NCBI RefSeq assembly: GCF_030013205.1
Contig: NZ_CP122648.1
Length of the DNA stretch: 64,000 nt
Source of the DNA: Escherichia coli
GTDB taxonomy: Bacteria; Pseudomonadota; Gammaproteobacteria; Enterobacterales; Enterobacteriaceae
Direction: 5' to 3' (one strand)
In this document: one piece after another, positions 1 to 64,000 of the stretch
Position numbering within the stretch: the stretch's first letter is position 1
How the letters are laid out: every line of letters starts with the position of its first letter
The notes under the pieces: generated by a model
Seen by the model: only the letters and a program-made list of their open reading frames with translations
Database searches by the model: none
What the model was told of the DNA's origin: nothing
Position numbers and translations under genes: made by a program

Positions 1-571
1 CGGTGACATCACGAGCAGAAACATCGCAGCCGCCAGTGGGCACCACCACATCATTATTGGCGTAAATATTCCACACAAACTGGAAATCATCGCTGTTATA
101 GTTGTTGGTCTGTCGCAAAATAAGCACGGCAATTAATGAGCCAGCTTTAATCACCACCCCGCCCGCACTGCTCACAGGCGTCAAATAAGGCGCCACCGGC
201 CACGGCTTATCCGTTCTCGAATTATAAACAACCCGCGGCGTTTCACTGGTGGTCGGAAATGGATAGCTACTGCCACTATATTTTACGGTCCCGGAAAAAT
301 TAGATAACACGCCGCCATAAGCCGAGCCTCGTTGCAGTGTGACATAATCTGTAATGGTTTCCGGGTAATCGTTATGGCAAAAGATTTGCGTCGAAAGATC
401 CACGACCAGGTTTTGCCCCACATTCACGGCGGGCGCAAGGTTTACATAAACATTGGCGCTGCCACCGCCAATAGGGATAGCGGTGCCATTGGCGGTTTTA
501 CAGGCGAATGACCAGGCATTTACCGACCAGCCCATCAGCAGTACAGCAAACAGGTTAATAACTCGTTTCAT
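1..571 (-). CDS. fimH: Type 1 fimbrial mannose-binding adhesin FimH, 5' part only (gene continues past the left window edge)
   Basis: Reverse translation from the ATG at 571-569 reads MKRVITLFAVLLMGWSVNAWSFACKTANGTAIPIGGGSANVYVNLAPAVNVGQNLVVDL..., which I recognise as the FimH signal peptide plus lectin domain. It follows fimG in the canonical fim order. It is absent from the ORF track because it is open at the edge. Confidence 0.93.
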   Translation of the reverse strand, partial: MKRVINLFAVLLMGWSVNAWSFACKTANGTAIPIGGGSANVYVNLAPAVNVGQNLVVDLSTQIFCHNDYPETITDYVTLQRGSAYGGVLSNFSGTVKYSGSSYPFPTTSETPRVVYNSRTDKPWPVAPYLTPVSSAGGVVIKAGSLIAVLILRQTNNYNSDDFQFVWNIYANNDVVVPTGGCDVSARDVT

Positions 572-590
572 TACAATCATCTCTTCGGCT

Positions 591-1094
591 TCAGCTGTAG
601 GTATAGGTGATGCTAATCACTGCCTGAATGGTTCCCTGAGTGGCTCCGCCATTTACCGTCAATGCTCTGACCTGTAACGGGAAGTGCGCTGATTGTGAGG
701 AATCATCCACCTGAACTGTTTTGGTTGCGCCACTATTCAATGTGTTGCCACTGTCATCCTGTAGCTCTAACTGGATGTTTTGCGCGGTCCCCTGGTTTTT
801 ATAATATCCGGTACTGTCGGCTGCCCCGCTGAAGCTGGCAGTGACCCTCGACGTTCCCACCGGACAATTAGTCAACTCAAGCGCAACATCATGCCAGGCC
901 GATGCCGCCCCGGCAGACATCAGACTGAAAGAATAAAGATCGCCGAGATCTACCGTGGCATTGGTGGTGGAAACCGTGCACGGTTTGGCGACGACCTTAC
1001 CGTTCACCGTGATGGTGACATCGGCTGCCTGTATCGTCGCACTTGCGAGCGCCAATATTGCCGCCAATACATACCCACGTTTGCACCATTTCAT
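591..1094 (-). CDS. fimG: Minor type 1 fimbrial subunit FimG
   Basis: 167-aa ORF with a signal peptide (MKWCKRGYVLAAILALASATIQA) and a pilin-like C terminus. It lies between fimF and fimH. Confidence 0.93.
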   Translation of the reverse strand: MKWCKRGYVLAAILALASATIQAADVTITVNGKVVAKPCTVSTTNATVDLGDLYSFSLMSAGAASAWHDVALELTNCPVGTSRVTASFSGAADSTGYYKNQGTAQNIQLELQDDSGNTLNSGATKTVQVDDSSQSAHFPLQVRALTVNGGATQGTIQAVISITYTYS

Positions 1095-1106
1095 GAGCCT
1101 CTCCAG

Positions 1107-1637
1107 TTACTGATATTCAAGAGTGAAGGTAGCCGTGGCATTGATATGCCCCGCAGTGACAGGCACCTGTGTCGCCATTAGCCGGGCGTAAAAATTCAGC
1201 GTATTTGGTTTACCCGGCGTCAGGGTCGTCCACGAAATCGCGGACGATGGGGCATTAATGGGTATCTGATTTTGTTGCTCATTCAGAAGCTGTATTCCCA
1301 GTCCCGCAACCGCTGACACCGTATTTTCAAGTGCAAGCAGGTTGGCATTGTGGCTATCTGCAACACCGGTAAACCCAACTTTTACGGCAGAAACGGCATT
1401 ACCACAGGGTGACAGCAAAATACGAAATGGAACGACAGGAGTCGTCGCGCCAATGTTGTTAAATTGCTTCGCCGCGTTTTCCATCAGATCAACAGTAAAA
1501 TTGGTTGATTCAGCGGCCACACTACAGCCGTTATCTCTGACATAGCCGCGGATAGTAATCGTGCTATCCGCAGCCAAAGCGTGACTTACCGCCAGCCACA
1601 AAAAAGCGCACAGAAGATAAAAAGGTTTGTTTCTCAT
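1107..1637 (-). CDS. fimF: Minor type 1 fimbrial subunit FimF
   Basis: The ORF 1107-1640 reads [23 protein letters not shown].... As I recall it, K-12 FimF starts at the second Met (MRNKPFYLL). Confidence 0.92.
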
Positions 1638-1646
1638 CACGCCCCC

Positions 1647-4283
1647 TTAACGACATTCAGCTGATAGCTGAGTTAATAACTGCTGCTGACTCTCTGGTGG
1701 CAGTTGATAATTGGCGACACAGTGAGCATTTTCCTCTTCTCCCCATTTCACCTGAACTTTTCCCGCTAAAGGCATTCCGCTGAGGTAAACCTGACCATTA
1801 TCCGCAACAATGCCGCTACTCTGGCTACTCTCTGATGTCACCATCGCCCCAAACGGCAGCGGCTTATTATTGTGGGTTAGCGTCATGAGCAGTTTTATCC
1901 CAACGCGCGCTTTAAACTCTGCTCGCACGATCGCCCCACGGGTGGGAACAACGTTAGCGACCGCGTTATCTAAATCGACGTTATCAGCCAGGGTATTGGT
2001 ATCCAGCGCTACTCTGTTCTCCCGATATTCAGTGGCATAAGGCAGCACGGCATAACCGCGCCAGTCGGTACGCACCCCCGTCTGGTTTTCGACTTTTGCA
2101 TCTTTTGCGCCAGGCGCTTTAACAAGCACCACCGTATCGTTTAACGGCTGCCCCAGCGTTACGCCATTGGCATGAGCCAGTACCCCACCGCTGACTCCGT
2201 AATAGAGCTGCTTAATATCATCGCTATGGCTGTAACCGATGTTGGCATTGCCGTAACCACCGCGATAATTCAGCGTGGCGTAGCCTGTACTTCCGCTATT
2301 ACCATCACCTCCCCCGGCGTAACCGGTTTGCACGCTATAGCTGAGGTTGTTGTCTTCCAGCAACGTACCGTATACACCGACCAGATTGGTCATCCGACCG
2401 TTGAGATCGTGTGACATGCTGTAACTGGCACTGGCATGTCGCCACTGAGATTTACTGTCAGAACGCAGCCAGTGGCTGAAAGGAATATTGACGTTAAGCG
2501 CTAACATCTGATCCCGTCCTTTTTGCCAGGCGTTTTTCGTCAGGCTATAGCTGAGCGTCCAGTTGATATCTTCGAATGCAGTATTTAAACCAGCCTGGAA
2601 TTGCTCATCGACATTACTCGTTCCCCAATAAGTTTGATGGCTACCACTCAAATACAGTGTTGATGTGCGCCCGAGTTGCTGAGTAACGGTGAGTTGTAAT
2701 TTCCCGCGTTTGTTATAAGCGAGATTGTAATAGTCGGTGAATTTCGGCTTAACCTGAATAACACCATCCTGTGTTTCGATGTTGTAGCCATTCATTCGAC
2801 TGTATGTTGTATCAGCGAAATTAAAATATCCGCTGGTCGAATAACGGTAACCCACTAACTGAATATTCGTGCCTGATTCATTGAGCGATTTGTTATAGAG
2901 AAAACGCACCGATTGTCCGTCATGCTGACTGTCATCGGGAAGTGTGGAATTAGCCTGCGTCATATCCACAGACAGAGCGCCCAGTGCCCCCATGTTTTTC
3001 CCGATACCGAAATTAAACGCACGATAACGATCCGCCAGTTGCGTTCCACCATATATTGTCCAGCCAGCCGGAAGGCCGTGGAGTAATGTACTCTGGAAAA
3101 AGCGGGGTTTTTCCTGCTGCGCATTTCCACTACGGTATTCTCCTGCCGTAATGGAATAACGAGTATGCCCTTCACGTTGCAAAAGCGGGACTGACGAATA
3201 GGGTACGGTAAAGATCTGCGTGCTGCCGTCAGCCTCTTTAATCGTTACCTGCAAGTCACCACTATTACCTGCGGCATAGATATCGTTGATGGTAAAAGGC
3301 CCCGGCGGCACCGTACTATTATAAATGTCATACCCATTTTGTTTAATAGTGACCTGTGCAGTACCACGAGCAATACCGTGGATCACCGGAGCAAATCCTC
3401 TTTGGCTATCGGGTAACATATTGTCATCTGAGGCCAATTGTGCGCCGCGAAAGTTAATACCATCGAAAATATCGCCCTGGGTATAACCATCACCCAGCGT
3501 CAGCCGGGAACGTAACGGAATTATGTCTCGCTCAAGCCAGGTATTGATATGCTGCCATTTATTTTTGCTACCTGATGAACTGTCGCTACTGTTATAACTC
3601 CAGGTGGTATTGTCGCGTAAACGCCACGCACCAATATTTAACCCACTCTGTAGGTTTAAATATGCATAATGGCTGTTACCCCCAATCCGATTCTGTACAC
3701 TATTTCCGCTGAAATTATAATTGAGCAATCCGGCATTAATACCAGGATCCCATAACTCAGGAGGAATATAACCACGCGCGCGATTACTCATAAATGCCTG
3801 AGGGATCGTCAGGTTGAGTCGCTGCTGACCAACATCCAGATGCGCAGTAGCGTCATGGATCATTGAGGTTAATGGCACGCAGGCATCATCCGCCAGCAGA
3901 TTCATACCGGAGACAGAAGCCGTATTCAGCTCCATACTTGCAAGTTGCGCGCGTGTCAGGCAGGGAACAATCCCTTGTTCACTGTCGCCCGTATTAAATG
4001 TGACATCACGCGTTGCCATATAACCATTATTCAAATAGATATCGACACGATACGTCCCTGGCGGTAATTCTTGCCCATTTTCAAAACGCGATAAATCGGC
4101 CACAGCCTGGGGATCATCCGCTAAAAAGCGCGGATTAAAATAGAGTTCGGCAGATGACAAAGGTGCCTGTGCGGCAAAAGCACAGGCGACAAAGAGCCGG
4201 ACAAAAAAACCAGCCAAACGATGCTTACGAATATGCAAGCATTGTGTGTTTCGCTGGTAAAGTCTTAAATTCAGATATGACAT
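1647..4283 (-). CDS. fimD: Outer membrane usher FimD
   Basis: 878-aa ORF typical of chaperone-usher ushers (MSYLNLRLYQRNTQCLHIRKHRLAGFF...). It lies between fimC and fimF. Confidence 0.95.
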   Translation of the reverse strand: MSYLNLRLYQRNTQCLHIRKHRLAGFFVRLFVACAFAAQAPLSSAELYFNPRFLADDPQAVADLSRFENGQELPPGTYRVDIYLNNGYMATRDVTFNTGDSEQGIVPCLTRAQLASMELNTASVSGMNLLADDACVPLTSMIHDATAHLDVGQQRLNLTIPQAFMSNRARGYIPPELWDPGINAGLLNYNFSGNSVQNRIGGNSHYAYLNLQSGLNIGAWRLRDNTTWSYNSSDSSSGSKNKWQHINTWLERDIIPLRSRLTLGDGYTQGDIFDGINFRGAQLASDDNMLPDSQRGFAPVIHGIARGTAQVTIKQNGYDIYNSTVPPGPFTINDIYAAGNSGDLQVTIKEADGSTQIFTVPYSSVPLLQREGHTRYSITAGEYRSGNAQQEKPRFFQSTLLHGLPAGWTIYGGTQLADRYRAFNFGIGKNMGALGALSVDMTQANSTLPDDSQHDGQSVRFLYNKSLNESGTNIQLVGYRYSTSGYFNFADTTYSRMNGYNIETQDGVIQVKPKFTDYYNLAYNKRGKLQLTVTQQLGRTSTLYLSGSHQTYWGTSNVDEQFQAGLNTAFEDINWTLSYSLTKNAWQKGRDQMLALNVNIPFSHWLRSDSKSQWRHASASYSMSHDLNGRMTNLVGVYGTLLEDNNLSYSVQTGYAGGGDGNSGSTGYATLNYRGGYGNANIGYSHSDDIKQLYYGVSGGVLAHANGVTLGQPLNDTVVLVKAPGAKDAKVENQTGVRTDWRGYAVLPYATEYRENRVALDTNTLADNVDLDNAVANVVPTRGAIVRAEFKARVGIKLLMTLTHNNKPLPFGAMVTSESSQSSGIVADNGQVYLSGMPLAGKVQVKWGEEENAHCVANYQLPPESQQQLLTQLSAECR

Positions 4284-4349
4284 TATTCCTCCGGTTTAAA
4301 ATCACCCGGCAGTCAATTCTTTTTATTCAGGCGAAAAATTCCCCCTGCG

Positions 4350-5075
4350 TTATTCCATTACGCCCGTCATTTTGGGGGTAAGTGCGCCATAATCATTTAT
4401 TGTTCGGTAAGTAATATTGCTTCCTGCATCAGAAGGCAATTTAACCGTGCTTTCGCCCATTGGAGGCACCAATGCATTTTCAAGAACCCGGGTTCCGGCA
4501 TTCAACTCTGTTACCGTCAGGTAATAGGGTGTCGGGTTAATCAGAGTCAGAGAATTCGCGCTACGACGAAATCTTAATTTTTCTGCGGCCTGATCGGGTG
4601 GCAACGCTAATTTAGCCGGGCGATAGTACAGTTTAATGCGGCTGATAATTGCGAGCTGTAGCGTATTCTCAGTCAATTTTGATTTATCCATTGACGGAAT
4701 CGCTTTAACGTTCATCCAGAATAAACTTTCCCGATCCTGTGGCAATTGGTTATTTGTTGCATCAAGAATACGTAAGGTATTCTCTTTTTTTCCCTTCATC
4801 GCAAACAGAGGTGGCGTCACGATAAAACGACCATCCTTTACACCATCGGCATTTTCCACCCATGATTGAATTAAATAGGTGCTATTTTCATCATTATTTG
4901 TCACGGCAAGTTGCACTTGTTTTTGCCCTGCCGGATAAATTACGCGAGTCGCACCTAAGGCCACTCCCGCTTCGGCGCGTCCGGCAACCATCATTGCCAT
5001 GAACATCAGGATACCTGCCAGCAAGCAGAATGTTATTTCCTGCGATTTCCTTACATTGACGTTTTTATTACTCAC
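4350..5075 (-). CDS. fimC: Periplasmic fimbrial chaperone FimC
   Basis: 241-aa ORF with PapD-like chaperone motifs (GVALGATRVIYPAGQKQVQLAVTNND...). Its position fits the operon order. Confidence 0.95.
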   Translation of the reverse strand: MSNKNVNVRKSQEITFCLLAGILMFMAMMVAGRAEAGVALGATRVIYPAGQKQVQLAVTNNDENSTYLIQSWVENADGVKDGRFIVTPPLFAMKGKKENTLRILDATNNQLPQDRESLFWMNVKAIPSMDKSKLTENTLQLAIISRIKLYYRPAKLALPPDQAAEKLRFRRSANSLTLINPTPYYLTVTELNAGTRVLENALVPPMGESTVKLPSDAGSNITYRTINDYGALTPKMTGVME

Positions 5076-5111
5076 TGTCCTGTTCCTGTTATCACATTAT
5101 CTGCTGAACAA

Positions 5112-5651
5112 TTACTGATAGGTTAAAGAGAACCAGGCCTGGGCATTGGCGATGCCGCCAGTAACCCGACGCCCGGTAGCACGATATTTGGCGATGAAAT
5201 GTAGCGAAGTAGAGCCTGAGTAAAGCCGTTTCCAGTTTGCTGGAGGACGATTAATCGGTACGAGGTTTCCTTCATCATCAAACAACGCTACGCCAATATT
5301 GGTGGCTATCCCTGGCCCCTCTCCCACGGAAAGCACATCTGGATTTTTACCATCCGCGACACCGTGAAACGCCACACCCACACGTTCACTCACCACCGTG
5401 CTACATTCCCGTAAATGAATAACAAAAGGCACCGGTGCGCTATCTTCCCCTACCGCATGAAACCGGTTACTGCTGATTTGCCCCATATTGACTGTCATTT
5501 GTTTATCACCGGCTTCAATCCGGCAAGTTTCCGCAATAATGACGCCCTGAAATTGCATATTTCCGCCGGGCAGCGTGGTGTTCCATTTATTTCCGGCCAG
5601 AGCAAACATTGGCAGCAACGACGCTAATAGAAATAATCTCTTCCTTTTCAT
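5112..5651 (-). CDS. fimI: Fimbrin-like protein FimI
   Basis: The track ORF 5112-5783 contains an internal Met ([19 protein letters not shown]) that gives a 179-aa pilin-like protein with a signal peptide. The upstream extension overlaps fimA and is unlikely to be translated. Confidence 0.88.
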
Positions 5652-5715
5652 CGTTATTTTTATCGCACAAGGGTGGGCATCCCTGCCCGTAATGACGTCC
5701 CTGAACCTGGGTAGG

Positions 5716-6270
5716 TTATTGATACTGAACCTTGAAGGTCGCATCCGCATTAGCAGCACCCGGGGTTGCCTCGCCGATTGCATAATAACGCGCCTGGAAC
5801 GGAATGGTGTTGGTACCGTTATTCAGGGTTGTTTGTGCACTAAATGTCGCACCGTCCAGCGTCAGCTCATTTCCTGTTCTGTCCAGTATCTGCACACCAA
5901 CATTTGTTGCGCTACCCGCAGCTGAACTCTGCAGAGCCAGTACTTTAGGATGAGCACTGTCAATCGCAGTCCCCAAGAAGGCAACAGCGGCTTTTGTGGC
6001 AACACTGGTATCGCAATCATTCAGCTGAATGTTAAAACCGACAGCAGAGCTGGTTGCTCCAGTCTGCTTCAGACTAGCGGTACGAACCTGGCCCAACTGA
6101 ACGGTTTGATCAACAGAGCCTGCATCAACTGCGCAAGCGGCGTTAACAACTTCCCCTTTAAAGTGAACGGTCCCACCATTTACCGTCGTGGGTGTAGTTT
6201 CAGCCAGAGCCGCTGTAGAACTCAGGGACAGAGCCGACAGAACAACAATTGCCAGAGTTTTAATTTTCAT
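5716..6270 (-). CDS. fimA: Major type 1 fimbrial subunit FimA
   Basis: 184-aa [26 protein letters not shown]... ending ...[10 protein letters not shown]. It is the first gene downstream of fimS. Confidence 0.95.
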
Positions 6271-6389
6271 ACTGCTTTCCTTTCAAAAAACTATTTCTAA
6301 ATCGACATGGGCAGTCGTTCCGTACACTTTGTTTTGTCAACGAGTTTGACTGCCAACACTGCACAGTTTCCCCCCAAAAGATGAAACAT

Positions 6390-6704
6390 TTGGGGCCATT
6401 TTGACTCATAGAGGAAAGCATCGCGCACAAACTTTTTCAGTTTATTTGTTGACTTTATATTCTATTGTTATCTTTATTTATAGATTTTTATATTGCATGA
6501 GGTGGTTTTTGGAGAGAAGAATGAGGAAGTTGCTTCGAGACACAGAAACGTTAGCTTTACATTTAGCGGAGGTGATGTGAAATTAATTTACAAGAGAAAT
6601 GATTTACATATCAAACAGTTAGATGCTTTTTGTCGTTTTATAATATTTTTATGCTTGAGAAAAAATACGTAACTTATTTATGATATGGACAGTTTTGGCC
6701 CCAA
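6390..6704. promoter_or_regulatory. fimS: fimS invertible phase-variation element bounded by 9-bp inverted repeats
   Basis: TTGGGGCCA at 6390-6398 and its exact complement TGGCCCCAA at 6696-6704 bracket about 315 bp of AT-rich DNA between fimA and fimE. This matches the known fim switch architecture. Confidence 0.9.
6655..6684 (+). promoter_or_regulatory. fimA sigma70 promoter inside fimS, currently pointing away from fimA (phase OFF)
   Basis: TTGAGA (6655-6660), an 18-nt spacer, then TATGAT (6679-6684), all on the plus strand. fimA is on the minus strand to the left, so this promoter reads toward fimE. Confidence 0.7.
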
Positions 6705-6751
6705 TTGTCTTGTATTTATTTGTTTTTTACCTTTACTATCAATAAGTTAAA

Positions 6752-7348
6752 TTAAACCTCTTCTCTTTTTAATTTTTCGTTTATAAGATTATTTCTTTCC
6801 CATAATCCGGCAAAACGAGCAGCATTACTGGCGGTATAACGCACAGTATGGCGAATATTTCGATGCCCGAGATAATCCTGAATTAAACGGGTATCTGCAC
6901 CACGCTCCGCCAGTTCATAACCGCAAGCATGCCTTAACATATGAGGATGAGTCTGCGTTACGGTTCCAGCTTCAATACCGGCATCGCGAATAATGCGATA
7001 GGCCTGCTGGCGAGAAAGCCGACTCCCGCGGCGAGAAATAAATATAGCGTCGGTCCGGTCAGCGCCTTTCCAGTTAGCACGTTCCTGGGTCCAGCGTTCC
7101 ACGGCTTCACGCTCATCAAAACGTAACGGGTGAACGGTAGAAAATCCGTTCTTCAGTCGGCGAATATTTATTCGACCTTCATTAAGGTCAAGGTCCTGAT
7201 AATGCAGATCAAGCAGTTCACTAATACGCATCCCATGCCGATATGCCAACAGAATAAGACAATAATCTCTGGCTCCCGTTGCCCCGTAACAAACCGCCTG
7301 CATCATGGCCTGAACTTCTTTACCGGTAAGATAACGACGTTTACTCAC
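6752..7348 (-). CDS. fimE: Tyrosine recombinase FimE (ON-to-OFF switching)
   Basis: 198-aa ORF MSKRRYLTGKEVQAMMQAVCYG... with tyrosine recombinase motifs (HMLRHACG, LGHRNIRHTVRYT). It lies adjacent to fimS. Confidence 0.95.
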   Translation of the reverse strand: MSKRRYLTGKEVQAMMQAVCYGATGARDYCLILLAYRHGMRISELLDLHYQDLDLNEGRINIRRLKNGFSTVHPLRFDEREAVERWTQERANWKGADRTDAIFISRRGSRLSRQQAYRIIRDAGIEAGTVTQTHPHMLRHACGYELAERGADTRLIQDYLGHRNIRHTVRYTASNAARFAGLWERNNLINEKLKREEV

Positions 7349-7824
7349 AATAGTAGTACTCCTGACTGAGATATATTTGAATGAATACCTATAGGAAACC
7401 TCAATCGGTCAAAATTAGCCCAATAGATAAAAAGATAACCACACACGAAGTGATGTGGCTATCAGTCAATTACATTAAATATCATACAAAAATAAAATAT
7501 CACTGATGTGATAACATCTATTTTCATTGATTTGATTCAATATAACAATAGATTGCAGTGGATTAACTTCCAGTTGCTTAAAAAATAAAGAAAAAATGTG
7601 AAAACAGATGAATTTAAGTGATGTGTAAATTTATGAATGATTTTGTTTATTTATTTTGAAGAACATAAACCATTGTATTTTGTATGGATATGGTTAACTT
7701 AATGTTTATTATTATAATTAAGAATCACACTTACAATAACATCAATTAATAAATGGTTAATCATTTTTGATATATCGTAAGAATAATGTAGTTTTTAACA
7801 CCATCCCTGGTATCTCAACTATCT

Positions 7825-8427
7825 CTATAAAACAGCGTGACGCTGTCGTCCTCTGGCCCTATCCCAGATGCCGTAAAAACGCCCTGCATTGCTGGCGGTA
7901 TACCAGACAGTATGACGAATATTGCGATGCCCAAGATAATCCTGGATAAGTCGCGTATCTATTCCCATATTCGCCAAAGCAAAACCACACGAATGGCGTA
8001 ACATGTGCGGATGAATCTCCAGTGACAACCCGGCATTACCACCGGAAGTCGAGATAATATGGTAAAACTGTTGCCGAGAAAGCGGATTCCCCTTACGCGA
8101 TAAAAATACCCATTCGCTCTCAGCATGCGGGTACGAAGTACGGATACTCAACCAGTTTTTTAAAGCCTGAACTTCTTTGTTCAATAGCGGGTGCGTTGTT
8201 GAAAAGCCTTTTTTTAATCGATGGATATAGATACACTTTGCCTTAAGATCAATATCCGAAATCCTCAATCGACAAATTTCACTCGCCCGGAAACCATGAA
8301 TAAAACAAAGCAAAGTCAGACAATAATTACGTGCTGCATGAGGCCCGGTATTTGCTGCTTTAAGGAGTGATTCGATTTCACTATGGGTCAGGAAGTTCCT
8401 TTTTTTGTTATCAGCCTTATTCTTCAT
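7825..8427 (-). CDS. fimB: Tyrosine recombinase FimB (bidirectional switching)
   Basis: 200-aa ORF MKNKADNKKRNFLTHSEIESLLKAANTG... that is paralogous to FimE (HMLRHSCG, LGHRNIRHTVWYT). Confidence 0.95.
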   Translation of the reverse strand: MKNKADNKKRNFLTHSEIESLLKAANTGPHAARNYCLTLLCFIHGFRASEICRLRISDIDLKAKCIYIHRLKKGFSTTHPLLNKEVQALKNWLSIRTSYPHAESEWVFLSRKGNPLSRQQFYHIISTSGGNAGLSLEIHPHMLRHSCGFALANMGIDTRLIQDYLGHRNIRHTVWYTASNAGRFYGIWDRARGRQRHAVL

Positions 8428-9440
8428 CGTTTTCCCTTATAATTACAGACGCGCACTAGCTGTGCTGGGTTAGCAATAATCCAACATTTTAATCCTGATT
8501 ATGTTTATAAAAGCGAACGTTTGCTTAATAACTAACGTAAGTGGACCAGTTCTTCTGAGTGAACTTAAATGGAGTAGCGATAGTTACTTATAATAACTTT
8601 GCCATACAAACGCCATGCTCTTGCATGCTATGTACCTTTATATATTTATAAATCTGATACGAATCGAATAATAACCCTCATCATTAATGCAACTAATCTT
8701 ATCTATATATCATGTGATATGTTCTGTAACAAGTAAAATCAACATAAAAAATTCAGCAAAATTTAATATTCGTTCAACTAGCCGTCTCACATATGACATT
8801 ATTAGTCAACTGCATTTGCCACAAAATGGCTATTTCATGGAACGCAGTAATTTCTTAGTGGCTATTATCATGCTAATTCTTAGATCCCTAGCGATTATTC
8901 CTGCCTGGTTCGTCAGCTTAGGCCATGAGATTGTTACATTCCCTTTTATCCTGGAGATATGGGGGAACGCAGGCGACGCTTTTTCATCTACATCCGTTGG
9001 TAACTATGGCTTTGGTCACTACGACTTAAACCTTCCTCAATCACAGCTATTCGCCGGGCGATACGGCAAACAAACTAAGTGAAACATCATCCTGAAAACA
9101 CCAACATCAACAAGCCTCTCCAGATCGACATCAGGAGTGACCAGTTACAAGCCACAAACCAAGAAACATATTTCATGATGAGAATTATACTCAGCCTGAT
9201 GGCGGGTAAACACTTATTTTCACCAAGCTCACTGAGTTAGCTTGCAAAGCTTTCTTTGTTTAGATTCTAAATAAATTATTTACAAAACAGATTGTTAAAA
9301 GAAAACCTTTAGTTTTTGAAGACCAATGCAAGTGTTCGTCTGGCTTCACATGGCATCTGCTTCTTAGGAAAAGATCGACATATTTTGTGACACGAATTGC
9401 AAATCTGGTTTTGTTGTATGGATTGCGTGATTTTTGATCT

Positions 9441-9463
9441 GGTATAACAGGTATAAAGGTGCA
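9441..9463. promoter_or_regulatory. NanR operator-like GGTATA repeat array in the fimB-nanC intergenic region
   Basis: GGTATAACAGGTATAAAGGTGCA contains two exact and one degenerate GGTATA hexamer. The spacing is what I recall for NanR operators. Confidence 0.65.
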
Positions 9464-9721
9464 CCGCGATAGTCAATGAGACTGGGCATCTCGTAATCTA
9501 TGGCAAACATCACTTCAGTTCTTTCTCATCGGGTGATGAAAACGCACTTCAGTCTGAAAGGAATATGAAAATGAGATCAACAGACACTCTATTTTATGAC
9601 TCTGGGTAAAATGGATTGAGTAAGCGATATTAGACTGGCCCCCTGAATCTCCAGACAACCAGTATCACTTAAATAAGTGATAGTCTTAATACTAGTTTTT
9701 AGACTAGTCATTGGAGAACAG

Positions 9722-10087
9722 ATGATTGATGTCTTAGGGCCGGAGAAACGCAGACGGCGTACCACACAGGAAAAGATCGCAATTGTTCAGCAGAGCTTTG
9801 AACCGGGGATGACGGTCTCCCTCGTTGCCCGGCAACATGGTGTAGCAGCCAGCCAGTTATTTCTCTGGCGTAAGCAATACCAGGAAGGAAGTCTTACTGC
9901 TGTCGCCGCCGGAGAACAGGTTGTTCCTGCCTCTGAACTTGCTGCCGCCATGAAGCAGATTAAAGAACTCCAGCGCCTGCTCGGCAAGAAAACGATGGAA
10001 AATGAACTCCTCAAAGAAGCCGTTGAATATGGACGGGCAAAAAAGTGGATAGCGCACGCGCCCTTATTGCCCGGGGATGGGGAGTAA
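9722..10087 (+). CDS. insC: IS2 OrfA (InsC) transposase regulator
   Basis: [53 protein letters not shown]... with an HTH and a leucine zipper. The ATG follows a GGAG RBS, and the track ORF starts further upstream at a GTG. Confidence 0.9.
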
Positions 10088-10950
10088 GCTTAGTCAGCCG
10101 TTGTCTCCGGGTGTCGCGTGCGCAGTTGCACGTCATTCTCAGACGAACCGATGACTGGATGGATGGCCGCCGCAGTCGTCACACTGATGATACGGATGTG
10201 CTTCTCCGTATACACCATGTTATCGGAGAGCTGCCCACGTATGGTTATCGTCGGGTATGGGCGCTGCTTCGCAGACAGGCAGAACTTGATGGTATGCCTG
10301 CGATCAATGCCAAACGTGTTTACCGGATCATGCGCCAGAATGCGCTGTTGCTTGAGCGAAAACCTGCTGTACCGCCATCGAAACGGGCACATACAGGCAG
10401 AGTGGCCGTGAAAGAAAGCAATCAGCGATGGTGCTCTGACGGGTTCGAGTTCTGCTGTGATAACGGAGAGAGACTGCGTGTCACGTTCGCGCTGGACTGC
10501 TGTGATCGTGAGGCACTGCACTGGGCGGTGACTACCGGCGGCTTCAACAGTGAAACAGTACAGGACGTCATGCTGGGAGCGGTGGAACGCCGCTTCGGCA
10601 ACGATCTTCCGTCGTCTCCAGTGGAGTGGCTGACGGATAATGGTTCATGCTACCGGGCTAATGAAACACGCCAGTTCGCCCGGATGTTGGGACTTGAACC
10701 GAAGAACACGGCGGTGCGGAGTCCGGAGAGTAACGGAATAGCAGAGAGCTTCGTGAAAACGATAAAGCGTGACTACATCAGTATCATGCCCAAACCAGAC
10801 GGGTTAACGGCAGCAAAGAACCTTGCAGAGGCGTTCGAGCATTATAACGAATGGCATCCGCATAGTGCGCTGGGTTATCGCTCGCCACGGGAATATCTGC
10901 GGCAGCGGGCCTGTAATGGGTTAAGTGATAACAGATGTCTGGAAATATAG
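10045..10950 (+). CDS. insD: IS2 OrfB (InsD) DDE transposase
   Basis: 301-aa ORF overlapping insC in the -1 frame. It has DDE/RNase H-like motifs (WCSDGFEF..., LTDNGSCY..., NGIAESF). Confidence 0.9.
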
Positions 10951-11216
10951 GGGCAAATCCAGATATAGCTTACGAAAATTCAAATCAATTAAACATCAGC
11001 AGAGATTTTATACTCAGGTATTTAATCTGGCCCTCTGTTTATTTAAATAATGTGGAAAGAGATTTTTCACAGGAGATATTATACAAAAAATATAAAATAC
11101 AGCTACCGGTTGCCAAAGACACTATAAGCCTGGCAAAAAAATATTACACAACATAAATGCTAATTGTTTATGCGGGCTTTGTATTGCTTTCTGTATCCTA
11201 CAAATGAGTGAAATTT

Positions 11217-11933
11217 ATGAAAAAGGCTAAAATACTTTCTAGCGTATTATTACTGTGCTTTTCGTCCCCATTAATTTCTCAGGCTGCGACACTGGACGTA
11301 CGTGGTGGATATCGTAGTGGAAGCCACGCCTATGAGACTCGACTCAAAGTCAGTGAGGGATGGCAAAATGGATGGTGGGCAAGCATGGAAAGTAATACCT
11401 GGAATACCATTCATGATAATAAAAAGGAAAATGCCGCACTCAATGATGTTCAGGTTGAAGTTAATTACGCGATTAAACTTGATGATCAATGGACGGTGCG
11501 CCCGGGAATGTTAACGCATTTTAGCAGCAATGGCACACGCTACGGACCCTACGTAAAACTGTCCTGGGACGCGACAAAAGATCTTAATTTTGGCATTCGC
11601 TATCGTTACGACTGGAAAGCTTACCGACAACAAGACTTATCTGGTGATATGTCTCGTGATAACGTTCATCGTTGGGATGGATATGTCACTTACCATATTA
11701 ATAGTGATTTCACCTTCGCATGGCAAACGACGCTATACAGTAAACAGAACGATTATCGCTATGCAAACCATAAGAAATGGGCGACGGAAAATGCATTTGT
11801 TCTACAATACCATATGACGCCCGATATTACGCCATACATAGAATATGACTACCTTGACCGTCAGGGTGTTTACAACGGCAGAGATAATTTATCGGAAAAC
11901 AGTTATCGCATTGGTGTGTCATTTAAACTGTAG
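11217..11933 (+). CDS. nanC: N-acetylneuraminic acid-inducible outer membrane channel NanC
   Basis: MKKAKILSSVLLLCFSSPLISQAATLDVRGGYRSGSHAYETRLKVSEGW... ending ...SYRIGVSFKL (KdgM-family porin). It lies upstream of nanM and nanS. Confidence 0.92.
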   Translation: MKKAKILSSVLLLCFSSPLISQAATLDVRGGYRSGSHAYETRLKVSEGWQNGWWASMESNTWNTIHDNKKENAALNDVQVEVNYAIKLDDQWTVRPGMLTHFSSNGTRYGPYVKLSWDATKDLNFGIRYRYDWKAYRQQDLSGDMSRDNVHRWDGYVTYHINSDFTFAWQTTLYSKQNDYRYANHKKWATENAFVLQYHMTPDITPYIEYDYLDRQGVYNGRDNLSENSYRIGVSFKL

Positions 11934-11952
11934 TAGACAGGAGACAGTCACA

Positions 11953-13059
11953 ATGAATAAAACAATAACGGCGCTTACTATCATAATGGCTTCATTTGCC
12001 GCAAACGCGTCTGTATTACCGGAAACTCCTGTGCCATTTAAAAGTGGTACCGGAGCAATTGATAACGACACTGTCTACATTGGTTTAGGTAGCGCAGGTA
12101 CGGCATGGTACAAGCTGGATACACAGGCCAAAGATAAAAGATGGACAGCGTTAGCTGCATTCCCTGGCGGACCGAGAGATCAAGCAACCTCTGCATTTAT
12201 TGATGGCAATCTGTATGTGTTTGGCGGCATTGGCAAAAACAGCGAGGGCTTGACTCAGGTATTTAATGACGTACACAAATACAACCCCAAAACCAATAGC
12301 TGGGTTAAATTGATGTCGCACGCGCCGATGGGCATGGCGGGCCATGTGACTTTTGTACACAACGGCAAGGCTTATGTTACTGGCGGTGTTAACCAGAATA
12401 TCTTCAATGGCTATTTTGAAGATCTCAACGAAGCTGGAAAAGATTCAACCGCTATAGATAAAATCAACGCCTACTATTTTGACAAAAAAGCAGAAGATTA
12501 TTTCTTCAATAAGTTTCTGTTGTCTTTTGATCCCTCAACACAGCAATGGAGTTACGCTGGCGAATCTCCCTGGTACGGAACGGCTGGTGCGGCGGTTGTG
12601 AATAAAGGTGATAAAACCTGGCTTATTAATGGCGAAGCCAAACCAGGATTGCGAACGGATGCCGTATTTGAACTTGACTTCACCGGTGATAATTTAAAAT
12701 GGAATAAGCTTGATCCCGTCTCATCACCAGATGGCGTCGCTGGCGGTTTTGCGGGGATAAGCAATGATTCTCTTATATTTGCTGGAGGGGCCGGATTCAA
12801 AGGTTCACGAGAAAATTACCAGAACGGTAAGAACTATGCGCATGAAGGCCTGAAAAAATCATATAGCGTTGATATTCATCTTTGGTATAACGGGAAATGG
12901 GATAAATCGGGTGAATTATCGCAAGGTCGGGCCTACGGAGTATCATTGCCCTGGAATAATAGTTTATTAATTATTGGCGGTGAAACTGCAGGCGGCAAAG
13001 CAGTGATGGATTCAGTTTTAATTTCTGTGAAGGATAATAAAGTCACAGTACAAAACTAA
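11953..13059 (+). CDS. nanM: N-acetylneuraminate mutarotase NanM (Kelch-repeat)
   Basis: An internal ATG after the RBS GGAGACAG gives MNKTITALTIIMASFAANASVLPETPVPFKSGTGAIDNDTVYIGLG..., 368 aa. The track ORF begins upstream, inside the nanC end. Confidence 0.92.
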   Translation: MNKTITALTIIMASFAANASVLPETPVPFKSGTGAIDNDTVYIGLGSAGTAWYKLDTQAKDKRWTALAAFPGGPRDQATSAFIDGNLYVFGGIGKNSEGLTQVFNDVHKYNPKTNSWVKLMSHAPMGMAGHVTFVHNGKAYVTGGVNQNIFNGYFEDLNEAGKDSTAIDKINAYYFDKKAEDYFFNKFLLSFDPSTQQWSYAGESPWYGTAGAAVVNKGDKTWLINGEAKPGLRTDAVFELDFTGDNLKWNKLDPVSSPDGVAGGFAGISNDSLIFAGGAGFKGSRENYQNGKNYAHEGLKKSYSVDIHLWYNGKWDKSGELSQGRAYGVSLPWNNSLLIIGGETAGGKAVMDSVLISVKDNKVTVQN

Positions 13060-13123
13060 CGCTTCAGGGCCCCGGTAAAGGGGCCCTGCTATCAATTTGT
13101 CATTTCAATTACGCGAAATTTAT

Positions 13124-14104
13124 ATGAACGCAATAATATCGCCTGATTATTACTATATTCTTACCGTTGCTGGTCAGTCTAATGCCATGGCGTATGGCGA
13201 AGGACTGCCATTACCGGACAGGGAAGATGCGCCTCATCCCAGAATTAAACAATTAGCGAGATTTGCGCATACGCATCCCGGAGGCCCGTCATGTCACTTT
13301 AACGACATTATTCCACTGACTCACTGCCCACACGATGTTCAGGATATGCAGGGTTATCACCATCCTCTGGCAACGAATCATCAAACACAGTACGGCACCG
13401 TTGGCCAGGCACTGCATATAGCACGGAAATTACTGCCCTTTATTCCTGATAATGCAGGGGTTCTCATCGTTCCGTGTTGCCGTGGCGGATCGGCTTTTAC
13501 CGCGGGCAGCGAAGGAACATATTCAGAACGGCACGGAGCCAGCCATGATGCTTGTCGTTGGGGAACGGATACTCCGCTATACCAGGATTTAGTCAGCAGA
13601 ACGCGAGCCGCACTGGCAAAAAATCCGCATAACAAATTCCTCGGCGTATGCTGGATGCAAGGCGAATTTGACTTAATGACCAGTGACTACGCGTCACACC
13701 CTCAACACTTTAATCATATGGTTGAAGCCTTTCGTAGGGATCTAAAACAATACCATTCTCAGCTTAATAATATTACTGACGCACCGTGGTTTTGCGGCGA
13801 TACCACCTGGTACTGGAAAGAAAATTTCCCTCATGCGTATGAAGTTATTTATGGCAATTATCAAAATAATGTTTTAGCCAATATTATTTTCGTCGACTTC
13901 CAGCAACAAGGTGAAAGAGGACTGACGAACGCGCCTGATGAAGACCCGGACGATTTAAGCACGGGATATTACGGTTCAGCGTACCGGTCACCGGAGAACT
14001 GGACGACGGCACTGCGAAGCAGTCATTTCAGCACGGCAGCCCGTCGGGGGATTATTTCTGACAAGTTTGTAGAAGCAATTTTGCAGTTTTGGCGCGAAAG
14101 GTGA
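13124..14104 (+). CDS. nanS: 9-O-acetyl-N-acetylneuraminate esterase NanS
   Basis: MNAIISPDYYYILTVAGQSNAMAYGEGLPLPDRED... ending ...FVEAILQFWRER. It is the third gene of nanCMS. Confidence 0.92.
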   Translation: MNAIISPDYYYILTVAGQSNAMAYGEGLPLPDREDAPHPRIKQLARFAHTHPGGPSCHFNDIIPLTHCPHDVQDMQGYHHPLATNHQTQYGTVGQALHIARKLLPFIPDNAGVLIVPCCRGGSAFTAGSEGTYSERHGASHDACRWGTDTPLYQDLVSRTRAALAKNPHNKFLGVCWMQGEFDLMTSDYASHPQHFNHMVEAFRRDLKQYHSQLNNITDAPWFCGDTTWYWKENFPHAYEVIYGNYQNNVLANIIFVDFQQQGERGLTNAPDEDPDDLSTGYYGSAYRSPENWTTALRSSHFSTAARRGIISDKFVEAILQFWRER

Positions 14105-14111
14105 GCGTTCA

Positions 14112-14762
14112 TTAATTTGATTTATTCGCATCCATCAGCGCTTTTAACTGCTCCGGCGTAAACGGTGGTTTGCGTCGGTGCAACATCGCATGGCAATTAG
14201 GGTACACAGGCAGCAAATCATTAACTGGATCCAGCTGGTAATCCTCTTTAATGGCTGACAGCGGCACCAGGTGATGCACATGGATAAAGCCTTCAGCGAT
14301 ATCACCATAGATCTTCACCAGATCAACACCGCATACGTTGCACTGGCATCCATGATGTTCGACCGCTTTATCTCGGGCCTTTTTATCGCGTTCATAGCGG
14401 TTTACTGTCACCTTTATCGCCGCACCTTCAAGGTATGTCTCCTGCGACGGCAACTCATCCGGGAACAGAACGTCGGCTATGGGAGCCGCAGCGGCTTTAT
14501 CCAGATGAATATGAAATCCCTGCTCTATGAGTAGCTTGACACATTTAGATTTTATTCCGCCGGTGAAATCCGCAGGGGTAAATTGCGTCCCCGTCATCAA
14601 TGTCGCTGCGATGCCAGCAATCGCCTTCGAGGGGTAACGTCGGCCATGATATTCAATCTCATACAACCGCGCAGGCTGGAACTGATGAGTTTCTCCCGCA
14701 TCCCATAAATGGATAGCTTCGATGATATACCGCCGCGGAAGATGATCAGGGAGTTTATTCAT
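14112..14762 (-). CDS. HNH endonuclease with an N-terminal modified-DNA-reader-like head (type IV restriction-like)
   Basis: 216-aa ORF. The C-terminal HNH core reads CQCNVCG...FIHVHHLVPLS...VYPNCHAMLH. The N-terminal segment YEIEYHGRRYPSKAIAGIA...FTGG...LLIEQGFHI resembles the head domains of McrA-like enzymes; this is recalled, not searched. Confidence 0.7.
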   Translation of the reverse strand: MNKLPDHLPRRYIIEAIHLWDAGETHQFQPARLYEIEYHGRRYPSKAIAGIAATLMTGTQFTPADFTGGIKSKCVKLLIEQGFHIHLDKAAAAPIADVLFPDELPSQETYLEGAAIKVTVNRYERDKKARDKAVEHHGCQCNVCGVDLVKIYGDIAEGFIHVHHLVPLSAIKEDYQLDPVNDLLPVYPNCHAMLHRRKPPFTPEQLKALMDANKSN

Positions 14763-14841
14763 GGAGAATGTCCTTATACGTTCTCAGAACAGGCAGCAAA
14801 AAAACAAATGAGATCAAGGTAATATATCTTCACTTGCAGGC

Positions 14842-15066
14842 TTGAACAGCAGAAAATTTGCGAGCATGATCGCAATTATTTCACTGCCAGGGATATCAAT
14901 AGCTTCCAGTAAATCGCTACAGCAGGCAATTGCCAATATAAAAATCTGGCACAAGGGTGAACAGCGCGCGCCGCATAAGCCATTGTTATTGCTATACGTA
15001 TTAGCGGGATACCTGAATGGACATCCGCGCCTTTTCGATTATTGTACCTCTGAAGACAGAAGATAA
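14842..15066 (+). pseudogene. Truncated N-terminal fragment of a restriction-type DNA-binding protein
   Basis: The 74-aa ORF contains ...IKIWHKGEQRAPHKPLLLLYVLAGYLNGHPRLF... I associate this motif with N-terminal domains of much longer SBD/HNH-type restriction proteins. It stops abruptly at the junction with the CP4-like remnant. Confidence 0.45.
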
Positions 15067-15099
15067 AAGTGAAAACAGGTGTGATGTGGTTGTGACGGG

Positions 15100-15576
15100 T
15101 TAAAGCAGACCATGTTCGGCAAAGGAGAAAACCTGGCTGCCACCGACTATCAGATGGTCCGGCACCCGGATATCCACCAGGCCCAGTGCCTGTACCAGAC
15201 GTTCCGTGATAAGGCGGTCTGCCTTGCTGGGTGTGACTTCACCGGACGGGTGATTGTGTGCCAGCACCACAGCAGCGGCATTGTGATACAGGGCGCGTTT
15301 AATCACTTCACGGGGATGGACTTCCGTGCGGTTGATGGTGCCGGTGAAGAGGGTTTCACCGGCAATCAGCTGATTCTGGTTGTTCAGATACAGCACCCGG
15401 AACTCTTCACGCTCCAGTCCCGCCATGTTCAGAATCAGCCATTCTCGTGCCGCACGGGTGGAGGTGAAGGCCACGCCGGGTTCATGAAGATGGCGGTCCA
15501 GGGTTTTCAGGGCCCGTTGAATGAGGCTGCGCTCGCCGGGCGTCATCTCTCCGGGCAGAAAGGAAAGCTGTTGCAT
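15100..15576 (-). CDS. RadC-like JAB domain protein (YeeS/YfjY/YkfG family, CP4-type prophage)
   Basis: MQQLSFLPGEMTPGERSLIQRALKTLDRHLHEPG...AHNHPSGEVTPSKADRLITERL... contains the JAMM motif HNHPSG. The track ORF starts 5 codons earlier. Confidence 0.88.
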   Translation of the reverse strand: MQQLSFLPGEMTPGERSLIQRALKTLDRHLHEPGVAFTSTRAAREWLILNMAGLEREEFRVLYLNNQNQLIAGETLFTGTINRTEVHPREVIKRALYHNAAAVVLAHNHPSGEVTPSKADRLITERLVQALGLVDIRVPDHLIVGGSQVFSFAEHGLL

Positions 15577-15591
15577 TGTACTTCTCTCCAT

Positions 15592-16077
15592 TCAGTCGAT
15601 GATGCGCATAATGGCGCTGCATTCCGGATGCTGCAGGGCGTAATCCCGCAGCCGGTAATAATGGACCGTCATGGCATAACACTCCGTACGACAGGCATGA
15701 TGACTGTACGTCATCAGACAGGCAGCAATGCCGGCAGCTTCCGGACTCATTTCAGCGCGGTTACCGTTCATGGCATTGAACAGTACCCATGTTTCGTCAT
15801 CATCGTCATCCGGTTCGGGTGCCATAAATGCCCCGCCGTTGTTCAGGGTGTACAGATTCCAGATACCACCGCAGTAGTCTTCACACAGACGGTCCATCCA
15901 GCCGAAGACACGGGGCTCCAGGGTCACCCACTGTGGAATGAGGCCAAAGTGCTGCGGCCAGAAGCTGATGCGCTGTTCATCAGGGACGAGGGTGGCAACC
16001 AACTGAGGCTGGTCATTCCCTGATGCAGCGGTTACGGAAACAGAAGATGTGGTGGAATTATGTGAAATGGTTTTCAT
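15592..16077 (-). CDS. Antirestriction protein (KlcA/ArdB-like, YfjX/YafX family)
   Basis: 161-aa ORF with ...WPQHFGLIPQWVTLEPRVFGWMDRLCEDYCGGIWNLYTLNNGGAFMAPE.... This is the typical CP4-type order DUF932, antirestriction, RadC. Confidence 0.85.
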   Translation of the reverse strand: MKTISHNSTTSSVSVTAASGNDQPQLVATLVPDEQRISFWPQHFGLIPQWVTLEPRVFGWMDRLCEDYCGGIWNLYTLNNGGAFMAPEPDDDDDETWVLFNAMNGNRAEMSPEAAGIAACLMTYSHHACRTECYAMTVHYYRLRDYALQHPECSAIMRIID

Positions 16078-16131
16078 GAAATGACTCCTTAAAGGACAAA
16101 TAAATGCGTGGTTTTCAGGGTAATGGCTGAA

Positions 16132-16950
16132 TCAGCGCAGGCTCTCCAGCAGGGTTTCCGCCATCACCCACAATGCGCGGTTGAGCTTAATGTCAGTGTC
16201 AATGCTGTGAATGGCACGGGTATGGATACGTTTTCCTTTAGCGCTGCGACCTGAAATTCCGCCTTTCAGCATATTCTCCTGAATGGTCTGATAAGCACTC
16301 CACAGGTCCTTACCGTAATCCTCCCGGCGTCGTGGCGTCAGAATGTCGGCGGTGGTGACGGGCTGATGTTCGTCACCATAACGGTAAGTCAGTGCCGCCT
16401 GTGCCAGCGCCTGGCGTGCCGGTGGCGGCAGAATCAGCGACTGCATGGCATCACGCTTTTCCTCAATCCGGTCAAACACGCCCACCACCTCGTAAGCCCC
16501 TTCAATGACTCTGTCCACCACATTTCCCCGGTGCGGAACACGCACTTCCCCCAGAGACTGACCACAGACGCATCCGTTCTGGCAGACGAACCTGAAGTAA
16601 CCCGGCAGCATCTGGTAGCTGGAGGTACCGTCATGAGAGTTGAGCAGAATAATTTCAGGGACATGTTCTCCGTTTATCTCTCCGGCCCGCCGCAGACGCA
16701 GCATGTGTTTTGTGTATCCCCGGCGGCCCGGGTCGCGCACACGGGTCTGGCAGGCGAAGAATGGCTGAAAGCCTTCCCGCTGCAGGCTTTCCAGTACGGT
16801 GATGGTGGGGATGTACGTATAGTTCTGGCTTCGGGACGTGTGTTTATCTTCCCCGAAAATCCCCGGCACATAGTGCATCAGTTCTTCGTGTGTCAGCGGA
16901 CGGTCACGGCGTATCTGGTTCGCATAACCAAAACGACTGGCTAGTCGCAT
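16132..16950 (-). CDS. DUF932 family protein (YfjQ/YafZ-like, CP4-type prophage)
   Basis: 272-aa ORF MRLASRFGYANQIRRDRPLTHEELMHYVPGIFGEDKHTSRSQNYTYIPT.... Confidence 0.85.
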   Translation of the reverse strand: MRLASRFGYANQIRRDRPLTHEELMHYVPGIFGEDKHTSRSQNYTYIPTITVLESLQREGFQPFFACQTRVRDPGRRGYTKHMLRLRRAGEINGEHVPEIILLNSHDGTSSYQMLPGYFRFVCQNGCVCGQSLGEVRVPHRGNVVDRVIEGAYEVVGVFDRIEEKRDAMQSLILPPPARQALAQAALTYRYGDEHQPVTTADILTPRRREDYGKDLWSAYQTIQENMLKGGISGRSAKGKRIHTRAIHSIDTDIKLNRALWVMAETLLESLR

Positions 16951-17049
16951 AATTTGCTCCTTATCGGTGGTTAAGATTTACTGGTGTAATAAATGAAAAA
17001 GCCACGTCTCCCGGAGAAGACGCGGCCTGATGGGTGAAATGAATGACGT

Positions 17050-17283
17050 TTATTGTCTGAGAAGACCGTCACTGGCGAGCCGCGTATTAAGCACCTTTCC
17101 GGCATCGGGTTCAGAATTCCGGCAGCGCCAGCGTCGCTGACCTTCCGCGTTGCGGATAACCCGACGGAAATGCATTCCCGGGTCATCCTGGATAAACACA
17201 TTGCGGTAAGCGGTTATGACAGCAACCGCCTGCCCGTATGAGAAAGATCCTTCAGCCAGGACATACTCTGTGTAACCCGGCAT
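17050..17283 (-). pseudogene. CDS fragment of unknown function whose 5' end abuts the IS66 remnant
   Basis: The 77-aa ORF starts 5 bp from the IS66-type terminal repeat at 17288. It is most simply the 3' end of a gene truncated by the IS. Confidence 0.3.
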
Positions 17284-17287
17284 ATCT

Positions 17288-17809
17288 GTAAGCGACTCGT
17301 CAGAACCGTATTGATATTTACTGAGAGCTCAGATCAACTTTCCAGGGCAACAGATCGCGTAACGGAAGCTGCCTGCTGGGCTCATGCCCGCCGAAAGATC
17401 CACGATGTGCACGTCCGCATCCCGTCAGCACTGACGGAAGAAGCCCTGGAGCAGATCGGTCAGTTGTACGCCATAGAGGCGGATATAAGGGGAATGCCGG
17501 CAGAGCAGCGGCTTGCTGAACGTCAGCGAAAAACGAAACCGCTGTTGAAATCCCTGGAAAGCTGGTTGCGTGAAAAGATGAAGACCCTGTTCTTCGGCTC
17601 TGGCCATGGTGGTGAGCGGGGAGCGCTACTGTACAGCCTGATCGGGACGTGCAAACTGAATGACGTGGATCCAGAAAGCTACCTTCGCCATGTGCCTGGC
17701 GTCATAGCAGACTGGCCGGTCAACCGGGTCAGCGAACTGCTTCCGTGGCGCATAGCACTGCCAGCTGAATAACACATCCCCGTCAATACGGCCCTCGCTG
17801 TACGCTTAC
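17288..17809 (+). mobile_element. Internally deleted IS66-family element (about 0.5 kb) retaining both termini
   Basis: The left end is GTAAGCGACTCGTCAGAACCGTATTGA. The reverse complement of the right end is GTAAGCGTACAGCGAGGGCCGTATTGA. The interior holds only the 3' third of a TnpC-like ORF. Confidence 0.7.
17311..17772 (+). pseudogene. IS66 transposase (TnpC) C-terminal fragment with an additional internal deletion
   Basis: ...[40 protein letters not shown]...[22 protein letters not shown]...[13 protein letters not shown]. The segment expected between MKTL and GSGHGGE is missing relative to IS66 TnpC as I recall it. Confidence 0.75.
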
Positions 17810-18010
17810 TTTTGTTCGGACTGCTTATGGCCTTTTTCCACTGGTGTAGCAGGAAAGTTAACCGGCTGCCACCATGAGATGACGTGTAAACCGTGCAGGC
17901 ATGTTTTCACGTGGTGACGCTTTCATTGGGGGTCTACGCCGGAACCCCAATATTGTTCACATACATGAATTTGAAAAACTAAGCGATACTGCTGTCCGTA
18001 CCTTATAAAC

Positions 18011-19369
18011 TTATTTCAACGCTTCCGGCAGCGTCACAATCCACAGTTCACTGTCAGACTCCGGTTTCTCCAGTGGCTTCACTCTGAGGGTCGTTTCAAC
18101 CTGCTTGTCGTCAAGCGTCAGCTTTCCTTCCGCGTTCACCCGATAATCCTTGAATGTCTTGCCCTCGACCGGATGTTGCATCGCCACCTTCACGCCAAAG
18201 TCGTTATCGTTCGCCACCGCCAGCGTTTTGCTGTCGATCAGCGCCAACCCTTCAGCCTTCTCCTGCTGCCAGCCCAAGGAGCGCAGATCAACAACCTGCG
18301 TTTTCTGCGCAAGGGTAATGCCGCGCTGTGACAGGGTTTTCTCATCATCAAACTCCGGATACTCACCCGGCTTGTCGAAGCCTGACAGGTCGCTCGCCTT
18401 ATTGAGATCGACCTCGTAAATCAGGTTACGCATTCTGTTGTTTTTATCTCTTCCCTGTTCGATCAGCAGGATGTGCTGGTTATCGAGCGCCACGATGTCT
18501 CCGATTTTAGCGTCGCTGTTTTTGCTGTAGGCCGCGCTGTCGATAGGATAACCGTACATCGCGGTTTTTCCGCTTGCCGGATCGAAGCTCACCAGACGCG
18601 TAAACAGCGCCTTTTTCTTGCTCTTAGCGTCGATATCCAGCGTACTTTGCACGGCGACAATAATACGCCCGTCCGGCATACGGGTGAGGCCTTCAAAGCC
18701 GCGGTTCGCCTGACGCCATTTGAGGATATTTGGCAAACCGCCCGCAATCGCTTTTTCCCCTTCCGCCGCCTGCGGACCGTGGATTGCCAGGATTTTCCCT
18801 TTACTGTCGATGTTAATCAGGAACGGGCCATACTCATCGCACAGCCAGTAACCTCCTTTACCATCCGGAGTGATCCCTTCCGTATCCAGCCCGCGATTAT
18901 CCCCCTTCAGTCTATGTAACGTGTCGCTGAAGGCCACTTCATTGGTGGAGCCAATCACGTCGCTTGCCAGCGGCAGACCGTTGATCGCGCCTTTATCGTC
19001 ATGCAGAGGACGGGGATCGATGGCCTCCGCTTTGCCGTTTTGTACACGAATCGTCATCAGCAGCGGCGCGAAATCTGGCGTAACGAAAATTTTAGTTTCG
19101 TTTTTCCCCTCTTTCGGTGAATCCGCGTTCGGACCGCGATCGGTAATGGTTGCGAATGTCAGGGCATCGCCCTGTTTACCGGTGAACAGCAGGCCAGAAC
19201 CTATCCCAACCGGAAGGCCGTTCGGGAATGCACTGGCAAATGCGCCGGCGTAGTTCACGTGCGTGCCTTCTGGAAAACTGACGACATAGCGCTCAGCCGT
19301 AGGTTGTGCCGCCAGGGCAGAGAAAGAGAGCGTACAACCGATTAGCACGGGAATAATTTTTCTTTTCAT
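18011..19369 (-). CDS. Secreted phytase-like / esterase-like beta-propeller family protein
   Basis: MKRKIIPVLIGCTLSFSALAAQP... is a signal peptide. The motifs ITDRGPN, DTEGI, NRGFEGLTRMPDG and NDNDF match my memory of the 'esterase-like activity of phytase' family. The track ORF starts 5 codons earlier. Confidence 0.6.
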   Translation of the reverse strand: MKRKIIPVLIGCTLSFSALAAQPTAERYVVSFPEGTHVNYAGAFASAFPNGLPVGIGSGLLFTGKQGDALTFATITDRGPNADSPKEGKNETKIFVTPDFAPLLMTIRVQNGKAEAIDPRPLHDDKGAINGLPLASDVIGSTNEVAFSDTLHRLKGDNRGLDTEGITPDGKGGYWLCDEYGPFLINIDSKGKILAIHGPQAAEGEKAIAGGLPNILKWRQANRGFEGLTRMPDGRIIVAVQSTLDIDAKSKKKALFTRLVSFDPASGKTAMYGYPIDSAAYSKNSDAKIGDIVALDNQHILLIEQGRDKNNRMRNLIYEVDLNKASDLSGFDKPGEYPEFDDEKTLSQRGITLAQKTQVVDLRSLGWQQEKAEGLALIDSKTLAVANDNDFGVKVAMQHPVEGKTFKDYRVNAEGKLTLDDKQVETTLRVKPLEKPESDSELWIVTLPEALK

Positions 19370-19635
19370 ATTGTTAGCATCCATAAAGTGAAGATCACAC
19401 TACACCATAAAGAAGAAACGAGTCAGGAAAATGACATCGAATGGCAACATGCGCGGGCCTGAGGCCAAAGAAATGTAAAACACTGTTGTTATTTGTAACA
19501 ACGGAAACATTTACGGAAATTATTTGTCTTTCTTCGTGATCAAAAATGCTGTGTCTTGTTGGATTGGAGTGATGAGGGCTGCGTTTAGGAAACGCCCTAT
19601 ATTGTACGGTTGCATTATCGCGGTAGGGGTAATGC

Positions 19636-19824
19636 ACGTGTCAGTATGATGAGCTGACCACACTCACGTGGGTGGACTGGTATAACAATCGACGATTGCT
19701 GGAAAGGCAGGGCCATATCCCACCGGCAGAAGCAGAAAAAGCTTATTATGCTTCCATCGGAAACGATGATCTGGCAGCCTGAGTTCACAGATAAAACACT
19801 CTCCAGGAAACCCGGGGCGGTTCA
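19636..19824 (+). mobile_element. 3' remnant of an IS629/IS3411-like (IS3 family) element
   Basis: The frame reads ...YDELTTLTWVDWYNNRRLLERQGHIPPAEAEKAYYASIGNDDLAA*. It is followed by ...CTCTCCAGGAAACCCGGGGCGGTTCA, the right terminal repeat I recall for IS629. No upstream part of the element is present. Confidence 0.75.
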
Positions 19825-20005
19825 CTTAGCCGCGTGTCCATTATTGCTGGATAAGATCAGTCAATAATAGCAGACCAACCACATCATGAGTCATTCTGAC
19901 CGACACATGCCAGAAGCAGAGGCTCCATCCCATTTTATACCTACCTTATAACACTTAGAAAAACAACATGTTAAAAATGTCTATTGGAAACAATTTTATT
20001 TCCAA

Positions 20006-20030
20006 TTGTAATGATAACCATTCTCATATT
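20006..20030. promoter_or_regulatory. Fur box at the fecI promoter
   Basis: TTGTAATGATAACCATTCTCATATT resembles the GATAATGATAATCATTATC consensus. It lies about 40 bp upstream of the fecI ATG. Confidence 0.7.
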
Positions 20031-20069
20031 AATATGACTACGTGATAATTAACTTTTGATGCACTCCGC

Positions 20070-34189: not shown

Positions 34190-34684
34190 ATGACGGGAGC
34201 AGACTTTTTATTACCGATTGCAGCGGGAGCCGCGATTAGCTGGGCCAGTTATAGTGTAGTTGCCCATGCTGTATCAAAGCAGCACATCAGCACGCTACGC
34301 GCAACTGTATGGGGTGCTCTGGGCACTCTCTCATTGGTGCTGGGCGTATGCGCCTTTTCTGCTGTAGGTGCTGAGCATCAGACAGCACGAAAAGATATCG
34401 TATGTGCAGATGACAACCCGGAATGCTATGCGAAAACGCACCATAACCCGGTCAGGGAGTGCAAAAAGGTAATGGATGAGAAAGCGAAGTTTCGCCATGT
34501 GTGGCAAGAAAGCGAAGCGCCTGTATTTAATACTTATCTCTGGCACGATGAGAACGCGAAGATTATTCAGGCATTTGGGCAACAAGCTAAGGTAGTTAAC
34601 AGCCTGGGGATGCTAGCTCCGCTTCAATACTTTTGTGTTTTCAACGCAAAAACAGGAGAAGTCATTGCGGCCTCTTTCGAATAA
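34190..34684 (+). CDS. Hypothetical 2-TM membrane protein with a Cys-containing soluble C-terminal domain
   Basis: The ATG at 34190 follows GAGGGA. MTGADFLLPIAAGAAISWASYSVVAHAV and VWGALGTLSLVLGVCAFSAVGA are hydrophobic helices. I do not recognise a family. Confidence 0.55.
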   Translation: MTGADFLLPIAAGAAISWASYSVVAHAVSKQHISTLRATVWGALGTLSLVLGVCAFSAVGAEHQTARKDIVCADDNPECYAKTHHNPVRECKKVMDEKAKFRHVWQESEAPVFNTYLWHDENAKIIQAFGQQAKVVNSLGMLAPLQYFCVFNAKTGEVIAASFE

Positions 34685-34744
34685 AAATGTGAGGGAATTC
34701 ACCCTAACATCAAAAATAAACTTATGTAATGACCTCGCATTTAA

Positions 34745-35590
34745 TTATTCATTTAAAGATTCAAGAAATGTCCAGCCTTTATGAGTAACATAATACATTT
34801 GTCCTTTTGCCCCTCTTTCAATCACAAAATCAAAGGATAACAGTTCGTTAAGTGCGCCCTCCCAACGGGCTACCTCTCTAGCCGAACTTCCACCAAAGGA
34901 TTGATTTCCCGCTTGAATATCCGTGCCACCTAAATGCCTTATCACATAAATTGTTCCGCTATCATCGACACATGCTAATTTCAGCAAACTGAGTGCATCG
35001 GCGGACAAATTACTTTCTGGCAAAGATTGACTTGTATTCGCATCAGGAGAATTGTTAATGGTAGATATAAGAGAAGACAAATAAGGGCTACTAGAAATAA
35101 TTATCGAAAGTTGCCTACGGACTTTTTCTTTGAAATCAGATAAGTCATTAAAAGACTCTATCAATCCCTTTTGCATGCACTCAGTTTTGAACAATTTAAG
35201 AGACTCATATTGTTCTCTATCAAGGCTTTCAGGGGCAACAGGCTTTGAGGAAAAGTAAATCATTGCCGGTTTTCCCGCATTCAAATGACGGTGGATTTCT
35301 TCGACTGTTCCGCTGGCCTCGTTCCCAGTCGGTGAGCCTAGACGAGTCCAAAACACACCGATTAATAAATCACAATCTACTAATAATCTTTGATTAATCA
35401 ACTCCTGAGGCCTAACTCCTAATTCGGGTGATGTATGAGTTTCCCATCCAATTGGTGTCAACATTACTTTTGAACGAGCTGAATTTATATCATTCCACTC
35501 ATGGATCATTTCACGAATGACTTGTCTCTCTTCAGCGACATCACCAGGAGAAGCAATCATTACAGGGATAACAGTTGCTGTGTAAGCCAT
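34745..35590 (-). CDS. DUF4062 / TIR-like N-terminal domain protein with a C-terminal winged-helix-like module
   Basis: 281-aa ORF starting 13 bp after the recombinase stop. The motifs are VMIASPGDVAEER, DLLIGVFWTRLGSPTG and SGTVEEIHRHLNAGKPAMIYF. The family assignment is from memory and needs an HMM check. Confidence 0.55.
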   Translation of the reverse strand: MAYTATVIPVMIASPGDVAEERQVIREMIHEWNDINSARSKVMLTPIGWETHTSPELGVRPQELINQRLLVDCDLLIGVFWTRLGSPTGNEASGTVEEIHRHLNAGKPAMIYFSSKPVAPESLDREQYESLKLFKTECMQKGLIESFNDLSDFKEKVRRQLSIIISSSPYLSSLISTINNSPDANTSQSLPESNLSADALSLLKLACVDDSGTIYVIRHLGGTDIQAGNQSFGGSSAREVARWEGALNELLSFDFVIERGAKGQMYYVTHKGWTFLESLNE

Positions 35591-35603
35591 AAACTCTCCA
35601 TAT

Positions 35604-36164
35604 TCAATCGGTAATAGCTGCTACAGTCGCTCTTGAAACGCCATATTGACGCGCTAACGCACTGATACTCAAACCGCTATTCTTTTTCTCTAAAATCTCT
35701 CTACGGGCTTCTGACGCGATTTTAGGAGGTCTGCCCAATTTCTTACCTTCGGCTTTTGCTCGTGATAGTCCCGCCTGAGTGCGCTCAATCAGCAGATCAC
35801 GCTCCATCTCCGCAACCGCGGCGAGCATAGATAATAGCAACTTCCCAGCGGCAGAAGTGAGATCTGTGTTACCAAGCTGGTGGACAAGAACCTTGATATT
35901 ACGGTCAGCCAGCGCCCTTACCGTTTGCAAGACGTCAATCGCATCACGCCCCAGACGATCAAGCTTCGCTACCACCAACGTTTCACCATCGCGGATTTTA
36001 TTGAGCATTTCAGAAAATGCTTTACGTTGCATTGCCGGAACCTTCCCGCTAACAACATCGGCAAACCAGTAATCAATTTGCCACCCAGCCTGCCCAAGCT
36101 CCAGCCGTTGGTTCTCAGTATCCTGCTGCGATGTCGAAACACGTCCGTAGCCAAAAGTTGCCAT
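35604..36164 (-). CDS. Serine recombinase (resolvase/invertase family)
   Basis: MATFGYGRVSTSQQDTENQRLEL...LVVAKLDRLGRD... has the catalytic Ser in GYGRVST and a C-terminal HTH (ISALARQYGVSRATV). The track ORF has a 23-codon upstream extension. Confidence 0.88.
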   Translation of the reverse strand: MATFGYGRVSTSQQDTENQRLELGQAGWQIDYWFADVVSGKVPAMQRKAFSEMLNKIRDGETLVVAKLDRLGRDAIDVLQTVRALADRNIKVLVHQLGNTDLTSAAGKLLLSMLAAVAEMERDLLIERTQAGLSRAKAEGKKLGRPPKIASEARREILEKKNSGLSISALARQYGVSRATVAAITD

Positions 36165-36186
36165 TGTTATCTCCCCATCTGACCCC

Positions 36187-36297
36187 TGCCAGAAAACGAG
36201 GCCAACATTAGGATGGCCTGCCAGAAAAGCCAAGGCTATTTTTCCAACAGTGTGAAAGCGTGCGATTGGGAGGTGCCAGAAAACGGTCGTTTGTTGG
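36187..36297. promoter_or_regulatory. res-like array: three TGCCAGAAAA-containing sites immediately upstream of the serine recombinase gene
   Basis: TGCCAGAAAA occurs at 36187, 36219 and 36274. The third copy sits in the imperfect palindrome CCAGAAAACG-GT-CGTTTGTTGG (36276-36297). Confidence 0.5.
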
Positions 36298-36356
36298 CGC
36301 TTAAAACGGATAAAGACATGTTAGGCTGAAACCATCACTTCATAAGGACAACCGAA

Positions 36357-36823
36357 ATGATTAAAGACGCGATTTTTCACCGTGCGGTCAATATCGCTAC
36401 TCGTTATCACGAGTCTGGGACGAATCAAAACCATATGCCCTTTTCATAGGGCTAAACCCTTCATACGCCGATGCTGAGAAGGATGATCGCACCTTGAGCC
36501 GCTGCATATCGTTTGCCAAAAGCAGGGGCTACGGTGGCGTATACATGGCCAACCTGTTCGCATTCGTTCACACCCAGCGACATGAAATGATGAAAGCGTC
36601 TGATCCCATTGGCAAAGATAACGATAGCCACTTGATACGTCTTGTTAGCGGTGCCGGACTGGTTGTCGCCGCATGGGGAAATGAAGGAAGACACCTCAAA
36701 CGCTCAACGACCGTCCGACAGCTATTGCCAGAGAGCACAATGTGCTTCGTCTTAAACGCTACAGGTGAGCCGAAGCACCCTTTGTATATGAAAAACGACA
36801 GTGTTCTCATACCTTTAGGTTAA
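36357..36823 (+). pseudogene. DUF1643 family gene with a frameshift in an A-run right after the start codon
   Basis: ATG ATT AAA GAC... goes out of frame. The +2 frame from 36365 reads RRDFSPCGQYRYSLSRVWDESKPYALFIGLNPSYADAEKDDRTLSRCISFAKSRGYGGVYMANLF..., a DUF1643-type N terminus as I recall it. One extra A in AAA (36363-36365) would restore MIKRRDFSPCGQYRYSL.... Confidence 0.6.
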
Positions 36824-37828
36824 CATCGATAACTGCGTTCAGAATATGAACGCAGCCATATGATATATATGACTTTTCTTTAAAATGATGGTGTGCTAGC
36901 TTCTCTCCTGACACCTACCTCATGCGGTAAACCGGTCCGGGTAGGTGGAGATCACCGCTGTTTAGCGGAAGACGTCAGGATGGGAACTCTGCGTAACGTT
37001 GATTGTGGTAGGTAGGGCGCGCAAGCGTTTGATGCAGCCAAGCAGAGGGTGAAAGTAGCTATCGGCGGATTCTTGAGTAGCTTCTTTTGCGCATAATGCA
37101 TCTTTCAAGAAAGGTCGTCACACCACGAGGAAGACTTGATCTTCATCTGGCAAGGGGAACCGAGCAACCTACAGGCTATCTTCTCAGATGGCCTTATGGT
37201 TGATATGTCCGGCTTCCCCCCCGAGGAAGGGTTTACATCTTAAAGAACAAGTTATGTTTTAACATTTTTAACAATTACACTTCTCTGCTGTTTGGTGTCT
37301 TATGGCGTTGCCGTCAAAAGTAAACCTGCCGTTTTTACCTCTCCTGCGTAACAACCAAATACGAACCAGAAGCTGCTAACGTTCAACGTGTTCGCGGTGT
37401 AAATGCAGCCAGATAAGTTGGGAGCGAAAAAGTGGATGCCCTAGGTTTGGAAGCGCCCCTCTCAGGCATAGCGTCCGAAAATTTCCACGGCGGCAGGCTT
37501 ATCCTTATAGAGCCAAACAGACTCAAAAGTTAAGAAGCGCGGTAAAGCTTAAAGCTCGCCCAGATTTCTCATTGATTGCTCGAACTCCGCTACGCTTGTT
37601 TCAACTGGCTTCGCCAGTCACTCTATGAGAGCGCCGCGAATTCTGCACCATGATTTCGACTACCTTCTTTAAAACACTCGCCAGAGAGCCTTACAGCGCG
37701 TTTGAACCGCATATCGCAGCTTTTGCTTACGGATGACTGTCTGATTAGCAGTAGCTTCATGGCCCAGTCCGGTTTACTTTATTGCTATCAACAAGGGAGC
37801 CGTCCAGAGGCGACGCGGAGATAATGCT
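36824..37828. other. About 1 kb with no ORF of 60 aa or more on either strand; either a structured RNA or a decayed gene
   Basis: The ORF track is empty here. Local helices include 36833-36855 (9-bp stem) and the nested 7+7-bp helix 36906-36919 / 36940-36946 + 36974-36980, which encloses the hairpin 36955-36968. Confidence 0.3.
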
Positions 37829-38161
37829 TTGAGAACCGTCGAGATACTGCAATACACCTTACGCAAAGGCAGCGGTGCCGCTTTTCACGCCATTATGCAG
37901 GAAATCAGTGTTCCCCTACACCAACGCCACGGGATCGATGTTGTTTCGTTTGGTAACTCTCTGCATGACCCGGACTGCTATTACCTGATTCGCGCCTTTG
38001 TCAGCCCTAAAAGCATGACTACGGTTCTCGACGCTTTTTACGCAAGCGATGACTGGCGCAGCGGCCCGCGCGAAGACATCATTGGCAACATAGAGGCCAG
38101 CATTAAAACAGTGATAAATCTACCATCAGAAAGCGTAGAAGGGCTGCGGGTGCAATCGTAG
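37829..38161 (+). CDS. NIPSNAP-like / dimeric alpha-beta barrel family protein
   Basis: 110-aa ORF with a TTG start 8 nt after GGAG. It reads MRTVEILQYTLRKGSGAAFHAIMQEISVPLHQRHGIDVVSFG...YYLIRAF.... Confidence 0.55.
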   Translation: MRTVEILQYTLRKGSGAAFHAIMQEISVPLHQRHGIDVVSFGNSLHDPDCYYLIRAFVSPKSMTTVLDAFYASDDWRSGPREDIIGNIEASIKTVINLPSESVEGLRVQS

Positions 38162-38293
38162 GTCATCAAGTTTCACCAAACGTGTTTTGAGCGTCTCCAA
38201 ATTCAGCACTATGAAATCCACCACCCTTAATAAAAAACGCGCCAGGAAGCGTCCCAGCGCATTCAAGCATCACTCAACTGAATAGTAACTGAT

Positions 38294-40204
38294 TCAACCT
38301 GTTTGTTTGCCACGCTTTCTTCGCAACGCATCTCTGACAGCATCCAGCCCGTCAGGAATGTTGAATTCCGCTATATCAGGTAACGAAAAATCAATTTTCT
38401 CCACGACTTCAATCATATGAATTGGTTTGAGGTCTTTGCTATATCGCACTTCCGTTTCAGTTTCGCCGCGCACATGCCCAAGTAGCTGCGCTCGTAATTC
38501 TGAGCTAACGCCCTTCTCCTTGAGCAAAGTCGAAACTGAGTGGCGAAAAGAATGGAAAGATTTGCTTCTGTTCCTCTCGAGTTTCAACCGCCCCGCAAGC
38601 AACGATTCATTGAACCATGCGGAAACTGGCCTACCATAGCCTTTTGTTTTATGTGGTTTAAGCTCCGGGAAGAGACGGGTATACCCTGCATCTTTTAAGG
38701 CGTTCACGTAGTCGATGAAACCGAGACTAATCAGCTTTGAATGGAGCGGAATCTTGCGGCGAGCATTAGCATTTTTGAGTTTCTTTCCGCTTTCATTATC
38801 GCTTTCAAGGTTCAAATAATAGACGCCGTCGTCTGCCAGAACATCACTCAGCAGTAACTGAGCGATTTCATTAACTCGCGCCCCCGTCATCAAGCCCAGC
38901 AAAGGTGCCCAATAGTTAAACGGGCAATATTGATGGAATCGCCCTTGCGCATTGCGTTCAACAGTTCCAGCCTCAAACCACGGTAACGAAAAAATCGCTT
39001 TAATTTCATGCGGTTCAAATATGTCAGTGTGATCCTGATCTCGCTCATCTTTATCATCGGATGGAAAAAAGTTTTCGCATGGCGATTTCAGTAGCTTACC
39101 GTCAGCAACAGCCCACTTCATTGCACCATAAATGCCGTTGATATACTTCCTAACGGATTCCTCAGTCATCAATTTATCGCCGCATTCTGCCGCTTTGGCG
39201 ATTAACTGATCCAGCGTTTTCACTCCATATTTAGCTTTGACTAAATTACGGTTTGCTGGGATCGTGCGCAGTTTGCTCTCATAAGCCCGGAGGAAATCGC
39301 GATCAAAATCTTCCAACTGAATGTCACCCATCGCTTCGATCATAAAGCTGAAATAGTTACGGATATCACTTATAGCCGACTCCGATACCTTGCCCTTGCG
39401 CCGATGCTTTAGATATTCAGAGCATAACCACGACAGATTCTTAGTGTAATACTTTCGATTAACATACTCGTTATCGATAGTAGGGGCAGGAGCGGCAAGA
39501 GGCACGGTAGGATGAACACTAGCGACTGGAGGCGTGGTCTTAGCCAGCCAATCAAGCCTTAGGCTTTCTGCATGGACTTTATTGATCAAAAGCGTATCGG
39601 GTTTAATTACCGGCCAACCGGAGGTGAAAAACCAACCGCCTTTAGCGTCGCTTCCGGCAGTTTTGAACACCGAAGCTTCTGAATAACCGTCGCTAATAAT
39701 GTTACGTAAATGTGCTGGTTGCGCAGTGAGTTGCAGATAGCCTTTAGCAACCCCCTCGATACCCTTCTCTTCGCCATAATTAAGAACGTAACTGCCATCA
39801 AGCGGGTCTAGCTCAGCCTCAGAGAGCGCTGCAACATAAAAGCCAGCCTGCCCCGTCGCCAGCCAGAATACGGGCAGATTACGGTTCATCACCGCCTGTA
39901 TTAATTGCGCAACAGGCAACTCAACTGACTGAGCAAAGTTAGAAAGCGAGATCATACCCTCACCAGCAAGCAGCGGGGCGCAGTCACTTAAAGTTCGATA
40001 ATCCAATTGTTCATACTCTTGTAAGGTCTGATACCAGACCGCCAACAGGAGCGCGGACTTCTGCTTTGCTTCATGAAGATCGTGAGTGCCTGTTGAAGTG
40101 TGAATCTCACACTGTCCTGCGTATCGACGAAAACGTTGGGGAATGCTAATGCGGACAACATAAATGCCGCTGGTTCGACGATAGAGTTTATATCGCTGAG
40201 ACAT
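38294..40204 (-). CDS. Tyrosine integrase with a long N-terminal extension, adjacent to leuX
   Basis: The ATG at 40204 gives MSQRYKLYRRTSGIYVVRISIPQRFRRYAGQCEIHTSTG... (636 aa); the track calls a TTG at 40246 (650 aa). The C-terminal catalytic signatures are GARVNEIAQL, HSFRHSVSTLL, LLGHVRG and VRYSK. Confidence 0.85.
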   Translation of the reverse strand: MSQRYKLYRRTSGIYVVRISIPQRFRRYAGQCEIHTSTGTHDLHEAKQKSALLLAVWYQTLQEYEQLDYRTLSDCAPLLAGEGMISLSNFAQSVELPVAQLIQAVMNRNLPVFWLATGQAGFYVAALSEAELDPLDGSYVLNYGEEKGIEGVAKGYLQLTAQPAHLRNIISDGYSEASVFKTAGSDAKGGWFFTSGWPVIKPDTLLINKVHAESLRLDWLAKTTPPVASVHPTVPLAAPAPTIDNEYVNRKYYTKNLSWLCSEYLKHRRKGKVSESAISDIRNYFSFMIEAMGDIQLEDFDRDFLRAYESKLRTIPANRNLVKAKYGVKTLDQLIAKAAECGDKLMTEESVRKYINGIYGAMKWAVADGKLLKSPCENFFPSDDKDERDQDHTDIFEPHEIKAIFSLPWFEAGTVERNAQGRFHQYCPFNYWAPLLGLMTGARVNEIAQLLLSDVLADDGVYYLNLESDNESGKKLKNANARRKIPLHSKLISLGFIDYVNALKDAGYTRLFPELKPHKTKGYGRPVSAWFNESLLAGRLKLERNRSKSFHSFRHSVSTLLKEKGVSSELRAQLLGHVRGETETEVRYSKDLKPIHMIEVVEKIDFSLPDIAEFNIPDGLDAVRDALRRKRGKQTG

Positions 40205-40294
40205 CGCCTCGTATACCCTTTTGTAAGAGGGGCTACGCGATTTCAAGCAAAATTATGGATTAAATTGTTTTAAAACAACGACTTAGATAAGACT

Positions 40295-40379
40295 TGGTGC
40301 CGAAGGCCGGACTCGAACCGGCACGTATTTCTACGGTTGATTTTGAATCAACTGCGTCTACCGATTTCGCCACTTCGGC
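40295..40379 (-). tRNA. leuX: tRNA-Leu (anticodon CAA)
   Basis: The reverse complement is GCCGAAGTGGCGAAATCGGTAGACGCAGTTGATTCAAAATCAACCGTAGAAATACGTGCCGGTTCGAGTCCGGCCTTCGGCACCA. It is 85 nt with a class II long variable arm, the anticodon loop TTCAAAA and an encoded CCA. Confidence 0.95.
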
Positions 40380-40574
40380 ACTGAAGAGGTATGCGGAAAA
40401 CGTTGTGGATTATACCTGTCGCACGCCACCATGCAAGCGCCAGCTTGCACCCACCTCGCTAAGTGCTGAAATTTTCAGCATTACACTCAGCGATATGTAA
40501 CCTTTGTCACACTCCAGGCACCCCGCCCTGCCATGCTCTACACTTCCCAAACAACACCAGAGAAGGACCCAAAA

Positions 40575-41594
40575 ATGTCGATGATAAAAAGCTATGCCGC
40601 AAAAGAAGCGGGCGGCGAACTGGAAGTTTATGAGTACGATCCCGGTGAGCTGAAGCCACAAGATGTTGAAGTGCAGGTGGATTACTGCGGGATTTGTCAT
40701 TCCGATCTGTCGATGATCGATAACGAATGGGGATTTTCACAATATCCGCTGGTTGCCGGGCATGAGGTGATTGGGCGCGTGGTGGCACTCGGGAGCGCCG
40801 CGCAGGATAAAGGTTTGCAGGTCGGTCAGCGTGTCGGGATTGGCTGGACGGCGCGTAGCTGTGGTCACTGCGACACCTGTATTAGCGGTAATCAGATCAA
40901 CTGCGAGCAAGGTGCGGTGCCGACGATTATGAATCGCGGTGGCTTTGCCGAGAAGTTGCGTGCGGACTGGCAATGGGTGATTCCACTGCCAGAAAATATT
41001 GATATCGAGTCCGCCGGGCCGCTGTTGTGCGGCGGTATCACGGTCTTTAAACCACTGTTGATGCACCATATCACTGCTACCAGCCGCGTTGGGGTAATTG
41101 GTATTGGCGGGCTGGGGCATATCGCTATAAAACTTCTGCACGCAATGGGATGCGAGGTGACGGCCTTTAGTTCTAATCCGGCGAAAGAGCAGGAAGTACT
41201 GGCGATGGGTACCGATAAAGTGGTGAATAGCCGCGATCCGCAGGCACTGAAAGCCCTGTCGGGGCAGTTTGATCTCATTATCAATACTGTGAACGTCAGC
41301 CTCGACTGGCAGCCTTATTTTGAGGCGCTGACCTATGGCGGTAATTTCCATACGGTCGGTGCGGTTCTCACGCCGCTGTCTGTTCCGGCCTTTACGTTAA
41401 TTGCGGGCGACCGCAGCATCTCTGGTTCTGCTACCGGCACGCCTTATGAGCTGCGTAAGCTGATGCGTTTTGCCGCCCGCAGCAAGGTTGCGCCGACCAC
41501 CGAACTGTTCCCGATGTCGAAAATTAACGACGCCATCCAGCATGTACGCGATGGTAAAGCGCGCTACCGCGTGGTCCTGAAAGCCGACTTCTGA
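40575..41594 (+). CDS. ahr: NADPH-dependent aldehyde reductase Ahr (YjgB), zinc ADH family
   Basis: [53 protein letters not shown]..., 339 aa. The track ORF has a 14-codon extension. Confidence 0.93.
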
Positions 41595-41723
41595 TCCCTT
41601 TGCCGGGAGCCTGTCGCCCGGCACTTAAATCTCTTTGGAAGGCGTCTCGCAATCTGCTGAATTTAGCGGTGAAGAGTGCACAGCCGTTGCCTATACTCCA
41701 GGCAGGAAACTGGAGGAAATCTC

Positions 41724-43226
41724 ATGAGCGAACCCCTGTTAATTGCCCGCACGCCGGACACAGAACTGTTTTTACTGCCGGGAATGGCTAACCGTCACGG
41801 GCTGATTACTGGCGCAACGGGGACGGGTAAAACTGTCACGCTGCAAAAACTGGCGGAGTCTCTATCGGAAATCGGCGTGCCGGTGTTTATGGCCGATGTG
41901 AAAGGCGATCTGACCGGTATCGCGCAGGCAGGAACGGCGTCGGAAAAACTGCTCGCAAGGCTTAAAAATATCGGCGTAAATGACTGGCAACCGCATGCTA
42001 ATCCGGTGGTGGTGTGGGATATCTTTGGCGAGAAAGGCCATCCGGTGCGGGCGACGGTTTCGGATCTGGGGCCGCTGTTGCTGGCGCGGCTGTTGAATCT
42101 CAACGATGTGCAATCTGGCGTGCTGAATATCATCTTCCGAATTGCTGACGATCAGGGGCTGTTACTGCTCGACTTTAAAGATCTGCGGGCGATTACCCAG
42201 TACATCGGCGATAACGCCAAATCTTTCCAGAATCAGTACGGAAATATCAGTAGCGCATCGGTTGGTGCCATCCAGCGCGGGCTGTTGTCGCTGGAACAGC
42301 AAGGCGCAGCACACTTCTTTGGTGAGCCGATGCTGGATATCAAAGACTTGATGCGCACCGATGCCAACGGTAAAGGCGTTATTAATATCCTCAGCGCCGA
42401 GAAGCTTTATCAGATGCCGAAACTGTACGCCGCCAGCCTGCTGTGGATGATTTCAGAGTTGTATGAACAATTGCCGGAAGCGGGCGATCTGGAGAAGCCA
42501 AAACTGGTGTTTTTCTTCGACGAAGCACATCTGCTGTTTAACGATGCACCGCAGGTACTGCTGGATAAGATTGAGCAGGTGATAAGGCTTATTCGCTCAA
42601 AAGGCGTGGGCGTCTGGTTCGTTTCGCAAAACCCGTCTGATATTCCGGATAATGTGCTCGGCCAGCTCGGTAATCGCGTTCAGCACGCTTTGCGGGCTTT
42701 TACGCCAAAAGATCAGAAAGCGGTAAAAGCTGCGGCGCAAACCATGCGGGCCAATCCGGCGTTTGATACCGAAAAGGCAATCCAGGAACTGGGGACCGGC
42801 GAGGCGTTAATCTCGTTTCTCGATGCAAAAGGAAGTCCTTCTGTGGTGGAACGGGCGATGGTGATTGCGCCTTGTTCGCGGATGGGACCGGTGACGGAAG
42901 ATGAGCGCAATGGCTTGATTAACCACTCCCCGGTGTATGGCAAGTACGAGGATGACGTGGACCGGGAATCCGCCTATGAGATGTTGCAAAAAGGCGTACA
43001 GGCGAGTATTGAACAGCAAAATAATCCTCCAGCGAAAGGGAAAGAGATAGCGGTAGATGACGGCATTCTTGGTGGATTGAAGGATATTTTGTTCGGCACT
43101 ACCGGACCACGCGGCGGGAAGAAAGATGGTGTGGTGCAGACAATGGCCAAAAGCGCCGCTCGCCAGGTGACGAATCAGATTGTACGCGGGATGTTGGGGA
43201 GTTTGCTGGGAGGGAGAAGAAGGTAA
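41724..43226 (+). CDS. yjgR: DUF853 P-loop NTPase YjgR
   Basis: [45 protein letters not shown]..., 500 aa with a Walker A motif. Confidence 0.92.
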
Positions 43227-43240
43227 GTCAGGCGCGATCT

Positions 43241-43281
43241 GTCCCCCTCACCCTAACCCTCTCCCCAAAGGGGCGAGGGGA
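43241..43281. repeat. GC-rich imperfect palindrome (boxC-type intergenic repeat) between yjgR and lptG
   Basis: GTCCCCCTCACCCTAACCCTCTCCCCAAAGGGGCGAGGGGAC. The outer arms GTCCCC..TC and GAGGGGAC pair. It resembles the boxC family as I recall it. Confidence 0.55.
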
Positions 43282-43344
43282 CCGATCGAACTCGTATTTG
43301 ACTTTATCAACAATGTGAAAGGGAGCTTTCGCTCCCTTGCTTGG

Positions 43345-44427
43345 TTACGATTTTCTCATTAACAGCCACAGGCTGATTAAGAAGAAGCTGGCGCTTGGCA
43401 ACAGTGCGCCGATAATCGGCGGGATGCCGTAAACCAACGTCAGCGGGCCGAAGATCTGGTCCAGTACGTAGAAGACAAAACCGAAGCTGATACCGGTGAC
43501 CACACGCACGCCCATCGGTACGCTACGCAGTGGGCCAAAGATGAACGACAGCGCCATCAGCATCATCACCGCCACGGATAGCGGCTGGAAGATTTTGCTC
43601 CACATATTGAGCTGATAACGTCCGGCATCCTGACCGCTCGACTTCAGATACTTCACGTAGTTGTGCAAACCGCTGATTGAGAGTGCATCCGGGTCCAGCG
43701 CCACCACGCCCAGTTTGTCTGGCGTGAGGTTGGTTTTCCAGGTGCCGCTCACCGTCTGCGAACCGGTGATCTGTTTCGGATTGGTCAGATCAGATTCATC
43801 AACCTGCGACAGACGCCAGACTTTATGTTCCGGGTCAAACTTCGCAGTAGCGGCATAGCGTACGGATTGCAGACGACGATTTTCGTTAAAGGCATAAATG
43901 CTGATGCCACCTAACTCTTCGTCACCTTTAACCCGCTCAATGTAGACGAAGTTGTTGCCATCTTTCGCCCATAAGCCTTGCTGGGTAGAGAGCAACGAGC
44001 CGCCGTACATCGCCTGCGCACGGTAGTTACGCGCCATCTGCTCGCCCTGCGGCGCGACCCATTCGCCAATCGCCATCGTCAGCAAGACCAGCGGAATGGC
44101 GGTTTTCATCACCGACAGCGCCACCTGCATACGGGTAAAACCAGAAGCCTGCATCACCACCAGTTCGCTGCGCTGCGCCAGCATCCCAAGACCAAGCAAC
44201 GCCCCAAGCAGAGCCGCCATCGGGAAGAAGATTTGCACATCTTTCGGCACGCTCAGCAAGGTATACATTCCTGCGCCTAACGCGTCGTAACTCCCCTGCC
44301 CGGCTTTTTTCAACTGATCGACAAATTTGATAATGCCCGACAGCGACACCAGCATGAACAGCGTCATCATGATGGTGGTGAAAATAGTTTTACCGATATA
44401 GCGGTCAAGTACGCCAAAAGGTTGCAT
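43345..44427 (-). CDS. lptG: LPS export ABC permease LptG
   Basis: MQPFGVLDRYIGKTIFTTIMMTLFMLVSLSGIIKFVDQL..., 360 aa. The track ORF includes one extra Met. Confidence 0.95.
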   Translation of the reverse strand: MQPFGVLDRYIGKTIFTTIMMTLFMLVSLSGIIKFVDQLKKAGQGSYDALGAGMYTLLSVPKDVQIFFPMAALLGALLGLGMLAQRSELVVMQASGFTRMQVALSVMKTAIPLVLLTMAIGEWVAPQGEQMARNYRAQAMYGGSLLSTQQGLWAKDGNNFVYIERVKGDEELGGISIYAFNENRRLQSVRYAATAKFDPEHKVWRLSQVDESDLTNPKQITGSQTVSGTWKTNLTPDKLGVVALDPDALSISGLHNYVKYLKSSGQDAGRYQLNMWSKIFQPLSVAVMMLMALSFIFGPLRSVPMGVRVVTGISFGFVFYVLDQIFGPLTLVYGIPPIIGALLPSASFFLISLWLLMRKS

Positions 44428-45527
44428 CACACCGCTCCTTTACGCGAAAAACTGGCGCGCAGGCGGCGGACCGGCACGGTGTCCCAAAGGTTGAGAACAA
44501 TCGCCAAAGCCAGATAAATCAGGTTAACGGTCCACATCCACAGCGTCGGGTCCAGCTTACCTTTACCGCCGTTCGATTTCAGGGAGGTCTGGATCAGGAA
44601 GAAAAGTAGATACAGCAGCATGGCTGGCAGCATCGACAGTACGCGTCCCTGACGTGGGTTAACCACGCTCAGCGGTACGACCATAAGTGCCATCATAAAC
44701 ACGGTGAATACCAACGTGATACGCCAGTTCAGTTCTGCGCGAGCACGATCGGTGTCAGTGTTCCACAATGTGCACATGTCCATCTGGTCGGTATCGTTCG
44801 GGTCGAGCGCCACCGCCTGGTGACCAATGATCGCCTGATAATCCTGGAAATCCGTAATGCGGAAATCACGTAACAGTGCAGTGCCTTCGAAGCGCGTTCC
44901 CTGGTTGAGAGTGACGACCTGGGAGCCGTCGCGCAGCTGGGTTAAATGTCCGGAATCGGCCACCACCACAGAAGGACGTGCATTACCTTTTGGTCGAATT
45001 TGTGCGAGGAACACATCTTTGAAATCGCTGCCGTCAACGCTTTCGATGAACAGCACCGAGCTGCCATTAGTCGCTTGCTGGAATTGCCCTTGCGCCAGCG
45101 CCGCCATGCCAGGGTTCGCTTTCGCTTCTGCTAACACTTCATCCTGATGACGCGATGACCACGGTCCCGCCCACATCACGTTAACCGCCGCGACGATTGC
45201 CGTGAATACCGCAAGGATCATTGCCGCTTTCACCAGAACCGCTTTGCTCAGGCCGCAGGCATGCATTACCGTAATTTCACTTTCGGTATACAGTTTGCCC
45301 AGCGTCATCAGCAGCCCGAGGAACAGGCTTAATGGCAGGATAAGCTGCGCCATTTCCGGCACGCCCAACCCGAGAAGGGAGAGCACCAGATTCGCCGGAA
45401 TATCGCCGTCAACCGCTGCGCCGAGGATCCTCACTAACTTTTGACAGAAGAAGATCAAAAGCAAGATGAAGAGTATCGCCAGCTGGCTTTTGAGCGTCTC
45501 CCGCACCAGATATCTTATGATTATCAC
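44427..45527 (-). CDS. lptF: LPS export ABC permease LptF
   Basis: 366-aa ORF MIIIRYLVRETLKSQLAILFILLLIFFCQKLVRILG.... Its stop overlaps the lptG start. Confidence 0.95.
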   Translation of the reverse strand: MIIIRYLVRETLKSQLAILFILLLIFFCQKLVRILGAAVDGDIPANLVLSLLGLGVPEMAQLILPLSLFLGLLMTLGKLYTESEITVMHACGLSKAVLVKAAMILAVFTAIVAAVNVMWAGPWSSRHQDEVLAEAKANPGMAALAQGQFQQATNGSSVLFIESVDGSDFKDVFLAQIRPKGNARPSVVVADSGHLTQLRDGSQVVTLNQGTRFEGTALLRDFRITDFQDYQAIIGHQAVALDPNDTDQMDMCTLWNTDTDRARAELNWRITLVFTVFMMALMVVPLSVVNPRQGRVLSMLPAMLLYLLFFLIQTSLKSNGGKGKLDPTLWMWTVNLIYLALAIVLNLWDTVPVRRLRASFSRKGAV

Positions 45528-45790
45528 TTTAAATACGCCCGTAAAAACTCGTCTTTTGCAGGATTTTAGCTTGTTTCATGGCTTAAACGTCATTTATTCT
45601 CTTGAGTCGTCGAAATCGTCGCTAAGATAATTATACTCAACGGATTCACCTCTCAGATTTTGTTCTGACGTGCCAATGCCGTAATAACGTTAAGATTAAC
45701 ACGAAGTCATCGCAACAGCGGACATGAGTTACGAAAGCTTGCAATTCTATCTGTAGCCACCGCCGTTGTCTTTAAGATTCAGGAGCGTAG

Positions 45791-47305
<1,515 letters not shown>

Positions 47306-47306
47306 T

Positions 47307-47628
<322 letters not shown>

Positions 47629-47658
47629 TATTTAAATCCACCACAAGAAGCCCCATTT

Positions 47659-48102
47659 ATGAAAAACGCGACGTTCTACCTTCTGGACAATGACACCACC
47701 GTCGATGGCTTAAGCGCCGTTGAGCAACTGGTGTGTGAAATTGCCGCAGAACGTTGGCGCAGCGGTAAGCGCGTGCTCATCGCCTGTGAAGATGAAAAGC
47801 AGGCTTACCGGCTGGATGAAGCCCTGTGGGCGCGTCCGGCAGAAAGCTTTGTTCCGCATAATTTAGCGGGAGAAGGACCGCGTGGCGGTGCGCCGGTGGA
47901 GATCGCCTGGCCGCAAAAACGCAGCAGCAGCCCGCGCGATATATTGATTAGTCTGCGAACATGCTTTGCAGATTTTGCCACCGCTTTCACAGAAGTGGTA
48001 GACTTCGTTCCTTATGAAGATTCTCTGAAACAACTGGCGCGCGAACGCTATAAAGCCTACCGCGTGGCTGGTTTCAACCTGAATACGGCAACCTGGAAAT
48101 AA
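47659..48102 (+). CDS. holC: DNA polymerase III chi subunit
   Basis: 147-aa [49 protein letters not shown].... Confidence 0.95.
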
Positions 48103-50957
48103 TGGAAAAGACATATAACCCACAAGATATCGAACAGCCGCTTTACGAGCACTGGGAAAAGCAGGGCTACTTTAAGCCTAATGGCGATGAAAGCCAGGAA
48201 AGTTTCTGCATCATGATCCCGCCGCCGAACGTCACCGGCAGTTTGCATATGGGTCACGCCTTCCAGCAAACCATCATGGATACCATGATCCGCTATCAGC
48301 GCATGCAGGGCAAAAACACCCTGTGGCAGGTCGGTACTGACCACGCCGGGATCGCTACCCAGATGGTCGTTGAGCGCAAGATTGCCGCAGAAGAAGGTAA
48401 AACCCGTCACGACTACGGCCGCGAAGCTTTCATCGACAAAATCTGGGAATGGAAAGCGGAATCCGGCGGCACGATTACCCGTCAGATGCGCCGTCTCGGC
48501 AACTCCGTCGACTGGGAGCGTGAACGCTTCACGATGGACGAAGGCCTGTCCAATGCGGTGAAAGAAGTTTTCGTTCGTCTGTATAAAGAAGACCTGATTT
48601 ACCGTGGCAAACGCCTGGTAAACTGGGACCCGAAACTGCGCACCGCTATCTCTGACCTGGAAGTGGAAAACCGCGAATCGAAAGGTTCGATGTGGCACAT
48701 CCGCTATCCGCTGGCTGACGGTGCGAAAACCGCAGACGGTAAAGATTACCTGGTGGTTGCGACTACCCGTCCGGAAACCCTGCTGGGCGATACCGGTGTA
48801 GCCGTTAACCCGGAAGATCCGCGTTACAAAGACCTGATTGGCAAATATGTCATTCTACCGCTGGTTAACCGTCGTATTCCGATCGTTGGCGACGAACACG
48901 CCGACATGGAAAAAGGCACCGGCTGCGTGAAGATCACCCCGGCGCACGACTTTAACGACTATGAAGTCGGTAAACGTCACGCCCTGCCGATGATCAACAT
49001 CCTGACCTTTGACGGCGATATCCGTGAAAGCGCCCAGGTGTTCGATACCAAAGGTAACGAATCTGACGTTTATTCCAGCGAGATCCCGGCAGAATTCCAG
49101 AAACTGGAGCGTTTTGCCGCACGTAAAGCAGTCGTTGCTGCGGTTGACGCACTCGGCCTGCTGGAAGAAATTAAACCGCACGACCTGACCGTTCCTTACG
49201 GCGACCGTGGCGGCGTAGTTATCGAACCAATGCTGACCGACCAGTGGTACGTGCGTGCCGATGTACTGGCGAAACCGGCGGTTGAAGCGGTTGAGAACGG
49301 CGACATTCAGTTCGTACCGAAGCAGTACGAAAACATGTATTTCTCCTGGATGCGCGATATTCAGGACTGGTGTATCTCTCGTCAGCTGTGGTGGGGTCAC
49401 CGTATCCCGGCATGGTATGACGAAGCGGGTAATGTTTATGTTGGCCGCAACGAAGAAGAAGTGCGCAAGGAAAATAACCTCGGTGCCGACGTTGCCCTGC
49501 GTCAGGACGAAGACGTTCTCGACACCTGGTTCTCTTCTGCGCTGTGGACCTTCTCTACCCTTGGCTGGCCGGAAAACACCGACGCCCTGCGTCAGTTCCA
49601 CCCAACCAGCGTGATGGTATCCGGCTTCGACATCATCTTCTTCTGGATTGCCCGCATGATCATGATGACCATGCACTTCATCAAAGATGAAAATGGCAAA
49701 CCGCAGGTGCCGTTCCACACTGTTTACATGACCGGTCTGATTCGTGACGACGAAGGCCAGAAAATGTCCAAATCCAAGGGTAACGTTATCGACCCGCTGG
49801 ATATGGTTGACGGTATTTCGCTGCCAGAACTGCTGGAAAAACGTACCGGCAATATGATGCAGCCGCAGCTGGCGGACAAAATCCGTAAGCGCACCGAGAA
49901 ACAGTTCCCGAACGGCATTGAGCCGCACGGCACCGATGCCCTGCGCTTCACCCTGGCGGCGCTGGCGTCTACCGGTCGTGACATCAACTGGGATATGAAG
50001 CGCCTGGAAGGTTACCGTAACTTCTGTAACAAGCTGTGGAACGCCAGCCGCTTTGTGCTGATGAACACAGAAGGTCAGGATTGCGGCTTTAACGGCGGCG
50101 AAATGACACTGTCGCTGGCGGACCGCTGGATTCTGGCAGAGTTCAACCAGACCATCAAAGCGTACCGCGAAGCGCTGGACAGCTTCCGCTTCGATATCGC
50201 TGCAGGCATTCTGTATGAGTTCACCTGGAACCAGTTCTGTGACTGGTATCTGGAGCTGACCAAGCCGGTAATGAACGGTGGCACCGAAGCCGAACTGCGC
50301 GGTACTCGCCATACGCTGGTGACTGTACTGGAAGGTCTGCTGCGCCTCGCGCATCCGATCATTCCGTTCATCACCGAAACCATCTGGCAGCGTGTGAAAG
50401 TACTTTGCGGTATCACTGCCGACACCATCATGCTGCAGCCGTTCCCGCAGTACGATGCATCTCAGGTTGATGAAGCCGCACTGGCCGACACCGAATGGCT
50501 GAAACAGGCGATCGTTGCGGTACGTAACATCCGTGCAGAAATGAACATCGCGCCGGGCAAACCGCTGGAGCTGCTGCTGCGTGGTTGCAGCGCGGATGCA
50601 GAACGTCGCGTAAATGAAAACCGTGGCTTCCTGCAAACCCTGGCGCGTCTGGAAAGCATCACCGTGCTGCCTGCCGATGACAAAGGTCCGGTTTCCGTTA
50701 CGAAGATCATCGACGGCGCAGAGCTGCTGATCCCGATGGCTGGCCTCATCAACAAAGAAGATGAGCTGGCGCGTCTGGCGAAAGAAGTGGCGAAGATCGA
50801 AGGCGAAATCAGCCGTATCGAGAACAAGCTGGCGAATGAAGGCTTTGTCGCCCGCGCACCGGAAGCGGTCATCGCGAAAGAGCGTGAGAAGCTGGAAGGC
50901 TATGCGGAAGCGAAAGCGAAGCTGATTGAACAGCAGGCTGTTATCGCCGCGCTGTAA
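48102..50957 (+). CDS. valS: Valine-tRNA ligase
   Basis: 951-aa ORF with HIGH ([12 protein letters not shown]) and KMSKS motifs and a C-terminal coiled coil. Its start overlaps the holC stop (TAATG). Confidence 0.97.
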
Positions 50958-50978
50958 TCAACACCGTGATGAAAACGA

Positions 50979-51007
50979 AGGCCGGAGAATGCTCCGGCCT
51001 TTTTTAT
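50979..51007. terminator. Rho-independent terminator after valS
   Basis: AGGCCGGAG-aatg-CTCCGGCCT is followed by TTTTTTAT. Confidence 0.85.
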
Positions 51008-51010
51008 CTC

Positions 51011-52207
51011 TTACAGAAATGGTAAAGAAGGCATAATTCCCCGTGAAATACTGGCTAAGAAGCCTTTATCTGGTTGTTCTTCTTTATTGATTAAAGGAAG
51101 GTCATCCAAATCGCCCAGCAAATACGTATTTTTTGCCTGCCAGTCAATCATCCATATTTTCAGCAGTGGATAAGCCAGACCGCCCGTAATCCCGGATATC
51201 ACTACCAACGCACACATGCGATAAAGCATACCGTGGTAAGTTAAAGTTGAGCGAAAACGAATACGCCCATCATTCAGTGACAGGTTGCTCATAAAATGAT
51301 TTCGCAACGACACCGTTAAATAACTGGTGCTAACAGCAATCCCAAAATAATAGATTAACTGCGCGATTATCATTTTACGTTGCATTTCCATAAATTGCTG
51401 TAAATTCTCAATATCATCATTTGCATACACAGAACTATCATACGCATTTAATATTTGATCGAAGATAATATAACCAGCAACAGCGAGAAAAGGTAATAAA
51501 GCTAAAAATGCGAGGATGGCATATTTTATACAATACGCAGTATCTAATTTCACCTTGAAACGATGTATACCGAAACTGGTATTGCTCCAGAGAAAACTCA
51601 TTACCAGGCTATATAAAGTACCATTAAAAATACCAATGGAAACAATACCAACTATTGCCATCAGAACCACAGATATAATAACACTACTTGAACTATTGGC
51701 ATGTAGCATCTTTGTCGAGATAAAGAAAACAGTCCCCATCCCAATGGCCATTAAAATCGGCAAGAAAAAGGTTACTCACCAGAACCCTTTCATAGAGCAA
51801 TTAAAACTAAATCTTACGCCGTTGAGACTAGTCATCAAGGCCTGATAACGCAGTCCTTTTGCTGCCATAAATATAAGCAAAACCAACAGTGACAAAGTCA
51901 AAACACAGCCAATAAGCGGCATATCTGCTGACACTGTCATTAAGATTGCGAAATAGAAAAAAACAAAAACAAGACAACTAACAAAAACATTCCCACCGGT
52001 AATCCCATAAGAAAATCGTTGTCCGTTAACCTCCATATTAGCATAGAGATAACGCTTACATTTCATTAATGCCCATGGTAAATAGATACCTAGCGTTATA
52101 ATCGTTAACAACACATTCACCACACAAATAAGAAAATATCTCTCACCTGTACCATGAAAAACAAACGAATGGGACGGAACATCCATTTCATTAATAACTT
52201 GAGCCAT
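51011..52207 (-). pseudogene. yjgN: DUF898 inner membrane protein YjgN interrupted by an in-frame TGA
   Basis: The reverse strand across 51761-51790 reads AAA GGG TTC TGG TGA GTA ACC TTT TTC TTG CCG = KGFW*VTFFLP. As I recall it, K-12 YjgN has ...KGFWWVTFFLPILMAIG..., so a TGG codon appears to have become TGA at 51776-51778. Confidence 0.8.
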
Positions 52208-52399
52208 AAAAATTCCCTGAATTAAAAAATCCATTGATATAAGTTATAGATACAGACAGTAAAATGTTCTGCCACGTTACAATACTCTTATCAGTAATAG
52301 GCTGGCAAAAACTTTATTGCTTTATAAGATGCTTGCGCACGTAAGAAGAGAGTGGTATTAAACAAATGTATAATTACTTTATTTTTATTGGGTTAAACT

Positions 52400-52903
52400 A
52401 TGAATAACATTGCGCCGCAATCACCTGTAATGCGTCGCCTGACGCTGCAGGATAATCCTGCTATTGCCCGCGTCATTCGTCAGGTATCCGCCGAATACGG
52501 TCTTACCGCTGATAAAGGCTACACCGTCGCCGATCCGAATCTTGACGAGCTGTATCAAGTGTATAGTCAGCCGGGTCATGCATATTGGGTGGTTGAGTAC
52601 GAGGGTGAAGTGGTCGGCGGCGGTGGGATTGCGCCATTAGCAGGTAGTGAATCGGACATTTGCGAACTGCAAAAGATGTATTTTCTTCCGGCTATTCGCG
52701 GTAAAGGGCTGGCGAAAAAACTGGCCTTAATGGCGATGGAGCAGGCACGAGAGATGGGCTTCAAACGCTGCTATCTGGAAACGACCGCTTTTTTAAAGGA
52801 AGCCATTGCGCTTTATGAGCATTTGGGCTTTGAGCATATCGACTATGCGCTTGGCTGCACGGGCCATGTCGATTGTGAAGTGCGGATGCTACGCGAACTC
52901 TAA
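52400..52903 (+). CDS. yjgM: GNAT family acetyltransferase YjgM
   Basis: 167-aa [38 protein letters not shown].... Confidence 0.92.
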
Positions 52904-52948
52904 AAAAATGCCCGCTAGTGTGTGCTATCGGGCATTTTAATCAATTAA

Positions 52949-53365
52949 TTAGTGGCGAACCCCGTCATCGTCTTCATCGACAAAATCTTCATCGTCGCCG
53001 TCTTCGCCGTTGGGATCTTCAAAGTAAGTGCCCCAACCGTCGTACTCAACGTCAAATTTCTCCGCCAGCGTCATCAGTTGTTCAACCTGGGCATCGATCA
53101 GATCGGCATTCAACGCGCACTCGCTGAGGATGTCGCAGCAAATCACGATATCACCATCTTCAACTTCCAGCTCTTCTGGATCGGTCACTTCGTAACCGAG
53201 TTTAAACGCTTCAACTGCTGCTTTTTCCAGGGTTTCCAGATCGTCTGCGGAAAGATGGTGTTCGATGGTATACAGCGCGTCCGGATCGCTGCCATCTTCC
53301 AGTAATTCTTCAATAATCAAACGTGTTTCTTCACGCTGTTCTTCCAGTTGTTCCGGGTTTGCCAT
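52949..53365 (-). CDS. rraB: RNase E regulator RraB
   Basis: 138-aa acidic protein [38 protein letters not shown].... Confidence 0.94.
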
Positions 53366-53464
53366 GGCTCATTCCTCTTAATGTCCTGCCGATACTCTTA
53401 TTGTCACACACCACTGACATTGCCTCCACCTTTGTGACAAAGATTTATGCTTTAGACTTGCAAA

Positions 53465-53499
53465 TGAATAATCATCCATATAAATTGAATTTTAATTCA
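53465..53499. promoter_or_regulatory. Tandem ARG boxes (ArgR operator) upstream of argI
   Basis: TGAATAATCATCCA (53465-53478) and TGAATTTTAATTCA (53486-53499) both fit the TGAAT-N4-ATTCA ARG box core. Their starts are 21 bp apart, with 7 bp between the two boxes. Confidence 0.75.
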
Positions 53500-53526
53500 T
53501 TGAGGTGTTAGCCACAGGAGGGATCT

Positions 53527-54540
53527 ATGTCCGGGTTTTATCATAAGCATTTCCTGAAATTACTCGATTTCACGCCAGCTGAACTCAACAGCCTGCTGCA
53601 GTTAGCCGCGAAGCTGAAAGCCGATAAGAAAAGCGGCAAAGAAGAAGCCAAACTCACTGGTAAAAACATCGCGCTCATCTTCGAAAAAGACTCGACCCGT
53701 ACCCGATGCTCTTTCGAAGTTGCCGCATATGACCAGGGTGCTCACGTTACTTATCTCGGCCCAAGCGGCAGTCAGATTGGTCATAAAGAGTCGATTAAAG
53801 ACACTGCCCGCGTGCTGGGTCGCATGTATGACGGTATTCAGTATCGCGGCTATGGTCAGGAGATTGTCGAAACACTGGCGGAATACGCTGGCGTGCCGGT
53901 ATGGAACGGCCTGACCAATGAGTTTCACCCCACGCAGTTGCTGGCGGATCTCCTCACCATGCAGGAGCATTTACCCGGTAAAGCATTCAACGAAATGACG
54001 CTGGTCTATGCAGGTGACGCACGTAACAACATGGGCAATTCGATGCTCGAAGCTGCGGCGCTTACCGGTCTGGATTTGCGTCTGGTCGCGCCACAGGCAT
54101 GCTGGCCGGAAGCTGCGCTGGTTACGGAATGCCGCGCTCTGGCACAGCAAAATGGCGGGAATATTACGCTGACGGAAGATGTAGCTAAAGGAGTTGAAGG
54201 TGCTGACTTTATCTATACCGATGTATGGGTGTCGATGGGTGAAGCAAAAGAGAAATGGGCTGAACGCATTGCATTGCTGCGTGATTATCAAGTGAACAGC
54301 AAGATGATGCAGTTGACCGGTAACCCGGAGGTCAAATTCCTCCACTGCCTGCCCGCGTTTCATGACGACCAAACGACGCTTGGCAAGAAAATGGCGGAAG
54401 AGTTTGGCCTACATGGCGGAATGGAAGTGACTGATGAGGTCTTCGAATCTGCCGCCAGCATTGTATTTGATCAGGCGGAAAACCGCATGCATACTATCAA
54501 AGCGGTGATGGTCGCGACGCTCAGTAAATTAAATAATTAA
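53527..54540 (+). CDS. argI: Ornithine carbamoyltransferase ArgI
   Basis: 337-aa [46 protein letters not shown]... with STRTR and HCLP motifs. Confidence 0.96.
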
Positions 54541-54552
54541 TATCTCTATCAA

Positions 54553-54584
54553 GATGCCGGGAAATACAAAAACATCCCGGCATC
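54553..54584. terminator. Hairpin between convergent argI and yjgL (bidirectional terminator)
   Basis: GATGCCGGGA-aatacaaaaaca-TCCCGGCATC forms a 10-bp perfect stem. Confidence 0.7.
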
Positions 54585-54700
54585 ACATTATTTTATGCAG
54601 TGATAGTTTTTTTCTTCCAGCCAAATTTTTCTATTGCTATACGTAAATTTTCCGGAGGATTTAATTTTCCCAACTGTTCATTATTAATATATTCATATAT

Positions 54701-55433
54701 TCATATATTTATATATTTATATATATTGATTTTGCCATTCCGGAGGATTTTCATCATTCTTGTTCTAATTTTTAATTCATTACCCATCTTTTCTTCAAAA
54801 ATCTTAATGACATAACCCGGAAGTTTTTTTACAATTTCATTTGTTTTTTCTTCATTACCATAAACATATCCTAACTCATTAAGATACAGCTGTTCGCCCT
54901 CATACTTCTTAATTAATTGATAGAAGTACCACTTCGCAAAATCAGGTTGCTTCATGAAAAAATCCTTCAAAAAAATATCATTTACTAAAATACTGACAGG
55001 CACTTCATTAAATAGCAACTTAACATCATCAAATAACCTTAGTATTAAGCGTGATTTTTCTTGATTGCTTAAGTTAAAATTATTGACATATACAACCAAC
55101 TTCTCCCAAATCAATTCCTGTAACTCAGGGCTGTTTTTATAGGGTTCTTTATTGAGGTTGAAAAATAATGTCTCAGCTATTTTAGACTGATCGCAGTTAA
55201 AATCAATATGATCGATCACGGAGCGGGCATGCTTTATCGTTATAGTATCATCAGAATATTGCATACTTTGATTAAAACACCACTCCAGAATTTTTACATC
55301 ATTAATATATGGCAATTTTAAAAAAGTCTTCAACATCGAATCGATGACCTTTTCGAGATTAACTTTTGCATCATCTAAGGAATCAATAAGAATATTAGAC
55401 AGGTTAATTTTGATGTTATTAATTTCATCATTA
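54701..55433 (-). pseudogene. yjgL: yjgL-like gene, 3' part (downstream of the IS1 insertion)
   Basis: The reading frame ...PNDEINNIKINLSNILIDSLDD... continues in phase from the 5' part once IS1 and one copy of the 8-bp duplication are removed. The symbol is assigned from the position between argI and tabA. Confidence 0.7.
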
Positions 55434-55448
55434 GGTAATGACTCCAAC

Positions 55449-55952
55449 TTACTGATAGTGTTTTATGTTCAGATAATGCCCGATGACCTTGTCATGCAGC
55501 TCCACCGATTTTGAGAACGACAGTGACTTCCGTCCCAGCCTTGCCAGATGTTGTCTCAGATTCAGGTTATGCCGCTCAATGCGCTGAGTATAACGCTTGC
55601 TGATAACGTGCAGCTTTCCCTTCAGGCGTGATTCATACAGCGGCCAGCCATCCGTCATCCATACCACGACCTCAAAGGCCGACAGCAGGCTCAGAAGACG
55701 CTCCAGTGTGGCCAGAGTGCGTTCACCGAAGACGTGCGCCACAACCGTCCTCCGCATCCTGTCATACGCGTAAAACAGCCAGCGCTGACGTGATTTAGCA
55801 CCGACGTAGCCCCACTGTTCGTCCATTTCAGCGCAGACAATCACATCACTGCCCGGTTGTATGCGCGAGGTTACCGACTGCGGCCTGAGTTTTTTAAGTG
55901 GCGGAAAATCGTGTTGAGGCCAACGCCAATAATGCGTGCACTGGCGCGACAT
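55449..55952 (-). CDS. insB: IS1 InsB reading frame (expressed as the InsAB' frameshift fusion)
   Basis: 167-aa ORF ...[54 protein letters not shown].... Confidence 0.9.
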
Positions 55953-56146
55953 CCGACGCCATTCATGGCCATATCAATGATTTTCTGGTGCGTACCGGGC
56001 TGAGAGGCGGCGTAAGTGAACTGTAGTTGCCATGTTTTACGGCAGTGAGAGCAGAGATAGCGCTGATGTCCGGCGGTGCTTTTGCCGTTACGCACCACCC
56101 CGTCAGTAGCTGAACAGGAGGGACAGCTGATAGAAACAGAAGCCAC
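55871..56146 (-). CDS. insA: IS1 InsA
   Basis: 91-aa [48 protein letters not shown].... Confidence 0.92.
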
Positions 56147-56201
56147 TGGAGCACCTCAAAAACACCATCATACACTAAATCAGTAAGTTGGCAGCATCAC
56201 C

Positions 56202-56988
56202 CATCATTACCTTCTGTACCACTAGCAATTCTGGTATCATGTAACGCTTTCAGATCATTTATTTCTTCAAGTATACCACCTTCGCCTAGTAAGTATGGAA
56301 TCGTGTCATCACATACATGAGGCATTAATAGCAGATGTTCTTTCTTTATTTTTTCTAATGTACTGGCTAATGGCTTTTCTAATAACTCGTTATAATCAAT
56401 TGCGTCCTTCCAGTTCAACTGATGATTATTTAATAGAAGCGCCATATTCTTGTTAGCTTCGCGTTGGTAACACGCCAGAACCTTGTTAGTAATCAGATGT
56501 AATGAACTATCATCTTTTCTTTCAAAAGACTTACCTTCATAACGAAAACTCAAAAAATCAGATTGTGGAAATATAATGGCTGTATGTCCTTGACGAGTCC
56601 CCATAGTAGTGGTAGTAGAAAGTGAAATTTCTATAATCACCTTAGATGAATCCGCACGCTCACCTTCAGGATTATTCATAACAAAATTCATTATTTCACT
56701 GCCATCATTATTTTTGATATAAGATGAGGACTCAATATGAGCCATCATATTTCTACCCGCTTCGTTGGAGCGTTTGCTAAAATCCACATAACCCAGGGTA
56801 AATATTTTTGCCAAAAACTCCAAAAATGCTCCAGGAGATAGAATATTCCTTCTGCTATCCTGCCCCTCGGCATTACGAGCAAAATCATTCATTCCCACAC
56901 ACCAGGTATTTAAGACTTCATTTTTTGGTTTAACATTGTCGGCTGATGCCATGTGTTGATAACAATTCAAATCTGATATTTTTGCCAT
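56202..56988 (-). pseudogene. yjgL: yjgL-like gene, 5' part (upstream of the IS1 insertion)
   Basis: MAKISDLNCYQHMASADNVKPKNEVLNTWCVGMNDFARNAEG...GTEGND runs into the IS1 end. The track ORF terminates at a stop inside IS1. Confidence 0.7.
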
Positions 56989-57110
56989 GACGGACTCCTT
57001 GAGTTAATAAGAACGTCTAAGCATTACAAATTCTACTCACAAAAAAATATCAAAAAACGCTCTTTTCACAAACTCGCCGTAAACCTGGAGTTATTTACGG
57101 CGAAAAGTCA

Positions 57111-57575
<465 letters not shown>

Positions 57576-57707
57576 TTAATTAAAACAATGTTTCATTTCC
57601 ACCGTTATACGAAAAGATGATCAATTCCGCTAGCCTTAACGCGTGAATTATTGTCTTATCACAACTTATCGGCAGGCGCGTTCCCGCCTTTCGGGTCAAG
57701 GCCAGCA

Positions 57708-58301
57708 TCACTCCTTGAGAATAGTTTTTATCGCTTCCCCCGCCAGTGCAGCTGTTGCACAGAGTTGTTCGATGGAGTGCCCCTCCCGTGCCTTCGCAGA
57801 AAGCCCTGACATCACGGTACTCATAAAATCAGTCACACATTGTGCGCTTTGTGGATGCCGCCTGGCGATATAGTCATAAATGGTCGTTTCTGCGGCGTGA
57901 TAATATTGAACGGCAATATCACGCGCTTGTGGATCATGACTATGAATACCTTCAAGAACCATACAGCCAGCGCAGCCGCCGTTTTGGCTATATCTGCGCG
58001 CCGCTTCTTTTAATACCTCAACCAGGCACTCGCCTACCGGACGATCATCACGAAGAATATCGGCAAGCGGAATAGCTTCCGTACCGACATATTCATTGAG
58101 TACACGGCTAAATAACCCAACTTTACTGCCAAAAGCTGCGTAGAGGCTCGGGGGGTTAATACCAAGATAATCAGTAACTTCAGCAACACTGACAGCATCG
58201 AAACCTTTTTGGTGAAAAAGCACTTTTGCCGCAGAGACTGCCTGCTCAGGAGCGAAACGTCTGGGACGACCTGGAACGCGAGATTGTTTTTTAGTGACCA
58301 T
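57708..58301 (-). CDS. bdcR: TetR-family repressor BdcR (YjgJ)
   Basis: 197-aa ORF MVTKKQSRVPGRPRRFAPEQAVSAAKVLFHQKGFDAVSVAEVTDYLGINPPSLYAAFGSK.... It is divergent from bdcA. Confidence 0.92.
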   Translation of the reverse strand: MVTKKQSRVPGRPRRFAPEQAVSAAKVLFHQKGFDAVSVAEVTDYLGINPPSLYAAFGSKVGLFSRVLNEYVGTEAIPLADILRDDRPVGECLVEVLKEAARRYSQNGGCAGCMVLEGIHSHDPQARDIAVQYYHAAETTIYDYIARRHPQSAQCVTDFMSTVMSGLSAKAREGHSIEQLCATAALAGEAIKTILKE

Positions 58302-58371
58302 TACAAAACTTGTTGACAGAAAGTTAAAACAGTTTTGTAATGCATGTTACATAATAAATCAAGGAGTCCTT

Positions 58372-59085
58372 ATGGGCGCTTTTACAGGTAAGACAGTTCT
58401 CATCCTCGGTGGCAGTCGTGGAATCGGTGCCGCTATCGTACGTCGTTTCGTCACTGATGGGGCCAATGTACGATTCACCTATGCGGGGTCGAAAGATGCC
58501 GCTGAACATCTGGCACAAGAGACTGGAGCGACAGCAGTATTTACAGATAGTGCTGACAGAGACGCTGTCATTGATGTCGTTCGTAAGAGCGGCGCATTGG
58601 ATATCCTGGTGGTAAATGCAGGTATTGGCGTCTTTGGCGATGCCCTGGAATTAAATGCCGACGATATTGATCGCCTTTTCAAAATCAATATTCATGCTCC
58701 TTATCATGCCTCTGTTGAAGCCGCCCGGCAGATGCCCGAAGGCGGGCGCATCTTAATCATCGGCTCCGTGAATGGCGATCGTATGCCTGTTGCAGGCATG
58801 GCTGCTTATGCCGCCAGCAAATCTGCCCTGCAAGGCATGGCGCGCGGGCTGGCCCGTGATTTTGGACCGCGTGGGATCACCATTAACGTCGTCCAGCCAG
58901 GGCCAATTGATACCGACGCTAATCCCGCCAACGGGCCAATGCGCGATATGTTGCATAGTTTGATGGCTATCAAAAGACATGGGCAACCGGAAGAGGTCGC
59001 TGGTATGGTCGCATGGTTAGCAGGGCCAGAAGCCAGTTTTGTTACCGGCGCGATGCATACCATTGATGGCGCGTTTGGCGCATAA
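58372..59085 (+). CDS. bdcA: Short-chain dehydrogenase / c-di-GMP-binding biofilm dispersal protein BdcA (YjgI)
   Basis: MGAFTGKTVLILGGSRGIGAAIVRRFVTDGANVRFTYAGSKDAAE..., 237 aa. The track ORF is extended 26 codons upstream. Confidence 0.92.
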   Translation: MGAFTGKTVLILGGSRGIGAAIVRRFVTDGANVRFTYAGSKDAAEHLAQETGATAVFTDSADRDAVIDVVRKSGALDILVVNAGIGVFGDALELNADDIDRLFKINIHAPYHASVEAARQMPEGGRILIIGSVNGDRMPVAGMAAYAASKSALQGMARGLARDFGPRGITINVVQPGPIDTDANPANGPMRDMLHSLMAIKRHGQPEEVAGMVAWLAGPEASFVTGAMHTIDGAFGA

Positions 59086-59215
59086 CCGACTACGCTCAAT
59101 TAAGCCCAGCCATTATCCATGATGTCTGGGTTTTGTTTACTCACGTCGTCCGCTAAAAGCGGCTCCCGGTAAAGAGAAATCTTCTGTTCATGTCGTAAAT
59201 CTTGAGGATAACCAA

Positions 59216-59611
59216 ATGGTAGAAAGAACCGCTGTTTTCCCTGCTGGCCGACATTCACTGTATGCTGAGCATCGTTATTCTGCGGCTATTCGTTCCGGCG
59301 ATTTGCTGTTTGTTTCCGGGCAAGTAGGAAGTCGAGAGGACGGAACACCAGAACCCGATTTTCAGCAACAAGTCAGACTGGCATTTGATAATTTGCATGC
59401 GACCCTGGCTGCTGCGGGATGCACTTTTGACGATATCATTGATGTTACGAGCTTTCATACCGATCCGGAAAAACAATTTGAAGACATCATGACGGTCAAA
59501 AATGAAATATTTAGCGCCCCTCCTTATCCAAACTGGACGGCGGTGGGCGTTACCTGGCTGGCAGGCTTTGATTTTGAAATTAAAGTGATAGCGCGCATCC
59601 CTGAGCTGTAA
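59216..59611 (+). CDS. yjgH: RidA/YjgF-family protein YjgH
   Basis: 131-aa ORF MVERTAVFPAGRHSLYAEHRYSAAIRSGDLLFVSGQVGSREDG.... Confidence 0.9.
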   Translation: MVERTAVFPAGRHSLYAEHRYSAAIRSGDLLFVSGQVGSREDGTPEPDFQQQVRLAFDNLHATLAAAGCTFDDIIDVTSFHTDPEKQFEDIMTVKNEIFSAPPYPNWTAVGVTWLAGFDFEIKVIARIPEL

Positions 59612-59891
59612 GCAATAGTGTTAGCCGTTCGTTTTCACACTCCGCCCTATAAGTCGGATGAATGGAATAAAATGCATATCTGATTGCGTGAAAGTGAAAA
59701 AGAAAAAAGCAGGAAATGTCTGCAATTATTGATACCGAACGACAGTTCTCCTCCAGAATCAAAGCAAATAAAAATGCATACATTTTGACTTTTAATTCAA
59801 ATAAACCGTTTGCGCTGACAAAATATTGCATCAAATGCTTGCACCGCTTCTGGCTATGAGTATAATGCCGGACAATTTGCCGGGAGGATGT

Positions 59892-60026
59892 ATGGTTCAG
59901 TGTGTTCGACATTTTGTCTTACCGCGTCTGAAAAAAGACGCTGGCCTGCCGTTTTTCTTCCCGTTGATCACCCATTCCCAGCCCCTCAATCGAGGGGCTT
60001 TTTTTTGCCCAGGCGTCAGGAGATAA
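59892..60026 (+). CDS. pyrL: pyrBI operon leader peptide
   Basis: The internal ATG of track ORF 59826-60026 gives MVQCVRHFVLPRLKKDAGLPFFFPLITHSQPLNRGAFFCPGVRR (44 aa). It spans the attenuator hairpin. Confidence 0.9.
   Translation: MVQCVRHFVLPRLKKDAGLPFFFPLITHSQPLNRGAFFCPGVRR
59981..60006 (+). terminator. pyrBI attenuator (UTP-sensitive rho-independent terminator)
   Basis: GCCCCTC-aatc-GAGGGGC is followed by a run of 8 T. It lies inside pyrL, 24 nt before the pyrB ATG. Confidence 0.9.
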
Positions 60027-60029
60027 AAG

Positions 60030-60965
60030 ATGGCTAATCCGCTATATCAGAAACATATCATTTCCATAAACGACCTTAGTCGCGATGACCTTAATCTGGT
60101 GCTGGCGACAGCGGCGAAACTGAAAGCAAACCCGCAACCAGAGCTGTTGAAGCACAAAGTCATTGCCAGCTGTTTCTTCGAAGCCTCTACCCGTACCCGC
60201 CTCTCTTTCGAAACATCTATGCACCGCCTGGGTGCCAGCGTGGTGGGCTTCTCCGACAGCGCCAATACATCACTGGGTAAAAAGGGCGAAACGCTGGCCG
60301 ATACCATTTCGGTTATCAGCACTTACGTCGATGCGATAGTGATGCGTCATCCGCAGGAAGGTGCGGCGCGCCTGGCCACCGAGTTTTCCGGCAATGTACC
60401 GGTACTGAATGCCGGTGATGGCTCCAACCAACATCCGACGCAAACCTTGCTGGACTTATTCACTATTCAGGAAACCCAGGGGCGTCTGGACAATCTCCAC
60501 GTCGCAATGGTTGGTGACCTGAAATATGGCCGCACCGTTCACTCCCTGACTCAGGCGTTAGCGAAGTTCGATGGCAACCGTTTTTACTTCATCGCGCCGG
60601 ACGCGCTGGCAATGCCGCAATACATTCTGGATATGCTCGATGAAAAAGGGATCGCATGGAGTCTGCACAGCTCTATTGAAGAAGTGATGGCGGAAGTAGA
60701 CATCCTGTACATGACCCGCGTGCAAAAAGAGCGTCTGGACCCGTCCGAGTACGCCAACGTGAAAGCGCAGTTTGTTCTTCGCGCCAGCGATCTCCACAAC
60801 GCCAAAGCCAATATGAAAGTGCTGCATCCGCTGCCGCGTGTTGATGAGATTGCGACGGATGTTGATAAAACGCCACACGCCTGGTACTTCCAGCAGGCAG
60901 GCAACGGGATTTTCGCTCGCCAGGCGTTACTGGCACTGGTTCTGAATCGCGATCTGGTACTGTAA
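60030..60965 (+). CDS. pyrB: Aspartate carbamoyltransferase catalytic subunit
   Basis: 311-aa [63 protein letters not shown].... Confidence 0.97.
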
Positions 60966-60977
60966 GGGGAAATAGAG

Positions 60978-61439
60978 ATGACACACGATAATAAATTGCA
61001 GGTTGAAGCTATTAAACGCGGCACGGTAATTGACCATATCCCCGCCCAGATCGGTTTTAAGCTGTTGAGTCTGTTCAAGCTGACCGAAACGGATCAGCGC
61101 ATCACCATTGGTCTGAACCTGCCTTCTGGCGAGATGGGCCGCAAAGATCTGATCAAAATCGAAAATACCTTTTTGAGTGAAGATCAGGTAGATCAACTGG
61201 CATTGTATGCGCCGCAAGCCACGGTTAACCGTATCGACAACTATGAAGTGGTGGGTAAATCGCGCCCCAGTCTGCCGGAGCGCATCGACAATGTGCTGGT
61301 CTGCCCGAACAGCAACTGTATCAGCCATGCCGAACCGGTTTCTTCCAGCTTTGCCGTGCGAAAACGCGCCAATGACATCGCGCTCAAATGCAAATACTGT
61401 GAAAAAGAGTTTTCCCATAATGTGGTGCTGGCCAATTAA
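60978..61439 (+). CDS. pyrI: Aspartate carbamoyltransferase regulatory subunit
   Basis: 153-aa [38 protein letters not shown]... with a C-terminal zinc domain (CPNSNCISH...CKYCEKEF). Confidence 0.97.
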
Positions 61440-61511
61440 TTGCGGTTGGTAATAAAAGTCTGGCTCCCTATAATGAGCCAGACTTTTTACCGCTGTAATA
61501 AAGGAGAAATC

Positions 61512-61898
61512 ATGAGCAAAACTATCGCGACGGAAAATGCACCGGCAGCTATCGGTCCTTACGTACAGGGCGTTGATCTGGGCAATATGATCATCACCTC
61601 CGGCCAGATCCCGGTAAATCCGAAAACGGGCGAAGTACCGGCAGACGTCGCTGCACAGGCACGTCAGTCGCTGGATAACGTAAAAGCGATCGTCGAAGCC
61701 GCAGGCCTGAAAGTGGGCGACATCGTTAAAACCACCGTGTTTGTGAAAGATCTGAACGACTTCGCAACCGTTAATGCTACCTACGAAGCCTTCTTCACCG
61801 AACACAATGCCACCTTCCCGGCACGTTCTTGCGTTGAAGTTGCCCGTCTGCCGAAAGACGTAAAAATTGAGATCGAAGCGATCGCTGTTCGTCGCTAA
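61512..61898 (+). CDS. ridA: Enamine/imine deaminase RidA (YjgF)
   Basis: The ATG follows AAGGAGAAATC and gives MSKTIATENAPAAIGPYVQGVDLGNMIITSGQIPVNPKTGEVPAD..., 128 aa. The track ORF is extended upstream. Confidence 0.95.
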   Translation: MSKTIATENAPAAIGPYVQGVDLGNMIITSGQIPVNPKTGEVPADVAAQARQSLDNVKAIVEAAGLKVGDIVKTTVFVKDLNDFATVNATYEAFFTEHNATFPARSCVEVARLPKDVKIEIEAIAVRR

Positions 61899-61956
61899 TC
61901 TTGATGGAAATCCGGGCTATCATGCCCGGATTAAATCTGATGACAAACGCAAAATT

Positions 61957-62046
61957 GCCTGATGCGCTACGCTTATCAGGCCTACGTGATTCCTGCAATT
62001 GATTGAATTTGTAGGCCGGATAAGGCATTTACGCCGCATCCGGCAT
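61957..62046. repeat. BIME (inverted pair of REP elements) between ridA and mgtA
   Basis: GCCTGATGCGCTACGCTTATCAGGCCTAC and GTAGGCCGGATAAGGCATTTACGCCGCATCCGGCA lie in inverted orientation. Confidence 0.85.
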
Positions 62047-62103
62047 GAACAACGCTCACTTTGTCTGCAATCTGAATCGGGGCTATCGTGCCCAGTTTAT
62101 TCT

Positions 62104-64000
62104 TTACTGCCAGCCGTAACGACGGCTATAGAACCCTTTCACCAACTGGGTTAACGTCATATACCCTGCCAGAATCGCAACCAGCCACGGGAAATAGCTT
62201 AACGGCAGCGCCTGCAGCTGCAGATAACTGGCCAGCGGTGAAAACGGCAATGCGATCCCGACAATCATCACGATCACGGTCATGATCATTAACGGCCACG
62301 ATGCACAGCTCTGAATAAACGGCACACGGCGGGTACGGATCATATGCACAATCAGCGTTTGCGACAGTAAGCCCACCACAAACCATCCCGACTGGAACAG
62401 CGTTTGCGTTTCCGGCGTGTTGGCATGGAATACCCACCACATCAGGCAAAACGTCAGAATATCGAAGATCGAGCTGATCGGTCCGAAGAAGATCATAAAG
62501 CGCCCCAGATCCGCCGGATTCCAACGCTGCGGCTTTTGAATTTGCTCGTCGTCGACGTTATCAAACGGGATCGCCACCTGTGACACATCGTACAGCAGGT
62601 TCTGAATAAGCAAGTGTAACGGCAACATCGGCAGGAAGGGCAAGAAAGCACTCGCCACCAGCACGCTGAACACATTACCGAAGTTAGAGCTCGCCGTCAT
62701 TTTGATGTATTTCAGCATGTTGGCGAAAGTGCGACGTCCCTCAATAACCCCCTCTTCCAGCACCATCAGGCTTTTTTCCAGCAGGATGATATCAGCCGCT
62801 TCACGGGCAATATCTACCGCGCCGTCCACAGAAATGCCGATATCCGCAGCGCGTAAGGCGGGCGCATCATTAATACCATCGCCCATAAAGCCAACCACAT
62901 GCCCTTCGCGCTTCAGTAAGGTCACAATGCGTTCTTTATGCATCGGCGTCAGACGAGCAAACAGCGTGGTGCGCTGTGCGAGATTTGCCAGTTCGTCGTC
63001 AGATAGCGTTTCAATATCACTACCAATGACCACCTCTCCCGCGTCCAGCCCCACTTCATGGCACACTTTCGCTGCAACTAACTCACTGTCGCCAGTAAGG
63101 ATTTTTACGGTAATTCCACTCGCTTTTAATGCCTTCAGTGCCGGAGCAGTTGTCTCTTTTGGCGGATCAAGGAAAGCAATATATCCTTCGAGGATCAGGT
63201 CGGATTCATCCGCCCGCTGGTAATCTCCTTCACGCGCTGGCAGGTATTTCGTCGCCACCGCAACCACGCGCAGCCCCTGACGATTCAGCGTATCAGTAAC
63301 CCGCTTAATCTTACGCAGCATGATGTCATCGAGCGGCACAATCTCGCCATTGTGACGCACCTGCGAACACACATTGAGGATTTCCTGCAATGCACCTTTG
63401 CAAACCAGCTGATGGTGCTCGGTATTTTCTGCCACTACCACCGACATCCGGCGACGCTCGAAATCAAACGGAATCTCATCGATTTTTTGCCAACGACTGG
63501 CCAGCGAGCGCGCTGACTCTTCATCCGTACCTTCGAGCACCGCTGTATCGAGCAGGTTTTTAAGTCCGGTCTGATAATGACTGTTCAACCACGCGCTATG
63601 CAGCACGCGTTCGCTGGTTTTACCGGAGATATCGGTATGATTCTCCAGCACAATTTTGTCCTGTGTCAGGGTGCCAGTTTTATCAGTGCACAGAATATCC
63701 ATTGCGCCAAAGTTCTGAATAGCATCCAGATGTTTGACGATCACTTTCTGTTTCGACAGCTTTACTGCGCCGCGCGCCAGCGTCGAGGTAACAATCATCG
63801 GCAACATTTCCGGCGTTAAGCCTACCGCGACCGAAAGCGCAAACAGTGCCGCTTCCCACCAGTCGCCTTTGGTGTAACCATTGATTAACAGCACCACCGG
63901 AGCCATCACCAGCATAAAGCGAATCAGCAGCATACTGACGCGGCTGATCCCTTGCTGAAAGGCATTCGGCTCGCTTTCCTGCTCACTAACACGCCCCGCC
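62104..64000 (-). CDS. mgtA: Mg2+-importing P-type ATPase MgtA, 3' part (gene continues past the right window edge)
   Basis: The ORF remains open to the window edge. Motifs include ILCTDKTGTLTQ (phosphorylation site), MGDGINDAPAL and the terminal ...GFYSRRYGWQ. Confidence 0.95.
   Translation of the reverse strand, partial: AGRVSEQESEPNAFQQGISRVSMLLIRFMLVMAPVVLLINGYTKGDWWEAALFALSVAVGLTPEMLPMIVTSTLARGAVKLSKQKVIVKHLDAIQNFGAMDILCTDKTGTLTQDKIVLENHTDISGKTSERVLHSAWLNSHYQTGLKNLLDTAVLEGTDEESARSLASRWQKIDEIPFDFERRRMSVVVAENTEHHQLVCKGALQEILNVCSQVRHNGEIVPLDDIMLRKIKRVTDTLNRQGLRVVAVATKYLPAREGDYQRADESDLILEGYIAFLDPPKETTAPALKALKASGITVKILTGDSELVAAKVCHEVGLDAGEVVIGSDIETLSDDELANLAQRTTLFARLTPMHKERIVTLLKREGHVVGFMGDGINDAPALRAADIGISVDGAVDIAREAADIILLEKSLMVLEEGVIEGRRTFANMLKYIKMTASSNFGNVFSVLVASAFLPFLPMLPLHLLIQNLLYDVSQVAIPFDNVDDEQIQKPQRWNPADLGRFMIFFGPISSIFDILTFCLMWWVFHANTPETQTLFQSGWFVVGLLSQTLIVHMIRTRRVPFIQSCASWPLMIMTVIVMIVGIALPFSPLASYLQLQALPLSYFPWLVAILAGYMTLTQLVKGFYSRRYGWQ

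What the first reader, a model, noticed from the sequence alone, without database searches (positions are those of the whole stretch)
9441..11217. IS2 insertion splits the shared fimB-nanC regulatory region, separating the NanR operator from nanC
A complete IS2 (9631-10961, TSD GATAT) lies 168 bp from the GGTATA-repeat NanR operator-like sequence (9441-9463) and 255 bp upstream of the nanC ATG. From the literature as I recall it, the distant NanR/NagC sites near the nanC promoter control both nanC and, at long range, fimB expression and hence type 1 fimbrial phase switching in response to sialic acid and GlcNAc. The insertion probably uncouples nanCMS from its native promoter and operator. It leaves the operator on the fimB side, and IS2 reads in the same direction as nanC.
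Basis: partly seen in the sequence, partly recalled or inferred. Interest (0 to 1): 0.55.

Follow-up and report, generated by a model that had tools for sequence, protein, structure and literature searches.

The report
IS2 inserted in nanC leader
A complete IS2 mobile element sits in the untranslated leader of the sialic-acid porin operon nanCMS in a pig-associated E. coli lineage; this is an ordinary kind of event at a spot IS2 hits repeatedly, and its effect on nanC and fimB expression is untested.

Summary
An intact 1331-bp IS2 (9631-10961) with a 5-bp duplication GATAT lies 167 nt past the NanR operator (9441-9463) and 255 nt before the nanC ATG (11217). It reads in the same direction as nanC. 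K-12 and about 5040 of 5426 complete E. coli genomes have the uninterrupted site. This exact allele occurs only in 7 porcine ETEC genomes.

All known operators (ONR, ONC1, ONC2) stay on the fimB side. So does the predicted nanC promoter, inferred from an ~80-bp promoter-operator module that nanC shares with nanA and nanX. IS2 therefore interrupts the transcribed ~426-nt nanC leader. It does not split the regulatory sites from one another.

"Uncoupling" is not shown. In this orientation IS2 has no terminator-like sites and no C-rich, G-poor tracts. No usable hybrid promoter forms at the junction. Attenuated read-through is as plausible as silencing.

New here: the nanC leader and coding sequence are a recurrent IS2 target, with at least 14 independent intergenic events. 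The same GATATA palindrome centre was hit three times.

This is an ordinary IS insertion at an IS2 hotspot, of modest interest.

The parts
7825..8427 (-). fimB (intact, 200 aa)
   Evidence: ORF; annotated as fimB, WP_000790583.1, at identical coordinates in ETEC4067.
9169..9191 (.). NagC operator ONC2 (published 'fimB2' site; outermost base G>A relative to K-12)
   Evidence: Site sequence from PMC3098098 located.
9379..9401 (.). NagC operator ONC1 ('fimB1' site). It overlaps a CRP-like site TGTGA-N6-TTGCA at 9386-9401.
   Evidence: Site sequence from PMC3098098; sequence. The CRP-like match and its spacing are my inference.
9436..9439 (.). Dam site GATC abutting the NanR operator
   Evidence: GATC sites next to NanR boxes are discussed in PMC5155068.
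9441..9463 (+). NanR operator ONR: GGTATA-ACA-GGTATA-AA-GGTGCA
   Evidence: Identical to K-12. About 755 bp upstream of the inferred fimB start, matching 'around 760' in PMC3173223.
9443..9455 (+). Predicted nanC promoter: -10 TATAAC (9443-9448) and start near 9455
   Evidence: Inference from the module shared with nanA and nanX and from the CRP-like site centred at -61.5. Not experimentally verified here.
9455..9630 (+). Proximal part of the nanC 5' leader (176 nt), now separated from the rest
   Evidence: the native leader totals 426 nt, 35% G+C.
9626..9630 (.). Left copy of the target-site duplication GATAT
9631..10961 (+). IS2, complete, 1331 bp (IRL 9631-9672, IRR 10921-10961)
9722..10087 (+). 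IS2 insA/orfA (121 aa, HTH_Tnp_1); A6G slippery site near 10040
   Evidence: programmed frameshift annotated.
10045..10950 (+). IS2 orfB frame (rve integrase core)
10962..10966 (.). Right copy of the target-site duplication GATAT
10967..11216 (+). Distal part of the nanC leader (250 nt)
11217..11933 (+). nanC, intact (237/238 identical to K-12)
11953..13059 (+). nanM, intact (358/368 identical to K-12)
13124..14104 (+). nanS, intact (318/326 identical to K-12), although PGAP calls it a partial pseudogene

Best explanation
**What it is (shown).** A transposition-competent-looking IS2 (IS3 family) inserted, with a 5-bp duplication, into the AT-rich 5' leader of the nanCMS operon. The allele is inherited by a clonal group of porcine enterotoxigenic E. 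coli.

**Where it sits (shown plus inferred).** The insertion point is about 176 nt downstream of the predicted nanC transcription start and 255 nt upstream of the nanC start codon. The predicted promoter overlaps the NanR operator and has the NagC and CRP-like site at -61.5. The whole control module (ONC2, ONC1/CRP-like site, ONR, predicted nanC promoter) stays intact and contiguous with fimB. NanR/NagC activation of fimB should therefore be unchanged (inferred).

**Effect on nanCMS (inferred).** nanC, nanM and nanS are intact. Their leader is lengthened from about 426 nt to about 1.76 kb by a co-oriented IS2. The most likely consequence is reduced and partly deregulated nanCMS expression. 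Any expression would come from read-through of the NanR-controlled promoter and of IS2's own weak promoter, not from a new hybrid promoter.

**Why here (shown).** The nanC leader and coding sequence are a preferred, repeatedly used IS2 target. The element landed at the centre of a short palindrome, GTAAGC-GATATA-GCTTAC, which has been hit independently three times. Loss of nanC is evidently tolerated in nature.
For: - **Structure.** Ends, TSD, ORFs and domains are confirmed. The empty site is present in K-12.
- **Empty site in the population.** It is uninterrupted in 5040 of 5426 genomes. Two strains (89-3156 and 361) have 100% identical flanks without IS2.
- **Lineage.** The exact junctions occur only in K_EC180 and ETEC4067/4069/4070/4071/4079/1748.
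- **Operators.** ONC1 and ONC2 sequences come from PMC3098098. [quoted passage not shown] All lie left of 9463.
- **Promoter position.** The nanA, nanC and nanX upstream regions align from the CRP-like site through the operator and diverge immediately after it. The nanX ATG is also about 410 nt past its operator. PMC8012715 places the operator within the promoter region. RNA polymerase SELEX peaks in the spacer lie near the operators and near fimB, and none lies next to the nanC ATG (my coordinate conversion).
- **Coding integrity.** NanC, NanM and NanS are intact.
- **No hybrid promoter.** The IRR -35 candidate TGGAAA (10940-10945) plus 17 nt gives ATATAG. Pjunc-type promoters require exactly a 17-nt spacer (PMC3299598). 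The consensus scan finds nothing at the junction. The right 150 bp of IS2 has no detectable promoter activity (PMC12095673).
- **Read-through is possible.** There are no terminator-like sites and no C-rich, G-poor windows in the sense direction.
- **Hotspot.** At least 14 independent IS2 or IS2-like insertions lie in the spacer, and three sites are reused. Uniform-insertion simulation gives P about 5e-6 for that reuse. The same query design gives 17 and 17 genomes for the two orientations at nanC, against 2 and 0 genomes at two control regions. IS2 prefers curved DNA. IS2 or other mobile-element insertions in nanC are reported in PMC7858067 and bioRxiv 10.1101/527788.
Against: - The nanC transcription start was not verified. 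The primary papers (Condemine 2005, Sohanpal 2004 and 2007, Kalivoda 2013) are not in the library.
[quoted passage not shown] That fits a nearby promoter but is not a mapped start.
- No expression data exist for this allele.
- The rut criterion is crude.
- PMC12095673 reports that a promoter must lie within 150 bp of the end of an IS3-type backbone to drive a reporter. This argues for stronger polarity than I assume.
- Classical reports describe both polar IS2 insertions and activating ones (reference titles; which orientation does which is my recollection).
- OmpR and CpxR sites for nanC are said to exist (from memory). I could not place them, and they could lie on either side of the insertion.
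Confidence: 0.6

Rival explanations
1. Polar block. IS2 stops essentially all transcription coming from the nanC promoter, so nanCMS is silent in this lineage. This would be a functional knockout equivalent to the IS2 insertions found inside the nanC coding sequence.
For: - IS2 insertions are classically polar (gal::IS2, rho-dependent; reference listed).
- In an IS3-type backbone a promoter must be within 150 bp of the end to drive a reporter (PMC12095673).
- About 860 nt of orfB is poorly translated after the insA stop (inference).
- Leader insertions in the predicted polar (antisense) orientation and insertions in the coding sequence are equally common in other strains, so nanC loss is tolerated.
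Against: - In the sense orientation there are no terminator-like sites.
- There are no C-rich, G-poor windows in the sense direction, whereas the antisense strand has about 30.
- nanC, nanM and nanS show no decay.
Confidence: 0.25
2. IS2-driven expression. The co-oriented IS2 supplies transcription of nanCMS through an outward or hybrid promoter at IRR, or through its own P(IRL). Expression would be constitutive and independent of NanR, NagC and CRP.
For: - IRR carries an outward -35, and IS2 is known to make fusion promoters (ampC, acrEF, neoR; PMC9330008).
- IRR faces nanC.
- A chimeric ORF (10935-11156) crosses the junction.
Against: - At the mandatory 17-nt spacing the -10 would be ATATAG. 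The 16-nt and 18-nt alternatives (GATATA, TATAGC) lack the conserved final T.
- No promoter-like site is found at the junction.
- The right 150 bp of IS2 had no detectable promoter activity.
- P(IRL) is weak and repressed by OrfA (PMC3299598).
- Other leader insertions show no bias towards this orientation: 5 sense against 7 antisense.
Confidence: 0.12
3. The nanC promoter is proximal, downstream of the insertion. IS2 then only removes the distal NanR, NagC and CRP sites, giving unregulated nanC from its own promoter.
For: - One promoter-like match lies in the distal leader (TGGAAA-18-TATTAT, 11053-11082).
- The nanC start could not be checked in the primary literature.
Against: - That match is at chance level: 3 found against 3.2 expected.
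- The operator sits in a promoter module homologous to the nanA promoter, where NanR covers the promoter (nanA mapping from memory of Kalivoda 2003).
- nanX has the same layout of operator followed by a long leader.
- A simple GntR-type repressor acting from 420 bp away is unlikely (general knowledge).
Confidence: 0.06
4. The insertion mainly matters for fimB. It changes local topology, H-NS spreading or divergent transcription, and so alters sialic-acid and GlcNAc control of type 1 fimbrial switching.
For: The mechanism of long-range activation by NanR and NagC is not settled. The spacer is AT-rich (36% G+C) and H-NS-bound near fimB (PMC3173223). IS2 is 53% G+C.
Against: - All three operators are intact and at least 167 bp from the insertion.
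- From memory of the Sohanpal 2007 abstract, sequences up to 820 bp beyond ONR on the nanC side are not needed for activation.
- No leftward promoter-like site is found at the IS2 left end.
Confidence: 0.1

Closest known systems
IS2 (IS3 family) of E. coli
   Same: - Length 1331 bp, imperfect IRL and IRR of 42 and 41 bp, and a 5-bp target duplication.
- orfA (HTH) and orfB (rve) with an A6G -1 frameshift.
- At least 99% identical to thousands of IS2 copies.
   Different: Nothing structural. This is simply a new location.
K-12 nanC-fimB intergenic control region (ONR, ONC1, ONC2; Blomfield and Plumbridge work)
   Same: - Operator sequences and order are the same as in K-12.
[quoted passage not shown]
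- The adjacent GATC sites are present.
   Different: - The leader between the operator and nanC carries IS2.
- ONC2 has one outer-base change.
IS2 fusion-promoter activations (ampC, Jaurin & Normark 1983; acrEF; neoR)
   Same: IRR, with its outward -35, faces the downstream gene.
   Different: - No acceptable -10 lies at a 17-nt spacing in the flank.
- The junction is 255 nt from the gene.
- There is no evidence of activation.
Polar IS2 insertions (gal::IS2)
   Same: IS2 lies between a promoter and its structural genes.
   Different: - Here transcription enters in the transposase-sense direction.
- That direction lacks C-rich, G-poor tracts, which are abundant on the other strand.
IS2 and other mobile-element insertions into nanC reported in evolution and population studies
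   Same: The same gene is targeted by the same element: a fixed IS2 insertion in nanC in long-term stationary phase (PMC7858067), and mobile-element insertions in nanC in clinical collections (bioRxiv 10.1101/527788).
   Different: Those reports place the insertions in nanC itself ('into the nanC' channel gene). This one is in the leader and leaves the gene intact.

Membership tests
IS2 (IS3 family insertion sequence) | About 1.33 kb element bounded by imperfect terminal inverted repeats (IRL 42 bp, IRR 41 bp) | tested here: met
   The element is 1331 bp. The inverted repeat pair has arms at 9620-9672 and 10921-10973. The IRL 30-mer is unique in the window. IR lengths are from PMC3299598.
IS2 (IS3 family insertion sequence) | 5-bp direct target-site duplication, present once at the empty site | tested here: met
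   GATAT lies on both sides. K-12 and 5040 genomes carry the uninterrupted site.
IS2 (IS3 family insertion sequence) | orfA (HTH) and orfB (DDE/rve) in the 0 and -1 frames, joined by programmed frameshifting | tested here: met
   HTH_Tnp_1 E=1.8e-19, rve E=1.1e-18. The frames overlap at 10045-10087 with an A6G site. RefSeq annotates a 'programmed frameshift'.
IS2 (IS3 family insertion sequence) | Near-identity to reference IS2 copies | tested here: met
   Thousands of records have at least 99% identity to the IS2 half of the query and are annotated as IS2 family transposase.
NanR operator (Nan box) | Three tandem GGTATA-type hexamers spaced by 2-3 nt | tested here: met
   GGTATA-ACA-GGTATA-AA-GGTGCA. 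The third repeat is degenerate, exactly as in K-12 nanC, whereas nanA and nanX have GGTATA. The definition is from PMC8012715 and PMC3658417.
NanR operator (Nan box) | NanR binding and Neu5Ac-responsive control | not testable with these tools
   NanR binding to the nanC/fimB spacer in K-12 is reported by SELEX (PMC5934670). The sequence here is identical.
nanC promoter located at the operator (sialoregulon promoter-operator module) | Shared module upstream of nanA, nanC and nanX: a CRP-like site, a spacer, then the operator containing a -10-like hexamer | tested here: met
   In alignment A1, 51 invariant columns run from the CRP-like site through the operator, and the sequences diverge after it.
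nanC promoter located at the operator (sialoregulon promoter-operator module) | Experimentally mapped transcription start at the module | not tested
   The primary papers are not held. No TSS dataset was consulted.
IS-generated hybrid (fusion) promoter | Outward -35 in IRR followed at 17 nt by a functional -10 in flanking DNA | tested here: not met
   TGGAAA plus 17 nt gives ATATAG. The 16-nt and 18-nt options lack the final T. The scan finds no site there.
Rho-dependent polar IS insertion | C-rich, G-poor untranslated RNA in the direction of incoming transcription | tested here: not met
   No 78-nt window with C/G >= 1.5 occurs in the sense direction, and many occur in the antisense direction. 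The criterion is crude, so this is weak evidence.

The most novel reading that the evidence does not exclude
The nanC leader and gene are not just a passive IS2 hotspot. They may be a convergently selected target, where repeated IS2 hits in unrelated lineages, in either orientation, in the leader or in the coding sequence, reflect selection to lower NanC porin levels. Possible pressures are aminoglycoside entry, as a preprint's association suggests, or phage or colicin pressure. In this particular allele a further possibility is that the Neu5Ac, GlcNAc and cAMP-responsive nanC promoter now transcribes into IS2. That would make IS2 transposase expression, and hence genome plasticity, responsive to host sialic acid.
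Probability: 0.15. Interest if true: 0.55.

Novelty: new member of a known kind. Interest (0 to 1): 0.3.

Why it matters
If IS2 really lowers or deregulates nanCMS, this porcine ETEC lineage would take up and process sialic acids differently. NanC is the porin, NanM the mutarotase and NanS the O-acetyl esterase. Sialic-acid and GlcNAc control of type 1 fimbrial switching through fimB would remain intact.

Natural IS2-free alleles with identical flanks exist, so the comparison is easy to make.

The broader point is that the nanC leader and gene are hit again and again by IS2 at a few exact positions. That makes the locus a convenient natural system for separating target-site preference from selection against an outer-membrane channel.

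None of this changes what is known about IS2 or about the NanR/NagC system.

Tried and rejected
- **Primary literature for the nanC start.** I tried to read Condemine 2005 (PMC1064066), Sohanpal 2004 (PMC526197), Sohanpal 2007 (DOI) and Kalivoda 2013 (PMC3807447). None is held. The promoter position therefore rests on sequence comparison and secondary statements.\n- **Hybrid promoter at the IS2 right junction.** Rejected on spacing and sequence.\n- **Intrinsic terminators in or around IS2.** None found.\n- **Rho-utilisation-like tracts.** None in the relevant direction. Not used as evidence.\n- **Decay of nanS suggested by RefSeq annotation.** Rejected; the ORF is full length and 98% identical to K-12 NanS.\n- **fimC frameshift seen in K_EC180.** Not present in the window, where the ORF is 241 aa.\n- **Chance explanation for site reuse.** Rejected by simulation and by two control regions.\n- **Technical note.** Fetched loci reached the Python sandbox only one per call, so the mapping was done from alignment A2.
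Full report
**Observation**

The window carries fimB on the minus strand (7825-8427) and nanC on the plus strand (ATG at 11217). Between them lie the native ~1.45-kb spacer and a 1331-bp insert.

- The insert runs from 9631 (TAGACTGGCCCCCTGAATCTCC...) to 10961 (...TATAGGGGCAAATCCA).
- It has imperfect terminal inverted repeats.
- It is flanked by GATAT at 9626-9630 and at 10962-10966.
- K-12 MG1655 has a single copy of this sequence at the homologous position (gagtaagtGATATAgcttacg). The element is therefore a clean transposition with a 5-bp duplication.
- Its two overlapping frames carry HTH_Tnp_1 and rve domains.
- RefSeq annotates identical coordinates in strain ETEC4067 as an IS2 transposase with a programmed frameshift.
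- Thousands of E. coli records hold copies at least 99% identical.

The GGTATA-repeat sequence at 9441-9463 is identical to the K-12 nanC-fimB NanR operator and is unique in the window.

**Placing the known regulatory sites**

The published NagC sites 'fimB1' and 'fimB2' (PMC3098098) map to 9379-9401 (ONC1) and 9169-9191 (ONC2).

The SlyA site named in PMC3173223 maps to about 8866-8877. That puts the fimB start near 8695 and the NanR operator about 755 bp upstream of it. [quoted passage not shown]

Every known operator is therefore on the fimB side of the insertion. The nearest one is 167 nt away from it.

**Where the nanC promoter is**

The primary mapping papers are not in the library, so I used sequence comparison.

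- The regions upstream of nanA, nanC and nanX in K-12 share an ~80-bp module. It runs from a CRP-like site (TGTGA-N6-T.GCA) through TGGATTGC and GATC to the operator GGTATAACAGGTATAAAGGT. The three sequences diverge immediately after the operator.
- In nanA the start codon follows about 50 nt later. In nanC and nanX it follows about 420 and 410 nt later.
- If TATAAC (9443-9448), inside the operator, is the -10, the CRP-like site is centred at exactly -61.5 and the start is near 9455.
- This fits the statement that the operator lies within the promoter region (PMC8012715).
- It also fits RNA polymerase SELEX peaks, which fall near the operators and near fimB but not beside the nanC ATG (PMC5493296; my coordinate conversion).

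I conclude, as an inference, that IS2 lies inside the transcribed nanC leader, about 176 nt after the start. It does not lie between regulatory sites. 'Splits the shared regulatory region' is therefore imprecise. 'Separates the operator and promoter from nanC' is correct.

**Likely consequence**

nanC, nanM and nanS are intact, at 99%, 97% and 98% identity to K-12. What changes is the leader, which grows from 426 nt (35% G+C) to about 1.76 kb.

*A new junction promoter is unlikely.*

- The outward -35 candidate in IRR (TGGAAA, 10940-10945) followed by the mandatory 17 nt gives ATATAG. The neighbouring spacings lack the conserved final T (the 17-nt requirement is from PMC3299598).
- The consensus scan finds nothing at the junction.
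- The right 150 bp of IS2 had no detectable promoter activity in a reporter study (PMC12095673).

*A complete polar block is also not clearly predicted.*

- There are no terminator-like sites.
- No C-rich, G-poor windows occur in the transposase-sense direction, while the opposite strand has about thirty.
- Against this, a promoter had to be within 150 bp of the end of an IS3-type backbone to drive a reporter.
- Most of orfB is also poorly translated, which favours termination (inference).

My best estimate is attenuated, partly deregulated nanCMS expression with the fimB control module untouched. Full silencing is the main rival. None of this can be settled without RNA data.

**Distribution**

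- The empty site is present in 5040 of 5426 complete genomes. Two strains have 100% identical flanks without IS2.
- The exact junctions occur only in seven porcine ETEC genomes from Belgium and Korea. This is a lineage marker.

**A recurrent target**

Searching with flank-plus-IS2 composites in both orientations found about 17 genomes each with IS2 or IS2-like elements in the nanC leader or gene. More were found on the fimB side. Mapping 16 loci gave at least 14 independent intergenic events, each with its own 5-bp duplication.

Three positions are reused:

- **GATATA:** the window (GATAT, sense), TOK-001 (ATATA, sense) and GPEC1176 (ATATA, antisense).
- **GACAC:** NDM2, against S30 and M10, whose elements differ by 4%.
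- **GAGAT:** Eco_23-2667 (sense) and WS4437A-1 (antisense).

Uniform insertion gives this much reuse with P about 5e-6.

The same query design returns only 2 genomes for fimE-fimS-fimA and 0 for ahr-yjgR.

The window's site is the centre of an imperfect palindrome, GTAAGC-GATATA-GCTTAC.

IS2 is reported to prefer intrinsically curved targets. IS2 or other mobile-element insertions in nanC have been seen in long-term culture evolution and in clinical collections.

Orientation is unbiased among leader insertions (5 sense, 7 antisense), and about nine further genomes carry the element inside nanC. Loss of nanC is evidently tolerated, and there is no sign of selection for promoter donation.

**Verdict**

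This is a new instance of a well-known kind of event: an IS2 insertion in a long AT-rich leader, at an IS2 hotspot. It is of modest interest, mainly as a natural allele for testing nanCMS regulation and as part of a recurrent IS2-nanC pattern.

Noticed in passing
window 9620-9636 and 10956-10973 (native sequence GTAAGCGATATAGCTTAC): The IS2 target is the centre of an imperfect palindrome with 6-bp arms. The same 6-bp centre, GATATA, was hit independently in TOK-001 (L004, TSD ATATA, same orientation) and in GPEC1176 (L005, TSD ATATA, inverted).
   Followed up: yes
Loci L007-L019 (nanC-fimB spacers of other E. coli); window-equivalent 9000-11930: - At least 14 independent IS2 or IS2-like insertions lie in the nanC-fimB spacer, and about 9 more lie inside nanC.
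- The sites GACAC and GAGAT are each used twice.
- The same query design gives 2 and 0 genomes at two control regions.
- This is an apparent IS2 hotspot, or recurrent selection against nanC.
   Followed up: partly
L016 (3CM), L017 (HCP8S3_I1), L018 (MSB1_1D); window-equivalent about 9005-9025: These strains carry an IS2-like element between ONC2 and the fimB promoter. All NanR and NagC operators are thereby moved 1.3 kb further from fimB. These alleles, not the window's, are the ones that could uncouple fimB from sialic-acid and GlcNAc control.
   Followed up: partly
window 13124-14104 (nanS): RefSeq/PGAP annotates only 13346-13690 as a partial 'sialate O-acetylesterase' pseudogene in ETEC4067, K_EC180, 3CM and others. 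The ORF is in fact full length and 318/326 identical to K-12 NanS, so this is probably an annotation artefact.
   Followed up: yes
window 10935-11156 (+): A chimeric 73-codon ORF starts inside the IS2 right inverted repeat and runs into the nanC leader. It is annotated as a hypothetical protein (WP_192297456.1). It is probably spurious, but if translated it could shield read-through RNA.
   Followed up: no
K-12 L006 3560-4059 (nanX upstream), L003 3577-3700 (nanA upstream), window 9380-9463: nanA, nanC and nanX share a duplicated ~80-bp promoter-operator module. nanC and nanX both have leaders of about 410-420 nt with no Rfam match. The function of these long leaders is unexplained.
   Followed up: partly
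L004 (TOK-001), L009 (ECONIH5), L015 (WS4437A-1), L007 (NDM2): Several strains with IS2 near nanC also have IS1 next to or replacing fimB, fimE or the fim structural genes. The whole fim-nan junction is a zone of IS activity.
   Followed up: no
window 9631-10961, both strands: IS2 is strongly strand-asymmetric for C-rich, G-poor (rut-like) tracts. There are none in the transposase-sense RNA and about 30 windows in the antisense RNA. This matches my recollection of the classical reports that IS2 polarity depends on orientation.
   Followed up: partly
window 14000-40400: Downstream of nanS lie island remnants (HNH endonuclease, antirestriction protein, DUF932), then fecIRABCDE, IS30 and IS3 fragments, an integrase and tRNA-Leu. 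This is a leuX-associated island, and it lacks nanXY (yjhBC) in this strain.
   Followed up: no
L001 (K_EC180) 1022-1746: fimC is annotated as frameshifted in K_EC180 but is intact in the window (4350-5075) and in ETEC4067. The cause is either an assembly error or a strain-specific mutation.
   Followed up: partly

Follow-up and report, generated by a model that had tools for sequence, protein, structure and literature searches.

An ORF-free kilobase in a tRNA-integrated Escherichia coli island is best explained as a composite backbone spacer with a conserved non-coding block

What occupies a kilobase of Escherichia coli DNA in which neither strand contains an open reading frame (ORF) of 60 aa or more? 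The segment in question covers positions 36824–37828 of the window, the 64-kb stretch of DNA analysed here, and lies between a DUF1643 gene and a NIPSNAP-like gene. The original prediction considered a large structured non-coding RNA (ncRNA), a long regulatory leader or a heavily decayed gene, and described the absence of ORFs as mildly unusual. That description is borne out: the longest complete ORF on the two strands is 49 aa and the segment is the window's longest run without an ORF of at least 60 aa (the runner-up is 703 nt, at 32782–33484); among mononucleotide shuffles of the segment, 13% also lack such an ORF and in 2.4% no ORF exceeds 49 aa, so the ORF-free state is only mildly unusual. 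The base composition is indeed roughly balanced (GC 48%).

The window is 100% identical to E. coli Nissle 1917, and the segment sits in a mobile island that has leuX, a tRNA gene, as its insertion site and is equivalent to SpLE5/OI-172 in O157 Sakai. Islands of this family carry a 650-aa tyrosine integrase beside the tRNA gene and a small serine recombinase, with variable, defence-type cargo in between; many genes in the variable slots are of defence type (AbiJ, AIPR, reverse transcriptase, TIGR04141, KAP-like). The conserved non-coding block of the segment is present in 595 of 5,426 complete E. coli genomes (∼11%), including Nissle 1917, ATCC 25922, 042 and the O157:H7 lineage, and some E. 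coli genomes hold two islands of the family (no genome giving more than two matches). A literature search returned nothing specific on this island family as a defence hotspot. Alignment of sister islands (loci are given L numbers below) shows the segment to be a mosaic of backbone modules rather than one object, each module having its own distribution and breakpoints recurring at 36855, ∼37352, 37509/37593 and 37597. As a whole, 36824–37828 is best explained as a composite spacer within the backbone of a tRNA-integrating genomic island, with the following parts and neighbours.

36357–36823, plus strand: DUF1643 gene forming the left flank, frameshifted in the window and intact (155 aa) in O157 Sakai
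36833–36855, no assigned strand: H0, a palindrome or hairpin, CTGCGTTCA-GAATA-TGAACGCAG
36860–36898, plus strand: promoter-like region from the alignment of upstream regions, ATGATA (36860–36865), a 15-nt spacer and TAAAAT (36881–36886)
∼36899–37351, plus-strand RNA: module A, which exactly fills the slot of a Rep-like gene and has no ORF in 35 copies
36913–37250, plus strand: module A core, a conserved non-coding block that is transcribed in O157 Sakai and includes a hairpin region at 37125–37235
37251–37351, no assigned strand: module A tail, AT-rich and faster-evolving, marking where the Rep-like gene's slot ends on the right in sister islands
37352–37516, no assigned strand: B1, common to all islands of the family and present in two copies in L014 and L029
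37549–37590, minus strand: stump of a 70-aa gene, its last 13 codons AEFEQSMRNLGEL plus the stop, with a deletion junction between 37590 and 37591
37591–37727, no assigned strand: module C, conserved and situated upstream of the 70-aa minus-strand gene in relatives
37728–37828, plus strand: region upstream of the NIPSNAP-like gene (37829–38161), conserved jointly with that gene

At the left flank, tblastn matches of the Sakai DUF1643 protein to the window are split over two frames, and RefSeq flags the DUF1643 gene of Nissle 1917 as frameshifted. The 9-bp stem foreseen next to it, H0, is exact at its coordinates, with a perfect stem, a 5-nt loop and a folding z-score of −6.4. H0 is kept in every island variant, including those without DUF1643 and those with the Rep-like gene; its outer pair is changed from C-G to G-C in three of 14 sequence types, L032 and L044 have a stem lengthened by A-T pairs, and two types have lost one internal pair. 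Because no T-run follows on either strand, H0 is not a typical intrinsic terminator, and a scan for intrinsic terminators over both strands of 36824–37828 found no terminator-like site. The adjacent region 36860–36898 may serve as a promoter. It contains the conserved boxes TGATATATA (36862–36870) and TGTGCTA (36892–36898), which stay unchanged in L032, L044, L046 and L048, all of them diverged variants. The −10 element is poor in these same four variants and the spacer in the window is 15 nt; a promoter consensus scan, which allowed spacers of 16–18 nt, did not report the window's site.

The first 75 nt, comprising H0 and the conserved boxes, have a homologous counterpart in sister islands, where it precedes a 338-aa gene; there the equivalent promoter-like sequence reads TTGATA-N16-TAAAAT (L005) or has TAAAAC as its second box (L004, L007, L014 and L029). 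The 338-aa backbone protein belongs to no Pfam family, and PDB sequence searches with it and with the 70-aa protein gave no match. Its predicted fold (pLDDT 86) matches the Rep_trans structures 4cij and 4cwc in Foldseek (E = 1e-6), by which the protein would be similar to Rep_trans rolling-circle initiators. Homology to the islands of this Rep type, one of which is the tRNA-Gly island of strain Santai, resumes at ∼37352–37374, on the far side of module A. A search of the 64-kb window with the family HMM found no Rep-like ORF.

The core of module A is strongly conserved. Its pairwise divergence is 0.3–4.7%, all copies being at least 95% identical in the core, and identity in the tail drops to ∼70–95%. 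The adjacent DUF1643 gene reaches a synonymous divergence of 0.35–0.42, with 0.6–4.3% at non-synonymous sites, and the 3′ flank of the core (37251–37520) diverges by 0.09–0.17. The core is therefore roughly 10 times slower-changing than the synonymous sites of DUF1643; its divergence resembles the non-synonymous rate (0.6–4.3%) and not the synonymous one (up to 42%), with recombination as a possible alternative source of the similarity. In most pairs the DUF1643 synonymous sites and 37251–37520 are each 3–15 times more diverged than the core, the exception being L003–L012, in which the core (0.042) is not clearly slower than synonymous sites (0.068). In four variants with different upstream genes, the 5′ flank, 36856–36912, is homologous yet heavily diverged in each independently, conservation begins sharply at the hairpin P2 described below, and the core differs by 0–2 substitutions. 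Judged from these alignments, the core does not appear to change at a neutral rate, with recombination again a possible alternative source, and repeated exchange between islands could produce the near-uniform core identity.

Coding tests do not account for this conservation. The homologue check suggested with the original prediction was carried out on 35 copies of module A and recovered no intact ORF. No conserved ORF is present, and 1-nt indels occur in the core at ∼36950, 37152, 37165 and 37216. Module A was rejected as a relic of the neighbouring 338-, 306- or 171-aa genes, since tblastn with these proteins found no similarity and the family HMM gave no match; a six-frame search against 5.8 billion protein clusters, in which the frames were joined as one artificial query, was likewise negative. 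The only thing that genome annotations mark within the block is an old small ORF, since withdrawn. XECs453, classed as pseudo by its own authors' predictor and with low ribosome coverage in two of three conditions, was rejected as a small protein gene (a 1-nt insertion breaks its frame in eight of 22 sequence types), as was the former ECs5247, whose frame the 37165 indel interrupts in the window.

The original prediction had placed a three-way-junction-like fold at the start of this block, composed of three helices.

36906–36980, plus strand: P1, the proposed outer helix, TCCTGAC (36906–36912) with GTCAGGA (36974–36980), present in the window and not conserved
36913–36946, plus strand: P2, a hairpin of 7 bp (ACCTACC/GGTAGGT) with a 20-nt loop, TCATGCGGTAAACCGGTCCG, supported by covariation
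36955–36968, plus strand: P3, the hairpin CCGCT-GTTT-AGCGG, 8 nt downstream of P2

All arms of the junction exist where they had been placed; the outer helix is the part that fails. Six of the seven P1 pairs depart by mismatch only, with no compensatory change, its 5′ arm varying freely and its 3′ arm being invariant, and the helix is broken and uncompensated in every diverged copy. The loop of P2 is identical in 34 of 35 locus copies, L012 differing by one base. Two pairs of its stem are changed on both sides in L032 (ATCTATC/GATAGAT), L050 has one mismatch, and in L044 and L048 one C-G pair has become U-G, a change tolerated on the plus strand only. In P3, CCGC/GCGG never varies, the closing T-A pair is A-T in L048 and T·T in three sequence types, and one G-C pair is G-U in L013. 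Where one side only of a P2 or P3 pair has changed, the result is G-U on the plus strand and C-A on the other. Changes on both sides are confined to H0, P2 and P3 (four pairs in total), so that only three short hairpins have covariation support. DNA binding sites would be just as likely to show such compensation within a palindrome.

Beyond these hairpins there is little sign of a fold. The 86 nt at 36900–36985 fold with z = −2.7 on the plus and −2.8 on the minus strand and the hairpin region 37125–37235 with z = −2.8; at 36985–37125 and 37180–37860 the minimum free energy is no better than that of shuffled sequence, and z is at or above zero over most of the segment. The additional stems proposed near 37130 are present, one base away from where they had been put (GAAGA-CTTGA-TCTTC at 37130–37144, and CATCTG/CAGATG at 37144–37149 with 37185–37190). 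Measured against the predicted fold, the core shows no compensatory, six wobble-compatible and nine pair-breaking changes. Since pair-breaking changes are at least as numerous as compatible ones and the core shows no covariation, RNA structure does not explain its conservation. Searched with Rfam 15 at gathering score, the whole window matches only tRNA, Ysr276 and naRNA4, all outside the segment, and at E ≤ 10 the region 36300–38300 yields two chance-level matches (15–16 bits), so that no Rfam family matches the segment. With covariation limited to three short hairpins, P1 uncompensated and z mostly at or above zero, a large structured ncRNA is not sustained in the form proposed.

The block is nonetheless transcribed. 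Published RNA-seq data for O157 Sakai contain plus-strand RNA from 36893–37012 at RPKM 53, 117 and 132 in three conditions; ribosome coverage ratios over the same interval are 0.79, 0.08 and 0.02, there being little coverage in two of the three. One RNase E-CLASH read from O157 spans 37014–37049. A non-coding plus-strand transcript over 36893–37049 does exist in O157 Sakai, at a modest level of expression. Within the part of the EDL933 Cappable-seq start-site tables that was covered, 5.400–5.401 Mb has no entry. Because H0 has no T-tail, the RNA-seq signal could represent read-through from DUF1643. The Hfq-CRAC supplements of the O157 study hold no entry for ECs5246–5248 or for coordinates beginning 53522–53524, which is negative evidence only, and no base-pairing target of module A longer than 12 nt, which is chance level, was found elsewhere in the window.

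The right half of the segment consists of different material. B1 retains three invariant motifs in an alignment of 20 sequences, namely CCTAG, G-C-A-T / G-C / T within GCAT(A/T)GC(G/A)T, and TCCTTAT. Its conserved-looking minus-strand peptide (SIR..KFSDAMPERGASKPR) was considered as a small gene and rejected: pN/pS is 0.6–1.3 in all six frames, there is no three-base periodicity, and five of 20 copies have stops or frameshifts. A structured RNA was also rejected for B1, no consensus fold being present in the 20-sequence alignment. Next to B1 lies the only part of the segment to which gene decay applies. The 70-aa gene (phrog_27283, function unknown) is intact in L002, L005, L006, L011, L012 and L029, and a deletion of ∼230 bp in the window and L004 has removed most of it, leaving the stump at 37549–37590; module A contains no recognisable gene relic. 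The protein-like stretch near 37640 that had been taken to favour decay is a 28-codon ORF on the plus strand, beginning with ATG at 37641 and ending at 37727 in module C. Its reading frame is not conserved, relatives differing by non-triplet indels, and the stretch therefore does not speak for coding. Variable cargo lies between B and C in eight islands (L002, L005, L007, L011, L014 and L029–L031). Matches to L002, L004, L008, L030 and L031 start at 37597–37733 and extend into the NIPSNAP gene. As a relic of the 3′ end of the initiator gene, the NIPSNAP upstream region was rejected, the only match being one of 19 nt broken by 5 nt, with no profile hit.

The reading of module A that we tentatively favour, and would place just short of an even chance, is a constrained non-coding transcript. 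Module A would be expressed from the slot's promoter, ATGATA-N15-TAAAAT, as a functional RNA of ∼350 nt with a predicted start near 36893, and its 5′ end would carry two short conserved hairpins, P2 with its invariant 20-nt loop and P3. The RNA would act mainly through its sequence and less through a large fold. As a candidate role, it may bind another RNA or a factor of the island or the host, the island having given up its own initiator gene. We favour this reading because of the constraint on the core, the plus-strand RNA, the ORF-free copies with 1-nt indels, the absence of protein similarity and the promoter homology. The covariation of the hairpins, with G-U changes tolerated on the plus strand only, also leads to it, as do the mosaic structure with its recurring breakpoints, the deleted 70-aa gene and the Rep_trans-like fold of the replaced gene. 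A much more specific proposal, in our view a long shot, is that this island-borne RNA of ∼350 nt stands in for the initiator gene and exploits or interferes with sister islands that encode the initiator. The P2 loop GCGGTAAACCGG is an exact complement of a site within the initiator mRNA of L014 and L029, three further islands having a single mismatch there and another having two; a contact between the loop and initiator mRNA would therefore be possible. Loop-to-mRNA contacts are of the type used by plasmid copy-control RNAs.

The main rival to the transcript reading, which we consider rather unlikely, is a cis-acting DNA site: an origin- or transfer-origin-like region that was kept after loss of the Rep_trans-like initiator and on which the initiator of a sister island acts in trans. 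A rolling-circle origin of the pT181 type has a hairpin with the nick site in its loop, beside a Rep-binding repeat; P2 would by analogy present the nick site in its invariant loop, with P3 as the adjacent binding repeat. Such a site would suit the exact fit of module A to the slot that a gene of Rep_trans-like fold takes up elsewhere, the covarying P2 stem with its near-invariant loop and the second GC hairpin 8 nt on, as well as the coexistence of two islands in some E. coli genomes; compensated inverted repeats are as compatible with DNA cruciforms or symmetric binding sites as with RNA. The arrangement would thus resemble the pT181-type combination of a conserved-loop hairpin and a second inverted repeat. 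Against it, the window has no Rep-like gene, and the P2 loop motif, with up to four mismatches allowed, was found in none of the Rep-carrying islands examined and is therefore not their own origin sequence; by sequence, neither a cognate initiator in the same element nor the site in initiator-encoding elements is apparent. The P2 loop is 20 nt long, again unlike pT181-type origins, and module A is transcribed. Origins usually show patchy conservation, unlike this uniformly conserved 340-nt block, and B1, being universal in the family, would offer the better origin candidate, at 37425–37513. The one-sided stem changes, G-U on the plus strand and C-A on the other, suit RNA pairing. Nothing similar to module A was found among 72,556 plasmids and 50,697 phage records, nor was a copy found in IMG/VR; the plasmid search recovered only the DUF1643 end and the B/C/NIPSNAP part, on pCP53-92k.

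Module A might instead have no function of its own: the initiator gene would have given way to filler or leftover DNA, whose conserved look would reflect recent spread of this island type between enterobacteria and recombination between islands that keeps homogenising the block beside the cargo slots. The copies all come from Enterobacteriaceae-type contexts and are highly similar, the family is clearly mosaic with recurring recombination breakpoints, the L003–L012 core diverges about like synonymous sites, and core substitutions ignore the predicted fold and include 1-nt indels. We regard this account as unlikely, given that in most pairs both flanks are severalfold more diverged than the core, that the sharp onset of conservation at P2 in four variants resembles a change in constraint rather than a breakpoint, that the stems of P2, P3 and H0 show compensation, and that a protein relic is undetectable. 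A long 5′ leader or riboswitch-like element for the next plus-strand gene, here NIPSNAP-like, appears quite improbable. The transcript does share its strand with NIPSNAP and has local hairpins near its presumed 5′ end, and L030, L032 and L033 have a 190-aa gene on the same strand within ∼90 nt after B1. What follows the conserved block is not constant, however: islands have a different gene there, none, or one on the opposite strand (NIPSNAP, the 190-aa gene with DUF4468, the 70-aa gene or cargo on the minus strand, or directly the 3′ end of the integrase), and in the window ∼580 nt of other modules, including the minus-strand stump, separate the core from NIPSNAP. Neither a terminator/anti-terminator pair nor an Rfam match was found, and islands that lack module A still have a conserved block of NIPSNAP's own upstream of that gene.

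Among known systems, the small RNAs (sRNAs) encoded by islands and prophages of EHEC O157 (EcOnc RNAs, Esr41, AsxR/AgvB) are similar to the favoured transcript in being non-coding RNAs from acquired DNA of the same strains, located at unannotated intergenic sites and seen in the same RNA-seq and CLASH data sets. Those sRNAs are 50–150 nt long, bound by Hfq and end at intrinsic terminators, whereas module A is a ∼340-nt block for which neither of the marks of an Hfq-dependent trans-acting sRNA, a U-tailed terminator and Hfq recovery, was found, and it shows no target pairing within the window. Esr41 itself was rejected as the identity of module A, as it maps to another island, SpLE1/OI-43.

Should module A prove to be a functional RNA or DNA site, it would count among the means by which a widespread family of tRNA-integrated islands that shuttle defence genes is maintained, and a non-coding element could take the place of a rolling-circle-type initiator gene in such islands. 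The seemingly empty kilobase is in any case split into named modules, with one true gene remnant, and the 338-aa protein is linked, through its predicted structure, to the Rep_trans fold. In integrative islands and satellites such as P4-like elements, the backbone that flanks a cargo hotspot usually consists of genes. H0, B1 and C similarly bracket positions with different genes in each island, but these flanks are non-coding, and what occupies one of the slots is a constrained non-coding block in place of a gene.

The ORF-free kilobase between the DUF1643 and NIPSNAP-like genes (36824-37828) is real, yet it is not one large structured RNA. As originally noted, it contains no ORF of at least 60 aa; the longest complete ORF is 49 aa, and nowhere else in the window does an ORF-free stretch run as long. 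Shuffling bears out the description 'mildly unusual', as 13% of shuffled segments likewise lack an ORF of at least 60 aa and 2.4% are as poor as 49 aa. The segment yielded nothing in Rfam, and no RefSeq feature lies inside the gap in any genome sampled. It belongs to an island inserted at tRNA-Leu (leuX, 40298-40379), the counterpart of which is the 'phage-like element SpLE5' in O157:H7 Sakai and lies at 5.396-5.406 Mb in EDL933. The stretch 36700-37900 is present in 673 of 5,426 complete genomes, and is 100% identical in Nissle 1917, ATCC 25922 and many others. The relevant features are:

35604-36233, minus strand, small serine recombinase
36357-36823, DUF1643 gene, frameshifted
37549-37590, minus strand, stump of a 70-aa gene (last 13 codons, AEFEQSMRNLGEL, and stop)
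37829-38161, NIPSNAP-like gene
38294-40246, minus strand, tyrosine integrase, 650 aa

The segment was compared with 57 related loci, drawn from E. coli genomes, a one-per-species genome set and metagenomes. All of them belong to one island family, in which the serine recombinase is followed by variable genes, conserved non-coding blocks and, next to a tRNA gene, the 650-aa integrase. Among the variable genes, defence types are frequent (AbiJ, AIPR, reverse transcriptase, TIGR04141, KAP-like NTPase). Breakpoints recur across these loci at 36855, ~37352, 37509/37593 and 37597, and the segment is a mosaic. The DUF1643 frameshift, near codon 7, is of the Nissle type; O157 Sakai, L007 and L009-L013 carry an intact copy (155 aa).

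About a quarter of the kilobase (37549-37727) is gene-deletion debris, consisting of the 13-codon stump and block C (37591-37727). In six islands (L002, L005, L006, L011, L012 and L029) the complete 70-aa gene, a member of phrog_27283 (function unknown), occupies the minus strand between block B and its own upstream sequence, block C; ~230 bp are absent between 37590 and 37591 in the window and L004. The proposal of a decayed gene thus holds for this stump and fails for the 5' portion of the segment (module A, below), where no protein relic was found. The 'protein-like' plus-strand ORF at 37641 lies inside block C and loses its frame in relatives through non-triplet indels. In four islands (L029:5616-6122, L030:5944-6122, L031:6003-6101 and L033:3546-3692; five copies with H141), a second copy of the C-like block lies no more than 2 nt from the final 29 codons of DUF1643, which it meets at a position matching window 36736; in L029 a B1-like block precedes it. 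This junction is a recurrent recombination joint. In the window, the 10-mer GCCAGAGAGC is found twice, at 36727-36736 and 37680-37689.

A further sixth or so is block B1 (37352-37516), a non-coding block that all islands of the family share and that L014 and L029 carry twice. The motifs CCTAG, most of GCAT(A/T)GC(G/A)T, and TCCTTAT are invariant. At first sight B1 resembled a conserved minus-strand peptide gene. Against this stand pN/pS values of 0.6-1.3 across the six frames, a lack of triplet periodicity in the variation, and stops or frameshifts in 5 of 20 copies. Because these coding tests were negative and RNAalifold found no consensus structure, B1 is a conserved non-coding block, most simply a candidate protein-binding DNA region.

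The remaining major component, module A (~36899-37351; core 36913-37250), about a third to half of the kilobase, is non-coding, transcribed and under constraint, and stands in place of a Rep_trans-like gene. It occupies exactly the slot of a 338-aa gene in sister islands. The preceding stretch 36833-36898, which contains the palindromic hairpin H0 (36833-36855) and the boxes TGATATATA, TTTT, TAAAA and TGTGCTA, is homologous to the region directly upstream of that gene, where the sister islands have TTGATA-N16-TAAAAT (L005) or TTGATA-N16-TAAAAC (L004, L007, L014, L029); the window equivalent is ATGATA-N15-TAAAAT. Two islands carry a diverged second H0 copy, CTGCGTTCGGAATTTGAAACCAG, which lies upstream of the main copy by several kb (L031:2949-2971 and L036:4621-4643), and H0 may for this reason be a regulatory or terminator-like signal that the family reuses.

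Homologues of the 338-aa protein, 80 in number and all unnamed, come from enterobacteria, Pseudomonas and Burkholderia; the protein matches no Pfam or NCBIfam family. Its genes, conserved across the island family and encoding 305-338 aa, are annotated 'hypothetical protein' at L005:3811-4827, L004:3801-4817, L007:3826-4839 and L008:3695-4621. Residues Y201, K203 and R217-E221 are invariant. The best Foldseek matches of its AlphaFold model (pLDDT 86) are the rolling-circle initiators RepSTK1 and RepDE (4cij, 4cwc; E = 1e-6, probability 1.0, TM 0.35-0.50), supporting a Rep_trans-like predicted fold. That module A is a cis-acting DNA site tied to this missing initiator is unlikely.

A relic of the 338-aa gene or of another protein was rejected for module A, as tblastn and the family HMM were negative, and so was a search of all six frames against 5.8 billion protein clusters; no ORF is conserved among 35 locus copies, and single-base indels are tolerated at four places. 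Pairwise divergence of the core is 0.3-4.7%, against up to 35-42% at DUF1643 synonymous sites and 9-17% in the 3' flank. It is unlikely that the module is a functionless block whose similarity was kept by recent spread and recombination: the L003-L012 pair, in which the core shows no excess conservation, is compatible with such homogenisation, whereas four variants behind different genes (L032/L038, L044, L046, L048) combine a homologous, heavily diverged 5' flank (36856-36912) with 0-2 core substitutions, a pattern that fits purifying selection better than a recombination edge.

RNA folding does not explain this conservation. The 9-bp H0 hairpin has z = -6.4, and the 86-nt fold 36900-36985 and the region 37125-37235 reach z ~ -2.7 whichever strand is folded; from 36985 to 37125, and throughout the sequence past 37180, folding is no better than in shuffled sequence. 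Core substitutions (6 compatible, 9 breaking and 0 compensatory) ignore the predicted fold, which with the shuffles argues against a large structured RNA. All the stems originally named are present, two of them displaced by one base. Among 14 distinct sequences, H0 has one pair altered on both sides (3 of 14) and one broken (2 of 14). In hairpin P2 (36913-36946), L032 shows compensation at two pairs, a further pair goes from C-G to U-G in 2 sequences, and there is one mismatch; 34 of the 35 locus copies share the same 20-nt P2 loop. In hairpin P3 (36955-36968), one pair is flipped, one becomes G-U, and the closing pair is missing from 3 sequences. The outer helix P1 (36906-36912/36974-36980), which was to close a three-way junction, shows no compensation among these sequences; since variation is confined to its 5' arm, all diverged copies carry mismatches in it, and the junction is not conserved. 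Small conserved hairpins, two or three in number, thus mark the 5' end of the conserved block. Where only one side of a stem has changed, the result is G-U in the plus strand and C-A in its complement, which weakly hints that pairing may matter in plus-strand RNA.

Published data document such RNA. ORF XECs453 (peptide MLASLLTPTSCGKPVRVGGDHRCLAEDVRMGTLRNVDCGR, Sakai minus strand; Hücker et al., 2017, PMC5597208) corresponds to 36893-37012 on the plus strand, with RNA-seq RPKM of 52.9, 117.2 and 132.0 and ribosome-footprint RPKM of 35.2, 9.6 and 2.0 in three conditions; its authors report no protein homologue and a classifier verdict of 'pseudo'. RNase E-CLASH in O157 Sakai (Waters et al., 2017, PMC5286369) contains one chimeric read joined to SibE, the first half of which is plus-strand 37014-37049; this single read says that RNA from 37014-37049 exists and is not evidence of interaction. 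Its predicted pairing with the SibE antitoxin sRNA is -31.5 kcal/mol, CAGCCAAGCAGAGGG matching SibE sequence CCCTCTGATTGGCTG at 14 of 15 positions. No entry for the segment was found in Hfq-CRAC data from an O157 study. The plus-strand RNA over module A may be read-through from DUF1643, and a leader is very improbable. We tentatively favour, at somewhat less than even likelihood, a sequence-constrained non-coding transcript. Module A matches no described family and belongs to a familiar kind, the non-coding backbone elements or transcripts of genomic islands.

Part of the invariant P2 loop, GCGGTAAACCGG (36924-36935), has an exact complement within the Rep-like gene of two islands (L014:7427-7438, L029:7049-7060; codons F-R-F-T-A); L004, L005 and L007 differ from it by 1 mismatch, L031 by 2. 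The BLAST E value is 0.18 and the gene site is not unusually conserved. CCGGTTTAC, complementary to part of the loop, recurs upstream of NIPSNAP (37763-37790) in a 19-nt match, with a 5-nt interruption, to the same gene site (CCGGTTTAC[TTTAT]TGCTATCAAC). The inverted repeat 36927-36941/37763-37777 is complementary at 13 of 15 positions, about chance level alone.

A second long stretch without an ORF of at least 60 aa, 32782-33484, lies in the same island, flanked by genes for AbiJ-NTD4 and a helix-turn-helix protein; its sequence does not resemble module A, and the Nissle 1917 equivalent of ~32448-33484 is unannotated. L013 (CACSKA010000005.1), labelled Chryseobacterium sp. 18061, carries this enterobacterial island at 91% identity over 1.16 kb, and contamination or mislabelling of that assembly seems likely. 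Outside the island, the minus strand has matches at Rfam gathering score to Ysr276 (175 bits) and, side by side, to two copies of naRNA4 (82 and 73 bits), jointly covering 46352-46546 and 47380-47551.
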